Under the pieces are notes generated by a model. It was not told the origin of the DNA, ran no database searches, and worked only from the letters and a program-made list of their open reading frames with translations. A DNA stretch of 57,234 nt, the filler included, from Sphacelaria rigidula (lineage: Eukaryota), in the NCBI GenBank assembly GCA_964200075.2. It is 8 parts of 8 records of this genome, joined end to end, with 100 filler letters (N's around TTAATTAATTAA, not from the genome) between each part and the next. Parts side by side here need not be neighbours in the genome. Positions count along the whole stretch, not along the records: positions 1 to 7,067 come from CAXNAA020016655.1; 7 more parts are not named here. The stretch is one strand, 5' to 3'. Each line of letters opens with the position of its first letter. The first letter of the stretch is position 1. Below are positions 1 through 57,234 of this stretch, piece after piece. Position numbers and translations under genes: made by a program.

Positions 1-789
1 AGCAATAACGCTCAAATCAGTCGCGTCGCGCAGCACTAAACCAGCTTTAACGGCAGTTATGATCATCGCCTCCGTGCACGTTTTTGGCCGGTTTTGGGGG
101 GGGGCTATCTCGGCAGCAGTCTACTTACCGTTTCGTTGCGGAAGAGCCGGAAAATTCCCTTTTTTGGATCAAAAACGGTCAATAACACCCTCCTAATAAA
201 CGGGGTATCTAGTCCGTATCGCCCCAAGAACACTATCATGGGCACTTCAGTTTGAGTGCGGCCTACGCTTTCCCCCTATATCTACCGGTGCTAGCACTTT
301 CAAGTAGTGGTGAAGAATAGTACTCGAGAAAAACTCAAAAACTACAATAACCACGAATTCTGAAAAATTCTGATGCTGACTACTATATACCAAAGAATAT
401 CATCGCCATTCAGAACTTACGCTTCCTGCCTCTTACCCGTTCCTCCGTCCCTATTCTCCTACATAAACCTATCCGTAATAGGCCCAGCCCGGGAGTCCCG
501 CTCTTGCAGCAAAAGCAGTCGCGGCTTATTCATCAGAATCTCGCCTGCTCGAGAACGGTCTGAGGGTTACCTTTACCTGGTATCCGTGGCTTCCCAGTTA
601 AAATCTCCCCCCCACCAGGGTCTTGGTCTAACTTCTGCTCTGCCTCTTGAAGCAACAAACGAGTTACGGCCACTCCTCAAGCCTCTGGTGACTCTGCTTC
701 GTCACGAGGCCACATCTCAGAGAGTGTGCTCAAATCCTCATCTTCACCCTGGCTGAGTCAGGCTAAACAAACCTTCCGCTTCCACTTGA

Positions 790-1620
790 TAAAACCGCCT
801 TCATCCTCCGCGGGTGAACGAAATTTAGCCACATTCTTTGGCATGCCGTCGTTATTTACCGTGGGTGGTGACTCGTAACAGTCGAGAGTAGTCGTAACTT
901 TCACTAGATCGACTCTTTCCAGCCCGACTGCTTCTTCCTATCCACCTGCGTCTGCCCTATGGGGTTTGAACTCCTCGCGCCTTGGTTTCCCTTTCGTCAG
1001 CCGGGAACGAGATAAGCCGGGCATCGGATCCTCGAAAGCGTGAATCGCCTTGCCCTGTCTTGTCGACACCAGACAAATAAGTACCTGTCCGCCCTGATCG
1101 CTGAGCAAACGTGGGGCAGGCAACGGTGTACGCTTCCACTCGCTACTTCCACGCTCGCAGTTGTCTTTCCCTCCGACGATCAGTTTTCAAGGCGATCACA
1201 TAGATCTGTCTCTTGCGATACGGTACGCCCACCTGCACGGCTAAGACAGAGGCCTGCTTAGTGAGACACCCAGCTCCGCTTAACAACGGAGCAACGAGCT
1301 CCTTCCAACCAGGAGAGCTCATCATTACAGCAGTACTGTCCAAGATCAGCGTTGTCACAGGGGTTGATGAGAAGGATGACTCGACAAACATCTTTGGTGA
1401 CACCGGCTAATTCCGACACCAGTGCAACCCGATCGATTGGTGCAACCCGACTTGTATCCCATACCAACACTTCTGGTTGCACTTCTCCCGCGAGGTTGTG
1501 GAAGGAACGGCGCCCCGGACTCGTACGTACCAGCCTGACTCAATTTCCAATCTGCTTCACTCGAACACGATCCAACGCCCTTCAGTCCGCATTAGCGAAT
1601 CCCCTCCACGAACTCTTTGG
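790..1620 (-). pseudogene. Degenerate C5 cytosine DNA methyltransferase-like domain within Gypsy pol
   Basis: ORF 1143-1403: PVTTLILDSTAVMMSSPGWKELVAPLLSGAGCLTKQASVLAVQVGVPYRKRQIYVIALK resembles motifs VI-VIII (P..FxxENV...GY...LxAxxxGVPQxRxRxF). Upstream RGGDSL (motif I-like) and PEVLVW (motif IV position); downstream IHAFEDPMPGLSR and motif IX/X-like segments. Confidence 0.65.
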
Positions 1621-1649
1621 CTGCCAAAACACTTTTTTCACCACCAACT

Positions 1650-1860
1650 GCAAAAAAGCCACTCGCTCAATCAAGACTCGTTAAGTACTTGGATCCTGCT
1701 AGTCCACTATACATGGTCTGCATATCCCTCATGCCGCTGCTGTATGACTCCAGAAGTTCGTTCCGTCCACGATATTCTTGACGTAGTCGTAAACTACCGT
1801 CCGTCCTTCTTTCGGACCGTGATGCAGGCGGCTGCCCATGCTGGCGTCGATCGAACGTAG
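1650..1860 (-). pseudogene. Gypsy reverse transcriptase N-terminal fragment
   Basis: Manual translation with one frameshift: YVRSTPAWAAACITVRKKDG/SLRLRQEYRGRNELLESYSSGMRDMQTMYSGLAGSKYLTSLD*ASGFF. The YxDD region and RNase H are missing. Confidence 0.85.
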
Positions 1861-1873
1861 CCCGGGACAGGCT

Positions 1874-2084
1874 TGTGATGCGTGAGGGGACCGTGTGCTT
1901 GGAGGACCACGCTGTAGTTCACATCACCTCAGGATCGACGTTTTTCAAAACCAGTCGGGCCAGTCTCTACAAGTACCACGCCCCTCACCATAATTCTAAC
2001 ACTAACCCTAACCCTAGCCCTAGCCATAGGGATTCTGAAATTCCGATGCGGTCCTCTAAGCACGCGGTCCTCTCACGCAGTACA
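1874..2084. mobile_element. ~210-bp MITE (TGT...ACA termini, ~37-bp TIR, internal CCCTAA-like repeats), inserted in Gypsy pol
   Basis: tgtgatgcgtgaggggaccgtgtgcttggaggacc ... ggtcctctaagcacgcggtcctctcacgcagtaca; same family at 6044, 6858 and 43648. Confidence 0.9.
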
Positions 2085-2589
2085 AAACTTGCCAGTGAAA
2101 CCTTCTAACCTTACATTCTCCATTAGATGCAGCAGCCATTGAAGCATAGCATCGTCCTTTCACGCCACTCCGAGGATTTTCCACACCTCATTCCATGCTG
2201 CCAGTTCGCTCCCACCAGAAAACATCCCCGTCTAGTCGTCACTGGGCGCGCTTGGCTTGACAGCACAGAAAAGGTCCCACGCTGCCGAATTTCCTTGGAT
2301 GTTGGGGTGGTCGACGATGTCAAACAGCTCCGAGTTTCGGAGAACCGTTAGACACGAACCATACCCACGGAGCATCCGGCGAACGCCAAAATCGTGCTCG
2401 CCCTTTGAAAGATAGAGTATTCTTGATTTTCCTGAAGAAACTCGCTTCCGAAATAAATTCATAGGGCAATCCATCGACCACCTAAACACATAGCTTCGTT
2501 ACCCTATACTCTGGGTGGAGACGAATCGAAATTACCGCTGACTCTAGGATCTTCATCGTGGGTATCCTACTGTTATTAGGTTTAGCAGC

Positions 2590-2838
2590 CTTCATAAACC
2601 CTGTTCCTTGCCGTTGTAACTTATTTGCTACATTACCTCACGTCACTAACGACTTCCACGAGAGCTTTGATGCGTGGCTCCTCCCCACTGCCCCGATGTC
2701 CAGTAATACCGTTACTGGTAGGTGGTGGCTACTCTCATTGTGGTGCCAGACTCGGGCTCGTATCCACAGCTGCTGCGCATCGTTCTTTGCTCCAGCCCAA
2801 TAGGCGTTCAATTCCCTACGATGGTGCCCACATCCCAC
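2590..2838 (-). pseudogene. Retroviral-type aspartic protease remnant
   Basis: ORF 2638-2838 LPVTVLLDIGAVGRSHAS resembles the LLDTGA catalytic motif and lies between gag and RT. Confidence 0.65.
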
Positions 2839-3476
2839 TGTTCCGGTGTTGACAATTTTTCAAAACTCGATCCCTGGTGGGATACAGCTTGTGTCGTAGT
2901 AGGTTGGACCAGCGTTGATCGAACACAACTCCTCGGTGCAGGGCTGCATTATGGCAGCGTGCTAAGCAACTTGCTCGTCCCCACTTGCGTAGCAGGGGTG
3001 GCTCCGGACGGGTGAAATGGCCCATTCGATGAATTTGCATGCGTTCCCACTGGGTTAGGTGGAACCTAGTACCCTGGTAGTTGCGCCTTGCCTGGGATGG
3101 ACAGTGCTAACGGAGAGCCAGATACTGGAAGCATCCGCTGAAAAAACGAAGGAACAACCGGTTGTGAAAACTGTTGGTCAGAAGCAATAAGCAGATTTAT
3201 CTGCGGCGCTTGAGAGGCGCTTTGTGGCAATTGCGCAAAAAGACTGCTGCTCTTGTCGCGGCGCAGAAAAACTGTTGTAGTTGCGGACGCGCAAGAGACT
3301 GATGTTGCTGAGGAGGTGCGACAACCTGATGCTTCACGGAAAGGTGCGGCAACCTGCTGCTGAATGGGAAGGTGCTTGCACGGGAGGCTGTTGGACGAAT
3401 GCCGCCGGGTAAAAGGACTGGGCTTGAGGGTTCAAGGGGGTTCCACTCATTTTTCACCGATTTGGGGTTAGCTCTG

Positions 3477-3772
3477 TGATACTCAGCACGATAAATCTGC
3501 TCGCACGTACCTCATGAACGTATCGCAAAATTGAAAAAACTACGAATGATTCATGGCAATGTACTGCAGTCTCCATGATTCAAGAGGGCGGTGTGTGGTG
3601 GGAACATTCCCAACCATCAACGGCGTGGGAGACGATGTAACAAGCAATACGGATAACAGCGCCCCACCAACATAAAATGATGGCGGAGAAAAGAGAGGGA
3701 AAGGAGAACGAAGGTCACAGCGATATGACCGGAGAAGACAGGTTCACGCGTGTGCATTTGGCCAGGGTATCA
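3477..3772 (-). repeat. 5' LTR of the contig-1 Gypsy element
   Basis: 296 bp bounded by the terminal inverted repeat TGATAC...GTATCA, directly upstream of the gag region. Confidence 0.7.
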
Positions 3773-4329
3773 CGTGTCAGGGACATCCAAGGATAATTTC
3801 CTGGACTCCGACCCCTGTAAACCTGATCGGACACGCATAGAAAATCCTGGCCCCCTGTCAACGTGCTCGGACACGCATGAGAACTCTGGCTCCCTGTCCT
3901 GTTCGGACAAGCATGGTCTTGACATATTGAGCTCTCGTTCTCACCCATTTTCCTGCATGCGATGATTTCCTGCTTGTTTGCTGTATGGTGCACGCATATT
4001 TCTGGTCCATACAACTTTTTCTTTCATCTACCCAATGTCTGACTTCTATGCTAGTAACTTACATAGTATCCACAATAATCACACGAGTCGTTCATTACAA
4101 GCCAACAACCCTCGTCGGTTTCTTTCCGGTGTGAATCTCGGAAAAAGAATGCGTGGAACCCATGGACTCTCAAGACCCGAACAGTGTAGCCCTGTCCCGA
4201 TGACGGTCATAGCACGCACGGATAAGCGGTCAACATTGGATTGGTTGTCGGAGCGCGCACAGTAGACGGTCAACGGGAGCTGACGGATCACCCGTCTGAC
4301 AACCTCGTGTAGACCTCTTGGCTTGCAGT

Positions 4330-4500
4330 TTCCTTCGTAGCCGCCCAATCGTTGTGGACTTAACCGTTAGACCGCGAGATTTGTCTTGCTGGATCATGCA
4401 TACTTCATTTCACTTGAAATTGATGCCGATTCAACAGAAGACTAACCTCGCGGTCTAGGGGTTAAGTTGATTATCCCATTCATGGGTGGCTACAGGGGAA
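4330..4500. repeat. Imperfect palindrome, MITE-like
   Basis: gtagccgccca...cttaaccgttagaccgcgag pairs with ctcgcggtctaggggttaag...tgggtggctac. Confidence 0.55.
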
Positions 4501-6043
4501 TTGGTAGACGGTCCCTTTTTTTTCAATTATCAACGGCTGACGCTGGCTTCCTGCAGCCCAGTGGTCGTTGATCCACTGCTGCAGGTCATATGAATCAAAT
4601 TATGATACACTCAGCAGTGTACATGACAACGATCACCCATGTATTAATAGTTTTGAAATAACTACGAGTACATGGTTGAGTTTGATTTCGTCACAATCGG
4701 AGCAAAGGTCACATAGCCCCGAAGTTTTTCGAGCAAGCATGGCTCGTCCATGTCCTTTTGGCTATCCATCCGGGTGCAAACGGTCAAACGGGGGGAACCA
4801 CGTGGGGTTACATCCATTTTTTTACGACAATGAAACATTTCAGGCATCAATGATCTGCTCCCCCCCTGATCGGGGTAGGGTAAATACCTCACACTGCGTT
4901 CATTCAAACCTCGAAATTTCCGTTCACGGCAAATCGGCTCACGTGGTGATTTGCCCTGCTGTAGTATGTATGTTCAACCAGTATGACTTCACGGTTACAT
5001 CAACCGTTTCGCGTATTAGTGGACAGCAGATTGTCGCTGATATTCACTCTCAGCTGCATACACGGTCATGCATGAGATACGGTAGTAGGTGGCTCCCATC
5101 TCCAAACGCATGCGTTATCCACTTTGCCATGAATTTAGCAGATAACACGTCGGAAGTTCCCCGTTTTATCCCTCTTTGATATGTGATAGCAATTCATTAG
5201 AATCACGCCTGCCTTTCCGATGCTGCGGCCATAGTTTCCCTCAGGTTACGCGACCATCACTACAATATGTGTCCACACAGTATATATACTCGAACTGATA
5301 GGACACGACAGAGGTGACCTCGGAATTTTCCGCATGCACAGCCACTGTGATGCTTGTTTCAACCAAGCGTTACTGCAAATTCACGTGGGGACAGCATAGC
5401 ATTGCAGGGAGGGATACAACAAAGCGGTATACAGAATAATGGCTTCCTAGTATCAACCGTTTGCACATGTCGAGTCAACCCAGCTAAAAGTTTCGACTCT
5501 AACTAGTATCAAGTTGGATTGTACTGTGGCGTCAAGCACGGTAGGGTGTTGCGTTTTTCACGCAGGAACAGGAGGTGCAACAGCAACTAACTGCGGCTTG
5601 GTACATGAAGCACACACAGCGATGTCTCATCCCACGACTAGTTCATAGCTCACAGCAGCAGTTGCGTGAGTTGTGAACAAGTCCAGGGTTGCTTCATCCG
5701 ACGCATCGGTACCTACATTGCACTTTCTAGTAATCGTATGTTGGCTTGGTTTCGCACCCCACATATGGCTAGGTCGCCAATAAGCCCGTGCGGAACAATT
5801 GTCCCGCACAGACGAGCATCGGTGTAACTCGTGTGTAATGCAGATCGAATAACGTTACTGAGCAGTAGTACAGTGCAACACAGTGTACTCACTTGATTAT
5901 CGTGTCTCGACTCGGTTTCGCTATACACAGGTGCAAACAGTACAACACAGCACAACTTTTTAAGACTTACGGGTCAACTTGGCTTCGCAACGCGCAGGAA
6001 ATTTTCGGCCTATTTCATACTGCAATATGTTAGAACGTGAGGG

Positions 6044-6255
6044 TGTAACGCGTGAGACGACCGCGTGCTTAGAGAACCGCGCCGTAGTCCAAAACACCTC
6101 AGGATCGTTGTTTTTCGAAACCAATACGGCCAGTCCCTGCAGGTACCACGCCCCTGACTACAACCCTAACACTAACCCTGACCCTAACCCCTAACCATAG
6201 GGATGTTCAAATTCCGATGCGGCCCTCTAAGCACGCGGTCCTCTCACGCATTACA
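6044..6255. mobile_element. ~210-bp TGT...ACA MITE with CCCTAA-like repeats
   Basis: Full TIRs; AGGG on both flanks (possible 4-bp TSD). Confidence 0.9.
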
Positions 6256-6599
6256 AGGGGATAGCTGGTAGCATTGACGTAGCACCGGCACGTTGCATCA
6301 GGTTACGGGAAGATGGGTATCAACTTGTATTGTAACGCGGGATGCAACATACCAGACAGCCTCCCTTCACGCAACCAGTCCAAGAGCCATACACAGACGG
6401 TATGTCGAAACAGTCTAGGTGACAGAATACCCTCGATATGGTCGGAGCACCGAAAGATCGAGTAAATAGGGCTCAACTCGTCTGTAATTTCGGTCCCATC
6501 CATCTTTTGATACATGTACCCATTTCTGAGATGCTACTGTCGTACTTCGTTATCGGTGCCCGAACTAAAAGCAAGTCATTCGCACTGTGCCTAAATACA

Positions 6600-6856
6600 T
6601 GAGAACTATAGCCTCTGCCAGACGATCTGGACAAGAGGACTATCCACGAGGGACTCCTCCAGTAGCACTACTAGCCTCGTGCTCGACAAGTCTTCTCTTC
6701 TCGCTTGTTATTATCACGAAGTGATCCTCAACAAACCACATCATGAGCCCGTAGCAGGGGACCACACAGATATGGGCCATCAATCCAGGATACCCTGTCC
6801 CCTGCCACTGCTCCAATCATACATGCGATTATACTGAGACCCACGGCTTGGTATCA
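6600..6856 (-). repeat. Solo LTR of the Gypsy family seen at 26977-27230
   Basis: Shares agacgatctggacaagaggactatc, ctcgtgctcgacaagtc and the cttggtatca end with that LTR; TG...CA termini. Confidence 0.8.
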
Positions 6857-6857
6857 T

Positions 6858-7067
6858 TGTAATGCGTGAGAGGACCGCGTGCTTAGAAAAACCGCGTTGT
6901 AGTTCAAAACACCGTAGGATCGATATTTCTTAAAACCAATCGGGCCAATCCCTGCAGGTACCACGCCCCTGACCATAACCCCAGCACTAACCCTAATCCT
7001 AACCCCAATCATGGGGATGTTCAAATTCCGATGCGGTCCCCTAATCACGCGGTCCTCTCACGCATTA
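6858..7067. mobile_element. ~210-bp TGT...ACA MITE cut by the contig end
   Basis: tgtaatgcgtgagaggaccgcgtgcttag ... cacgcggtcctctcacgcatta. Confidence 0.9.
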
Positions 7068-7167
7068 NNNNNNNNNNNNNNNNNNNNNNNNNNNNNNNNN
7101 NNNNNNNNNNNTTAATTAATTAANNNNNNNNNNNNNNNNNNNNNNNNNNNNNNNNNNNNNNNNNNNN
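7068..7167. other. Artificial contig spacer
   Basis: N44-TTAATTAATTAA-N44 (six-frame stop linker). Confidence 0.98.
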
Positions 7168-7184
7168 CATTACTCTCGTGGCTC

Positions 7185-8069
7185 TCAGGCCGGTTTTGGC
7201 CTCAAAAGTGCAGACCCTATCGCAGCATCACTCATTGAATAATCATACTGCCCGAGTACAGCCTTCCATTGTTCAAGACTCTGTGCGGCAGTTTTCGCCA
7301 GTGTGGTCACACATGCTTCGGGATCAAAAATGTAAGCGAGATTGCGATGGTCCGTAAATATGGTCACTCCTCCCCACAAAAGGTACTCCAACCTACGAAA
7401 CGTACTCACAATGGCATATCCTTCCTTGTCCACCGTAGCCCACCGCAACTGCGCTCCTCGAAACGTCCCACTAAGAAATCCCAGGGGCTCGTGACTCATG
7501 TCCTCCACCGCTATATTGCGGTCCAATTCAGCTCTCGGTACCTGGGTCACGAAACTACCCCAATGAAGATCCGATGCGTCTGGAAATATCATCACCTCAT
7601 AGCCCTCCTTGGGATGTGACAGAGCAACAGCATGCGCCACCAAATCTTTCGCCGCTGTCCGAGCTTGCGCACGCTCAAACATCCACGCCGCCTCCTTGAT
7701 TGTCCTGTTGGGAGCAACCCGCTTTGTACGACGCACGTTGCCCACCATATGCTCCTCGAGCAAAAAACGAAGGGGCTCCACCACTTCAGCAAGGCGCGGA
7801 AAAGACGTCCGCAGCCAATTCATCGCTTGCAAAAATTGTATCAACTCGCTCGCGGTTTGAGGACGCCTCATATTCGCCAAATCGCTCAGCCGCTCCCTGT
7901 CGTGAGCCACCTGTCCACCCGAGAGAACCTTTCCGCACCACGTAATTTGCGTATCATAAAACATACACTTGTGTGCAGCCGCAAAAAAACCAGCATCCTC
8001 GAGGCGGCTTAAAATCGCATTCAGCGTGCACAGCAAGTCATCGTCATTTGCCCCCCACCAAGATGTCAT
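7185..8069 (-). pseudogene. Gypsy RT C-terminus / RNase H
   Basis: AAHKC...ITWCGK; IFPDASD, LGFLSG...WATVDKEGYAI, IFTDHRNL. Homology stops near QYDY (~7232). Confidence 0.93.
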
Positions 8070-8871
8070 CTACCCACACCTTACATGGAAGTCCAGTCAA
8101 TAGCTTCGTCATAGTCCCCTGAAAATACCCCGTAGCGTTGAGTACTCCTTGAGGCACGCGCGTAGGCGTAAATAACCCGTCAGGGGTTGCAATAGTGACG
8201 ATTTCTTGGGCATCTGCCGCCAACGGCATCTGCCAGTATCCCTGCAGCATGTCTAGCTTTTCAAAACAAGCAGCCCCTAGCAAATCCGCCATCTCCGCTT
8301 CTTGGTTTGGCATCACAGTCGGCACTTTCTCAATCTGCTTACTAACGGCACGGTAATCACTCACCAGTTTGAAACCACCCTTTTTAGGCGTTGCAACAGC
8401 CGCGCTCGCCCATACTGCCAGGAAACTGCGATACACGAGCCCGAGCGCCACCGATGTCACCATGCAACGTGCCAACCATGCCATCTTAACTGGAGAGTAT
8501 GCTCGCGGCCTAGCCTTAACTGCCGTAGCACCAGGTTTGAATGTCACCTTGAGAGGCTCGACACGAGCGGGCGGATCACCACGTAGCGCTCGCCGAAAAG
8601 CATTCGCACGGCGGTTTACAAGCTCGCGAAGCTTGCCCACGCCGCTCTCGGACATACCATTATTGGCAGCTGCTAGTACCGCCTCCTCCAGCGCGACCTT
8701 ACGCTCAGCCAGCTCTTGTTCGGGGGTCATACTCATCTCCGGACCGCGCGACACCAGCCGCTCGACTGAGGGATCCACGGGCTCCTCCCGATCACCTTGG
8801 TGCTGCAGAGCCTCAACCGCGATGTTGATATGTCGACAATCCTTGAATTCAGGCGTGTCTACAACACGCAC
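8044..8871 (-). pseudogene. Gypsy reverse transcriptase
   Basis: KARPRAYSP, LVSDYRAVSK, LDMLQGYWQMPL, PTRVPQG, WVDD catalytic motif; frameshift to the next ORF. Confidence 0.95.
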
Positions 8872-8910
8872 CGAAGTGTTTCTCGCCGGCGCACAGGCAC
8901 CTAAACTACT

Positions 8911-9252
8911 TTACACGTCGATACCAAGCTCCTCTAGAATAGGGCTCCCCCTGATAATGACATCATCGGTACCCGGCATGGCCGCATAGGAGCATGGGTC
9001 CAATACAACCGGACCCCAACTGGTGTGCAAAGCGGTGCGGACAGGGCAAGTTTTCTGCTTCACGCGCTCAACATTGTCATTTGTCAATTTCACCAACTGT
9101 TCACCAGCCATTGGTCTCACCACTTGGGCATCTGGAACCATGGCTTGCAATTTCGCCGCCACACCAGCTGACATGGTCGTAAGTCCAGATCCTGAATCTA
9201 AAATAGCCGTGACCGGACAAACACCCTTTTCCCCTGTACTCGGGACAGACAA
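8911..9252 (-). pseudogene. Gypsy aspartic protease
   Basis: TAILDSGSGLTTMS ... DDVIIRGSPILEELGI. Confidence 0.9.
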
Positions 9253-9264
9253 GTCGGCAAGACA

Positions 9265-10330
9265 CTACCTTTCCTTGTGATCTACTTGCAGACCCTCAGA
9301 TTGAAAACCTGACACCTCACCCGCTTTGAGCGATCTCCATGCTGGCACCGCCTTAGATTTCGAACCCGGGAACGAGCGCGATGAGATGGTCTGCTGCACG
9401 CCACCAGTAGAAGCGACCGGTTCTGGTGGCAACGTCGCCCCCCCGCTGGGAGCACTTTGTCCATCGGCTGAAAATACAGCCCTTGTAGGAGCGGGACTCG
9501 TGCCCCCTCCGCGAGGCACCTGTGCAGGGCCCTGCGACAGCTGCTGTTGTTGCTGCTGCTTGTCGCCAACCTTCGTCTGCTCACCGTCACTACGTTGTGT
9601 AGCACCAGCCTGGCCTTGCTGCTTGCAATCCTTCCGAAAATGGCCCTTGTTTCCACATATGAAACATCATGCATTATTTGGGCCTGGTTTGCGGGTTTTC
9701 CCGAAACTGGCAGTCCCATTTCCACTGCTCGCCGTTTTTCCACCATTTGGTTGGCGCTTGCTTCCGGAAGTCCCGCTAATACTCCTTTGTTTCAGCTGCG
9801 GCTGCTGACGGCGCTGCTTATCCGCCGCTTCCACCGTCTTCCATGCCTCCGCTGCTTCCCGAGCCGTGTTAAACACAAGCCCAGGGTCCTCCTTCCACCC
9901 CCCCTTCATGTTCAACATGTTGAGGACTTTAGTTTTGAATTCGGGGGGGGGTCAGCCCATTCAACATTTCCCGAGTTATGATTTGAGCGGGTCCTGGTTT
10001 GAAATCTGCATCATCGCGGAACGCACGCTCAGCGCTAGTATTCTCCGCAAAAAAGTCCTCCAGGGCACCCCACTGCCCTTCTACTCTTCCCATTGCAGTT
10101 TGCTCGTTGCGGGCAGCCAACGCTTTCCGCACACCAGCAGCAGCAACTGAAGGATCAATCTCTTCATCCTGCCAACATTTCGCGTGTCGGCCTAGTGCCT
10201 CCTTGAGATCGTCTTCGTCAAGCACGGATCCGTCAAAAATCGCGCGTGACAAACACGCACGGATGTGCTTCGGCACCAGTTCAGTAACAGTCAGTAAGAC
10301 GGCCTGCATGCTACGTCCTTTGTTGTTCAT
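9265..10330 (-). pseudogene. Gypsy gag with CX2CX4HX4C knuckle
   Basis: Frameshift near the G-run at ~9945, stop just before CFICGNKGHFRKDC; similar to the gag at 25819-26633. Confidence 0.85.
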
Positions 10331-10598
10331 TTTGACCGCCTCTTCATACTCGACATATTTCTGATAAAAACGTCGGGACTCATTTTCGCCAAAAATGCCG
10401 TCCGTAGTCTGGGGCTTTCAGCGATCCTGCAGGCATAAGCTCAGTGAACTTAAACTTCACCTCTTCGCCTGCATCGCCATCACCCACTTTCTTGCGCGTT
10501 GCAATAGCTGCACGCAACAGTTCCAGCCAACCTAGCCGTCTCCCCCTTGCCAGCGAGCTCCCTCACGTTACAGTGTGCACACTACTGTGTTCAAATTT

Positions 10599-10916
10599 TG
10601 ATATAATTTCTCCACAGCTGTTCACAGCTGAAAAACCTCTTCCAGAAACCAGTGGGTTCCTCTTAATAAACGTTTATTATAGAGCCCTCCTGGACTCAGA
10701 ACAAGGTCACAAGATTGCTCCAAGGGCTTCCTCCCTCATTAGGGCCTGGAGACTTGAAGACAGTTGTTATTCATAAACACACAGCCTTCGTTATCGGAAG
10801 TAACCACATGCGTGAAGCATGTGATGTTCAAATCCACATAGTCTGCCGATCAGACCCGCAAGTCCATCAACCAATAGAAAACGCCTACAGCAGATTGTTC
10901 CACTTGTAGATCATCA
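10599..10916 (-). repeat. Probable 5' LTR of the contig-2 Gypsy
   Basis: TGATAT...ATCATCA boundaries, upstream of gag in a position equivalent to the contig-4 LTR. Confidence 0.5.
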
Positions 10917-11021
10917 TGAACCTGCACGTACGTGTACTGGAGGTGGACTACTCTACAGATCCCACGGTAGGGGTGCACAAAATATTTCTACCGTTTGAAT
11001 TTGTAGGAGCCCTCCATCTCA

Positions 11022-11045
11022 TTAGGGTTAGGGTTAGGGTTAGGG
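11022..11045 (+). repeat. Interstitial telomeric repeat (TTAGGG)4
   Basis: Four exact units followed by an inverted cctaaccctagg. Confidence 0.9.
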
Positions 11046-11493
11046 CCTAACCCTAGGATGAGCGAGGCCATACATCACAGCCGGATGATCCAGTCGGTTT
11101 TTTTATTTCGAAAATATGCATTGCTGTCGGAGATCCCCAACGTTCACCCCGAATAACACAGTCTAGCCGCAGTTTTTGCGGTGAAAAACATTTACGACAT
11201 AGGTTACACGCGTTCTCGGTGCTCTGTCGCGACAACTCATCCCTACGTGTGCCATACGTGCGTACTGCCTGCGTTGGTACCAAACACATCGCGGGGATTT
11301 GGGTCTGTCGTCCAATTGGCAACTCCGTAAGACTTCCCCAGGCACAGAACTTTTGTAAACCTTTACTCGGTGTTCAGGCACAGACTGGTCCGCCGCGAGG
11401 TGTTGTGTTGCGTGTGGTGTGCGGTTGTGCGGTGTTGCTCCCCGGTTGTGCGATACCGATCTTCAATTTCGACGCACACTTCTTTGAACACAC

Positions 11494-11679
11494 CTCGAGA
11501 AGACCTGGTCGATCATGATGTGGGTATGTCCAACCATCATGGAGTTGACCTCCACCCGTCCGATTACGCCCCGAGCAACCAGAGAACCCAGGTACGTTAA
11601 GACGATATGGTTCTTGTTCTCCCCCACACAGTTGTCGAATTGGGGGTACAGTTCGTCGATGTACGCTAGGGTGCCGTCG
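11494..11679 (-). CDS. Exon of a Sola/DUF7869-like DDD transposase
   Basis: DGTLAYIDELYPQFDNCVGENKNHIVLTYLGSLVARGVIGRVEVNSMMVGHTHIMIDQVFSR (DNC.xENKN and VGHTH.xIDQ.FS motifs), bounded by cag| and |gtgtgt splice sites. Confidence 0.75.
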
Positions 11680-12869
11680 CTGCAGTGCGTGTCGAACAGT
11701 CGCGTCCGAGCCCGGTGAATGGAGGTGCATACAAGATTGCTATCTGCGAAATAAGTACACGGCAGAGTGGTGGGGGGTTGGCGGGACGGACAGTGTGCGA
11801 TGTTCGTTTGGTTTGTGGAAGAGATGCTGTGGTGGACTGTGGTGCAGCACCCGTGGACAGATAGCACCCTGTGGGGCGCACTGTGCAGGGTCCGCACAGG
11901 GTCCTCCACAGTCTTTGTGGAAAAACCCTGACAGTGAAAAGCCAAATCTGTACCCCTCGTAGCGTTATGATACGGTTTTCCCCAGGGTTGGATTTGCAGC
12001 CCTATGTAGGCACGTCGGCAAAGCCCTGCACAGTCCTGTGGTAGTGTTTTGGTAAAAAAAAACCCTGCCTTTTTTTCCAATTCCAAATATTTTGGTACAA
12101 AATCTGCATATTTACATATTTTCAATGAACAGCTTGCCCTCCTGCCCGAGGTAAATTCCTCTTTACCCGTTTGAATCGAGCGAAAAGGAATTTATTTTGG
12201 ACAGCAGGACAAGCTATTCAAAACAGATCCTTTTTCCGCCCGATTTATTTCGGCAAAAAAGAGGATTTATTTCGAACAGCTTCTTCTGCTGCGCAAATCC
12301 CATGCACACTGGCAGATTCGGAATTTTGAACAGCAGAAGAAGCTCGAAATAAATATCTACTTTTCCCTCCAATTCATCCAGAGATTGGGGGAAAAGAGAT
12401 TCATTGCGAGCAGCGTCAGCTGCTGGGCAAATCCCGCATACTGCATCGTCACCAGCGCATGGGATCCGACACGCAGAAAAAGTTGCTGAAAGGTATTCAT
12501 CCTTTTGCCTCCCAGTCCGTATGTACATGGGCTGAAGGGTGAATAGCTCTCAACAGCTTTCGCTGAATAGAGATCCCACACGTTGGATACGTGTGTATGT
12601 CCACACCCGTGTTTCGTCTGAAACCCTTGGGAAGGCGTGGAGAGATGCTAAACGGTAGGATATACCTCGTCTATGTATCCACATTTGTCACAAAACCCCG
12701 TATTGCATCGTCTACCAACACGAACCATGTTTAGAAATATCACGTAATCAATCGTATATCAATAGCATAGGTAGACCATCATCACCCCAAGATATATCTA
12801 TACTCCGTATATATATCACCGCACACAAATCGAACACCAATGAATGCACCCGCCCGCACAACAGTATTG

Positions 12870-14005
12870 TTCCGCCCGGCTATACCACCACAACCCCGCA
12901 GCAAAGAGCACGGATTGGGCACAGGGATATAGACACATACACACTGCCGTGCGTGTGGATATGATGTATTTCTCGTTGGTGGAAACTTGAGCACCTTCTT
13001 TCATGGCCGCGACATCGCGCGGCGACGACATACGCGGGGTGCGTATATATAGGCGCGGGTGCGAGGGACAATAATCAACCGGCCGCCTATATGTTATGCA
13101 TATACACACTCACCATCATATGCATGCTGCAGACGCACCGCGATATAACATATAGTGCAGCATACAGGCCGCGTACGATATGCTGCACGCTGTTCAAGTC
13201 CTTTTCACGTCGCACTGTAGGTAGAGAACATACACATACATTGTCCTGCTCTGTCTGTACTGTACTTTTCCCCTTCCCTTTCACGCCCTACTTACTATGC
13301 TGCAGCAGCTGTGCGCGCAAACATGATGTGGAACGCGCGCGTGAAAAACTGGAGTTCGTGACGGTATATAACACCCGCTCTGTATATTATCAAAATAAGC
13401 TGCAGGCATCTACATTGTATTTATAGCCAGCCATCTGCAGTACATGGCGCCGCACGTATAAGCACGACGGTATAGCGCACTGTCCCGCATGCAATGGTAT
13501 TGTACAGTCCAGTACAGTTTATTGGTGTGAATATATATCCCGAGTACGCAGTATCAACCGCACGCGATGAGATGGTTCATTATCCCTTGTATATTGTTTT
13601 AGTTTCGTCGACGCGGGACTAGGGAGTTTTCATCAGGTATATGCATCCACGACCGAGGTCAAATGCGATCCATTACCATGACGTCAGCTGCAACAAAAGC
13701 TTGCGTGCAGTATGTGGGACTTGAACAGCTGAAGCTGCTCGCGAGCAAGTTCTTTCTCCACCCAATTTCAGGTATTCTTGGTGGTGTACAAATTTCATCT
13801 GCTATATAAAGTGTATATGGGATTATCTGTACAGCTGAAGCTCTTCAAAATGAATTATTTTCCCCCTATATTCCAAGTTTGGAATTAGGATTTATTTCGA
13901 ACAGCAGCGGCTGTCCAAATTCCAGATTTCCATTACACTCGTGCCTCTAAAACCAATGCGGGGGATTTCAGTGTTATTGACACGGACCTTCGAGGGCCCC
14001 CAAAA
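12870..14005. mobile_element. Diverged copy of the CACAC-ended element family of contig 4
   Basis: 13180-13290 is the reverse complement of ~24090-24200; 13705-14005 aligns with ~21927-22240 (ends gaccttcgagggcccc). Confidence 0.75.
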
Positions 14006-14050
14006 TTCAGAAGTACAAAAAGTGTATCCATCCTCCAACGACTACCACGC

Positions 14051-14117
14051 GTAGCTCCGTGTGCAACCAGTGGACACAACGACAATGAAATCTAGGGTTC
14101 GATTCCCTGTCCAACCA
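14051..14117 (+). other. tRNA-derived fragment / possible SINE head
   Basis: T-arm gggTTCGAttccc followed by ...CCA; no convincing full cloverleaf. Confidence 0.35.
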
Positions 14118-14234
14118 CACGAGTTCTTTTTTCCGCCAGTATCTTGCGCCCGCAGCTGCGTGTGGAGGGTAGTGTTTGTGCGTAAACACACTGCACAGCA
14201 TTGCCAGCAGCGATGAACTCTTCTCGGGGCGACG

Positions 14235-14334
14235 NNNNNNNNNNNNNNNNNNNNNNNNNNNNNNNNNNNNNNNNNNNNTTAATTAATTAANNNNNNNNNN
14301 NNNNNNNNNNNNNNNNNNNNNNNNNNNNNNNNNN
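14235..14334. other. Artificial contig spacer
   Basis: N44-TTAATTAATTAA-N44. Confidence 0.98.
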
Positions 14335-14399
14335 GATTTGGGGTCTACCAAGGCCTCACTTTGTTCAAAGAATGTATGTACCGCCCTTGCCCGAGGGTT

Positions 14400-14696
14400 C
14401 TCGGTGTGTGTTGGGTTGGATCAACCCAACTAGCCTCCTGGCATTCCAGCGTATCGTGAGCATGGACGAAAAGCTACGCAGTGGCATGCAACATATGTCG
14501 AACAAAAACGGAAGTAACGGTAGGGTCCTCTATATGAATTTTGGATCCATGTCGTTCTCTTCCGATGACGTTGGGCATATTTTACCCGACGAGCCTGAAT
14601 AAGCCTCAAAAGTCGATATGTTCGTCTCTTTTCGTGATTTTGGTCGGTGACACTTTTTTTGCCCAGTTTGGGGGGTCAGGCGCACCCATAACAGTG
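14400..14696 (-). mobile_element. End of a CAC(A/T)G-terminated DNA transposon (CMC-like), nested in a piggyBac-like element
   Basis: Reverse complement of 28178-28500; terminus cactgttatgggtgcgcctgacc versus cacagttataggtgcgcctgacc. Confidence 0.7.
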
Positions 14697-15127
14697 TACT
14701 GTACTATACTGTTGTATGCATGCGCGCCGCAACGCTGATACCCTTTGAAGAGAATTTGCCGCATGCAACGAAGGGGGAAATCGTGGCCCACCCCGACTAC
14801 AAAGGGCTGTGTGTGGCAAGGTGATGGTGACAAAAGTATCACCCAAAGCCACGAGTGGCAGGCGGCCTGCCGGTCGCCGCATCCTGTTGGAAGCTCTTTA
14901 CCGCAACCTATACTGCTTGCTACATCAGATGTACACCACCTAATGCTCAACCTGCACCTGAAAATAGATTACATGAAACTTTCGGTCTTCGTCATAACCC
15001 AGCACTTACATACGCGGATTTTCAGCAACACGNNNNNNNNNNAACACGCCACTGTTTCGTGCAGACGCAAGACACGTCATTCCTGACCAGCCTCATTGGT
15101 CGTTCTGAAGGCCCGGTCCCGAAAGGG
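14697..15127 (+). mobile_element. Partial piggyBac-like non-autonomous element with cargo ORF
   Basis: Ends ...ggtcccgaaaGGG|TTAA; homologous to 20634-21230 and 55444-56045. Confidence 0.75.
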
Positions 15128-15624
15128 TTAAGGGGACTTTTGGCTTCAGACTACTTCGACTTTTTGGATTTTCCCCCAAATGTCACGAGAAAAAATGCCG
15201 CAAAAAAATGCCAACGCTAGATTTCCCGAGTAATACGTAGCCAATCTTGAATCGTTCTATTCTTTTGACCTGGTTAAAGACATGGAATTGTCACATTTTT
15301 CGGGGAAGTTTTTTTTCCTTCCCTTTATCCCGGAAAAATCGGAAAAGTCGGGAAAAAACAACTGCCCCGTTAGTGACGACCTTAACCAACAGTACCAACA
15401 TTCTTCATTTTTCAGACTGCTGTGCCATAACGGGGGAATGGACGCTGCAAAAAGCAGCGTGTTCAAGGAAGCATCGTCGTCCCGAAAAGTCCCGACGGTA
15501 CGATCGGGAAAATGATGGTACAAAACTAGACGCGGGACAGGAAACGAGAGGGACTGCTTAACCCCGTTCGTTCTTCTGGGAAGGGGGGAACACAAACGCA
15601 GCACCACTAGATGCCATACAGTAC

Positions 15625-15794
15625 CTGCGATGCGTTTCTCGGCATACCGGGCAAGGGTTGTCCCTTGCCGTGCTTCCGGGGTCGAAGGCGAGGTCGAGCA
15701 CGTTGTATGGCGGCATGTGGGACAGCAGAATATCCACGCCGGCTGGTATCTTGGCCCACTTGCTCTCCAACTCTGTTCCTCTGCAGCTAAAGCC
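15625..15794 (-). CDS. Metallophosphoesterase (MPPED1/2, 239FB-like), visible exon 4
   Basis: GFSCRGTELESKWAKIPAGVDILLSHMPPYNVLDLAFDPGSTARDNPCPVCRETHR; tag| acceptor, |gtac donor; phase matches the preceding exon. Confidence 0.9.
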
Positions 15795-17014
15795 CTAGTG
15801 AGCGTGGTTATATGGAACAAGGGCCGAGGACGAGAAGGGAGGAGTCATATGCAGTGTGTTGGATTTCATCAGCGCGACCGTGATCATCCGCAAGCGTCAA
15901 GTCACGGCGAAGTGCTGAGCTTGGAAAAACTGAACATCGTGGACAAAATGCGGTCAATAGTTGCAATACAAAGGCGAAAAGTGTAGGTCCATTGCAACTG
16001 CTGTCGTTTTGCCAGGTGTTTCGACCGTGACGAACGGAAAAGAGGGAGGAGAGGGATCCGAGTGCAGCGTTTACAAGAAGGGGGGGCATGGTTTTTCAAC
16101 GGTACCGACAGCGGGAAAATCCTTCGGCAGCAGCATGTACAGCCGATGACATGCCCAATATCTTGGGGTCGAAACTGCAAGACGAGGCCGTTTCGCCCAA
16201 ATAATGTTTGCGAGGGCCAGATTCAAAACATGAAATTGGACGCCTTCCTCGTCTCTACCGTAGCAATATGATTGTTTTGAGTTGCATGAAAAATATTTTT
16301 ACACTCGTGATTTCTCGAGGCACCAACTTGTTCCCCCTGCGGTAAAAACGCGCAAGCTCGCCCCCACATACTGCTCGTTCAATATTTCATCAGAGGGTGC
16401 ATGTCATGCACACACTCCAAGTTGCCCTTGCACAGTGCGGAAAATGGCAGCGCTGTTGTATTCAAGACAAGACTTGCGCTCCTGACCTACCCTCGAGCTG
16501 AATGATACGGAAGGGCAGGGGGGGGGGAGATAAACACGACTCGGTGAATTCTGGTTGCGTAGAATGAGTACACGACAGGTCATGTTCCAGCACGTGTTCA
16601 GCACGAGAAAGTCGGTTGTGCACACAACGTCATTCGCCGGATTGTTCGCCTACAGGAATAATGGGACGCAGAGCTTCTACACTGGAAAAGCGTCACGTTT
16701 CGTCGAAGTGACCCCCTGATGCTACACGGCTGTGTCCGAGTATCGTGTTTCAGGTGATTCGATGCATGCGACATCTCCGTCAGTACCACGGCAGAATGGG
16801 GCAGCAGTCACTTACGGAATTCTAAATGGCCACAGAAAAAAATACAGATGACTTAAATGTGACGTCAACAACAGCCTGCGCCTGAGAATAAACCCCGATT
16901 GAAAATTGCGGGCTGAACCCTACATCCTTTAAACGGGAGGGGGAGGTTGAGACACGCACTAATGCACTGCTCGATGGAACCCCCAAGACTATTTCAGAGC
17001 GGATGCAGACGTAC

Positions 17015-17099
17015 CATGTGGGATGAGTTGGTCCACGGAGTACCAAAAAACGTGAGGCCTTCAATCACAGTGCCTGTATCTTCTAGATATATCGCGTTT
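17015..17099 (-). CDS. Metallophosphoesterase, visible exon 3
   Basis: NAIYLEDTGTVIEGLTFFGTPWTNSSHM (YLED...G.PW motif); AG/GT boundaries, 85 bp, phase-consistent. Confidence 0.9.
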
Positions 17100-17859
17100 C
17101 TGATCAAGTGGACAAAACAAGATACAGAGCGAGACAGGAAAACAAAGAAGGTCGCGTCCCGTGTAGGCATGGGAGGGGGGGGTGAGGGTGAGTGGGACAA
17201 AATGGTGATATCAGATCATCGACCGGCAAAGGGGGTATACCAACCATTCTCTCCCGCGTTCCCCTGCTTTTGTGACACTATTAGACGAAGAACATTGCCC
17301 CGGGCTGTCTTTTCCGTGTAGTAGGTCATAGCGACCGCTAGTGTAACGTGCATTGCGATACTCCCCCCCCCCCGCCCAGCAGTAGGCACCGCTTGGCGAC
17401 CCACCTTAGAGGCGAGCATCGCGGGCTATCACGTAACGGCACAGGCAGGTCACGATGGACAGCTCATGCTGGTCGATATTACCCGATGTTATCGCCCGCG
17501 GTACGGCTTACACATGTACATAGGAGAAGTTGCGAACTCGCAAACTTCGGCGGGCATATTGCACAGCGCGCGAGCTAACGGATGCGACTTAGGCATCGAG
17601 GAGTTGTTACGGGACATGGGTCTGCCGCCCAAAATAGACACCGGCGTGGGATCGGACACAGCAACGGATGAGGAGTATAGCGGAGGAAAGGCTATGCACA
17701 CCAGTCGAGGGCCAAACACGACCGCAAACACATGGTGTACGGGGATTTTATATAATAATGTTCATCCGGGAGAGGGATCCTTTTGTTGTTGCACCCGTGA
17801 CCGTGGGGTCGGCAAAAACAGAGGAGTTTTTTTTTTTCTTCTTTTTCGATTAGGGTCAC

Positions 17860-17929
17860 CTTATACGACGTTGTATCTGCTCCCTTGAGTAGGAGTTAAA
17901 CGCGATCTCGTGGTTGCCGGCGATGAGCA
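17860..17929 (-). CDS. Metallophosphoesterase, visible exon 2
   Basis: VLIAGNHEIAFNSYSREQIQRRIR (GNHE motif); AG/GT boundaries, 70 bp. Confidence 0.92.
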
Positions 17930-18596
17930 CTAGAGAACCGAAAGAGGAGGAGGCATCAAGCGATGGAAGAGGGGGGCACGATGTGTAAACAAGGAACAAC
18001 AGTAGCACACAAACTCTCTGTCCCCCACACATGCACACCTACACGAAGACGACAAGTACACAGACATGACGTACGCGGCACGATACGACACAAACAAAAA
18101 ACACACACCACGGCCACTCACGGCGAGAAAAAAAGGGACACGGGGAGGGGCGGAGGGGCGGGAGGCAGGACTTTACCGACAACCTGCGCTTGAGATATTT
18201 GACCCCAACAATAAAAGCTTGGGGATAGTGTCTTATCCGCAACTACGCCTCCATCGTTAGACAGTGAAGGGGGGGCGCACTCATTTGTTGCTTGCCTTAG
18301 TCATTTGACCATTGACCACGCATCCCTTTCGAGACCGAGCATCGAGACGCGAGGGGGGGGGGGGGGGGTGGAGNNNNNNNNNNCCTCGTTTTTCGTTTGC
18401 CTTAGTAATGTATCTTTCGACTGCGGCTCCCTTTCTCGGTGGCGCCGCGACGCGGGGGGGGGGGGGGGGGGATTGTGGAACATACAAAGAGTGTGCTTCA
18501 TGTACACAACAACGCCACATGACAGAAATGCAGGCAGCACAGTCCATGTCTCGAGGAAGGTACGTGCTGGCATCGCAACGGGCGAGCGTATGTTAC

Positions 18597-18713
18597 CTTT
18601 GTGACGGTGTGGCAAGGAGCCTAGGAAGCGGTCGAAATCTTCCGTGGCTGATTCGAAATCTCGCTGGGAGAGCTTTGTGGCAAAATCTCCGCAGTGAACA
18701 AGGATGTCTCCAT
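18597..18713 (-). CDS. Metallophosphoesterase, visible exon 1
   Basis: DGDILVHCGDFATKLSQRDFESATEDFDRFLGSLPHRHK (GD motif); AG/GT boundaries, 117 bp. The N-terminal DTH and C-terminal GHxH exons were not found in the contig. Confidence 0.92.
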
Positions 18714-20633
18714 CTGCACAAGAAGAAAAATGATCGAATATGTCCCGAATGGGATGTCGAAGGGTCGGGAGACGAAAGCAGAGCAAACGTCGGCGACGAG
18801 AACTAGAACATGAAGAAAAAATCAACTGGCGGGTATTTCCCGCCTTGGTGCCAGCCTTGACCAACAGGGGGCCTATGTGAACAAGGATGGCAAGATTTAC
18901 TCCCGCCTCCGCGCGGATTCCATATCGTTACCCTCTAGAATTGCCATTAGAAAGTGTTCTTGTTCCCTGAATCACCGCAGCATCATGCATCATCATCCCT
19001 TCAAGTGACGCAGCGCAAAAAACGCCTTGGGTCGCCGAAACTGCTGCGTCAACACCCACCTGGTGTACTGTGTTGGGGCGCGTAATCTCCAAAAATACCG
19101 CCCCCATATTATTGAAAAGGAACAAGACTATACATCTGGAATGAAACTATCCATGAGATCCACAACAGTGAAATTCCTCCGTAAACCTTGCGCAAGAAAC
19201 AACAAACAGACAAGGGAAGTTTTTTCTCAAGGCCAGAGAGGCCACGGACGATCTTTTCCCTTGTCGCACTCCCCGCCGGTTTGGGCGAAATCTCGTCGCC
19301 CAAGTTGTCGCCATCTAATATTTGTCTGGTGAAAGGGGGAAACGAATATTTGATCCCTTGACATCACCGATTTGTCTCAAGGGAAAAGGCTCGAAGTGTG
19401 ACGTGAGAATCAAGAAAACCGATAGCAACGGGCTAGAGCTCTCTGACAGAAACCGTTTCACCCCCCGTAGACGAACAACGATGCGCGAGACTCATTTCAA
19501 GAGGCGAACATGGAATCGTTCCAGTAGGTGAGTAGAAGGCATTTTTTTCTTCCGTTTTTTTGGGGGGGAGGGGGGACTCATGATCTTGCAGCCCCTTTGG
19601 TACTCTTCAAGGAGTGCGTGCAGCGCTCAAACTTGCTCGTTGACGTCATCATAAAGTTCATATTTCAAATCATACAATAATCCCGCCGCGTGTAGTTCCT
19701 CCCCCCTCGGGTCCGAGGAGAGCTGCTTGCCGGGAATGGAAGGAGGCTCATCACGGGGTGGGTTTTGAAAGCATTTCGTTAACAAGTAGACCATCCGGCA
19801 CACAGGTCGTCAAAATGGATACTGTACGATGCGTCCCAGGTATCAAACTGCACGCTGGGCCAGCGTAGGAGCAGATCTGTAGGTTTTACGCCCTTTCTCG
19901 CCTCAAACTTGTGAGTTGGATTTTCAAATTTGAGGTGAGAATGGGTGATAAAGAGCCGAGGCCGGTCAAGATTCGGAACAGTACTTTGCAGGCCATTCAC
20001 CAGCTCAGTTTTGGTGGTTGTGCTTCGAAATTTCATGTGGAGAATTACCACGGCATCACGAAAAAAAATTGGGACATGGTAATCTTCCATTTTCTGCTCT
20101 TGTGATTCTCCATAAATTACCCAGTAATTCGAGAAACTGAGTTAACCCTTTTGGCACTGGCGATAGAAAAGTGTGGATACCGGTGTGCTGTTTTTTTAAC
20201 CACATGTGGTTGAGTTTTGATAGTTTTCACGAAAAACTAGAAGCCCGAAGCGTCTTGTCAGACCCGTATGAAAAATGTATCCCAGTGCAGTACCCTAGTA
20301 CAGCAGAGGACTAAATGATTATGTAGAAAATAGACAGGTGGTGGTGATTTTTCATTGTACAGCGTTCAGGCACGCAAGGGCCGATAGTGGCTGTGTGTAC
20401 AAAGTCACACACACTGACCCGTTGCGTCCCCTTATTGGAAAAAACTAATCTGACCGCACCGGCGCGACATTTTTGGTGCGCGCATGACGAATACTCGTGC
20501 TCTCGTCTGTGACCTGCTGCCGTAAAAATGTTCACCGTCAGTCTTTCTTGTTCCCATATTTCTTTTTCGTCAGGGCTTGAAATAATGAGGCGTCCCACCC
20601 GGGGACGGAAAGGGAGGGTTCTCAAAGGCCTAA

Positions 20634-21230
20634 CCCTATCGTGACTGGGCCTCCAATACGACCGATGAAGTTGTTAGAACGACCAATAACGTGCCTGGCG
20701 TCTGCACGAAACAGGGCCTTCATGTTGCTGAAAATCCATTTGTGTAACCGCAGAGTGAGGAGGAAGATCGAAAGTTTTATCCAATCTATTTTCAGGTGAA
20801 GGGTGCGCATTACGTGGTGTACATCTGATGTAACAAGCAGTATGGGTCGTGGTCAAGAGTTTCCAACAGAATGCGGCGACCGGCGGGCCGCCTGCCTTTT
20901 GTGGCTTTGGATGATATTGTTGTCCCCATCACCTCGTCACACAGCCTTTTGTGGTCGGGGTTGGCCGCGATTTCCCTCCTCATTGCAAGCGGCAAATATA
21001 TTCGAAGGGTATAGGCGTTGCGGCGTACATACACACAGGATACAGCAGCAAAGTGCAGTACGCCTCTCCGACTGCAACAGCAGCTGCCGCTGCATACTCC
21101 CCTACATGTTATGGGCAGTTCTCAGATACCGAAATCAGCGACCTATATACCGCTTCTTCGTCCGCGTCCAGTACATACTTGTTCACTGTGTTCTACAAGG
21201 CATCGGCCGAAGGTAGGCGAAACTCATGAC
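20634..21230 (-). mobile_element. piggyBac-like non-autonomous element with cargo ORF (decayed)
   Basis: ctaa|CCCTatcgtgactgggcc terminus; ORF remnant MSFAY..SADAL*NTVNKYVLDADEEAVYRSLISVSENC. Another TTAA|CCCT terminus lies at 20146. Confidence 0.75.
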
Positions 21231-21401
21231 AGTAGCCGGTTCTCTCGTTCCACCGCCCACCTGGGTTTAGTGCCCCATGAAAATGACCACTTTGTAGCAT
21301 GGACGACTTTCCCGGTTCCCCCCCCCCTGGTGAGACACCCAGGAGGCAGTCTAAAGGCTGTGGCTGTCTCTGGAAGTGGCGATACCAGATAATAAAGCAA
21401 C

Positions 21402-21501
21402 NNNNNNNNNNNNNNNNNNNNNNNNNNNNNNNNNNNNNNNNNNNNTTAATTAATTAANNNNNNNNNNNNNNNNNNNNNNNNNNNNNNNNNNNNNNNNNNN
21501 N
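21402..21501. other. Artificial contig spacer
   Basis: N44-TTAATTAATTAA-N44. Confidence 0.98.
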
Positions 21502-21555
21502 TTTTGAGTTGAACCTCATTTTTTTTTTCCAACCCCATTTTCGAGAATCGGCTGT

Positions 21556-22357
21556 TTATTGTTGTGATGATCACATATATCACCATCAACGCACAGGATA
21601 AACCACGATCATATTTCTTCGCGTGTTCACTCGAAAAAATGCTTCACTTTGGTGTTCGAATGGTAAACACCGGACGACGGGATTTTCAAAACCTGTATGT
21701 TTAGATAGGTGAGGTTCATACAGCTCACACATCATCATCACAACAAGTTAAACTTGGCATGGCTGTGTGTACATACACCCGCAATCGGTGTATGGGATTT
21801 GAAACCAGTCGAGGCTGTTGAAGACTTCGATCCGCTTGCCCAAGTGATATGTATGAAATGGGGGGCAAGAGGATGAGTTCTCAACGACTTCTGCTGTCTC
21901 TCGATTCTCATCCACTAATAACGGTGCAGTACGTGGGAGTTGAACAGCAAAAGCTTCTCGCAAATAAGTCTTCTTGCCAAATTCCAGGTATTGGCGGGCA
22001 AAATTAGGATCTATTTCGAACAGTTTCTGGTGTGCGAATTCCATTTGCGAGTGTATTTGGAATTTGAACAGCCTCTGCTGTTCGAAATAAATCATTATTG
22101 CCTGATGGCAATAATTGAGAATCAGGATTTATTCCGAACAGCAGAGACTGTTCAAATTCCAAAATTCCAGAGCACTTGTGCCTCCAAAAACAACCCAGGA
22201 AAGTTTAATATCGACACTGACCTTCGAGGGCCCCAACATTGAAAATCCTCTAGAGGATTACGAATACCCAAGACCCTCTAGGGAGGATTTCAAAACAGAC
22301 GGAACCGAGGATGACGTTTGAAAATTCCTTGACGAGGTAGCCGAATGACCGCGTGTG
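21556..22357 (-). mobile_element. Partial CACAC-ended DNA transposon (copy A)
   Basis: ~800-bp inverted copy of 23074-23863, ending ...gaatgaccgcgtgtg. Confidence 0.85.
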
Positions 22358-23073
22358 ATATTGAATATGAGTTTTTGGCCAAGAACGAAACTGTGACCTA
22401 CGGAAAACGCAAAGGTGCTCTGGAACGGTCTCAGCGAGTAGACCAAGTCATTCGAAGGTGCCAACATCCGCTGAGCCCTCTTTTCGGGGAAAAAATGACG
22501 GAGAAGGACCAAAAAAGAAGTAGTCAGGCTACTTGTTATGTATCGAAAAATAATACTTGTTGAAAAGTGCTTTTTTGGCCCTTCTCCGTCGTTTTCTCCC
22601 CGAAAAGAGGACTAGGGGGCTGTTGACACTTTGGAATGACTTGCTGTACCCGCTGAGTCCAAGAGCACATTTGCGTTTCCGTAGGTCACGGTTTCGTTTT
22701 CGGCCAAACTTGCATATTCAATAACACTTGAGTGACCAAGAAAATATCAGATATCCCCCTGTTTTTATATAACTTGACGGTTTGTTATTGAATATGCAAG
22801 TTTGGCCAAAAACGAAACCGTGACCTACGGAAACGCAAAGGTGCTCTTGGACTCAGCGGATACAGCAAGTCATTCCAAGGTGTCAACAGCCGCCTTGCGC
22901 TCTTTTCGGGGGGAAAACGACGGAGAAGGGCCAAAAATGCACTTTTCAACAAGTAAAGTTTCATTTTTTGATTCGACAGAAGTAGCTTAAGGCTACTTCT
23001 TATATAAAACTAATGAAATTTTATTGAAAAGTACATTTTTGACCCTTCTCCATCGTTTTTCGTCCAAAAATAG
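22358..23073. repeat. Array of ~150-200-bp units in alternating orientation
   Basis: Unit core ttggccaagaacgaaactgtgacctacggaaaacgcaaaggtgctct...gtcattccaaggtg...gacggagaagg recurs direct and inverted; also at 24900-25440 and ~48870-49010. Confidence 0.8.
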
Positions 23074-24899
23074 CACACGCGGTCATTCGGCTACCTCGTC
23101 AAGGAATTTTCAAACGTCATCCTCGGTTCCGTCCGTTTTAAAATCCCCCCTAGAGGATTTTGGGTATTCGTAATCCTGTAGAGGATTCTCAGTGTCGGGG
23201 CTCTCGAAGGTCTGTGTCAATATTCAAATTCCCTGAAATGTTTTTTGAGGCACAAGTGCTATGTGAATCTTTAATTTTCACAGCTGTTCGAAATAAGCCC
23301 TGATTCCATATTATTGGAATCAGGCCAAAAGGATTCATTCCGAACAGTTTCTGGTGTGCAAATCCCATATACAGTCGCAAATGGAATTCGTACACCATAA
23401 ACTCTTCGAAATAGATCCTCATTTTGCTCACCAATACCTTGAATTGGGAAAAAAGACTCTTATTTGTGATCAGCTTTTGCTGTTCAAGTCCCACATACGA
23501 CACGGTATCGATGGATGAGAGTCGAGAGACAGCAGAAGTCGTTGAGAACTCACCCTCTTGCCCCCCATTTCATATCTTGGGCAAGCGGATCGAAGTCTTC
23601 AACAGCTTCAACTGGTTTCAAATCCCATACACCGATTGCGGGTGTATGTACACATAGCCATGCTAAGTAGCTTTAGCTTGTGATGATGATGCGCGGAGAG
23701 TAAGAACCTCCTTTATCTAAACATACAAGCTTAAAAACCCCGTGGTCCGGTGTTTACCATTCAACAACAAAGTGAAGCATTTTTTCGAGTGAACACGCGA
23801 AGAAATATGATCGTGGTTTATCCTGTACGTTGATGGTGATACATGTGATCATCACAACAATAAGCATGGTTTGATGCTGTACTGGACAGTACAGTACCGT
23901 GTAGGGCAGTACCACATCGTGCTTATATACGTGCTGTACAATATACTGAAGAGTCAGCGCGGCATGTGCGCCACGTGTGGCTAAACAAAGCGGACGCCTG
24001 TAACTTTGGGTGCATGGGGGTGTTATATACCGTGAGCTATTGAGTATACACGATGCCCGTGCTTGCAGCGTGCTCACCGCTGCAGTCAGTAGGACGTGAA
24101 AGGGAAGCGCACAAAGTACAGTACAGACAGCGCAGGACTATGTGTATGTTTTCTGCTCACAGTGCGACGTGAAAAGGACTTGAACAGCGTGCGCAGCTTT
24201 GTCTGCCTGCACTGTCCATGGGTGTGTATGTAGTGAACCGCCGGTTGTTGCTCGCACCATACCCCGCTGCTCAAGTTCAAACTTCCACCAACAAGACATA
24301 CATCATGCTCAACTACTACAGTGTGTATCTGTATTCCTATGCCCAACCCGTGCTCTTTGCTGCAGGGTTATCGTGGTGGTATTATAGCTGGGAATAAGTG
24401 TTTTCGGGTTTGCAATTCAATCTGTGAACGGCGGGTGATACATATATTTTCTCTGGCGTGATGGTCCCAAAGGTCCCCTGGAAGCAGTTATAGGACACAA
24501 GTGCACGAGTGCTGATGAACACGCTGGAGGATACTGCACGGCTATGTCTTCCGGAGTCGCAACAAATGCCTTAGAGGCCATAGTCGGTCCCTCCGCCAGA
24601 GGAATGATGCTCATATTTCCCTCTGCCGTTCATATTTCCCTCCAAGGGACGTTCACCAAAAACACGTGCTCCAGTGCACCATATTTTTNNNNNNNCGATA
24701 TTTTTGGTACTCTGGAGGGATCCAGACCTCAGAAGTCACTGGAGCATCAGATGCCCTCCAGAGGATTCGTTTCATGACCGGAGCCGAGTATGAAATGCCC
24801 TCTAGAGGATATTTTTATCCTCCCGAGGGTCACTTTACACTCGAGAGGATGAGAATCGCGATAGAGGGTTTTAAGGGGGTAGTCGAATGGCCGCGTGTG
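23074..24899 (+). mobile_element. Complete 1.83-kb non-autonomous DNA transposon with CACAC termini (copy B; CMC/EnSpm-like by termini)
   Basis: TIRs cacacgcggtcattcggctacc / ggtagtcgaatggccgcgtgtg (20 of 22 complementary), subterminal ccctctagagga repeats, flanks tag/taa. Confidence 0.8.
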
Positions 24900-25440
24900 T
24901 AACAAACGGTCGAGTTATCGAAAAACAGTGGAAAAACTACCATTTTTTTTGTAGCTTGACCCTTTGTCATTGAAAATGTCAAACAAAGCTATGACCTACG
25001 GAAAACGCAAGGGTGCTCTGGAACGGTGTCAGCGAGTAGAGCAAGCCATTCCAAGGTGTCCGGATCCGTCTAGCTCTCTTTTGGGGACAAAAATGACGGA
25101 GCGGACACCTTGGAATGACTTGCTCTACTCGCTGAGACCGTTCCAGAGCACCTTTGCGTTTTCTGTATGTCATAGCTTCGTTCCTAACCAAAAATGAATT
25201 TTCAACAACAAACGGTCAAGGTATCGAAAAGCAGGGGGAAAACTGCCATTTTTTTAATGACTCAACCGTTTGTTATTGAAAATGCATTTTTGGCCAAGAA
25301 CGAAATTATGACCTACAGAAAACGCAAAGGTGCTATGGAACGGTCTCAGCGAGTAGAGCAAGTCATTCCAAGATGTTCACATGCCCCTAGCCCTCTTTTG
25401 GGGACAAAAACGACGGAGAAGGGCCAAAAACGCACTTTTC
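24900..25440. repeat. Continuation of the alternating-orientation unit array
   Basis: Same unit as 22358-23073, with a palindrome centred near 25100. Confidence 0.8.
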
Positions 25441-25818
25441 GCGACAACTTTTACTCTCCGATACGCAAGAAGTAGCCTTTACTCACGAAAAAAAAAACTT
25501 CTGGTGCTTCTTTCCGATTGTTTATTATGCCCTATGCGTTCTCCACATGGTCCTACGAGTCACCTGACGCCAAGATTGCCCTCCAGCACTTGACATCGAT
25601 AGCTGCGATTCGTCGGTCCAACCAGACCATGTCGCCGAATATGCAGACGGCGCTGTTACAGCTGTCGCAGCCGTAGGAAATGAACCAGTCACGGATCCTG
25701 CCTGGCCGAGGGGTTGCGAACTAGTCGCTCCAGCACTTCCCACCGAAGTATTTGCATTTTCCACGTACGCTGTCCGCCCCGACACGGACGAACCATAAAC
25801 TCCAGAGTTATCATCTGA

Positions 25819-26633
25819 TTACGTAGTGGAAGAAACAGCAGCGGAGGAACCACCACCCGCCGCCGATTGCTTGCTACCGGGGCCACCGCGCCCGCGTCCT
25901 TGGTTGGCACGGCCTCGTCCACCGTGACGACCGCCTCGAGATCCTGATATATCTCGCGCATTTCCTTGAGCAGCGCCTTGAGCGCGAGGCTCGAGGCAGT
26001 CCTTGATCATATGTCTGGTGTCACTGCAGTTGTAACACGCGCGAGTGGACGACGCTGGCGAAGACGACTGCTGTTTCTGTTGCTGTTGCTGTTTGCGGCC
26101 CATACCACCTGCACCTGTTGCAGAATCGCGCCGGCCATGAGCTTCAATGAACTTCCACTGGTCGGCCGCCTCAAATATTTTGTTGAACACCACCGTCGGG
26201 TTCTTTGTCCAGCTGTCAACATACGTTAGTGCACTTCTAACATACACCTTGATTCCCGGGGGCGAAATCCCGTCCACCAAAGCTGTGAAAACCGACTCGG
26301 CCGGGCCTGGCAACCAAATCCTGTCCTCCGCACGGTACATGACTTGCACCGTAAGGTTTCTGATAAAAACATTTCCATATCTGAATTAGCCATCATCGCA
26401 CGGTCTCCAACATATTCCCCACTGCTTTGTGGCATAGTAAGAACTTTACGCAGGTCTGCTGCAGCCCACGCAGCGTCATGCTCTCCGCCAGTTGTGGTAT
26501 ACCCGGCGTGCTGCTTCACAGCGTCTAGCAATTCATCAAGGGTCAAAGCTCGACGGTCCTTGTTCATATCTTCGAAGCACCGGTGAATATAGCTAGGAAT
26601 AAGGTGATCTATGCTCACCGTTTCATGCCTCAC
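25819..26633 (-). pseudogene. Gypsy gag (frameshifted)
   Basis: W..NP.VVFN.I.EAA..WK..E segment shared with the contig-2 gag; CX2CX4HX4C knuckle. Confidence 0.85.
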
Positions 26634-26976
26634 GATTCCCTGTGAATTCGCGAGACTTAAACGCTGTATGTATTCAAGATATGCTGCGAAAAAACGCGTG
26701 ATGCCTCCTCTGTCGACACTTCGCCATACTTGGGCGGTTCTAACGGCTCACCCAACACCAGCGGCGCTGCCGCCGCTTGAGCCATGTCGTCTGTGCTTCA
26801 AACACTTCACGGAGAGAGTGGTGCCTGACTTGTGCGCTCTCCAGCTCACGGAGCGTTCCCCAGTGCTGTGCGCTTCAAGTTGGCCCCCTCCTGTCTGCGG
26901 GCTAAACTGGCTCTAAGCTGCTGCCCACTTCTCCTCAGCCAAACTCCTCTAACAGAGTGCCAGAAGAATAATATCT

Positions 26977-27230
26977 AGATACTGTAGCCTTTTCTAGACG
27001 ATCTGGACAAGAGGACTATCGAAGAGGGACTCCTCCAGTAGCACTGGCCTCGTGCTCGACAAGTCCTTTCTTTTCCCTCGTTTCTATCACGCAGTGATCC
27101 TCAACAGACAACATCAAGAGCCACACAGCAAGGGGCCACACAGATGAGGGTCATCAATCCAGGATTCCCTGTCCCCTGCGACTGCTCCAATCATGCATGC
27201 GATTATGCTGAAACCTACGCCTTGGTATCA
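26977..27230 (-). repeat. 5' LTR
   Basis: Homologous to solo LTR 6600-6856; ends GTATCA. Confidence 0.8.
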
Positions 27231-27701
27231 TTTGGCTGCAAAACGGAGAATACCCCGCCAACAACGACAGCAGCTGCCGTAGAGCCACACACAATTTAAC
27301 CGAGGAAGAAATTCGATCGCCTGATGCACCCAAAGCATTAACGCGCATCATTTTCGCAAAAACAGAATGCACGTGTTCAGCGACAAAAAAGACGGCAATG
27401 GTACAAATCACCAACCCGTCGAGCCAACATGTAAAGCTGAAACGCAAGACGATTTTGGGCTTCTACCACCCCAGTACAAGAGACAAAAACCGGAGAAACT
27501 GCATGCCATTCTGGACACCCTTTCACGACTGTTCGCGTTTGAAAAAAACGACAAGAAGCTAAAACCACGCCGTTGCTTACACGAATATGTCGTAACGTGC
27601 CAGAAGACCCTGCACTGCAAATTACTCAACCACAGCATTCATTTTAAATATCAGCTGAGAAGCTCGGCCGTTTGAAGCCAGTGTAGATGACCGAGAGCTC
27701 A

Positions 27702-27943
27702 CACTTTCTACGATAGACCCCCCAAACCAGCCCAAAAGTGTCACGAAAAAAATGGCCATATAGCGCTTGATGTTTGAGTCCAGGCTGTATGAAGCGCCTC
27801 ATATTGGCAACATTGACGAGAATGAAGCCAAGCGTGGGAATTCCCAGCTGCTTGTTGTGCTCGGCTTTTCCCATTTCGATATACGGGAAGATTTTGCCTC
27901 CCAAAATTATGCACTTTTCTGGGGGGGGCTATCGTAGAAAGTG
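27702..27943. mobile_element. ~240-bp MITE with CACTT termini
   Basis: cactttctacgatagacccc ... ggggctatcgtagaaagtg; second copy at 30414-30661. Confidence 0.85.
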
Positions 27944-28177
27944 CCATCTGTTCACCGTAAAGTCAGTATACGTGAGCGCAGCGAACGTCTTGATGTCGTC
28001 GACCGCGAAAAAATTGCGAGAAAATCAAGCACTGGAGTACGGACCCTACATTCAATATATCACGGAAGAAGATGCTCCGATACCAGAGAAAGAATTGATC
28101 ATATCGATATCACATTACTCACCACATGATGAGATCATTTTTAAATCATACTTGCCTGGATACTTGGGGGGAAAAAG

Positions 28178-28500
28178 CACAGTTATAGGTGCGCCTGACC
28201 CCCCCAAATGGGCAAAACAAATGTCACCGACCGACCAAGATCACGAACGGACACGAAAATACCGACTTCTGGGGCTCATCCAGGCTCGTGGGTTAAAAGT
28301 GCCTTACATCATCGGAAGAGAACGGCATGGGTCCAAAATTCATGTCGGAACAAATTGGACTGCATTCTGAATTCAGAACCCTACCGTAATTTCAGTTGTT
28401 GTTCCTCATATATTATATGCCGCTGCGTCGCGTTTCGTCCGCGCTTGCGATGCACTGGGATGCAAGGAGGTTAGTTGGGTTGATCCACCCCAACGCACAC
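28178..28500 (+). mobile_element. End of a CACAG-terminated DNA transposon
   Basis: Homologous (inverted) to 14400-14696. Confidence 0.7.
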
Positions 28501-28568
28501 CATGAAATCGTTTGATGCACTAGACAGTAGGGAGAAAACGATGGCTATACCAGGGGATAGATGGTGGC

Positions 28569-28668
28569 NNNNNNNNNNNNNNNNNNNNNNNNNNNNNNNN
28601 NNNNNNNNNNNNTTAATTAATTAANNNNNNNNNNNNNNNNNNNNNNNNNNNNNNNNNNNNNNNNNNNN
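28569..28668. other. Artificial contig spacer
   Basis: N44-TTAATTAATTAA-N44. Confidence 0.98.
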
Positions 28669-28674
28669 TTCCAG

Positions 28675-29020
28675 ACGTTGCACAAGGTCTGTAACGTCCA
28701 AATTTGAGGTTACAGGCACCCCAGTGGCCACCCGTGTCCAAAACGGCACTTTTCCAGATTTTTACTGCAGGCAAGAATAAAAATCTGGAAAAGCGCCTTT
28801 TGAGGGCTTCCACGTCGTTCCTAAAAGAGAGCTAGGCGGAGTTTGACTCCTTTGAATGCTTTGATGTACTCATTGAGACGGTTCCAGCACACCCATGTGT
28901 TTTTTTTGCACGGGTGGCCACTGGGCTGCCTGTAGCCTCAAGTTTAGACGTTACAGACCTTGTGCAACGTTTGTAACGTCCAAATTCGAGGTTGCAGGCA
29001 CCCCAGTGGCCACCCATGTG
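28675..29020. repeat. ~60-bp unit in direct and inverted copies
   Basis: tgtaacgtccaaatttgaggttacaggcaccccagtggccacccgtg at ~28690 and ~28972, inverted at ~28908-28960. Confidence 0.75.
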
Positions 29021-29897
29021 GTGGTCGCACTTTGGTTTTGGGCCAACCTTGCATTTTTCTCGGAGACGACCCAATTTTCTCGGAGACCAATCAAGTCTAG
29101 ACAAATCTCGGAAACTTTCCCGGACTTGACCGGTCTCCGAGAATAAGGAGTGGTCTCCAAGAAAAAGCAAGGTTGGCTAAAAAAACTCCGACCACCAGGA
29201 AACGCACAGGTGTGCCGGAATCGTCTCAACGAGTACAGCAAAGCATTCTAACGTGTATTCGCCTGGCTCTCTCCTAGGCGGGGGCGAAAAAACTAACTAA
29301 AAGTTCCAAAAAGGCACTTTTCCAGATTCGTATTCTTATCTACCATAAGAAGCAAGCAGGATTTAAAAGCTGCTACTGTTCGCCCTTTTCTCATCCTCCC
29401 AGAATGTAACCCTGATACTTGGCTTTCTATAAGTTCTGGTCTTCCGTGTCGCGTACGCTTTGCACAACGGTGTCCGTTTGCACATGTGACCCCATAAGGG
29501 TGCAGTCTATCGAATACGAAACGCACCCCAGCCAATCTATGCCGGTCGCCGTCAGAAAAACAACCTTAAATCAGTCGGATTTCCTCACATGTGTTGATGT
29601 GGCTGGCCTGAGCTATCTACTGTATCATACAGTAAAGAGCGAGGTAAGCCCGCACCAATCCTTAGACCTTCGCTATAGATACACAGGTGTAAAGAGTTGC
29701 AGTGTCGCTCGAACTGTCGCATCGAAGTGCGACCCTCACTCAAGTCACGATCTCACGAGAACGGTAAGAAGGACAGTACAGGGACACCCACAAATCAAGC
29801 ATCATCACGATTCTCTCTGCTCCTATGTGCACCCCACCTGCAAAATATCCTCGCGCTCAAACTTCAGACACATCGTATCTAATTCCCACCCACTCAC

Positions 29898-30131
29898 TAC
29901 CCTCCGACCCTTGTGCCCCGCCCGGAGATTCCCTTCCTCGTCGAGAGGGCCGTATATGCCGAACGCGTAGAGTCTCCCCGTGGAAAGCGGGTGTTGGAGA
30001 TTCGAAGGGAAAATGAAACTCAACAGTTCTTCGACATCCACCTTCTCCGACCGCCTTTTTACGCGACTCACATCATCTTCACCAAACCCATGGCTGTCTA
30101 CAGAGGCCGTCATTGGAGATGCAATCTCGTC
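29898..30131 (-). CDS. Possible exon of an unidentified host gene
   Basis: Protein-like KVDVEELLSFIFPSNLQHPLSTGRLYAFGIYGPLDEEG ending at a gtgagt donor; family not recognised; boundaries approximate. Confidence 0.4.
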
Positions 30132-30413
30132 TGAAGTGTGTGTGCCTGAGGGCTTTTACCGCCGCCGTTGCGGCTCGGGGACTTCGGCATTGTTTGAACG
30201 TGCGGCGGCACAATAGGTCCCGGTTCGTTGTACTAACTGCGCCGCATATATCTTATTTCACATCTGCAACAGTCCCGTCTCCGTCCAAAATTGCTGGCGC
30301 GTGGGTGAGTCACTCTTATGATGAAAGCTGGGAGCTCCGAAGTATTGACGTGATGATTGGAATGACTGTCGCATCAATCCCGCTGCGCCTCGATCCAAGG
30401 CAACTCCAAAAGA

Positions 30414-30661
30414 CAATTCCTACGATATCCCCCCCCCCAAAACCAGCCCAAAAGTGTCACGAAAAAAATGGTCATGCAGCGCCTGATGTTTGGGTTCAGG
30501 CTACATGAAGCGCCTCATATGGGCGACATTTGCGAGAACGAACCCAGGCGTGGGGATTCCCAGCTACTCGTTGTGCTCGGCCTTTTCCGTTTCGATTCAC
30601 GTGAAGATTTTGTCTCCCCAAACCAAACACTTTGGGGGGGGGAGGCCTATCGTAGAAAGTG
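30414..30661. mobile_element. ~245-bp MITE, same family as 27702-27943
   Basis: Colinear internal sequence and TIRs. Confidence 0.85.
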
Positions 30662-31228
30662 TAAAAAAATGATACAAACGGCTTCAAAACATTGCGGTGC
30701 AGTTTGTGTTGCTTGAGATACTGTGAAGCGTGTTGAGGTGTCCTGTATTCTGCCCCTCTCTGCAGCATATACTGTAGCAGCGTACCTATTCACCAGGGCA
30801 TGGCATTATTCCATATCTGAACATTCCTTCAACGTCACTGTCTCTTCAGGTGATGGTAGAGTCCCAACTTGGCAGCTAAGTCTGTGGAATGAGCGAGTGT
30901 GATTGCATCGATCGGAAGGAAAAATGGTTCGCACTTGGGTGGCGCACGAGGTAGAAGCAATCGCAGATGGCCTGGACTGGAAGAAAAAGGACGCGCTGAA
31001 AGCTTCAGGCAACTTTGACGACGATTACAAGGCATTGCGGGAGTGAGTTTGCATTTGACTCGTTAACCTCTAGGGTAGGAAAAAACATGTCCCGGATTTG
31101 TGTCTGAGGGCTATACCATTGTGTTGCCGAATGATGCCGCAGTAGCCGGCTCCCCCAGAAAAGTTTGCTGAGGACCGAGGTGAAATCTACATGTGAGGCG
31201 TCTCGATCCGGTTCCTGAAAAAAATTGT

Positions 31229-31680
31229 AACAGCCGATCATCGAAATTGAGGAAGGAGCTTTTCATTGAGGATTAGAATCTGGAACATTGAAATATTCAC
31301 ATCCACACCAAATCTTCGAAATGTGGTTCCACTCCTTTACCCAGCGATAGCTGTTGACAACTACTACAACATGCCATACGAATTTGGATTTCGATAACCG
31401 AAATGTTGGGGTCCTATAATAGGTGAAAGAACAATTTCGCGGAATTTCGGCGATCCGATAGGATCACCTAAATTACCCGAAATTGTTTTTCCACCTAGGG
31501 CCCCAACATTTCGGTTACCGAAATCCAAAATTGTATTGCGTGTGGTAGTTGTCAATAGCTACCAGTAGGTGAAAGAATGGAACCATATTTCGAAGATTTG
31601 GTGTGAATACGAAGATGTTAATTTTTCTGGTTCTCATCCTCAATGAAAAGCTTCATTCTCAATTTCGATTATCGGCTGTT
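31229..31680. mobile_element. Foldback (almost fully palindromic) element
   Basis: aacagccgatcatcgaaattgag...cacaccaaatcttcgaaat pairs with atttcgaagatttggtgtg...ctcaatttcgattatcggctgtt. Confidence 0.85.
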
Positions 31681-32078
31681 TTATTTCTGCATTCCTCAGA
31701 AAAAGAGTTTTGGGGGGTGGGGAAACAGGCCTGAAAAACTCAAGGGTAATTAACGAATTTGGGATTGAAGGCCAGGATATGATGAATCCCCCTAGTTAAA
31801 CCCCGGAAATGAAACCCTGAGGAGAGACGTCGCCGGCAACTCAGGATTACCTCAAAACATTTAAAGTAATCCCTCCGCTGTAAACCACCTCAAAACGTTG
31901 GTACCCAACTTGGGGCTAGGAAACGGATTTAGACACCCCGCCCCACAACGCCTAAGGTCACAGAACACAGCCGCAGGACGAACATCATACGTGGGGCGAT
32001 AGCGGATGCCGCGGACGTCCGTGATAGCGCTGGTGATGGCGGCTCGTTCACGAGGGTCACCTAAAACTACGAGGGAGA

Positions 32079-32342
32079 CGTGGAGGCGAACGGGGCAGAC
32101 ATGACACTAGGCAACCTGTCTAAAGATGGGGCGGAAGGGCGGAAGTCGGTGACTCAAGCAGCGGCTAGGAGGACATCTACCAAATGGCCACCTAACGTCA
32201 AGCTTGCGTTAGCTCGCGCGGGTAAACCATCGTTGGGTGGCCATTTTGTTGATGTCCTCGTAGCGGCTGCATAAATGGCCGACTTCCGCCCTTCCGCCTC
32301 ATCTTCAGCCATGTCGACAGCTCTCCCCCGTCCGCCTCCACG
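32079..32342. repeat. Palindromic MITE-like element
   Basis: ggcggaagggcggaagtcgg / ccgacttccgcccttccgcc and aaatggccacc / ggtggccattt arms. Confidence 0.75.
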
Positions 32343-33510
32343 CAGCTAGGATAACTGCGTAGTGTATGTTGCTGAGGATGAACGTACTTGCTCAATGTAT
32401 GCACATGCACACACACAGGCATTTGTAAACTTGTACTCAAGACAATACAGAACAACACTTGTACTGTAGAGAGTACAGAGCTGCCTACAGACAGCTTTTA
32501 CTAGCCCTGAAACCTCCCCCCGACAGGTGGAGAACTTGTGAACGGCTAGCGGGCGCCGAGGTGCACTGCATGCGTGCCCAACGCTATGTACTGTGCCGAG
32601 TTCGTACCCGGAGGCTGTGTAGACGATACTGCTGTCGCGTATGCTTTTCCTCGCTGTACGGGTAGCACCGCATGGGTAGGTGCAGAGTACAAACACAGAA
32701 CAGCACGGCGCGACTAGTACCTCTTCAACTCATGACACCGACCACGTGGCATTCGTAACCAAAAATACTAAACCCTGAAAGGATGGCCACGGTCCACGCC
32801 TACCTGATGAAAAAAATAAAAAGCAAAATTGATGTAAACAATCCATCTGTTTTTTGCGTATCCCTTAGTTCAGTTTTTTTCCCCGAAACTCTCTGATAAC
32901 TTTCAACAACTGGATTCTGAAACAAGCTATATCTGCACTCCTCAAAATGAATCTCAAGACACCTGGTTTCTGAAATCAGCTATTTGCACTATTCATAAAA
33001 AAATTCCAAGACCTGGTTTCTGAAATCACCAATCATCTCGATGCGCTGCATGGCAATTTTTTCGTGACAGTTTTTGGGCCTTCCGAGGGGGAGGGGGCTA
33101 TATCGGCATGACTCTGCCCTGTCAACGTGCTGCCTAAACTCAGGAGTCATGGCTTTATCCTCAATTAAATTCACAAATAAGCCGCATATGTTCTATTGCA
33201 CACCACAGTACAGTCCACGGTAGTGCGGGTCGGGTCCTCTAAGACACTCTCGTAATTCATCGCGCCATACCAACGGTAGACGTTGGTTGCTGCTGCTGAT
33301 ACTGATGCTGATGCTGCCATTCTAAATATAGAGTTCGGATTGACCACTACTAGACAGTATGTTGGTGAGACTAAGAGCCTGTTTCGAAGGTAAGAACAAA
33401 AGGTTCTTCGCACTTTTTGAGGCAAAGATTACCGGTCAAGAGCTGTCATTTTGATTATTTGGGCGCTGGAATCAGGAGAATTTCATTTCACGGCGACTTG
33501 AATGAGGTGA

Positions 33511-33985
33511 GGCCGCTTCTCATAGTCAGAAAACGGACCCTCTGAGAAGGGCCGTTTTCAAGTCTTATATCATGGATTTGGAGGAATACGGGCCTTGGTG
33601 CATTGGGCCTCCTCTGAAAGATTCGCAATGCCTTACAAGAGGGCTCTAGCACACTTTCCCGATTTTCCGTGCGCCCACTTTTACTTTTGCCGGATTCCTG
33701 ATTTTTCCAGTAGTCCCGAAAATCTTTGAGTTGTCGGGAAAAACACGTACTCTTCCCCGACAACTCGAAAATTTGGGGGGCGACTGAAAAAATCGGGAAT
33801 CCAGCCAAAAGTACAACTGAGCGCACGAAGGATCGGAAAAGTGCGGCAGAATTCTCTTGGGAAACATACCAAGTCTTTCAGAGGAGGCCCAATCTGCCAA
33901 GGCCCGTATCCCGCCACAAATCCGTGGTGAAAGACTCAAAAAGAGCACTTTTAGAGAGTCTGTTTTCTGACCATAAGAAGCGGCC
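33511..33985. mobile_element. PIF/Harbinger-like MITE
   Basis: TIR ggccgcttctcatagtcagaaaac / gttttctgaccataagaagcggcc with a 3-bp TGA TSD. Confidence 0.8.
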
Positions 33986-34438
33986 TGACAGCTTTCCGTT
34001 TCATGCTTTTATTATTTAGACTTTTGTCCCACTGCTCCTTAATGACTTACGCGAAATTCATTTTTTTTGCTCGTGTTGACCGTACATGGTCGACGGTCAT
34101 TCACGTCGACGGTCATTCAACCCCGGCGGTGACAGCTCTCAATCGGTGGTCTTTGCCTTCAAGAGCGCAAACAACCTCTTGTTCTCAATTTTGAAGCAAA
34201 GTTTTTGTCTCACGAATTCACTGCCAGTACTGCTACTACCACACTGCGCAGTCAGACAGCAGCATCATTACAATCGCTGCGTGACTCAGGGCGTTGATAC
34301 ACAACAGTCGCCGAGTCTTCATTCGGTATTTCGTATGTGCTACGCCTGCCACCTCCCACCATATATTGTCATGCACCCTCACTGTTATTGTCGTATAGCC
34401 AACACGCCCACTATTTTGCGTGCCTCCGACGAATGAAG

Positions 34439-34785
34439 ACTGTACGAGATCCCGGCTCATCCCAGTTTGGAAAAAAGGCGACGAAAGCAGCAACCGCGGC
34501 GGCAAGAGGAAGAGGGTTCCACCATCACTACGAGTGGCCTGGCGGGTAGCACCGGCAGTAACGATAATTCCAACAGCCTCAGCGACAAGTCAAGCTTGCA
34601 CGTGAGGAATTTTATCCTTGATCGCACCACCCTGATGGTCATGCTCGAGGCACTCAAGAGGTCATCTGACATCGATAACCTCGTGTTCCACAACTCCGGG
34701 CTACCCAATCGCTCCGTATCCTTGCTGGCGGAGGATTTGCCACATACCGCTGTTCGATCCCTCAGTCTGGACTACAATCAGAACA
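34439..34785 (+). CDS. Exon of a leucine-rich-repeat protein (LRRC71-like)
   Basis: LYEIPAHPSL...LHVRNFILDRTTLMVMLEALKRSSDIDNLVFHNSGLPNRSVSLLAEDLPHTAVRSLSLDYNQ; ag| acceptor and |gtgagt donor. Confidence 0.7.
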
Positions 34786-35185
34786 GTGAGTGAGATCTCG
34801 ACGATTAAAGCCATCCCATCAGTGTATATGTGATGGGGGCAAAGCACGTTTTTTCGGGTGACTGTATCTTATGGTCAAATGCCATGTGCGGGTACATGCA
34901 CGAGTATGTGGGAAGCACATATAGTTGGTTCACTCACTAGTAGTTTCGTCCATATACCGAGTAGAACATACAACAGCGGATCCTGAAAAATTGGGTCGGT
35001 CTCGAAAATGGGGTTCGAGTGGCATTTCTTTTTTGCAGGGATGACGCGAAACAGTTACACAGAGCGAAACCATCTTTCCCTCCAAAACTCTGCAGCAGTG
35101 AATCGGTTGTGGCTAGGTTCACCCAACGAGTGCGGTGTACACGCGTGTCGATGACAATATCACCAAAGAGAGAAGCAACGACAGT

Positions 35186-35626
35186 AACACGGGATCTTAC
35201 AAATTGGGGATGGATCTTTTATTGGGGATGAGAAACCCGGCGAATGAAAATCTTCGTATCCACACCAAATCTTCGAAATATGGATCCATTTCTTCACCTC
35301 CTGATAGCTTTTGACAACTGCTACACGCCATGCGATTTGGATTTCGATCACCGCAATGGGGTCCCAGGTGAAAAACCAATGTCGGAACCATTTTGGCGTC
35401 CGTTCGGACACCCGGAATTCCCCAAAATTATTTCTTTCACCTAGGACCCCAACATTGCGGTGATCGAAAACCAAATTCGTATGGTGTGTAGCAGTTGTCA
35501 ATAGCTATCAGTAGGTGAAAAAATTGAACCATATTTCGAAGATTTGGTGTAGATACGAAGATTTTACTTCTCCGGGTTTCTCATCCCCAATAAATGATCC
35601 ATCCTCAATTTGTAAGATCCCGTGTT
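35186..35626. mobile_element. Foldback element related to 31229-31680
   Basis: aacacgggatcttacaaattg ... caatttgtaagatcccgtgtt, with the shared internal cacaccaaatcttcgaaat. Confidence 0.85.
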
Positions 35627-35735
35627 CAGAGAGGAAGCTCCTCGCCCGTGTCCTTTGTGTGTCCTCGCTCGGCGATTACCAATCACTCGAGAGACTGGCA
35701 TCATCGATGTTACCAGCATGTACCCATTTTTTCAT

Positions 35736-35835
35736 NNNNNNNNNNNNNNNNNNNNNNNNNNNNNNNNNNNNNNNNNNNNTTAATTAATTAANNNNNNNNN
35801 NNNNNNNNNNNNNNNNNNNNNNNNNNNNNNNNNNN
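35736..35835. other. Artificial contig spacer
   Basis: N44-TTAATTAATTAA-N44. Confidence 0.98.
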
Positions 35836-36001
35836 TCTGGCCACCGAAAGTCGCTCAAACTGGCCCTTTTTGCGCGCGGTGTCGATATCGAACCACAAAA
35901 GCCTTCAAGATCTTGGAGGACTTGACAAAACATATATTTTCGACCTGCGTCACCCCGGGGAGCCCGTACCAATCACCCGAAGGGGAACCTTGTACATACA
36001 C

Positions 36002-36490
36002 TGTAATAAAGAGCAAGCGGCAGTATAATGCAACGACACAGCTTGCAATCCAAGGCACAAGCTTGGCAGGCAAGTGTACAACCGTCAGGCTGCTATAACT
36101 TGTAGGTACCGTGTGATCTGCTCAGTATCCAAATATCAGACGAGGTTCACGCGAATAGGTTCTTCACTTCTCTCTTGATTATCTTGATTCTAACTCCAGT
36201 ATCCACTCAATCAGTCCAATTCAACCCAATGCGTCTCACCGATAGGTAGACTTCTTTTGCTGGAGGGCAGTAGAGGAGCAGCTGATAGTGCTGGAGGATG
36301 GGCGAGCTATATCGGTCTCAGCCGATCTCTCTCGCCATCTTTTACAAATACACAAGCTCACATCCGAACCCGACCAACTCTGAACAGACCTGCACTCTTG
36401 GCTACTGGGATTCCTAATGTTACTGAAAGCCAGACGTCGACAACGGGTCTGAAGCGGCATGACAACAGGCTAGTATGCATCTTCATGACA
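36002..36490 (-). repeat. 3' LTR (489 bp)
   Basis: TGT...ACA termini; minus-strand tgggtgggttag immediately upstream (PPT-like); closely similar inverted copy at 45469-45957. Confidence 0.85.
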
Positions 36491-37099
36491 CTAACCCACC
36501 CAGACGAACCTTTATTACAGCTGCGAGGATTTATCCTCAAAGCAGCGAAAACTAAGGTTGTTCTTTACTCGTCAAGTCATGAGCGCCTAATAAAGCATAC
36601 CTAAAGGAACACTCCCGTACCTAACACTTCCGTACCAACAATCCTGTACCCACTCCCACATCTCAAAAGAAGGGAAGCGTAGACTGCTTCGAGGAGCAGA
36701 AAAAAATGCTCCGAAACGCGGAAGCACAAACTGCTTCGGCGTGCTAGCGATTAACGAAGAAGCACCAATTGCTTCGGCGTCTTAGTAAACGTTAAGAGGG
36801 AAAACAGGGAGGTACAACAGGGAGCAGAGCTTCAACCTGGGGGAAGCCAAACGTGCTCACAACTGTAAGATCGAAAAGCTGAAAATCGGTGATCCAACAA
36901 GATCGAGCGCCAGATGAAGGGGATACTATGGCTCCAGTAGTCGTAGGTAGCGGTCGTGTCAGTAGTTCTTGATCGTCGTTCGATGTAGGTCGCGCTATTG
37001 TGGTGTAGTAGAAGAGGATCCTGGTGGAGAGGGGGGGGGCACACAATACTTACGGGAAAAAATGGGGGTGGGGCAACAGTCGCGACAAAGAAGCGCGGT

Positions 37100-37849
37100 T
37101 CAAAGCGGGGCGTGGACGTCGTGGGTGTGGCCGATGTTGCGCTGGAGACCGCGGCGAAGTCCTTTAGACTTGAGGCGCTGGAGACACCAGGATCCGCGTG
37201 GTGCAGATGGGCTGGTGGTGTATAGCGCTGGCCGAAGGTTGAGCTGTATGGGTCTAGGGTCATCGATGAAGCGCACGATGTATGTGTCGGCCGAACCCAG
37301 GTTAGCGCAGTGGGTCTGACCCAACCACCAGAGCTTGTTACTGTTTTTGAACCAAAGGTAGCTGCCCTTGGGCAGGAGTCGCTGGTTCGCAAAGAACTTC
37401 GCCTTACAAGTCTTGGAGGGTACAAGTTCGTAACCGTCGGCGACGAAGCGTAGTCCCTGGTTGCGGTGAAGTTCGCGGGCTGCTGCGCCACGGCGCATGT
37501 TGCGATATTTCTTGTTGTGTGCAAGATGCTGATGTTGGGTTTGCGTCCAGTAAAGGAGGATTGCACGACGGTGCAATTGCAGGTCGCATTTGCGTTCTCA
37601 AGACGCTCTCCGAAGACCGTGCCAGTGTGTCTTATCCACGACAGCAATCTTGCCTCCTCGACCACGGGTTATCTGATGGCCGGAAATGGAGGACACAGCC
37701 AACCGAAGGGGCTGTTCCGTCACGTCGTCGGTTGTAACGTGGTAGGGCGGGGACTTGGTCGAGTAGCTGTTGAGAACATACGGTGTGAGTCCGGCCGGCA
37801 GGTACTTGGGCATGTCGCTTGTATCATGCGGGTCCGTGCAGGGTTGCAT
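37100..37849 (-). pseudogene. Integrase C-terminal extension: chromodomain-like plus Tudor/PWWP-like
   Basis: VSSISGHQITRGRGGKIAVVDKTHWHGLRRAS*ERKCDL in frame with GSYLWFKNSNKLWWLGQ...TYIVRFIDDP. Confidence 0.6.
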
Positions 37850-38147
37850 CTGTGCACGGAGACGCGGGGCTTAGTGTCTTTGCCCTGAAAGTCGTGAGGC
37901 AAGTCGAGATAGAGCAGTTTGTCACCAACGGGTTTTCCATCCGGTGATGATGACGATGGTCGGACTGTCAGGATCTTGAATGGTCCTGTTTACTTGAGGG
38001 ACAGTTTTGTCTTCAAAATTGTTTCGTTGGCTGCCTTGCTGGTGCCTTGGCGGATGGTCGACAAGCTGTTGTAGATCCAAATCCAATCACAAACTTTCCA
38101 GTTAGGGCGTTTGTGCATGAGATTGTAGAGAGCAGTGTTAGATCTCT

Positions 38148-39330
38148 TCAGGCGCGAGGCATTGATAGCGTGTTGTTCGCGCACGAGGGTGAACGCTTTG
38201 CGTTGCCGTTCATGTGCGAGCATGATATCTGATCCTGATCCAATCCTTGGTGGCCGTCGAACGTGTGTCGCTCGAACACGGTGATAGGCAGCCAAGAGTA
38301 GCGTCCAAGATGGAGTTCGTTCGGAGAAAGGCCTGTGGCGACATTAACCGAGTTGTTGTAGGACAACATGATGTGCGAGAGATGTAGGTCCCAGTCATTT
38401 TGGCGGTCATTGACAACCATAGAGAGCATCTGGGCCATAGTGTGATTAACTCTTTCGGTACCACCGTTACCGTTCGGGTGGTAGGTGCTCGTGGAAATTT
38501 TGCGGATGCCCAGGAGCTTGTAAAGCTCATCCGAGATGTCTGTACAAAATTGCTGATCATTGTCTGAAAGTAGTCGCTTCGGGCAGCCGTAGTGCTTAAT
38601 GTAATCGTGGACCAGTATGTCGGCCGTTCCTGCGGCAGTGAAATCTGCGGCGGTTACCGCGTACATGGACGCATGGCGGCTAAAGCGGTCAGTGAAGAGT
38701 AAGATATAGGTGTTGCCGCGACCTGCGGTCGGGAGAGGGCCGAAGTAGTCAGAGGACACAAGGTGGCCGGGCTCATCGGGGAGTCCCATAGAGATGACGG
38801 GCCAGCGTACTATCTCTCGTGAAGGTTTTCGGGCTTGGCATTTAAAGCATCGCCGAATCCAGAAGCGGGTTGAAATTTCCATGCCAACCCACCAGTAGAA
38901 GCGTTCCAAGAGCGCGAGGGTGCGGGTGACGCCAAGCTGGCATGACAAGTCTGTATGGCAGCCTTTCATGACCCAGGGGCGCATTAATAATGGCACATAT
39001 ATGCACGTTGGTTCGTCATTGAGTAATCGAGCGGTGCGTCCCGTAGTTGAGGCGGCAATTGCGCCTGTCAAGGGCGTGGGCCGACGTACGAGTAGTTGCA
39101 CGTCTTCATCCGTAGTAAAAAGGGTGCCTTTACGCACGAGTTCGTATACGTCAGAAATAACTGGCGGTGGCAGTGTCCCAACCGGGGCCAGAAGTGTGGA
39201 CGGAAAAGGGGCTGGACAGTCAAGCTGTAAGTACCGGATGGCTGCGCGACATAGCGGTTCTGCGTTTTGTTCACGAGCCCAATCACGGTGGGAGTAGCTG
39301 GCGAGAAACTCGCGTAGTTGGCCTTCCGCT
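38148..39330 (-). pseudogene. Gypsy integrase
   Basis: CH...LGVTRT...YWW...CFKCQ, SDYFGPLP, LLSDNDQQF, TERVNHT within ORF 38148-39827. Confidence 0.95.
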
Positions 39331-39897
39331 GGCGAGCCGCCCAAACATGGTAGGGCAGGCGGCGGGGGGACAGGCGGCGGGGCAGAAATGCCGACGTCAA
39401 TATCTGTCTCGGGAGCAGGAGACGAGGCGTCAGTTCCGTGCTCGGGGGCAGAAGATGTTTGCGGCGCCGCCATTGGCGGCGGGGTTGTTTCAGTGCGCGG
39501 CGAAGGTTGTCCGCGGCGCGTGGCGCACGGTGCAGAAGTTTCGCGGAGCTTTGCGTTTTGGTCCGCGGAACTTGTGTCGGGTGGCTCGTAGAGGTTGCAG
39601 GTGTTGTCGGTGGCGGCGAGGCACTCGGTGTGGTGCGGGCCGCAGACAGGCAGCGCGTGTTGTCGGAGATAAGATGGGTGACTGGGGGTGTCCCTGCGAA
39701 GAGCTTCGCGCGTGTACCGAAAGTGCGAAAATCGACAAAATCGGAGGTAGTGGGCTTTAACCCACCCGAGACGGCGCCATATGGTAAAGGGCGAGGTCCT
39801 CCCATATGCACACCTGTTTCCGGGCACTGGAGGTCGAGGGCGTAAACGGGCGTTGAAAAACGTCTGATCGGGTAAATTCCAGGTTCATCGGGTCCCG

Positions 39898-41250
39898 TTA
39901 AACGGCAAGCCGGGCTGGAATCTGCGGCCGTAGGCGGCAGAGGTAGGCGGGAAAAAAGATCCGCGTTCCCGCTGGTTTTACCTGGACGGTGCTTAATGGT
40001 ATACTGGTACGCTGTTGGAAATTCCAACCATCGTTGTATACGAGGGTTGTGTTTACCAACCTTGGCGAGTTGTTCAAGTGCTCCGTGATCCGTATAGAGA
40101 TCTCGAAGGGCACGTGAAATGGAGATTGTCGGAGGCGCTTGATGGCCCAAGTGATTACTCCGCCTTCCAGTTCTAGCGGGCTCCGATTGGCCTCGTTGGG
40201 CAGGGTAGCGCGGCTGATATAAAGGATGGATCGGACAGAGCCATCAACCTGAGGTTGATTGAAAACTCCTCCAAAACCATTTGTGCTGGCGTCAGTATGG
40301 AGTTGGAAAACGCGGGAGCCATCTTGTACTGCCTCCCAATCAGGAAAGCAAAGTACGGGCTTTTCGGTAAGCGTCTTGAGTAGTTCGCGGGTGATAGTCT
40401 CCATTCCTGTGGTGAAAGAAAACACGGCTCCTTTCTTAAGTAGCTCAGTAAGGGGGCGAATCCGTTTCGATAAATTCGACAAAAAATTGCGGTAGTAGGA
40501 TAGCCCACCCAACAATGAGCGAAGTTGAGAAATGTTAGTTGTCATCGGCGAATCAGTCATCGCCTTGACTTTGTTTGTATCCGGATGCAGGCCTGCTGGC
40601 GAAATGGAATGCCCCAAGAAATCCAAGTCAGTTGCGCCAAGGCGAGCTTCGGATGGAGACAGTTTCAAATCGCGCGTACGTAGGCGAGAGATACATTATC
40701 GTAGAGTGCGTATATGTGCAATAGGTGAGGCATCGAAAGCGATCGCGTCATCCAGGTACATGATGATGTGCTCGAGGCCCTCGGTAACGCGTTGCATTAA
40801 GCGCTGAAAGCATCCCGGGGCAGTGGCGGCGCCTCGTGGCATGCGAAGCCACTCATAGAGTCCGGACGAGGTGCAGAAAGCCGTCAGTGGGACTGTGTCA
40901 GGGTGTATAGCATTCTGAAAAAATCCAGACGCGAGGTCGAAGGTGCTGAATATTTTGCCTTCTCCTAAGGAGTCGAAGACTTCATCAATGCGGGGAATCG
41001 GAAGTTTACCGACGACAGTGACGCGGTTCAACCGTTGATAGTTCACGGTGATGCGTATGTTTCCATCCTTTTTGGGGACGAACACAAGGGGCGAGACCCA
41101 AGGAGAGGAGGAATGTTGGATTAGTCCCGCTCCCAAATATGCATCCAAGATGGCGTTAACTTTCTTGGTAAGGATTGGGTTGGTACGGTATGGCCGAGAA
41201 GAAATCGGCGAGACACCGGGTTGGGGGGTAACCTCAAAAGTGTTTTGCAA
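39898..41250 (-). pseudogene. Gypsy RT and RNase H
   Basis: SRPYR, SPWVSP, FDLASGFFQ, MPRG, YLDD; FLGH; LHTDAS; ORFs 40696-41250 and 39898-40668. Confidence 0.95.
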
Positions 41251-41962
41251 TGCCCAAGATCCGTCTTGGATCGGGAATATCGGTCTTGGTACTGTAGCAG
41301 GACACCACTGAGTTCTTGGATGACTGCCGGTTCCCAGCCGGACCCATGAAGGTCAAACTGGATGTCCCGCATGTGTGGCGGCAGTTGGTACCACATGTGC
41401 AAGAAGCTATTCCGAGAATCTGGTGATAAGCGTTGAAGCACTTCAGCAGGAGGATCGGAATTTGACTGGCCAGGATCCGCGGTGTGGACCTACGGTGGAG
41501 TAGCAGAGGCGACATCGAAATATGGTTCATCGACACAATGTACTGACTCCGCCGGAGATGTGGTGTTTGGTGCGGCAGGCTCTGTGACGCACGTCTCGAT
41601 TGGGATGTGCATCAGGGGAGCAGCGGTGATTCCTAAAACATCGCCGGGTTCCAAGTTAGCATGGCCCGTAAGAGGGAGGAGTTGTTGTCCCGCCGACACA
41701 AAATATTCTGTGTCGGCTGGTGCGCCAATACGGGGTAACATTTCGGCAAGATAATGGCCCGTAAGTGCTGGCATGCCATTTCGGCGAACTAGTGCAACTT
41801 CAAGAAGTTAGGGGTCGTCGGAGAGTGTGATACCCACACTACCGTTAGATCGTAGGTGGTAAGCAGCTCCGGTTGCTTGAGGATTCTTCTGATAAGCCAG
41901 GGTGCCGTGGAGAGTACCGAAGTGCTCGAGGTTGAATTTTCCACGCGGCGGGGAATGTGGCG

Positions 41963-42400
41963 TTAGTGGTGGAAGCTCCGGTAGGTGCTTTTATTAAACC
42001 GCATATAGCTATCTCTGCCCAATAATATGGCGTGATGCATGGTGCTGTCGGGGACAACGTATGACCAGACTGCCAGGCTGGCAGATCGAGTGGTGTTGTG
42101 AAAGAATTGAACACTGAGACGTACGGATTTGCGTGTCGTCAGTAGCGCGGCAGAGTCACCGAAACCGCCCCACACGCGAGGTTTGGTGGTGGTTTCGCAA
42201 GCTGCAGTAGCAGCGCCGGTCTGTTTAATGTGTTTCCATGTTGATTCTCGAATAAACGTTTGCGGGCTGCCGCTGTCCAACAGGGGTACGCATTTCGTAA
42301 GCGTGATAGCGTTTGGACCGGCATGGATCGCAACGCGAGTAGTAAAAGTGGCCGGATCGACAGACACTTTCCCGCCGACAAGATCCGGACCGTGTTCCGG
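41963..42400 (-). pseudogene. Gypsy aspartic protease
   Basis: PLLDSGSPQTFI ... ILLGRDS within ORF 41963-42835. Confidence 0.9.
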
Positions 42401-42902
42401 CAAGGTAAACTGGTCAGGATCAGCGGGGCTGACAGCAAAAACGCACGGCGGGTGATCCGCCGGTGGGTCAAATGTCTCACCGGAGAAGGGGGTGGACGGT
42501 ATATTATTTCCAGGTGTGGCACGGTCATTGGCGATTTCGTAAATGATCGTCTTTGGTTGACAAGGATCACCGTCGAAGGGGGATCCAGGATGTGCGGGGC
42601 TGGAGCCGTCGATTGAAGAAGTAGTGCCGTCAGAATCATGTGATTTTGTTTCTTCCGGGATACTTGATAGAGCCGTCGAGCTCAAATTCGTCGCATTTTG
42701 GAGAGATTGAGGTCGAAGATTTCCGCTCGAAAGAGGTGTACGTAATGATGCGCGCGCGTCCTTGGGGGCATGCTGACGGGGCTTTCTCTTTCGCCGTGAC
42801 AAAGGTCGGGGAACTTCCAAAACACTTGGGAGCAATGCTACGGTAGGGGTGCACTTTTTTCGCGAAATTTTGTCTGGTTCAGGGGCTCCTAACGATTCTA
42901 GA

Positions 42903-43002
42903 NNNNNNNNNNNNNNNNNNNNNNNNNNNNNNNNNNNNNNNNNNNNTTAATTAATTAANNNNNNNNNNNNNNNNNNNNNNNNNNNNNNNNNNNNNNNNNN
43001 NN
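42903..43002. other. Artificial contig spacer
   Basis: N44-TTAATTAATTAA-N44. Confidence 0.98.
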
Positions 43003-43074
43003 CGCATCTTCCATGCAATGGAGAAATGGGACTTCAACCTCATTTCATGTTTCAACCCCAAAAGTTAGGATCGG

Positions 43075-43240
43075 CTGTTCATTCTGGATGCCAGTAGACA
43101 CCTTCCGGTATATATGGACGCACCAGCCGGAGTCTGACAGGAGGAGGATCAACACAGGATTTGTTTTTGTTCCCTGTTTTTCTTTGGTACTCCACCTCCT
43201 GGGATACTTGCGTGTATATTTGTTTCGCGAGGGAAGTTGA
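43075..43240 (+). repeat. Dispersed short repeat family (also minus-strand at ~50930-51115 and ~54300-54540)
   Basis: Shared ttattctggacg..gg.tacacctttcggtata...cacaggagga...ccacct pattern. Confidence 0.65.
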
Positions 43241-43420
43241 GCGCACCCCGTTCCCCTGCTGGGGGTCCGCTCGTCGACCGTTGCGGCAGAGTTTGTGTAC
43301 CCACGGCATGTAACTGTGAAATTCGCGAGGGAAGTTGAGCGCACTTCCTTCCCCTGCTGGGGGTCCGCTCGTCGACCGTTGGGGCAGAGTTTGTGTACCC
43401 ACGGCATGTAACTGTGAAAT
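43224..43420. repeat. 98-bp tandem duplication
   Basis: ttcgcgagggaagttgagcgcac...ggcatgtaactgtgaaa occurs twice. Confidence 0.9.
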
Positions 43421-43647
43421 GTTTTTCACAAACATCATTTTTCTTGTTGTGTTGCGAGGAAAGACGCATGGGTTTGTAGGGGAGGATTTCCATCTTTGAT
43501 ATGATGGATGTACGGTGTATTCGAATACTTTTCGCATTTTTGCATGAAATACAACGGACGACGTATTTCTGCGATTATTTTCTACCGCACGCGTGCCCTG
43601 CCGCTGCGAACCACTCTCTATGGCGAGGCAACTGCTTTCGAACCCAG

Positions 43648-43858
43648 TGTAATGAGTGAGAAGACCGCGTGCTCAGGGGACCGCGCCGTAGTTCAAAACA
43701 CCGCAGGATCGATGTTTTTCAAAACCAATCGGGCCAGTCCCTGCAGGTACCACACCCCTGACCATAACTCCGAAACTGACCCTAACCCCAACCCTAACCA
43801 TAGGGATGTTCGAATTCCGATGCGGTCCTCTGAGCACGCAGTCCTCTCATGCATTAAA
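43648..43858. mobile_element. ~210-bp TGT...ACA MITE with CCCTAA-like repeats
   Basis: Full TIRs; CCCAG on both flanks (possible 5-bp TSD). Confidence 0.9.
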
Positions 43859-45249
43859 CCCAGGCGGATGTGCACAAAAATGACAAAGCCCGTACCGTGA
43901 CACCGCAAGAACCAAACCGAAAACAGCGACCGCGGCCAGGGCGACGACAACAAAACCGCTTGGGGGGCTTAGCAAGGAGCCAGAGCAGGAACCAGACACG
44001 CTTTGGCATTTAGGTTTCTATCATTTGATTTCTTTGGGAGTTTGCGTTTGATTCGGAATATTTTCGTCTCGTTGTTCGCAGCAACATGACATACCAACCA
44101 TGCGAAACGTCCCGTGGTTGTATTTTTTTGTTTGATTATTCTCGTTTTCGTCCCCTACGCCCTACGAAGTACTACCGTGGTTTGGTTATGACCTTTTAAA
44201 CTTGATCCTCCACATGATTGCGATGATTGTTTCAAGTATCGAGAAAGAAAATGATGGAGGGGGAAATGGCTATTTGCTTCCATGATTCTCTTTTCGGTTA
44301 ACTAAAAACGAAGAAAACTCATGTGATGGGGTTATCCACAGCGGAGTATTTTGGGAGAAAAGTCGTGTGATGGGATGATCCACGGCGGGGTATTTGGATA
44401 ATTTGATTAATCGGTTATGGATTTCGAAAGGGAATTTGATATTTTGCGATCCGCGCTAAGACGTTTTTGACAACGTGATTCACCGGCTCTGGATTTTGTG
44501 TTGGACATTTTCAATTACGGAAAGAACATGGCGTGGATTCAACCTCGAGTATACTTCCGAGAGCAGCACGGTTTTTAGTCTTGGGTGTCACTAAACAATT
44601 GACTATCCACCTGCCGTTCAACATGCGGGACTGACTATGCACCAGGATAACTCACGATAATTGAATCTGGGGTCATCGATGTGTTACGTTTTCATGTTCT
44701 ACCTGGAAGCAATACTCCCTGCAAATCAATATGTAATATTGAATTGGGGGGGGGGGGGGGGGGTTTCAATACGGAGTAATTTATGGTATGTTCTCTCCAG
44801 GATGTGGCGTTTATTCAATGAGTAATATTCGTCCTGATATTTGGGTGAGTGTACTGCTTATGCAGAGTAACTTCTTATCCGACTTCTTTGCATGCACTTG
44901 GACTTTGGTGTACAGGGATTGATTTTTGTGAAAGAAAAAATATTCCAAGAGTGGGACGATGAGTTTGACGATTTTGGGAATTTATCGGGCCGAATGACGA
45001 GCGAAATTTGCATCAAAGATCAGTAATTTCGAAATTAAGTGGACTGATCAATCGCTAGTTTTGGTTACAATATTTCTAGTGCTGACAGAGTTTGGGTTTA
45101 TGTTCCGAGTTACTCCCTGATAGGATACAATCAGTACGAGTCGTTGTGAAATGCACGAGTGTACTGGTACATTAATTTTCTCTGGGTATTCTAGGGTCTA
45201 TGAAGTGAACGAGGTTCGAAAGAGATTTTTTCGTGTTCTGACATTAAAA

Positions 45250-47048
45250 TGATCCAAGCTTGCAAGTTTTCACTGATGTGGGTTCTATCAACTGTTCTAG
45301 GCAGTTGATAGATGGTCGACATCAGGGAGTTTCAACTCCGGTCGCATTCATCACATATCACGCAGTCCCTAGACGTCGCAGCATTGGGATCTTCAAGAGG
45401 GAGATTATGTCAACATTGCAGTCGTTCGCACGCCGCAACGGTGGCAAGATGCCCGGTAAATCGGACATTGTCATGAAGATGCATACTAGCCTGTTGTCAT
45501 GCCGCTTCAGACCCGTTGTCGAAGTCTGGCTTTCGGTAATATTGGGAATCCTAGTAGACAAGATTGCAGGTCTGTTCAGAGTTGGTCGGGTTCGGATGTG
45601 AGCTTGTATATTGGTAAAAGATGGCTAGATAGATCGGCTGGGACCGATATAGCTCGCCCACCCTCCAGTACAATCAACTGCTCCTCTATTGCCCTCCAGC
45701 AAAAGAAGTCTAACTATCGGTGAGACGCATTGGGTTGAGTTGGACTGATTGAGTGGGTACTGGAGTTAGAATCAAGATAATCAAGAGAGAAGTGAAGAAC
45801 CTATTCGCGTGAACCTCGTCTGATATTTGGATGCTGAGCACGTCACACGGTATCTACAAGTTGTAGCAGCCTGACGGTTGTACACTTGTCTGCCAAGCTT
45901 GTGCACTGGGCTGCAAGCTGTGTTCTTGCATTATACTGCCGCTTGCTCTTTATTACAACATGGTCAACCTGGCTCGAGATGCATTTTCGGTTAGCTTCAC
46001 GCCGTCACAGGTCAAGGCATCTTTTGAGGGAGTGGGTCTGTGTCCTGTGGACATGCACCGGGCTCTGAACAGGCCACGCGGGCGTAGATTGCAACGATTG
46101 GGGCTGCAGGGTGCTCGGTCACCTTTGGCGGACATGCCAGTCGCGATAAGCGAGTACGTGCTCGCATTTGCACTTGGTGATCGTGGTGTGTGCAAGCTCC
46201 AAAGTCAAGGCCACATAATTACTGGACTGCGGGTTAGTACGGTCATGTTTGGCGGGTACCTAAACCACCTAGAAGCAAGGAGGCGTTCATAGATCTCCAG
46301 TCGCGCGAGTGGAATTGCCCGGGGAGGCATCCTCACTTCACGAGGTCATGGCAAGATACGATGAGGACGAGCGTCAAAGACGGGACGAAGAGCAAGCGAA
46401 GGCCGATCGTGCCACCGCACGGCTAGCCAAGAAGGCAGCACGGGAGACTGCCGCTGCCGCTGCAGGCCGTGGTGAAGGACGGAGCATGGGTCGTGGTGAA
46501 GCCCCCGTTAGTGGCCTAGGAGGAGGCCGTGATTGGTATGGGGTGGGCAGGCGTGAAGTGCCTCCGAAAGCGGGTGGGCTAATATATCTGCGCGAGGTGG
46601 GCGTGGGATGCCTACGGCACAGGGTGGTCGTGGTGTGCCTGCAGGACAAGGTGGACGTGGTGTGCGTGCGAGAGGGGGGCGTGAGATCCCTGCGACAGGA
46701 GGTGGGCGTGGGATGCCCGCGAGAGGAGGTGGGCGTGGGGTGCCTGCTTCAGAGGGTGAGCGTGTTGTGCCTGCAGGAGAAGGTGGGCGTAGGGTACCTG
46801 CAGGAGGTGGGCGTAGGGCGTCTACGAGAGGACGTGGAAGTGATCTCTCGGGACGTGGAAGGCTTGCGCCGACTACACAAGTTAGCTGCGGTGCAGTTGC
46901 TACAGGAGGTGGACGTGGGCGCGGTACGTCCAGGACAGTAGGTACCCCAGATGGCCGGGCAAGTCTGCGCGGACGTGAGGGTGGCCCGCCCTCGCCATCT
47001 TCGAAACGCACCCGGGGAGCGACTGCTGCTGCTGCATCATCTACATGA
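45250..47048 (+). pseudogene. pogo/Fot1-type (DDE_1) transposase C-terminal half with RGG-rich tail, split by a solo LTR
   Basis: FQLRSHSSHITQSLDVAA/GIFKREI...KSD|MVNLARDAFSVSFTPSQVKASFEGVGLCPVD matches the HxxQPLDxxxF..K and I..SF..TG..P.D motifs. Confidence 0.8.
45469..45957 (+). repeat. Solo LTR with 4-bp TSD (ACAT)
   Basis: acat|TGTCATG...ATTACA|acat; homologous to LTR 36002-36490. Confidence 0.92.
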
Positions 47049-47544
47049 GCCGTGCGGCAGCGTTTACAAGCTTTCGATTCTTACAACGCCGTCGGCGGTA
47101 GATTTGGCGAAGTTTCGCTGATCGGTTTGCTCAGTTTCGTGCTCGCTGCTCGAGCTGTGTCTGCCGTTCTCGTAGTCATTGTCGATTTTGGTGAAACGTT
47201 TGTGTTGGGGAGGAGGGGGGTAGCATACGTGCTTCATTGTTAACTCAGCCACGTCCCTCGAACACCAACTTTGGTGAGAGTTATGTCGAAAGTAATTCCA
47301 ATTGGTTGGGTAGCTCTCAACAAACGGAAAATTCAGAGCTCTACGAACGTGTTCGTCGAGTTCGGCGTTGCCAAACACTGAGAAGAATGCCCAAATTCGT
47401 TCCGAGAATGCGGGGTTACGCCAATTTAATCCCCGAATCGCCTCTTTTCCCTCTTTGGTGCCGGAAAGTGATACATTGTGGTGCACTGTGATGCATAAAG
47501 CTTTGTGCCAAAGGAGAAGGTCTGAAACGTTTCAGGTGTTCCAT

Positions 47545-48260
47545 TACCGTAGTTATTGCCGATTTCTGGTGGAAAATGAGTGGCTATGGGGCATCACTCA
47601 AGGTGCGTCATAGTACCTTAATCGTAACACACATGGACATCAATTATTAGGAGATTACTGTCAAAACGTATTTCGATTAGTTAAAAAGGGGGGAAAAAAG
47701 AAAAAATGTTTGCGTCGGGTACGGCGTTGTCAAACCCTGACTTCAAGGCCAGATTTGTTCCGAAAGCTAGGGGATAGGCTACTTTCATCCCCGTATCGCT
47801 TACTTCATTTTTTTCTTCAGAACGGACAGCACAAATCACACGGACGTTTGTATCAAAGGTGAAGGTCTGAAAGGTCCCGGGTCTTCCATTTTTGTAGTCA
47901 TGAGCTCTACCGATTTCTGGTACAAAATGAGTAATATGGGGGCATCACTCAACGTACGTCATAGACTCCCTTCATCGTAACCGATGAAAACCAAATTTTG
48001 GGAGATTAATGTCAAAACATATCCCAATGGATTGAAGGAGGAACAAAAAAAAGAAGTTTTTCGACGAGAACGGCGTGGCCGAACTCCGACTTAATGGCGA
48101 AGTTTGTTCCAAATGTTCCAAAGACCAAGGGATAAGCGATTTTCATCCCCGCACTGATTTTTGTTTCATTTGTTTTTCAAAACGGACTGTACTAATGTCA
48201 TGAACATTTTTACCAAGGGAGAATGTCGGAGACGTCTAAGGTGGCAAGAAATCAACTGCT
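47545..48260. repeat. Diverged ~350-bp tandem duplication
   Basis: ccgatttctgg...gggcatcactcaa...cgtcatag at ~47559 and ~47910. Confidence 0.75.
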
Positions 48261-49429
48261 GCGTAAAGCGTACCGTAATGGAAACAAAGGATGTTTTGGT
48301 CGCATTTTCCCGTCAACAGAGCCATACTCCACATCAACTCCTGCAACTTGGTTTGATTATTTTTCAATTTTACACAGCTTAGGTGAAAGAGGAATAAATG
48401 ATCTCTCTCCGGATGATCTAGGCATTGTTCTACGTGTCGTGGTTTTCACGAACCAGAGTTTTCCCCGTCAGATGCCGTAAGCGTACCTCAATTGGTACAT
48501 TACCTCTAGTAGTGGAGTAGGTTGTAAGAAGGAGCGCAATAAATTGAACAACAGAGAAAAAATTAGCCCAACGACAGAAAAGCAGGAACATAGGGGCTCA
48601 GATGATACTATATCACTACGACCTAGGCCGGCCAAGAGTTTATTTTGGCGCTTCAACAGTTTCATGCCGTTTCATTTTGAAACGCTTCTTGACACGACAC
48701 CCGGAAACGACTTGCTCCACTCCGAGATGGTTCCAGGACGCCTCTGCGACTTCCAGTGGCTGCAGGTTTTTTCTGCGAAAGATGCATTTTGAAAACCAAA
48801 CGATCAAGTTATCAATGATTGGCAGTTTGTTGCTGTTTGTTGACAACTTGACCGCTTCTCATTGGAGTTTCAAAAGTGGCCAAAACAACTGCGGGAAACA
48901 GAAAACCCAAAGGTGTCCTAGGATGGCTTCCACGAATATAGCCAGTCATTCCAAGGTGTCAACATCCGCGTGGCCCTCTTTCACGGTGTCAGACGACGCG
49001 GAAGGACGAAAGTTTTCACAATATTCGTAGGTTTTTACATACAGGACGTGACCTTATTGTAGTGCTACATAAAATTTCAGGAAAAACAAGTGTTTTCACC
49101 CGACTAGATATCAATCGTCAAAGGGTTCTTTCTTGTTTACAAAAAACATAAAGCGAACCGTTTACAATAATACGTTTTCCAGTATGTTTTCGCCAAGCAC
49201 CCGTTCGCATGTGATCCAGGCGTTATCAAAATCGGAAAAGCAGGTTTCATGGCGTTCGACGAGGCGTGTGAGCATAAGCCTCAAATTCTGGGCCGCGCGC
49301 GAGAGATAGCACTCTGCTGTTGTATCGAGATGTACGATCCATACTGTACTGTAACATTGACTGAGCAGCACTACTATGTAGGCTGCACGACGCGACACTA
49401 GTCACGAGCGCACCGCTTTCCCGTAAAAG

Positions 49430-49660
49430 CCAATCATTCATTTCGAGGATAGAGCTTTTCATTGAGGATGAAAGCCCGGATAATTAATGTCTTCGCATCC
49501 ACACCAACGGTTCGAGATATGGCTCCATTCCTTCATCTGCTGGTAGCTATCGACAACTGCTACACGCTCCACACATTTGAATTCCGTTTATCGAAATTTG
49601 GGGGCCCTACGTGAAAAAAGAAATGTTGGTTGTAAACATGATCCGGCCGGATCACCTGAA
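49430..49660. repeat. Half copy of the foldback family at 31229 and 35186
   Basis: gagcttttcattgaggatg...catccacacca...gacaactgctacacgc. Confidence 0.7.
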
Positions 49661-50068
49661 TCTCCAACTCAGGCGCATGTAATGTCATCGCTCTTCACAG
49701 AACAGTCTCCTGTTTTCCAAAACACAACACAGTGTGAAGCTATGCTGTCAACACGAGAGGGGTCAGGCAGTAGGGACTACGAGCAGAGTGAAAAGCACGT
49801 TGTCTGTGTCCATGTTATCTCTGGTTGCACACGCGACCATCTGGCTACCCCCAAACTTCCTCCAGGCCGGTCAACCTTTCGAGCCTCCAGAGGGATTCAA
49901 CGCCTCCGACGGGGTGCGTAATCGAGTATACTCACACTCAATGTTGGATACACGCGGACAGGCCTGGATGAGTTGGAAATGGAAATAGTGGTTGGATTAT
50001 GACATATGGGTGAAGGGCATATAAGAGATACAGTTCTGTTATTAAAGGTATACCCGATATGTTGGTTG

Positions 50069-50168
50069 NNNNNNNNNNNNNNNNNNNNNNNNNNNNNNNN
50101 NNNNNNNNNNNNTTAATTAATTAANNNNNNNNNNNNNNNNNNNNNNNNNNNNNNNNNNNNNNNNNNNN
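50069..50168. other. Artificial contig spacer
   Basis: N44-TTAATTAATTAA-N44. Confidence 0.98.
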
Positions 50169-50478
50169 TGTGACCACGGGTTCGCGAGATCGGACTAATG
50201 TGCGAAAATAATGATAATAATGATAATAATGATAATAATAATCGCACTTTTTCGATCGAAAAATGGTGTACGAAATCAACCCTTTTGGAACCGGATTCGC
50301 AGAAACATGTGGTTTAGACGCAGGGGCCTTTCGTGAATTGGCATCATCTTCGTATATGATGGCGATTCACGGAAACGCCGCTGGGTGCAAACCCCATGTT
50401 TCTGGGAGTCCGGTCTCGAAAGGGTTCAGGGCGTGTCTTAGGCAGTGTCTTAGCACATCAGTTTACGATCGAAAAAGT

Positions 50479-50592
50479 GCGGTGGAGAACAAAAATCCCA
50501 ATCAGATGGGCCATGATTTCAACCATCTTCAAAAACTCAAACCGATGGTTGAAATGACGACCCATCAGATCGGGATCTTTGTTTTCCACCGC
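50479..50592. repeat. ~114-bp hairpin
   Basis: gcggtggagaacaaaaatccc...atttcaaccatc pairs with gatggttgaaat...gggatctttgttttccaccgc. Confidence 0.8.
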
Positions 50593-53500
50593 TGTGTCGT
50601 GGGTACACAAAATTCGACCCACTTGAACGACGAGAGAAGGTCATCTGTTGGATCGGCATCAACTCCACTTGAAAAAGATATGCGTGGTCCAGATGGACTA
50701 GCCTCGAGGTCTAAGGGTTGACGGTCGGCAAGGGAAGGGGACCGATGAGGTCGTGTCTTATCAATTTGTTTCCCTGTCGAAAACGTGCGGTCGCATCGAA
50801 TTCGCTCGTTTCTGATTTGTCCACGCTGTTTATGTTCGCATGGTTGAGAACATGGATGCCGTGGACGTATCAAGTACGAGCAAATTCGATTGCACTGCTG
50901 AATGATTTCGAGTCGGAAACAATTCGATAAGACACGGCCTGAACCCCCTCTTGGGAAAAATAAATAAACGCAAGTACCGCAGAAAGAAGGTGGAGAACTA
51001 AAAGGCGAATAAACAAGAAACGCTCCTGTATTGGCCTTCCTCCTGTGTGACCGACATATACCGAAAGGTGTACACCGACGTCCAGAATAAATAGGATGAC
51101 AATACACACACACCGCACAATTTCGACGAAAACTAATGTACTCAGACACGCCCCAACCTCTGACATGAATATGGTGATATTAAACGTTTTGTGTTCATGA
51201 TCTTCTTGCCTCACCGAAAGCCACACGCTGGTGTAATGGGCGTGCTGTCGCTTGGAAATATGTGAATATGTCGCCGAAGTTCCGAACCGAATTTGACCGC
51301 ACGCGGTCTGGGTGTGGGTCGGTCTCATACCTTCAATCGTATGGGTGCCCCCGAGATGGATACAAGTACGAGTCATTCTTCAGGTGAACATGACGCAGAA
51401 TTGACGCACGAGAGGGTGGTCAAATCAAGAGGCCAATGGCGACCTTTGCGAGCTTTCAAGAGGGCCATCGTTCATCACTTCGATTCGGTTGAGGCACTCA
51501 ATCATCGTATGATAACAGGGTTGAACACGACATATTTTGAGGTTGTTGGTTCATGTCAGCATTTATATAATGTAACAAGGAAGCTCCAATTGTAATTGCA
51601 TTCAACTAGAGTGCTGTAGTAACAGAGGCATCTCCAACTAAAGGTTGGCGGGATATTTCAGAGTCGGTAATTTACGGGTTAAATGTATCGGGAACTTCGA
51701 GCTTGAGATACTGTACCTGTAACAGTATCTTGAAATAGTAGCCACGAACTGGCGATGGCATCATGCATTCGATCAGACGAACTGTGTGTTCTCAAGACTT
51801 CAAGGCTGTTCACGCCAACTGACGGCTGTGACAATTCGGCAGCGGGGTGACTACGCTTCGGTCATGGAACAAAGGCCAGCATACTGCATGCAAAACATTG
51901 GTCTACTCATCTCTACCTTCATGTTCTTTAGCTGCGTGTTTCCCTTTTGTTTTCACATCGGGCACGTGAATCGTGAATCATGTGACCACGAGTGGATCCG
52001 GGGAGTATCAGTGAAGGTGCGGCAAGCAATCAATCAAGGCAGAATAGAACGTGTGTCGTCTCGTGCAGGGGATCTACGACATCACGATGGACCACCGCAT
52101 CTCGAGGACCGGAGACAGCGCCGAGGTACATGATAAATAGTCGTCGAATATGACCGCCACTCATTGACGGGTGTGATTTTGTCAGCGGCGGCCATTTGAT
52201 TCATCACGACTCATCGCGGTCGCCATGATGGACAGTCTTTTGCTGTGATGCTGGTGCAACAAAACTGATCCAACTGCTATGAGCTTCCTGTTAGACCTAT
52301 ACAGACAGTCTGCAGGTCGCATACTCCCAACCGGACTCGTGCGCATATAGTGGCTTGTTCAGCGGCTGTAACGATTCCTCGAAAGTATGTCTGTGAGCTT
52401 GAAAAGTTGGGGCATATATATATATATATATATATACTCCATATATACATATCCACTTCTGGAAAACATATATCGAACAACACCCCCCACAAGAAACGGT
52501 GGTTGGCGAGGAAACTCTGCTACAACCAAGGAAAAAATTCAAACTGGACGATTTCGTCGCTCAAGGAGCAGCGGTCTGACACTCTACGAGATGACCGGAA
52601 ACGTTACGAAAGGCAGATAGGTGACAATCGACCAAGACAAGTACTGTAACGACCATCTTGTAGAGTTCCGAGCGCAGTAAGAATGACACTCCACTGCTGC
52701 ACTGCTGTTCCGACTATAACTGCACTGCTGTTCCGACTGTAGCGGGAGTTCCGATGCAGGCCGTAATTGCGGACACAGGCAGGTACAAACAGTAGACAAG
52801 GGTCCCGCACAAATACATAAACATTTGAACAACAGAACATTGGACATGAGGAAATATACAGCACATACACCTCGTGCTGTGCACATGATTTCAGCGGTGG
52901 TCTGAAATACAGCCACAGGTCGAATCGCACAAGCGGGAAAATGGATCACGTTACACAAGAACGCATGCTCACCGTGTCGGTAGTATAGCGTCCACATTAT
53001 CAAGCGTAAAATGTACGGGTCTTACGGGGCCAGGCCCGCCTGCGCCGCCCTGTTTGCTCCGCCAACCTGAACTTTCCGGGCTAGGCTTGACATGCACAAT
53101 ACGGTTCTGATTTAGTGCTCGCTCCGGATAAGACGCCGCAGGGGGGGCGTTTCTGGTGTTGCGGCTGCTACTGGTGTTACTGCTGCTGTCCTTGCTGTTG
53201 TTGATATTTTTACCATCGCCGTTGTCGCTGGCGCGAGACATGGCGTCCCGAAGCCCGACTATCCGTATAGTGGTTGTCAGGAGGGTACGGAAGGGGGAAA
53301 AAGTTGGTAACCTGTTCAAGTCTCCCGTTACAGGTGTTGCACGCCCTTTTCCCAGGTGCAGCCCAGTCAATAATTTTTCTTCTACTCAGACCCGCAGAAT
53401 GTGATAATACAATGGAAAATAACAGAAGTCCGAACGACCCTACGCTCGCTCTACATCTTGGCACTGCACGGCGCAGAGTCGGCAGTGCAGCCTCCATCAG

Positions 53501-55443
53501 CGTATCAACAGAAGTAAACTCTCTATTACTTTAGTGAACGCGGCACCGTAGTGAGGCAGTGGCACGAACGACATGTTGAGGCAACGATGCACGCGACAGC
53601 AACTGCACCGATTTGGTGGCCATCACTTCTTGCTACCTCCCCCGCCGCTGTCTCGATGTAGCGTCCACAGCTCCCCTCCAACGGTCCTCTGTCGATATCA
53701 GAGCTCATCCAGCCACAACAGTTCAACTTATTCTACGCTCCCGGGGTTTGTCCGACGGTCATCGATGTTAACGCGGGGGCCCATCACGTCACCACAGTTC
53801 GGTGGTGGTGTTCAACGATGTCGGCTGACCCTCCCGTCTTACGGGGGATCATCAACCCCAACAGCAGCCAGGGCAACACCATCAACGGGCGTAGTAATCA
53901 ACCCTCAACACCGAAATGTACCAACTGGTATGGCAGCGTCATCATGTGGATCGCCAACGACGAAGCTGTTACATTACAAGACTACACGGAGAATGTCGGG
54001 GGGTTCTTATCATCCTGCCCCGGAGCATGCCCGACCACCACCGTTCGACAGAAAAGGTCGACCCCTCGTGGAGCGCGGAATCGTCAGCTCTAGGCGCCAT
54101 GTGCCTGACCGAATCAGCAAGACGCCATATTTCTTCACTGGAAAGGTCCGAGAGCTGGACGACCTTGTGAGTGGAGCTTTGAGGCTGGGTGGGTTCAAGT
54201 GTGTAACGCGCACCCGCGTGACGGAGGTGTTATCTGACGTGGAACTGTTGCCGATGCTGTTTTACTCCTTTTCACAGCAATGCGATGCAGAAGATTGAAG
54301 ATTGTACAGATTGGACTTCACGGTCGACGAGGGAAAGAGGCTGCTGAACCCCACTCGCGATAAAAAAATAAGGCAAGCACCACAAATGGAAGGTGGAGAA
54401 ATAAAACAAATGAAAAAATAAAAGAACTCTTGTGTTGGCATTCCTCTTGTGTGACCCCGGCTGGTGCGCCCACATATTATACCGAAAGGTGTAGACCGGC
54501 GTCCTAAATAGATGAGATGACAACACGACACACACAGAGAGTGGTCAGTAGTGCAGGAATGAAATTATATCAGGTGATACGGGGAGACTGGGCGACCGCG
54601 TTGATGGTTGTTCCCAACAGAATGATGAATTGTGTGCCAGGTATAACAGTTACCCTCAAGTGGTGAGTAGTGTCTACCCAGAGGGCGCTCGGATCAGGTA
54701 AATCTGACACCGTAGCCGGGCTATATACCAAAACCAGGTAACACCACCCCGTGGTCTCGCCTCGCCCCCCACACGCACAACTAGCCAGTGGTGACGAGGC
54801 GGACTATCGTTCTCACCCGAGGTCTCGTCTTGCTTCACTCACACACATATTACAGCGACATCCAGCCTAGTCCTCATGGCTCGCCAACCCTGAGCGACGA
54901 GATCAAGAGGGTACCGCCTGTACCGCCGTAGCGTCCAGGAGTGCTGTCCTCAAAACTAAAAACTAGTCCCAAGAACACTGTCACTCTTCTCCAGGCCGCG
55001 TGCGAGGGGCAAGAGTGGGGGCGGGGAGGCCAGGGTGCGTGTGGGACACGATACGCTTACCCTTGGTACGCTTTGAGTATATCGCAGCTTTGGCAATACG
55101 GGGATAAATGCGAGAAGATGGGCTGACACGGAAACGGATGTACCCCTGTCTGTTCCTATCGGTTGTTGACTTTGTCCTCAGTCGGTGGTCTAGCTGCGTG
55201 CCCTCGTGTTTGTCCGTACATGCGCTACTGTGATGCATTCTTCGGGTTCATCACTTCTGTAGTTCTTCTCTTCTCGTTCTTTCCCCATTTCTCTCCACGT
55301 GTTTTTTTCTCCCGATGTATGCAAGTAGCGATTCGGTGCCTCCTTTCCGTAGGGTTCATGGATGAGAACTTCATGCCCGAAATAGTGCGGTCGAAATTGA
55401 TGAGCCACAATCTGTTCTCACGGCTAATTATTTTTTCGATTAA

Positions 55444-56497
55444 CCCTGTTGGGACTGGGCCTCCGAAACGACCAATGAGGCTGGTTGGGGATGACGTGTC
55501 ATGCATATGCATGCAACAGTGGCTTCATGTTGCTAAAAACCAACGTATGTATGTAACGGCAGAGCTAGATGAAGACCGAAAGTTTCATCAGATCTACTTT
55601 GAGGTGCAGGTACAATCTGTCTGAACTATAACTCGGGTGTTGTGCGCGTCACTTAATGTACAGATGTATCAAGCAGTATGAGTCGCGGTGGAGAGTTTTC
55701 AACAGGATGTGGCAACCGCCGCCCGCCACCTGTGGCCTTGGATGTTGTCCCCATGACCTTGCCACACAGCCCTTTGTGGTCGAGGTGGGCCGCGATTTCC
55801 CTCTTTGTTGCAAGCGGGAAATTCTCTTCGAACGGCATGGTTGTTGCGCCGCAGATACAGTACAGTACAGAGCAGCACGCCTTTCCAAATGCAGCAGCAG
55901 CTGCCGCTGCATACCCCCTCACATGTTCTAGACAGTTCTCCGCGATAGAGATCAGCTGCCTATACACGGCAAGTTCGTTACCGTCGACTACGGACGACCT
56001 AACCGCCGCTTGTACCGCTTCGACAGAGGGATACGCAAAACTCATGCCTCTGGCTCCGTCTCTCGTCCCACAGCGTTTCCAGATTCAGTCGCCTTGTGAA
56101 CATGACTACATATATGTAAGATACATTTATTACCGAATTTCCCCCGAGCACGACGTGTTGGTGTTATCAACTAGGGTTTACTAAAGGATGGTGACCTAAA
56201 AAAAATCAGGGGATGGGAGGTCGGGCCTACATAAAATGGAAGTAAAAGATGAAATAATCGGGAATCCGAGCCCCGACAACTTGGGGTTCCACTTGCTTCG
56301 AGGGTTTTTTGGTGGACCAGGGACAGAGTACACCAGCTTTGCAGTGACATCACTCCCAGCGACAGCCCCCCCCCACTGGTCGTTCTGATGTGGTTGATAA
56401 ATTTCGCCTCACCCTGATGGGACAGGTCGCTCTGAGACCTCTTTATTATTATGTCACTAACACATGGTGAGCACCTTGTCAGTGAGGCCCAAAAGGG
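55444..56497 (-). mobile_element. Complete 1054-bp piggyBac-like non-autonomous element
   Basis: TTAA|CCCTGTTGGGACT ... AGGCCCAAAAGGG|TTAA (TTAA TSD, CCC/GGG termini). Confidence 0.85.
55653..56045 (-). CDS. Orphan ~130-aa ORF carried by the piggyBac-like element
   Basis: MSFAYPSVEAVQAAVRSSVVDGNELAVYRQLISIAENC...; homologous reading frames in two other copies; probably frameshifted near the C-terminus. Confidence 0.5.
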   Translation of the reverse strand: MSFAYPSVEAVQAAVRSSVVDGNELAVYRQLISIAENCLEHVRGYAAAAAAAFGKACCSVLYCICGATTMPFEENFPLATKREIAAHLDHKGLCGKVMGTTSKATGGGRRLPHPVENSPPRLILLDTSVH

Positions 56498-57160
56498 TTA
56501 ATGATGAGTGTGTGCTTTCGCGCGAGACCTTTTCCGCAGTACCCATGTTGCAGCGGCCGGCCAAATCCATTTATTTTATTTTTCTTGTCATCTTTGCCCC
56601 CCTGACCTACTCCGTTATTCTGTTCTACATTCCTGTTTTATTCACTTTCCTTCAGCGAGTGTTTCTGTCTTGCTTTATTTCGGGCACGTCCATCATGTGA
56701 CCACGGTTGGATACCCGGGAGTATTATATCAGTTCAATGTGCTACAATCATTCAAAAAAATCAACCAGTTTCAAGATTTCATGTTTGGTTGGCAACTTGG
56801 CGGCACTCGTACCATGCGCTCTACCAATCGAGTCAAATTGCAGCACGGGAGAACAAGGAAAAAGAAGAGAAGAAAAATGAAGAAAGCGAGCAGAATGGGA
56901 GAAAATGCTAGACTAAATCCTACTCCAGGTCCCGCGAGGAAATCCCTTATAGACCTTCGCCGCGTGGCCTCAGAAAATGGGACCGTACAGGAAACAAAAT
57001 CAAACACAAGACATGAAATGAAAAACTATTCGCCTGAAGCGACAAGGTTCGCGTTGGGGGTGGGTGTGATCCGCGTGACAGGGCAGCAAGGAGCACGTTT
57101 CCCCATGCAGCACTTTCGGCTGAGCGTACAACGGGGATGATGACGTCTTATACACGAGAT

Positions 57161-57161
<1 letters not shown>

Positions 57162-57204
<43 letters not shown>

Positions 57205-57234
57205 ACCCCGCCCCCCCTCCCTCCCCCTCATCCC
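57162..57234. repeat. Poly-C tract at the contig end
   Basis: Long C homopolymer; likely cause of the assembly break. Confidence 0.9.

Follow-up and report, generated by a model that had tools for sequence, protein, structure and literature searches.

The window, by which we mean the whole analysed stretch of 57,234 nucleotides from Sphacelaria rigidula, carries on its minus strand, from 387 to ~2826, a Ty3/Gypsy retrotransposon in the form of a dead deletion derivative. Its most conspicuous part is a single protein domain (757-1645, minus strand), frameshifted and stop-ridden, which is preceded by an N-terminal fragment of the reverse transcriptase (RT, 1655-1810) and followed by a weak pre-integrase segment (387-539). 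The features are given below in the order in which the element reads; the parts of the domain are named after the motifs of C5-cytosine methyltransferases (C5-MTases).

2335..2826, minus strand: N-terminal Pol region, protease-like by eye; tblastn match to residues 394-571 of the Ectocarpus Pol P0032 (frame -1, 29% identity, E 5.9e-14)
1873..2085, no strand assigned: unrelated short repeat (~210 bp, high copy number), lying as an insertion between the protease-like region and RT (self-blastn)
1655..1810, minus strand: RT N-terminal fragment, frame -3; tblastn matches to P0026 (389-439 = 1807-1655, E 4.7e-5) and P0029 (414-465 = 1810-1655, E 1.2e-5)
1646..1654, minus strand: deletion junction fusing RT (~Pol residue 439) to MTase-like motif I; the Pol coordinate jumps from ~439 to ~904-912 (P0026)
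1604..1645, minus strand: MTase-like motif I remnant (Gly-Gly and the next helix), frame -3; the read-through alignment starts here, at Gly-Gly (profile position 31)
1411..1602, minus strand: MTase-like motifs II to IV, frame -1; tblastn matches to P0017 (19-70 = 1602-1447, E 3.5e-4) and P0013 (25-80 = 1608-1441); family profile 68-105, E 2.4e-4 (piece 1261-1539)
1053..1406, minus strand: MTase-like motifs VI to VIII and the next helix, frame -2; family profile 117-197, E 6.8e-23 (piece 1146-1406); phmmer matches
863..1051, minus strand: MTase-like small lobe (target recognition) together with a motif IX-like part, frame -3; family profile 217-264, E 1.3e-10 (piece 941-1186) and 267-298, E 0.01 (piece 761-937); tblastn match to P0012 (147-213 = 1051-851)
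757..861, minus strand: MTase-like helix resembling motif X, read in frame -1 following a 1-base shift at 862; the read-through alignment reaches profile position 326
387..539, minus strand: pre-integrase segment ('DDILWY' linker); weak colinear tblastn matches to P0026 (E 0.15), P0028 (E 0.29) and P0033 (E 1.9) in a search space of 900 bases

Decay of the window copy

The initial annotation had proposed an RT fragment directly upstream of the domain, and this is indeed what we find: the matched Pol residues are the start of Pfam RVT_1. The deletion junction that follows is covered by an exact-match contig of run X4 (1512-1813, depth 14.7) and is thus not merely an error of the present assembly. 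At the other end, the 'DDILWY' linker noted before has a counterpart at the same place in three intact Pols (P0026, P0028 and P0033), where it lies just before Integrase_H2C2, with the weak E values given above. Pol homology stops at 387, and tblastn with the Pols gave no integrase match in window positions 1-5000 at E <= 1e-3. We discarded a candidate integrase start at 733-813 (three Pols, E 0.28-1.5), since it does not follow the Pol order and its residues align with motif X of the domain. Flanking LTRs were not found by self-blastn of positions 1-4000 against the whole window, which returned only the ~210 bp repeat; as the element is truncated at 387, near the window edge, its LTRs may lie outside the window or be lost. 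On the N-terminal side, an aspartic-protease-like motif was recognized by eye only, and the Pfam search of the protease/gag-side pieces returned no protease family and no match. Further copies of the ~210 bp repeat, 82-84% identical, occur at 6044-6256, 6857-7067 and 43648-43856; its summed contig depth is by far the highest in the stretch, with many inverted joints. Two runs, guessed to be RNA, contain exact pieces of the stretch at a depth of ~3, which is indistinguishable from DNA carry-over.

Within the domain, in-frame stops occur at 1582-1584 (Trp in relatives) and 1540-1542 in the motif II to IV piece, at 1143-1145 in the motif VI to VIII piece, at 938-940 in the small-lobe piece, and at 856-858 and 763-765 in the motif X-like piece. 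Altogether the window copy has four frameshifts (several had been anticipated), six in-frame stops, a deletion of ~470 aa comprising the rest of RT, RNase H and a linker, and no integrase. A protein cannot be made from it.

As an in-window control, the 2,646 stop-to-stop pieces of all six frames (at least 10 aa) were scored with a profile built from the domain of the relatives. This profile picks exactly the four pieces listed above, all within the domain region and in profile order, whereas the best piece outside reaches E 3.4; the colinear minus-strand segments described in the initial annotation are thus real and in place. The motif I remnant alone is too short to score, and a read-through of the five parts, with X at the breaks, covers profile positions 31-326 (out of 377) with a score of 205 bits. 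Matches of 24 relatives in tblastn are confined to 842-1608 on the minus strand, and phmmer of 1143-1406 (minus strand) against 1.84 billion proteins found 11 proteins at E <= 1e-3 (best 4.5e-20, 60% identity). The location originally given to the domain, 790..1620, was right, the domain itself being somewhat longer (1645 to 757). Six of the seven motif segments first assigned to it (IV, VI, VII-VIII, the IHAFEDPMPGLSR piece, IX-like and X-like) lie in the homologous frame and place. The seventh, RGGDSL...EADWK as motifs I-II, is off-frame and has to be dropped: in the alignment with the relatives, motif II falls in frame -1 (~1593-1561, with a stop for Trp) and the motif I Gly-Gly in frame -3 (1645-1640).

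Several of the defects are private to the window copy, namely Asp in motif VI (codon 1338-1340; Glu in relatives), Trp in motif IV and the stop at 1143-1145, where related contigs mostly differ. The majority of related contigs are unlike the window at 1145, 1338, 1461 and 862, pointing to decay specific to this copy; at 1338 most have the Glu-coding base, and base 862 is absent from most of the related contig depth (188.6 of 287.6 in run X1, 396 of 439.7 in run X4). Diverged copies of the same sublineage are numerous, the majority base at 1145 being present in 20 contigs of X1.

Intact relatives and the place of the domain in Pol

The relatives led us to intact Ty3/Gypsy Pol proteins of 1,450-2,024 aa. 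Ten longer proteins were found with P0015 as query, while alignment A2 as query yielded no longer protein and a metagenome contig scan with P0012 found no relative. One of the Pols, P0032, is by its NCBI name a protein of Ectocarpus sp. CCAP 1310/34, which fits the brown-algal-type lineage suggested at the outset. We scanned eight longer relatives with Pfam and mapped the domain by blastp. It is placed after RNase H in seven of the eight (P0032 is cut off within the domain), and in all four of these seven that also show integrase families it precedes the integrase. In P0026, P0028, P0029 and P0033, a single ORF encodes RVT_1, RT_RNaseH, Integrase_H2C2 and rve in succession; RT, for example, occupies residues 388-547 of P0026, RNase H 620-750, the domain ~904-1200 and integrase 1458-1623. 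The domain therefore sits, as had been proposed, inside a Gypsy pol before the integrase, and intact members of the lineage encode a single Pol with protease-like region, RT, RNase H, a ~300 aa domain, integrase and a C-terminal tail. This is the Ty3/Gypsy Pol order, of which the window copy retains only the RT start and the weak pre-integrase piece.

Across six Pols, the domain is conserved to the same degree as integrase, with mean identities of 51% and 55%, compared with 21% for the next linker. P0033, an intact-looking Pol, has lost most of the domain and kept its integrase, so the domain may be dispensable. PTM_DIR17_Tudor matches are seen at the C-terminus of four of the eight relatives (P0027, P0028, P0029 and P0031), all below the cut-off (18-22.6 versus 27.2 bits); the Ectocarpus protein P0032 has no Tudor match.

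Fold and catalytic motifs of the domain

By sequence comparison alone, the domain is too divergent for significance with PF00145 or in profile-profile alignment. The PF00145 comparison put forward in the initial annotation came out negative: none of nine window pieces matched, and only one of 27 family proteins (P0010) was reported, with 14.6 bits (E 0.022) against a gathering threshold of 22 bits. No DNMT was recovered from PDB sequences either by phmmer with two window pieces (no match and three irrelevant ones, respectively) or with the family profile (one irrelevant match). With hhalign, the family gave E 0.67 against E. coli Dcm alone, and E 0.1 and 0.062 (probability <1%) against a custom alignment of 40 phage and bacterial DNMTs. 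Despite the E value of 0.062, the latter alignment is colinear over 263 columns from motif I to motif X, and in it the Cys, the Glu and motif VIII of the family each fall on their canonical counterparts. A custom canonical C5-MTase profile run against the 2,646 window pieces found its best ones elsewhere (E >= 2) and did not single out the domain region; by sequence, the likeness to textbook DNMT motifs is thus not above chance.

The structural comparison, the other check proposed at the outset, gave a clear answer. An AlphaFold2 model was built for P0013, which is ~30% identical to the window translation, from a family alignment of 29 sequences; it has a mean pLDDT of 77.7 (residues 1-300 mostly 84-97, the domain ~90) and a pTM of 0.72. 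Among the Foldseek matches listed from the PDB, 46 of 46 have the C5-MTase fold (E 9.7e-13 to 2e-8, ~350 columns; target TM 0.55-0.67 for single-domain enzymes). In VIA-align against 48,161 chains, the first 19 ranks are taken up by C5-MTases alone (Z 22.7-13.8, 242-276 of ~306 residues), and rank 20 is FtsJ at Z 11.4, where the generic Rossmann MTases begin. Searches of the ESM Atlas with each of two family members returned PF00145 clusters in 30 of 30 matches. C5-MTases have two lobes, a Rossmann-type catalytic one and a small one for target recognition, and their C-terminal motif X helix folds back onto the SAM site; by these matches, the model of P0013 has this fold. An earlier model from 24 mostly fragmentary sequences (pLDDT 58) had been ambiguous, with C5-MTases tied with FtsJ at Z ~9, and was replaced once the intact Pols were found. 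In the predicted structure, high Z values across both lobes are thus confined to matches with C5-cytosine MTases, in line with the original assignment, and the domain, as modelled, has a complete two-lobed C5-cytosine methyltransferase fold with the motif order I, II, IV, VI, VIII, IX, X of the standard C5-MTase nomenclature.

The motif columns are conserved across the seven Pol domains in canonical order. The intact Pols retain the Gly-rich loop of motif I, the acidic residue of motif II and two basic residues in motif VIII. Motif IV has Cys in 7/7 and Pro in none, reading Ala-Cys instead of Pro-Cys; motif VI has Glu in 7/7, followed by Cys/Ala/Thr-Pro and not Asn-Val; and the Gln of motif VIII is replaced in all seven. 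In the window, motif IV reads Thr-Ser, with Ser (codon 1450-1452) at the position of the Cys, and motif VI has Asp. The initial annotation had therefore rightly described the catalytic PC and ENV motifs as not intact, a departure which extends to all seven intact Pols. It had also left a choice between an inactive or repurposed family and a merely decayed copy, and each is partly correct. The Asp, the Trp and the stop at 1143-1145 are decay of this copy, and the loss of Cys is a change of its sublineage: the three closest relatives of the window have Ser or Thr at this position as well, so that all four sequences of the sublineage are Cys-less. With Cys replaced by Ser/Thr, the canonical covalent mechanism would be lost in this sublineage, whose domain would, judging from these residues, be at most a binding module or a relic. 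As a whole, the locus is best explained, and with good confidence, as a dead Ty3/Gypsy copy from a lineage whose Pol carries a divergent C5-cytosine methyltransferase-fold domain.

Possible functions and known systems

For the Cys-bearing intact elements, we tentatively favour a working SAM-dependent cytosine-C5 methyltransferase. Produced within Pol and adjoining the integrase, the domain would have the nucleic acid of its own element as substrate, with new cDNA the most probable target, similar to what has been proposed for other transposon-borne DNMTs: retrotransposon DNMTs are described as methylating CG de novo, and self-methylation of the cDNA is proposed (PMC5890265). The replaced Pro of Pro-Cys, Asn-Val of motif VI and Gln of motif VIII speak against activity, as does the host: Ectocarpus, which holds one of the relatives, is said to be without cytosine methylation (PMC12477816).

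These same observations make it quite conceivable that the domain is a pseudoenzyme throughout the family, its DNMT fold being kept as a nucleic-acid-binding or targeting module beside the integrase and the C-terminal Tudor-like tail. All three signatures (Pro-Cys, Glu-Asn-Val and Gln-x-Arg-x-Arg) are altered in 7/7 intact Pols, and outside the Pol clade the Cys is replaced in nine of the ten sequences covering the position (the window and its three closest relatives among them), P0012 alone keeping it; the many diverged copies of the window's sublineage point in the same direction. However, Cys, Glu, the Gly-rich loop and the acidic residue of motif II are invariant in 7/7 intact Pols with a mutual identity of only 30-60%, which would be unusual for a pseudoenzyme, and the Cys-less sequences seen are all short fragments, so none of them is shown to derive from an active element.

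We consider it improbable that a working enzyme would instead be an RNA cytosine-C5 methyltransferase like DNMT2, modifying not DNA but the genomic RNA of the element or a host tRNA such as the primer. Foldseek ranks 2, 3, 5 and 6 are DNMT2-type (the top target TM, 0.67, belongs to S. pombe Dnmt2), with VIA-align Z values of 21.8, 21.0 and 20.6, and an RNA substrate would be consistent with a host without detectable genomic 5mC; yet these scores lie within 2 Z units of bacterial DNA MTases, M.HhaI and DNMT1, so that structure does not discriminate the substrate. That the C5-MTase likeness arose by chance in an unrelated linker or domain of the Gypsy Pol, as the uniformly non-significant sequence-only tests against canonical DNMTs would allow, is scarcely credible in view of the 19 C5-MTases at the head of the VIA-align ranking with a gap to the next fold, Foldseek E values down to 1e-12, the two unanimous Atlas searches and the motif-to-motif colinearity in hhalign.

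Building on the favoured reading of an active methyltransferase, one may picture an old stramenopile Gypsy lineage with its own epigenetic kit, i.e. a competent, Pfam-invisible C5 methyltransferase beside the integrase and a C-terminal Tudor-type reader, which would mark the cDNA or RNA of its elements with 5mC in brown algae regarded as methylation-free, the change from Cys to Ser/Thr in the many-copy sublineage of the window marking a switch to a non-catalytic role. This fuller scenario is speculative and, on our reading of the comparisons, rather unlikely.

DNMT-carrying retrotransposons as such have been described in dinoflagellates, a charophyte, Cymbomonas and Euglena (PMC5890265; bioRxiv 10.64898/2026.05.21.726589), and all of them were found with PF00145. 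Here, the DNMT-fold domain of a Gypsy lineage goes undetected by profile searches. As an entire Gypsy lineage can bear such a domain and be missed, captures of this kind may be undercounted. Since the lineage extends to brown algae, with Ectocarpus reported to lack 5mC, it offers a concrete test of whether a cytosine methyltransferase can enter a methylation-free genome aboard a transposon, or of what purpose keeps a DNMT fold in place after the loss of methylation. The sublineages with and without the Cys that occur in nature provide a ready comparison.

Among known systems, KnitGypsy-Dnmt3 of Klebsormidium nitens (de Mendoza et al. 2018, PMC5890265) is likewise a Ty3/Gypsy element with a cytosine-methyltransferase-fold domain inside the Pol polyprotein. 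It carries a recognizable Dnmt3 (PF00145) with conserved key residues in a host with 5mC, whereas PF00145 does not detect the present domain, which has neither Pro-Cys nor Asn-Val, is not assignable to a DNMT class and occurs in a lineage with an Ectocarpus host reported to be without 5mC. SymbioDIRS-Dnmt3 and SymbioLINE-Dnmt of Symbiodinium are also retrotransposon-encoded DNMTs, and in SymbioDIRS the DNMT shares the Pol ORF with RT; unlike the integrase-bearing Gypsy element they are carried by DIRS (tyrosine recombinase) and LINE elements whose DNMTs keep the key residues and are detectable with PF00145 (PMC5890265). The EpiLTRs of Cymbomonas and Euglena (bioRxiv 10.64898/2026.05.21.726589) are LTR retrotransposons that combine a DNMT with a chromatin reader, a chromodomain there and a weak Tudor-like tail here; their DNMTs differ in being sister to DNMT4 and in lying at the 3' end of pol or occurring with a Dam-like adenine MTase. 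Ectocarpus, brown algae and stramenopiles have no occurrence in the main text of that preprint.

Ectocarpus has a Tudor-bearing Gypsy lineage of its own, represented by Gypsy-10_Ec32, which PMC12477816 describes as unusually long (11,528 bp), with a C-terminal Tudor domain and 'many deletion derivatives'. The words 'methyltransferase' and 'DNMT' have no occurrence in five supplement files and two in the main text, on other things, so that within this material no methyltransferase domain is named in a Gypsy pol (PMC12477816). More widely, the literature searched on transposon-borne DNMTs and Ectocarpus transposons makes no mention of the present domain. Four of the eight relatives have the weak, sub-threshold Tudor-type matches at their C-terminus, and another relative, P0032, comes from Ectocarpus; our relatives may belong to the same family as Gypsy-10_Ec32.

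The Cys-less sublineage of the window also has a parallel in DNMT3L, a catalytically inactive C5-MTase fold in which the catalytic residues are lost. In contrast to the present domain, DNMT3L belongs to no transposon and serves the host as a regulatory partner of DNMT3A/B. DNMT3L chains were among the structural matches of our first model, at Z 7.8 and 7.1.

Relatives and Pol architecture of the domain

The window consists of eukaryotic DNA that is rich in transposons and contains masked N runs; its minus-strand stop-to-stop frames from ~760 to 1600 contain the peptide segments from which the initial annotation had read a C5-DNA-methyltransferase-like (MTase-like) domain within a Gypsy pol. 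Nine window pieces, each scanned singly, gave no Pfam match to DNA_methylase, and phmmer searches of two pieces against PDB sequences returned 0 and 3 matches, the latter irrelevant. Relatives came to light when the best window piece (87 aa; minus strand, 1143-1406) was searched exhaustively with phmmer in a database of 1.84 billion representatives; this yielded 11 proteins at E <=1e-3 (top E 4.5e-20, 60% identity); a profile search added 13 further family members. What is spread over three frames in the window lies in one frame in the relative P0002 (226 aa); another, P0013, comprises the domain in full, and a third, P0015, has the end of an RNase H domain at its N-terminus. With P0015 as query we found 10 longer proteins (881-2,024 aa), one of them a product of Ectocarpus sp. 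CCAP 1310/34 by its NCBI name. Their Pfam order is RVT_1, RT_RNaseH, then Integrase_H2C2 and rve, with 420-700 residues without Pfam assignment between RNase H and integrase. According to blastp mapping the domain falls in this gap, e.g. in the Pol P0026 (RNase H 620-750, domain 904-1200, integrase 1458-1623; Pfam and blastp), which bears out the proposed placement in Gypsy pol. The Pol P0033 (1401 aa) has RT, RNase H and integrase and lacks the bulk of the MTase-like domain, the first linker joining the motif IX-X part directly (residues ~631-690). As P0033 has lost most of it, the domain can, this suggests, be lost without breaking the ORF.

Of all 2,646 pieces from six-frame translation of the window, the family domain profile selects four (E 6.8e-23, 1.3e-10, 2.4e-4 and 0.01; next piece E 3.4). 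All four are on the minus strand, within 761-1539, and follow the order of the profile. Likewise, tblastn with 24 relatives as queries has 842-1608 as its sole window match, and a read-through translation, with X placed at each of four frameshifts and each stop, scores 205 bits over positions 31-326 of the 377 in the family profile. Relative to this family, the window segment is more than chance. Its anatomy is as follows.

Anatomy of the MTase-like domain in the window
1645-1604, minus strand, frame -3: motif I remnant
1602-1411, minus strand, frame -1: motifs II-IV
1406-1053, minus strand, frame -2: motifs VI-VIII
1051-863, minus strand, frame -3: small lobe and motif IX-like part
861-757, minus strand, frame -1: motif X-like helix

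The segments originally assigned to motifs IV, VI, VII-VIII, the small lobe, IX and X agree with this layout; the peptides proposed for motifs I-II were taken from the wrong frames, motif I lying in frame -3 and motif II in frame -1.

Fold and catalytic motifs

Membership of the C5-MTases cannot be shown from sequence alone. The suggested profile comparison with PF00145 gave no significant match in window pieces or in 27 family proteins, one of which reached a sub-threshold score (14.6 vs 22 bits). With the family profile as query no DNMT was found among PDB sequences, and a canonical DNMT profile leaves the domain region of the window at noise level. Comparison by hhalign with an alignment of 40 phage and bacterial DNMT sequences built for this analysis was non-significant (E 0.1 and 0.062); its 263 columns pair motif I with I, Cys with Cys, Glu with Glu, VIII with VIII and X with X (E 0.062 at best).

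Predicted structure, not sequence, decides the question in favour of a C5-MTase fold. An initial AlphaFold2 model, built on 24 sequences that were for the most part fragments, was of low quality and ambiguous; a second, with intact Pols added (29 sequences), modelled the P0013 domain at pLDDT ~90 and pTM 0.72. All 46 matches listed by Foldseek against PDB are C5-MTase-fold proteins, including C5-carboxymethyltransferase, DNMT2, M.HhaI, M.HaeIII, MET1, DIM2, DNMT1 and M.MpeI (E 1e-12 to 2e-8 across ~350 columns). VIA-align against 48,161 chains places C5-MTases at ranks 1-19 (Z 22.7-13.8, 242-276 residues aligned), below which Z falls to 11.4 with FtsJ and other generic Rossmann MTases. In the ESM Atlas, 30 of 30 matches were PF00145 clusters for each of two members. 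By these structural matches the entire two-lobed fold is shared, beyond the Rossmann core. Overall, the initial observation and its main interpretation stand.

The motif IV Cys is the nucleophile of C5-MTases, and Cys-to-Ser enzymes are inactive. This Cys is kept in all seven Pol domains, as are the Gly-rich loop, the acidic residue of motif II, the Glu of motif VI and two basic residues in motif VIII. Mean pairwise identity among six Pols is 51% for the domain, compared to 55% for rve, 59% for RT and 21% for the linker after the domain. We tentatively predict, at slightly less than even weight, that the domain of Cys-bearing elements is an active cytosine-C5 MTase; an active enzyme acting on DNA is rather unlikely taken by itself, and one acting on RNA improbable. 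That the domain is a non-catalytic module is a real possibility: all seven Pols have other residues in place of the Pro before Cys, the Asn-Val after Glu and the Gln of motif VIII, Ser/Thr replaces Cys in the window and in the fragments nearest to it (P0002, P0005, P0008), and in another group this position is taken by Phe, Ser or Tyr; Cys is present in the relatives P0012, P0010 and P0015. Other readings account for the remainder.

The domain is an undescribed, Pfam-invisible DNMT-fold domain conserved in a Gypsy lineage extending into brown algae. Transposon-borne DNMTs in the literature consulted are SymbioLINE-Dnmt, SymbioDIRS-Dnmt3 and KnitGypsy-Dnmt3 (PMC5890265), from a Symbiodinium/Klebsormidium survey that counted PF00145 domains, and EpiLTRs in Cymbomonas and Euglena (bioRxiv 10.64898/2026.05.21.726589); these differ in keeping key residues and/or belonging to known DNMT clades. 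The Ectocarpus transposon survey (PMC12477816), in the passages and supplement files searched, names no methyltransferase in Gypsy pol: 'methyltransferase' and 'DNMT' have 0 occurrences in five supplement files and two in the main text (a Sola1 accessory gene; histone enzymes). Gypsy-10_Ec32, which this survey describes, is 11.5 kb long and has a Tudor domain at its C-terminus; a homologue in Tribonema and numerous deletion derivatives are also reported. Weak, sub-threshold Tudor-type matches (PTM_DIR17_Tudor) at the very C-terminus of four of eight Pols scanned (P0027, P0028, P0029, P0031) fit this lineage, to which the Pols with the domain would then belong.

Decay of the window copy

The window element is a decayed relic and this copy is dead, with four frameshifts in the domain and in-frame stops at 1582-1584, 1540-1542, 1143-1145, 938-940, 856-858 and 763-765. 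Its RT breaks off near Pol residue 439 (position 1655) and the domain begins at 1645, so that ~470 residues (the remaining RT, RNase H and linker) are gone; a contig from another run matches 1512-1813 exactly, across this junction. Downstream there remains a weak pre-integrase segment (387-539), and integrase was not found in window 1-5000.

Among public-run contigs compared with the window at 90% likeness, diverged relatives of this region are numerous for the domain, and their depth departs from the window almost entirely at 1145, 1338, 1461 and 862. By codon reading, the majority bases put Gln in place of the stop, Glu in place of the Asp in motif VI and Gly in place of the Trp in motif IV, so the defects belong to the window copy alone. 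The Ser codon 1450-1452 has no variant among those listed, which is not proof that the majority is Ser. Of the two options originally offered, an inactive family or a decayed copy, decay explains the private defects; inactivity fits the loss of Cys across the nearest fragments and runs against Cys and Glu in the intact Pols.

Other elements in the window

A ~210-bp repeat (1873-2085, 6044-6256, 6857-7067, 43648-43856; copies 82-84% identical), one copy of which sits within the decayed Gypsy element, contains a CCCTAA run that is telomere-like and degenerate. Its contig depth, summed over public runs, is by far the highest, and 'opposite strands' joints are numerous, which suggests an element of foldback or MITE type. 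A second Gypsy of a different family (38151-41352, minus strand) has RT, RNase H and integrase, with ~360 Pro-rich, low-complexity residues between the latter two; a third Gypsy fragment (7185-9666, minus strand) carries a CCHC zinc knuckle, RVT_1 and RT_RNaseH and ends at an N run. Both are without the MTase-like domain. A 242-aa ORF (11466-12191, minus strand) matches DUF7869 strongly (E 1.3e-20) and is probably part of a DNA transposon. Paired 44-base N runs (7068-7167, 14235-14334, 21402-21501, 28569-28668, 35736-35835, 42903-43002, 50069-50168) are spaced by almost exactly 7,167 bases, which looks like a masking or processing artefact, not biology.
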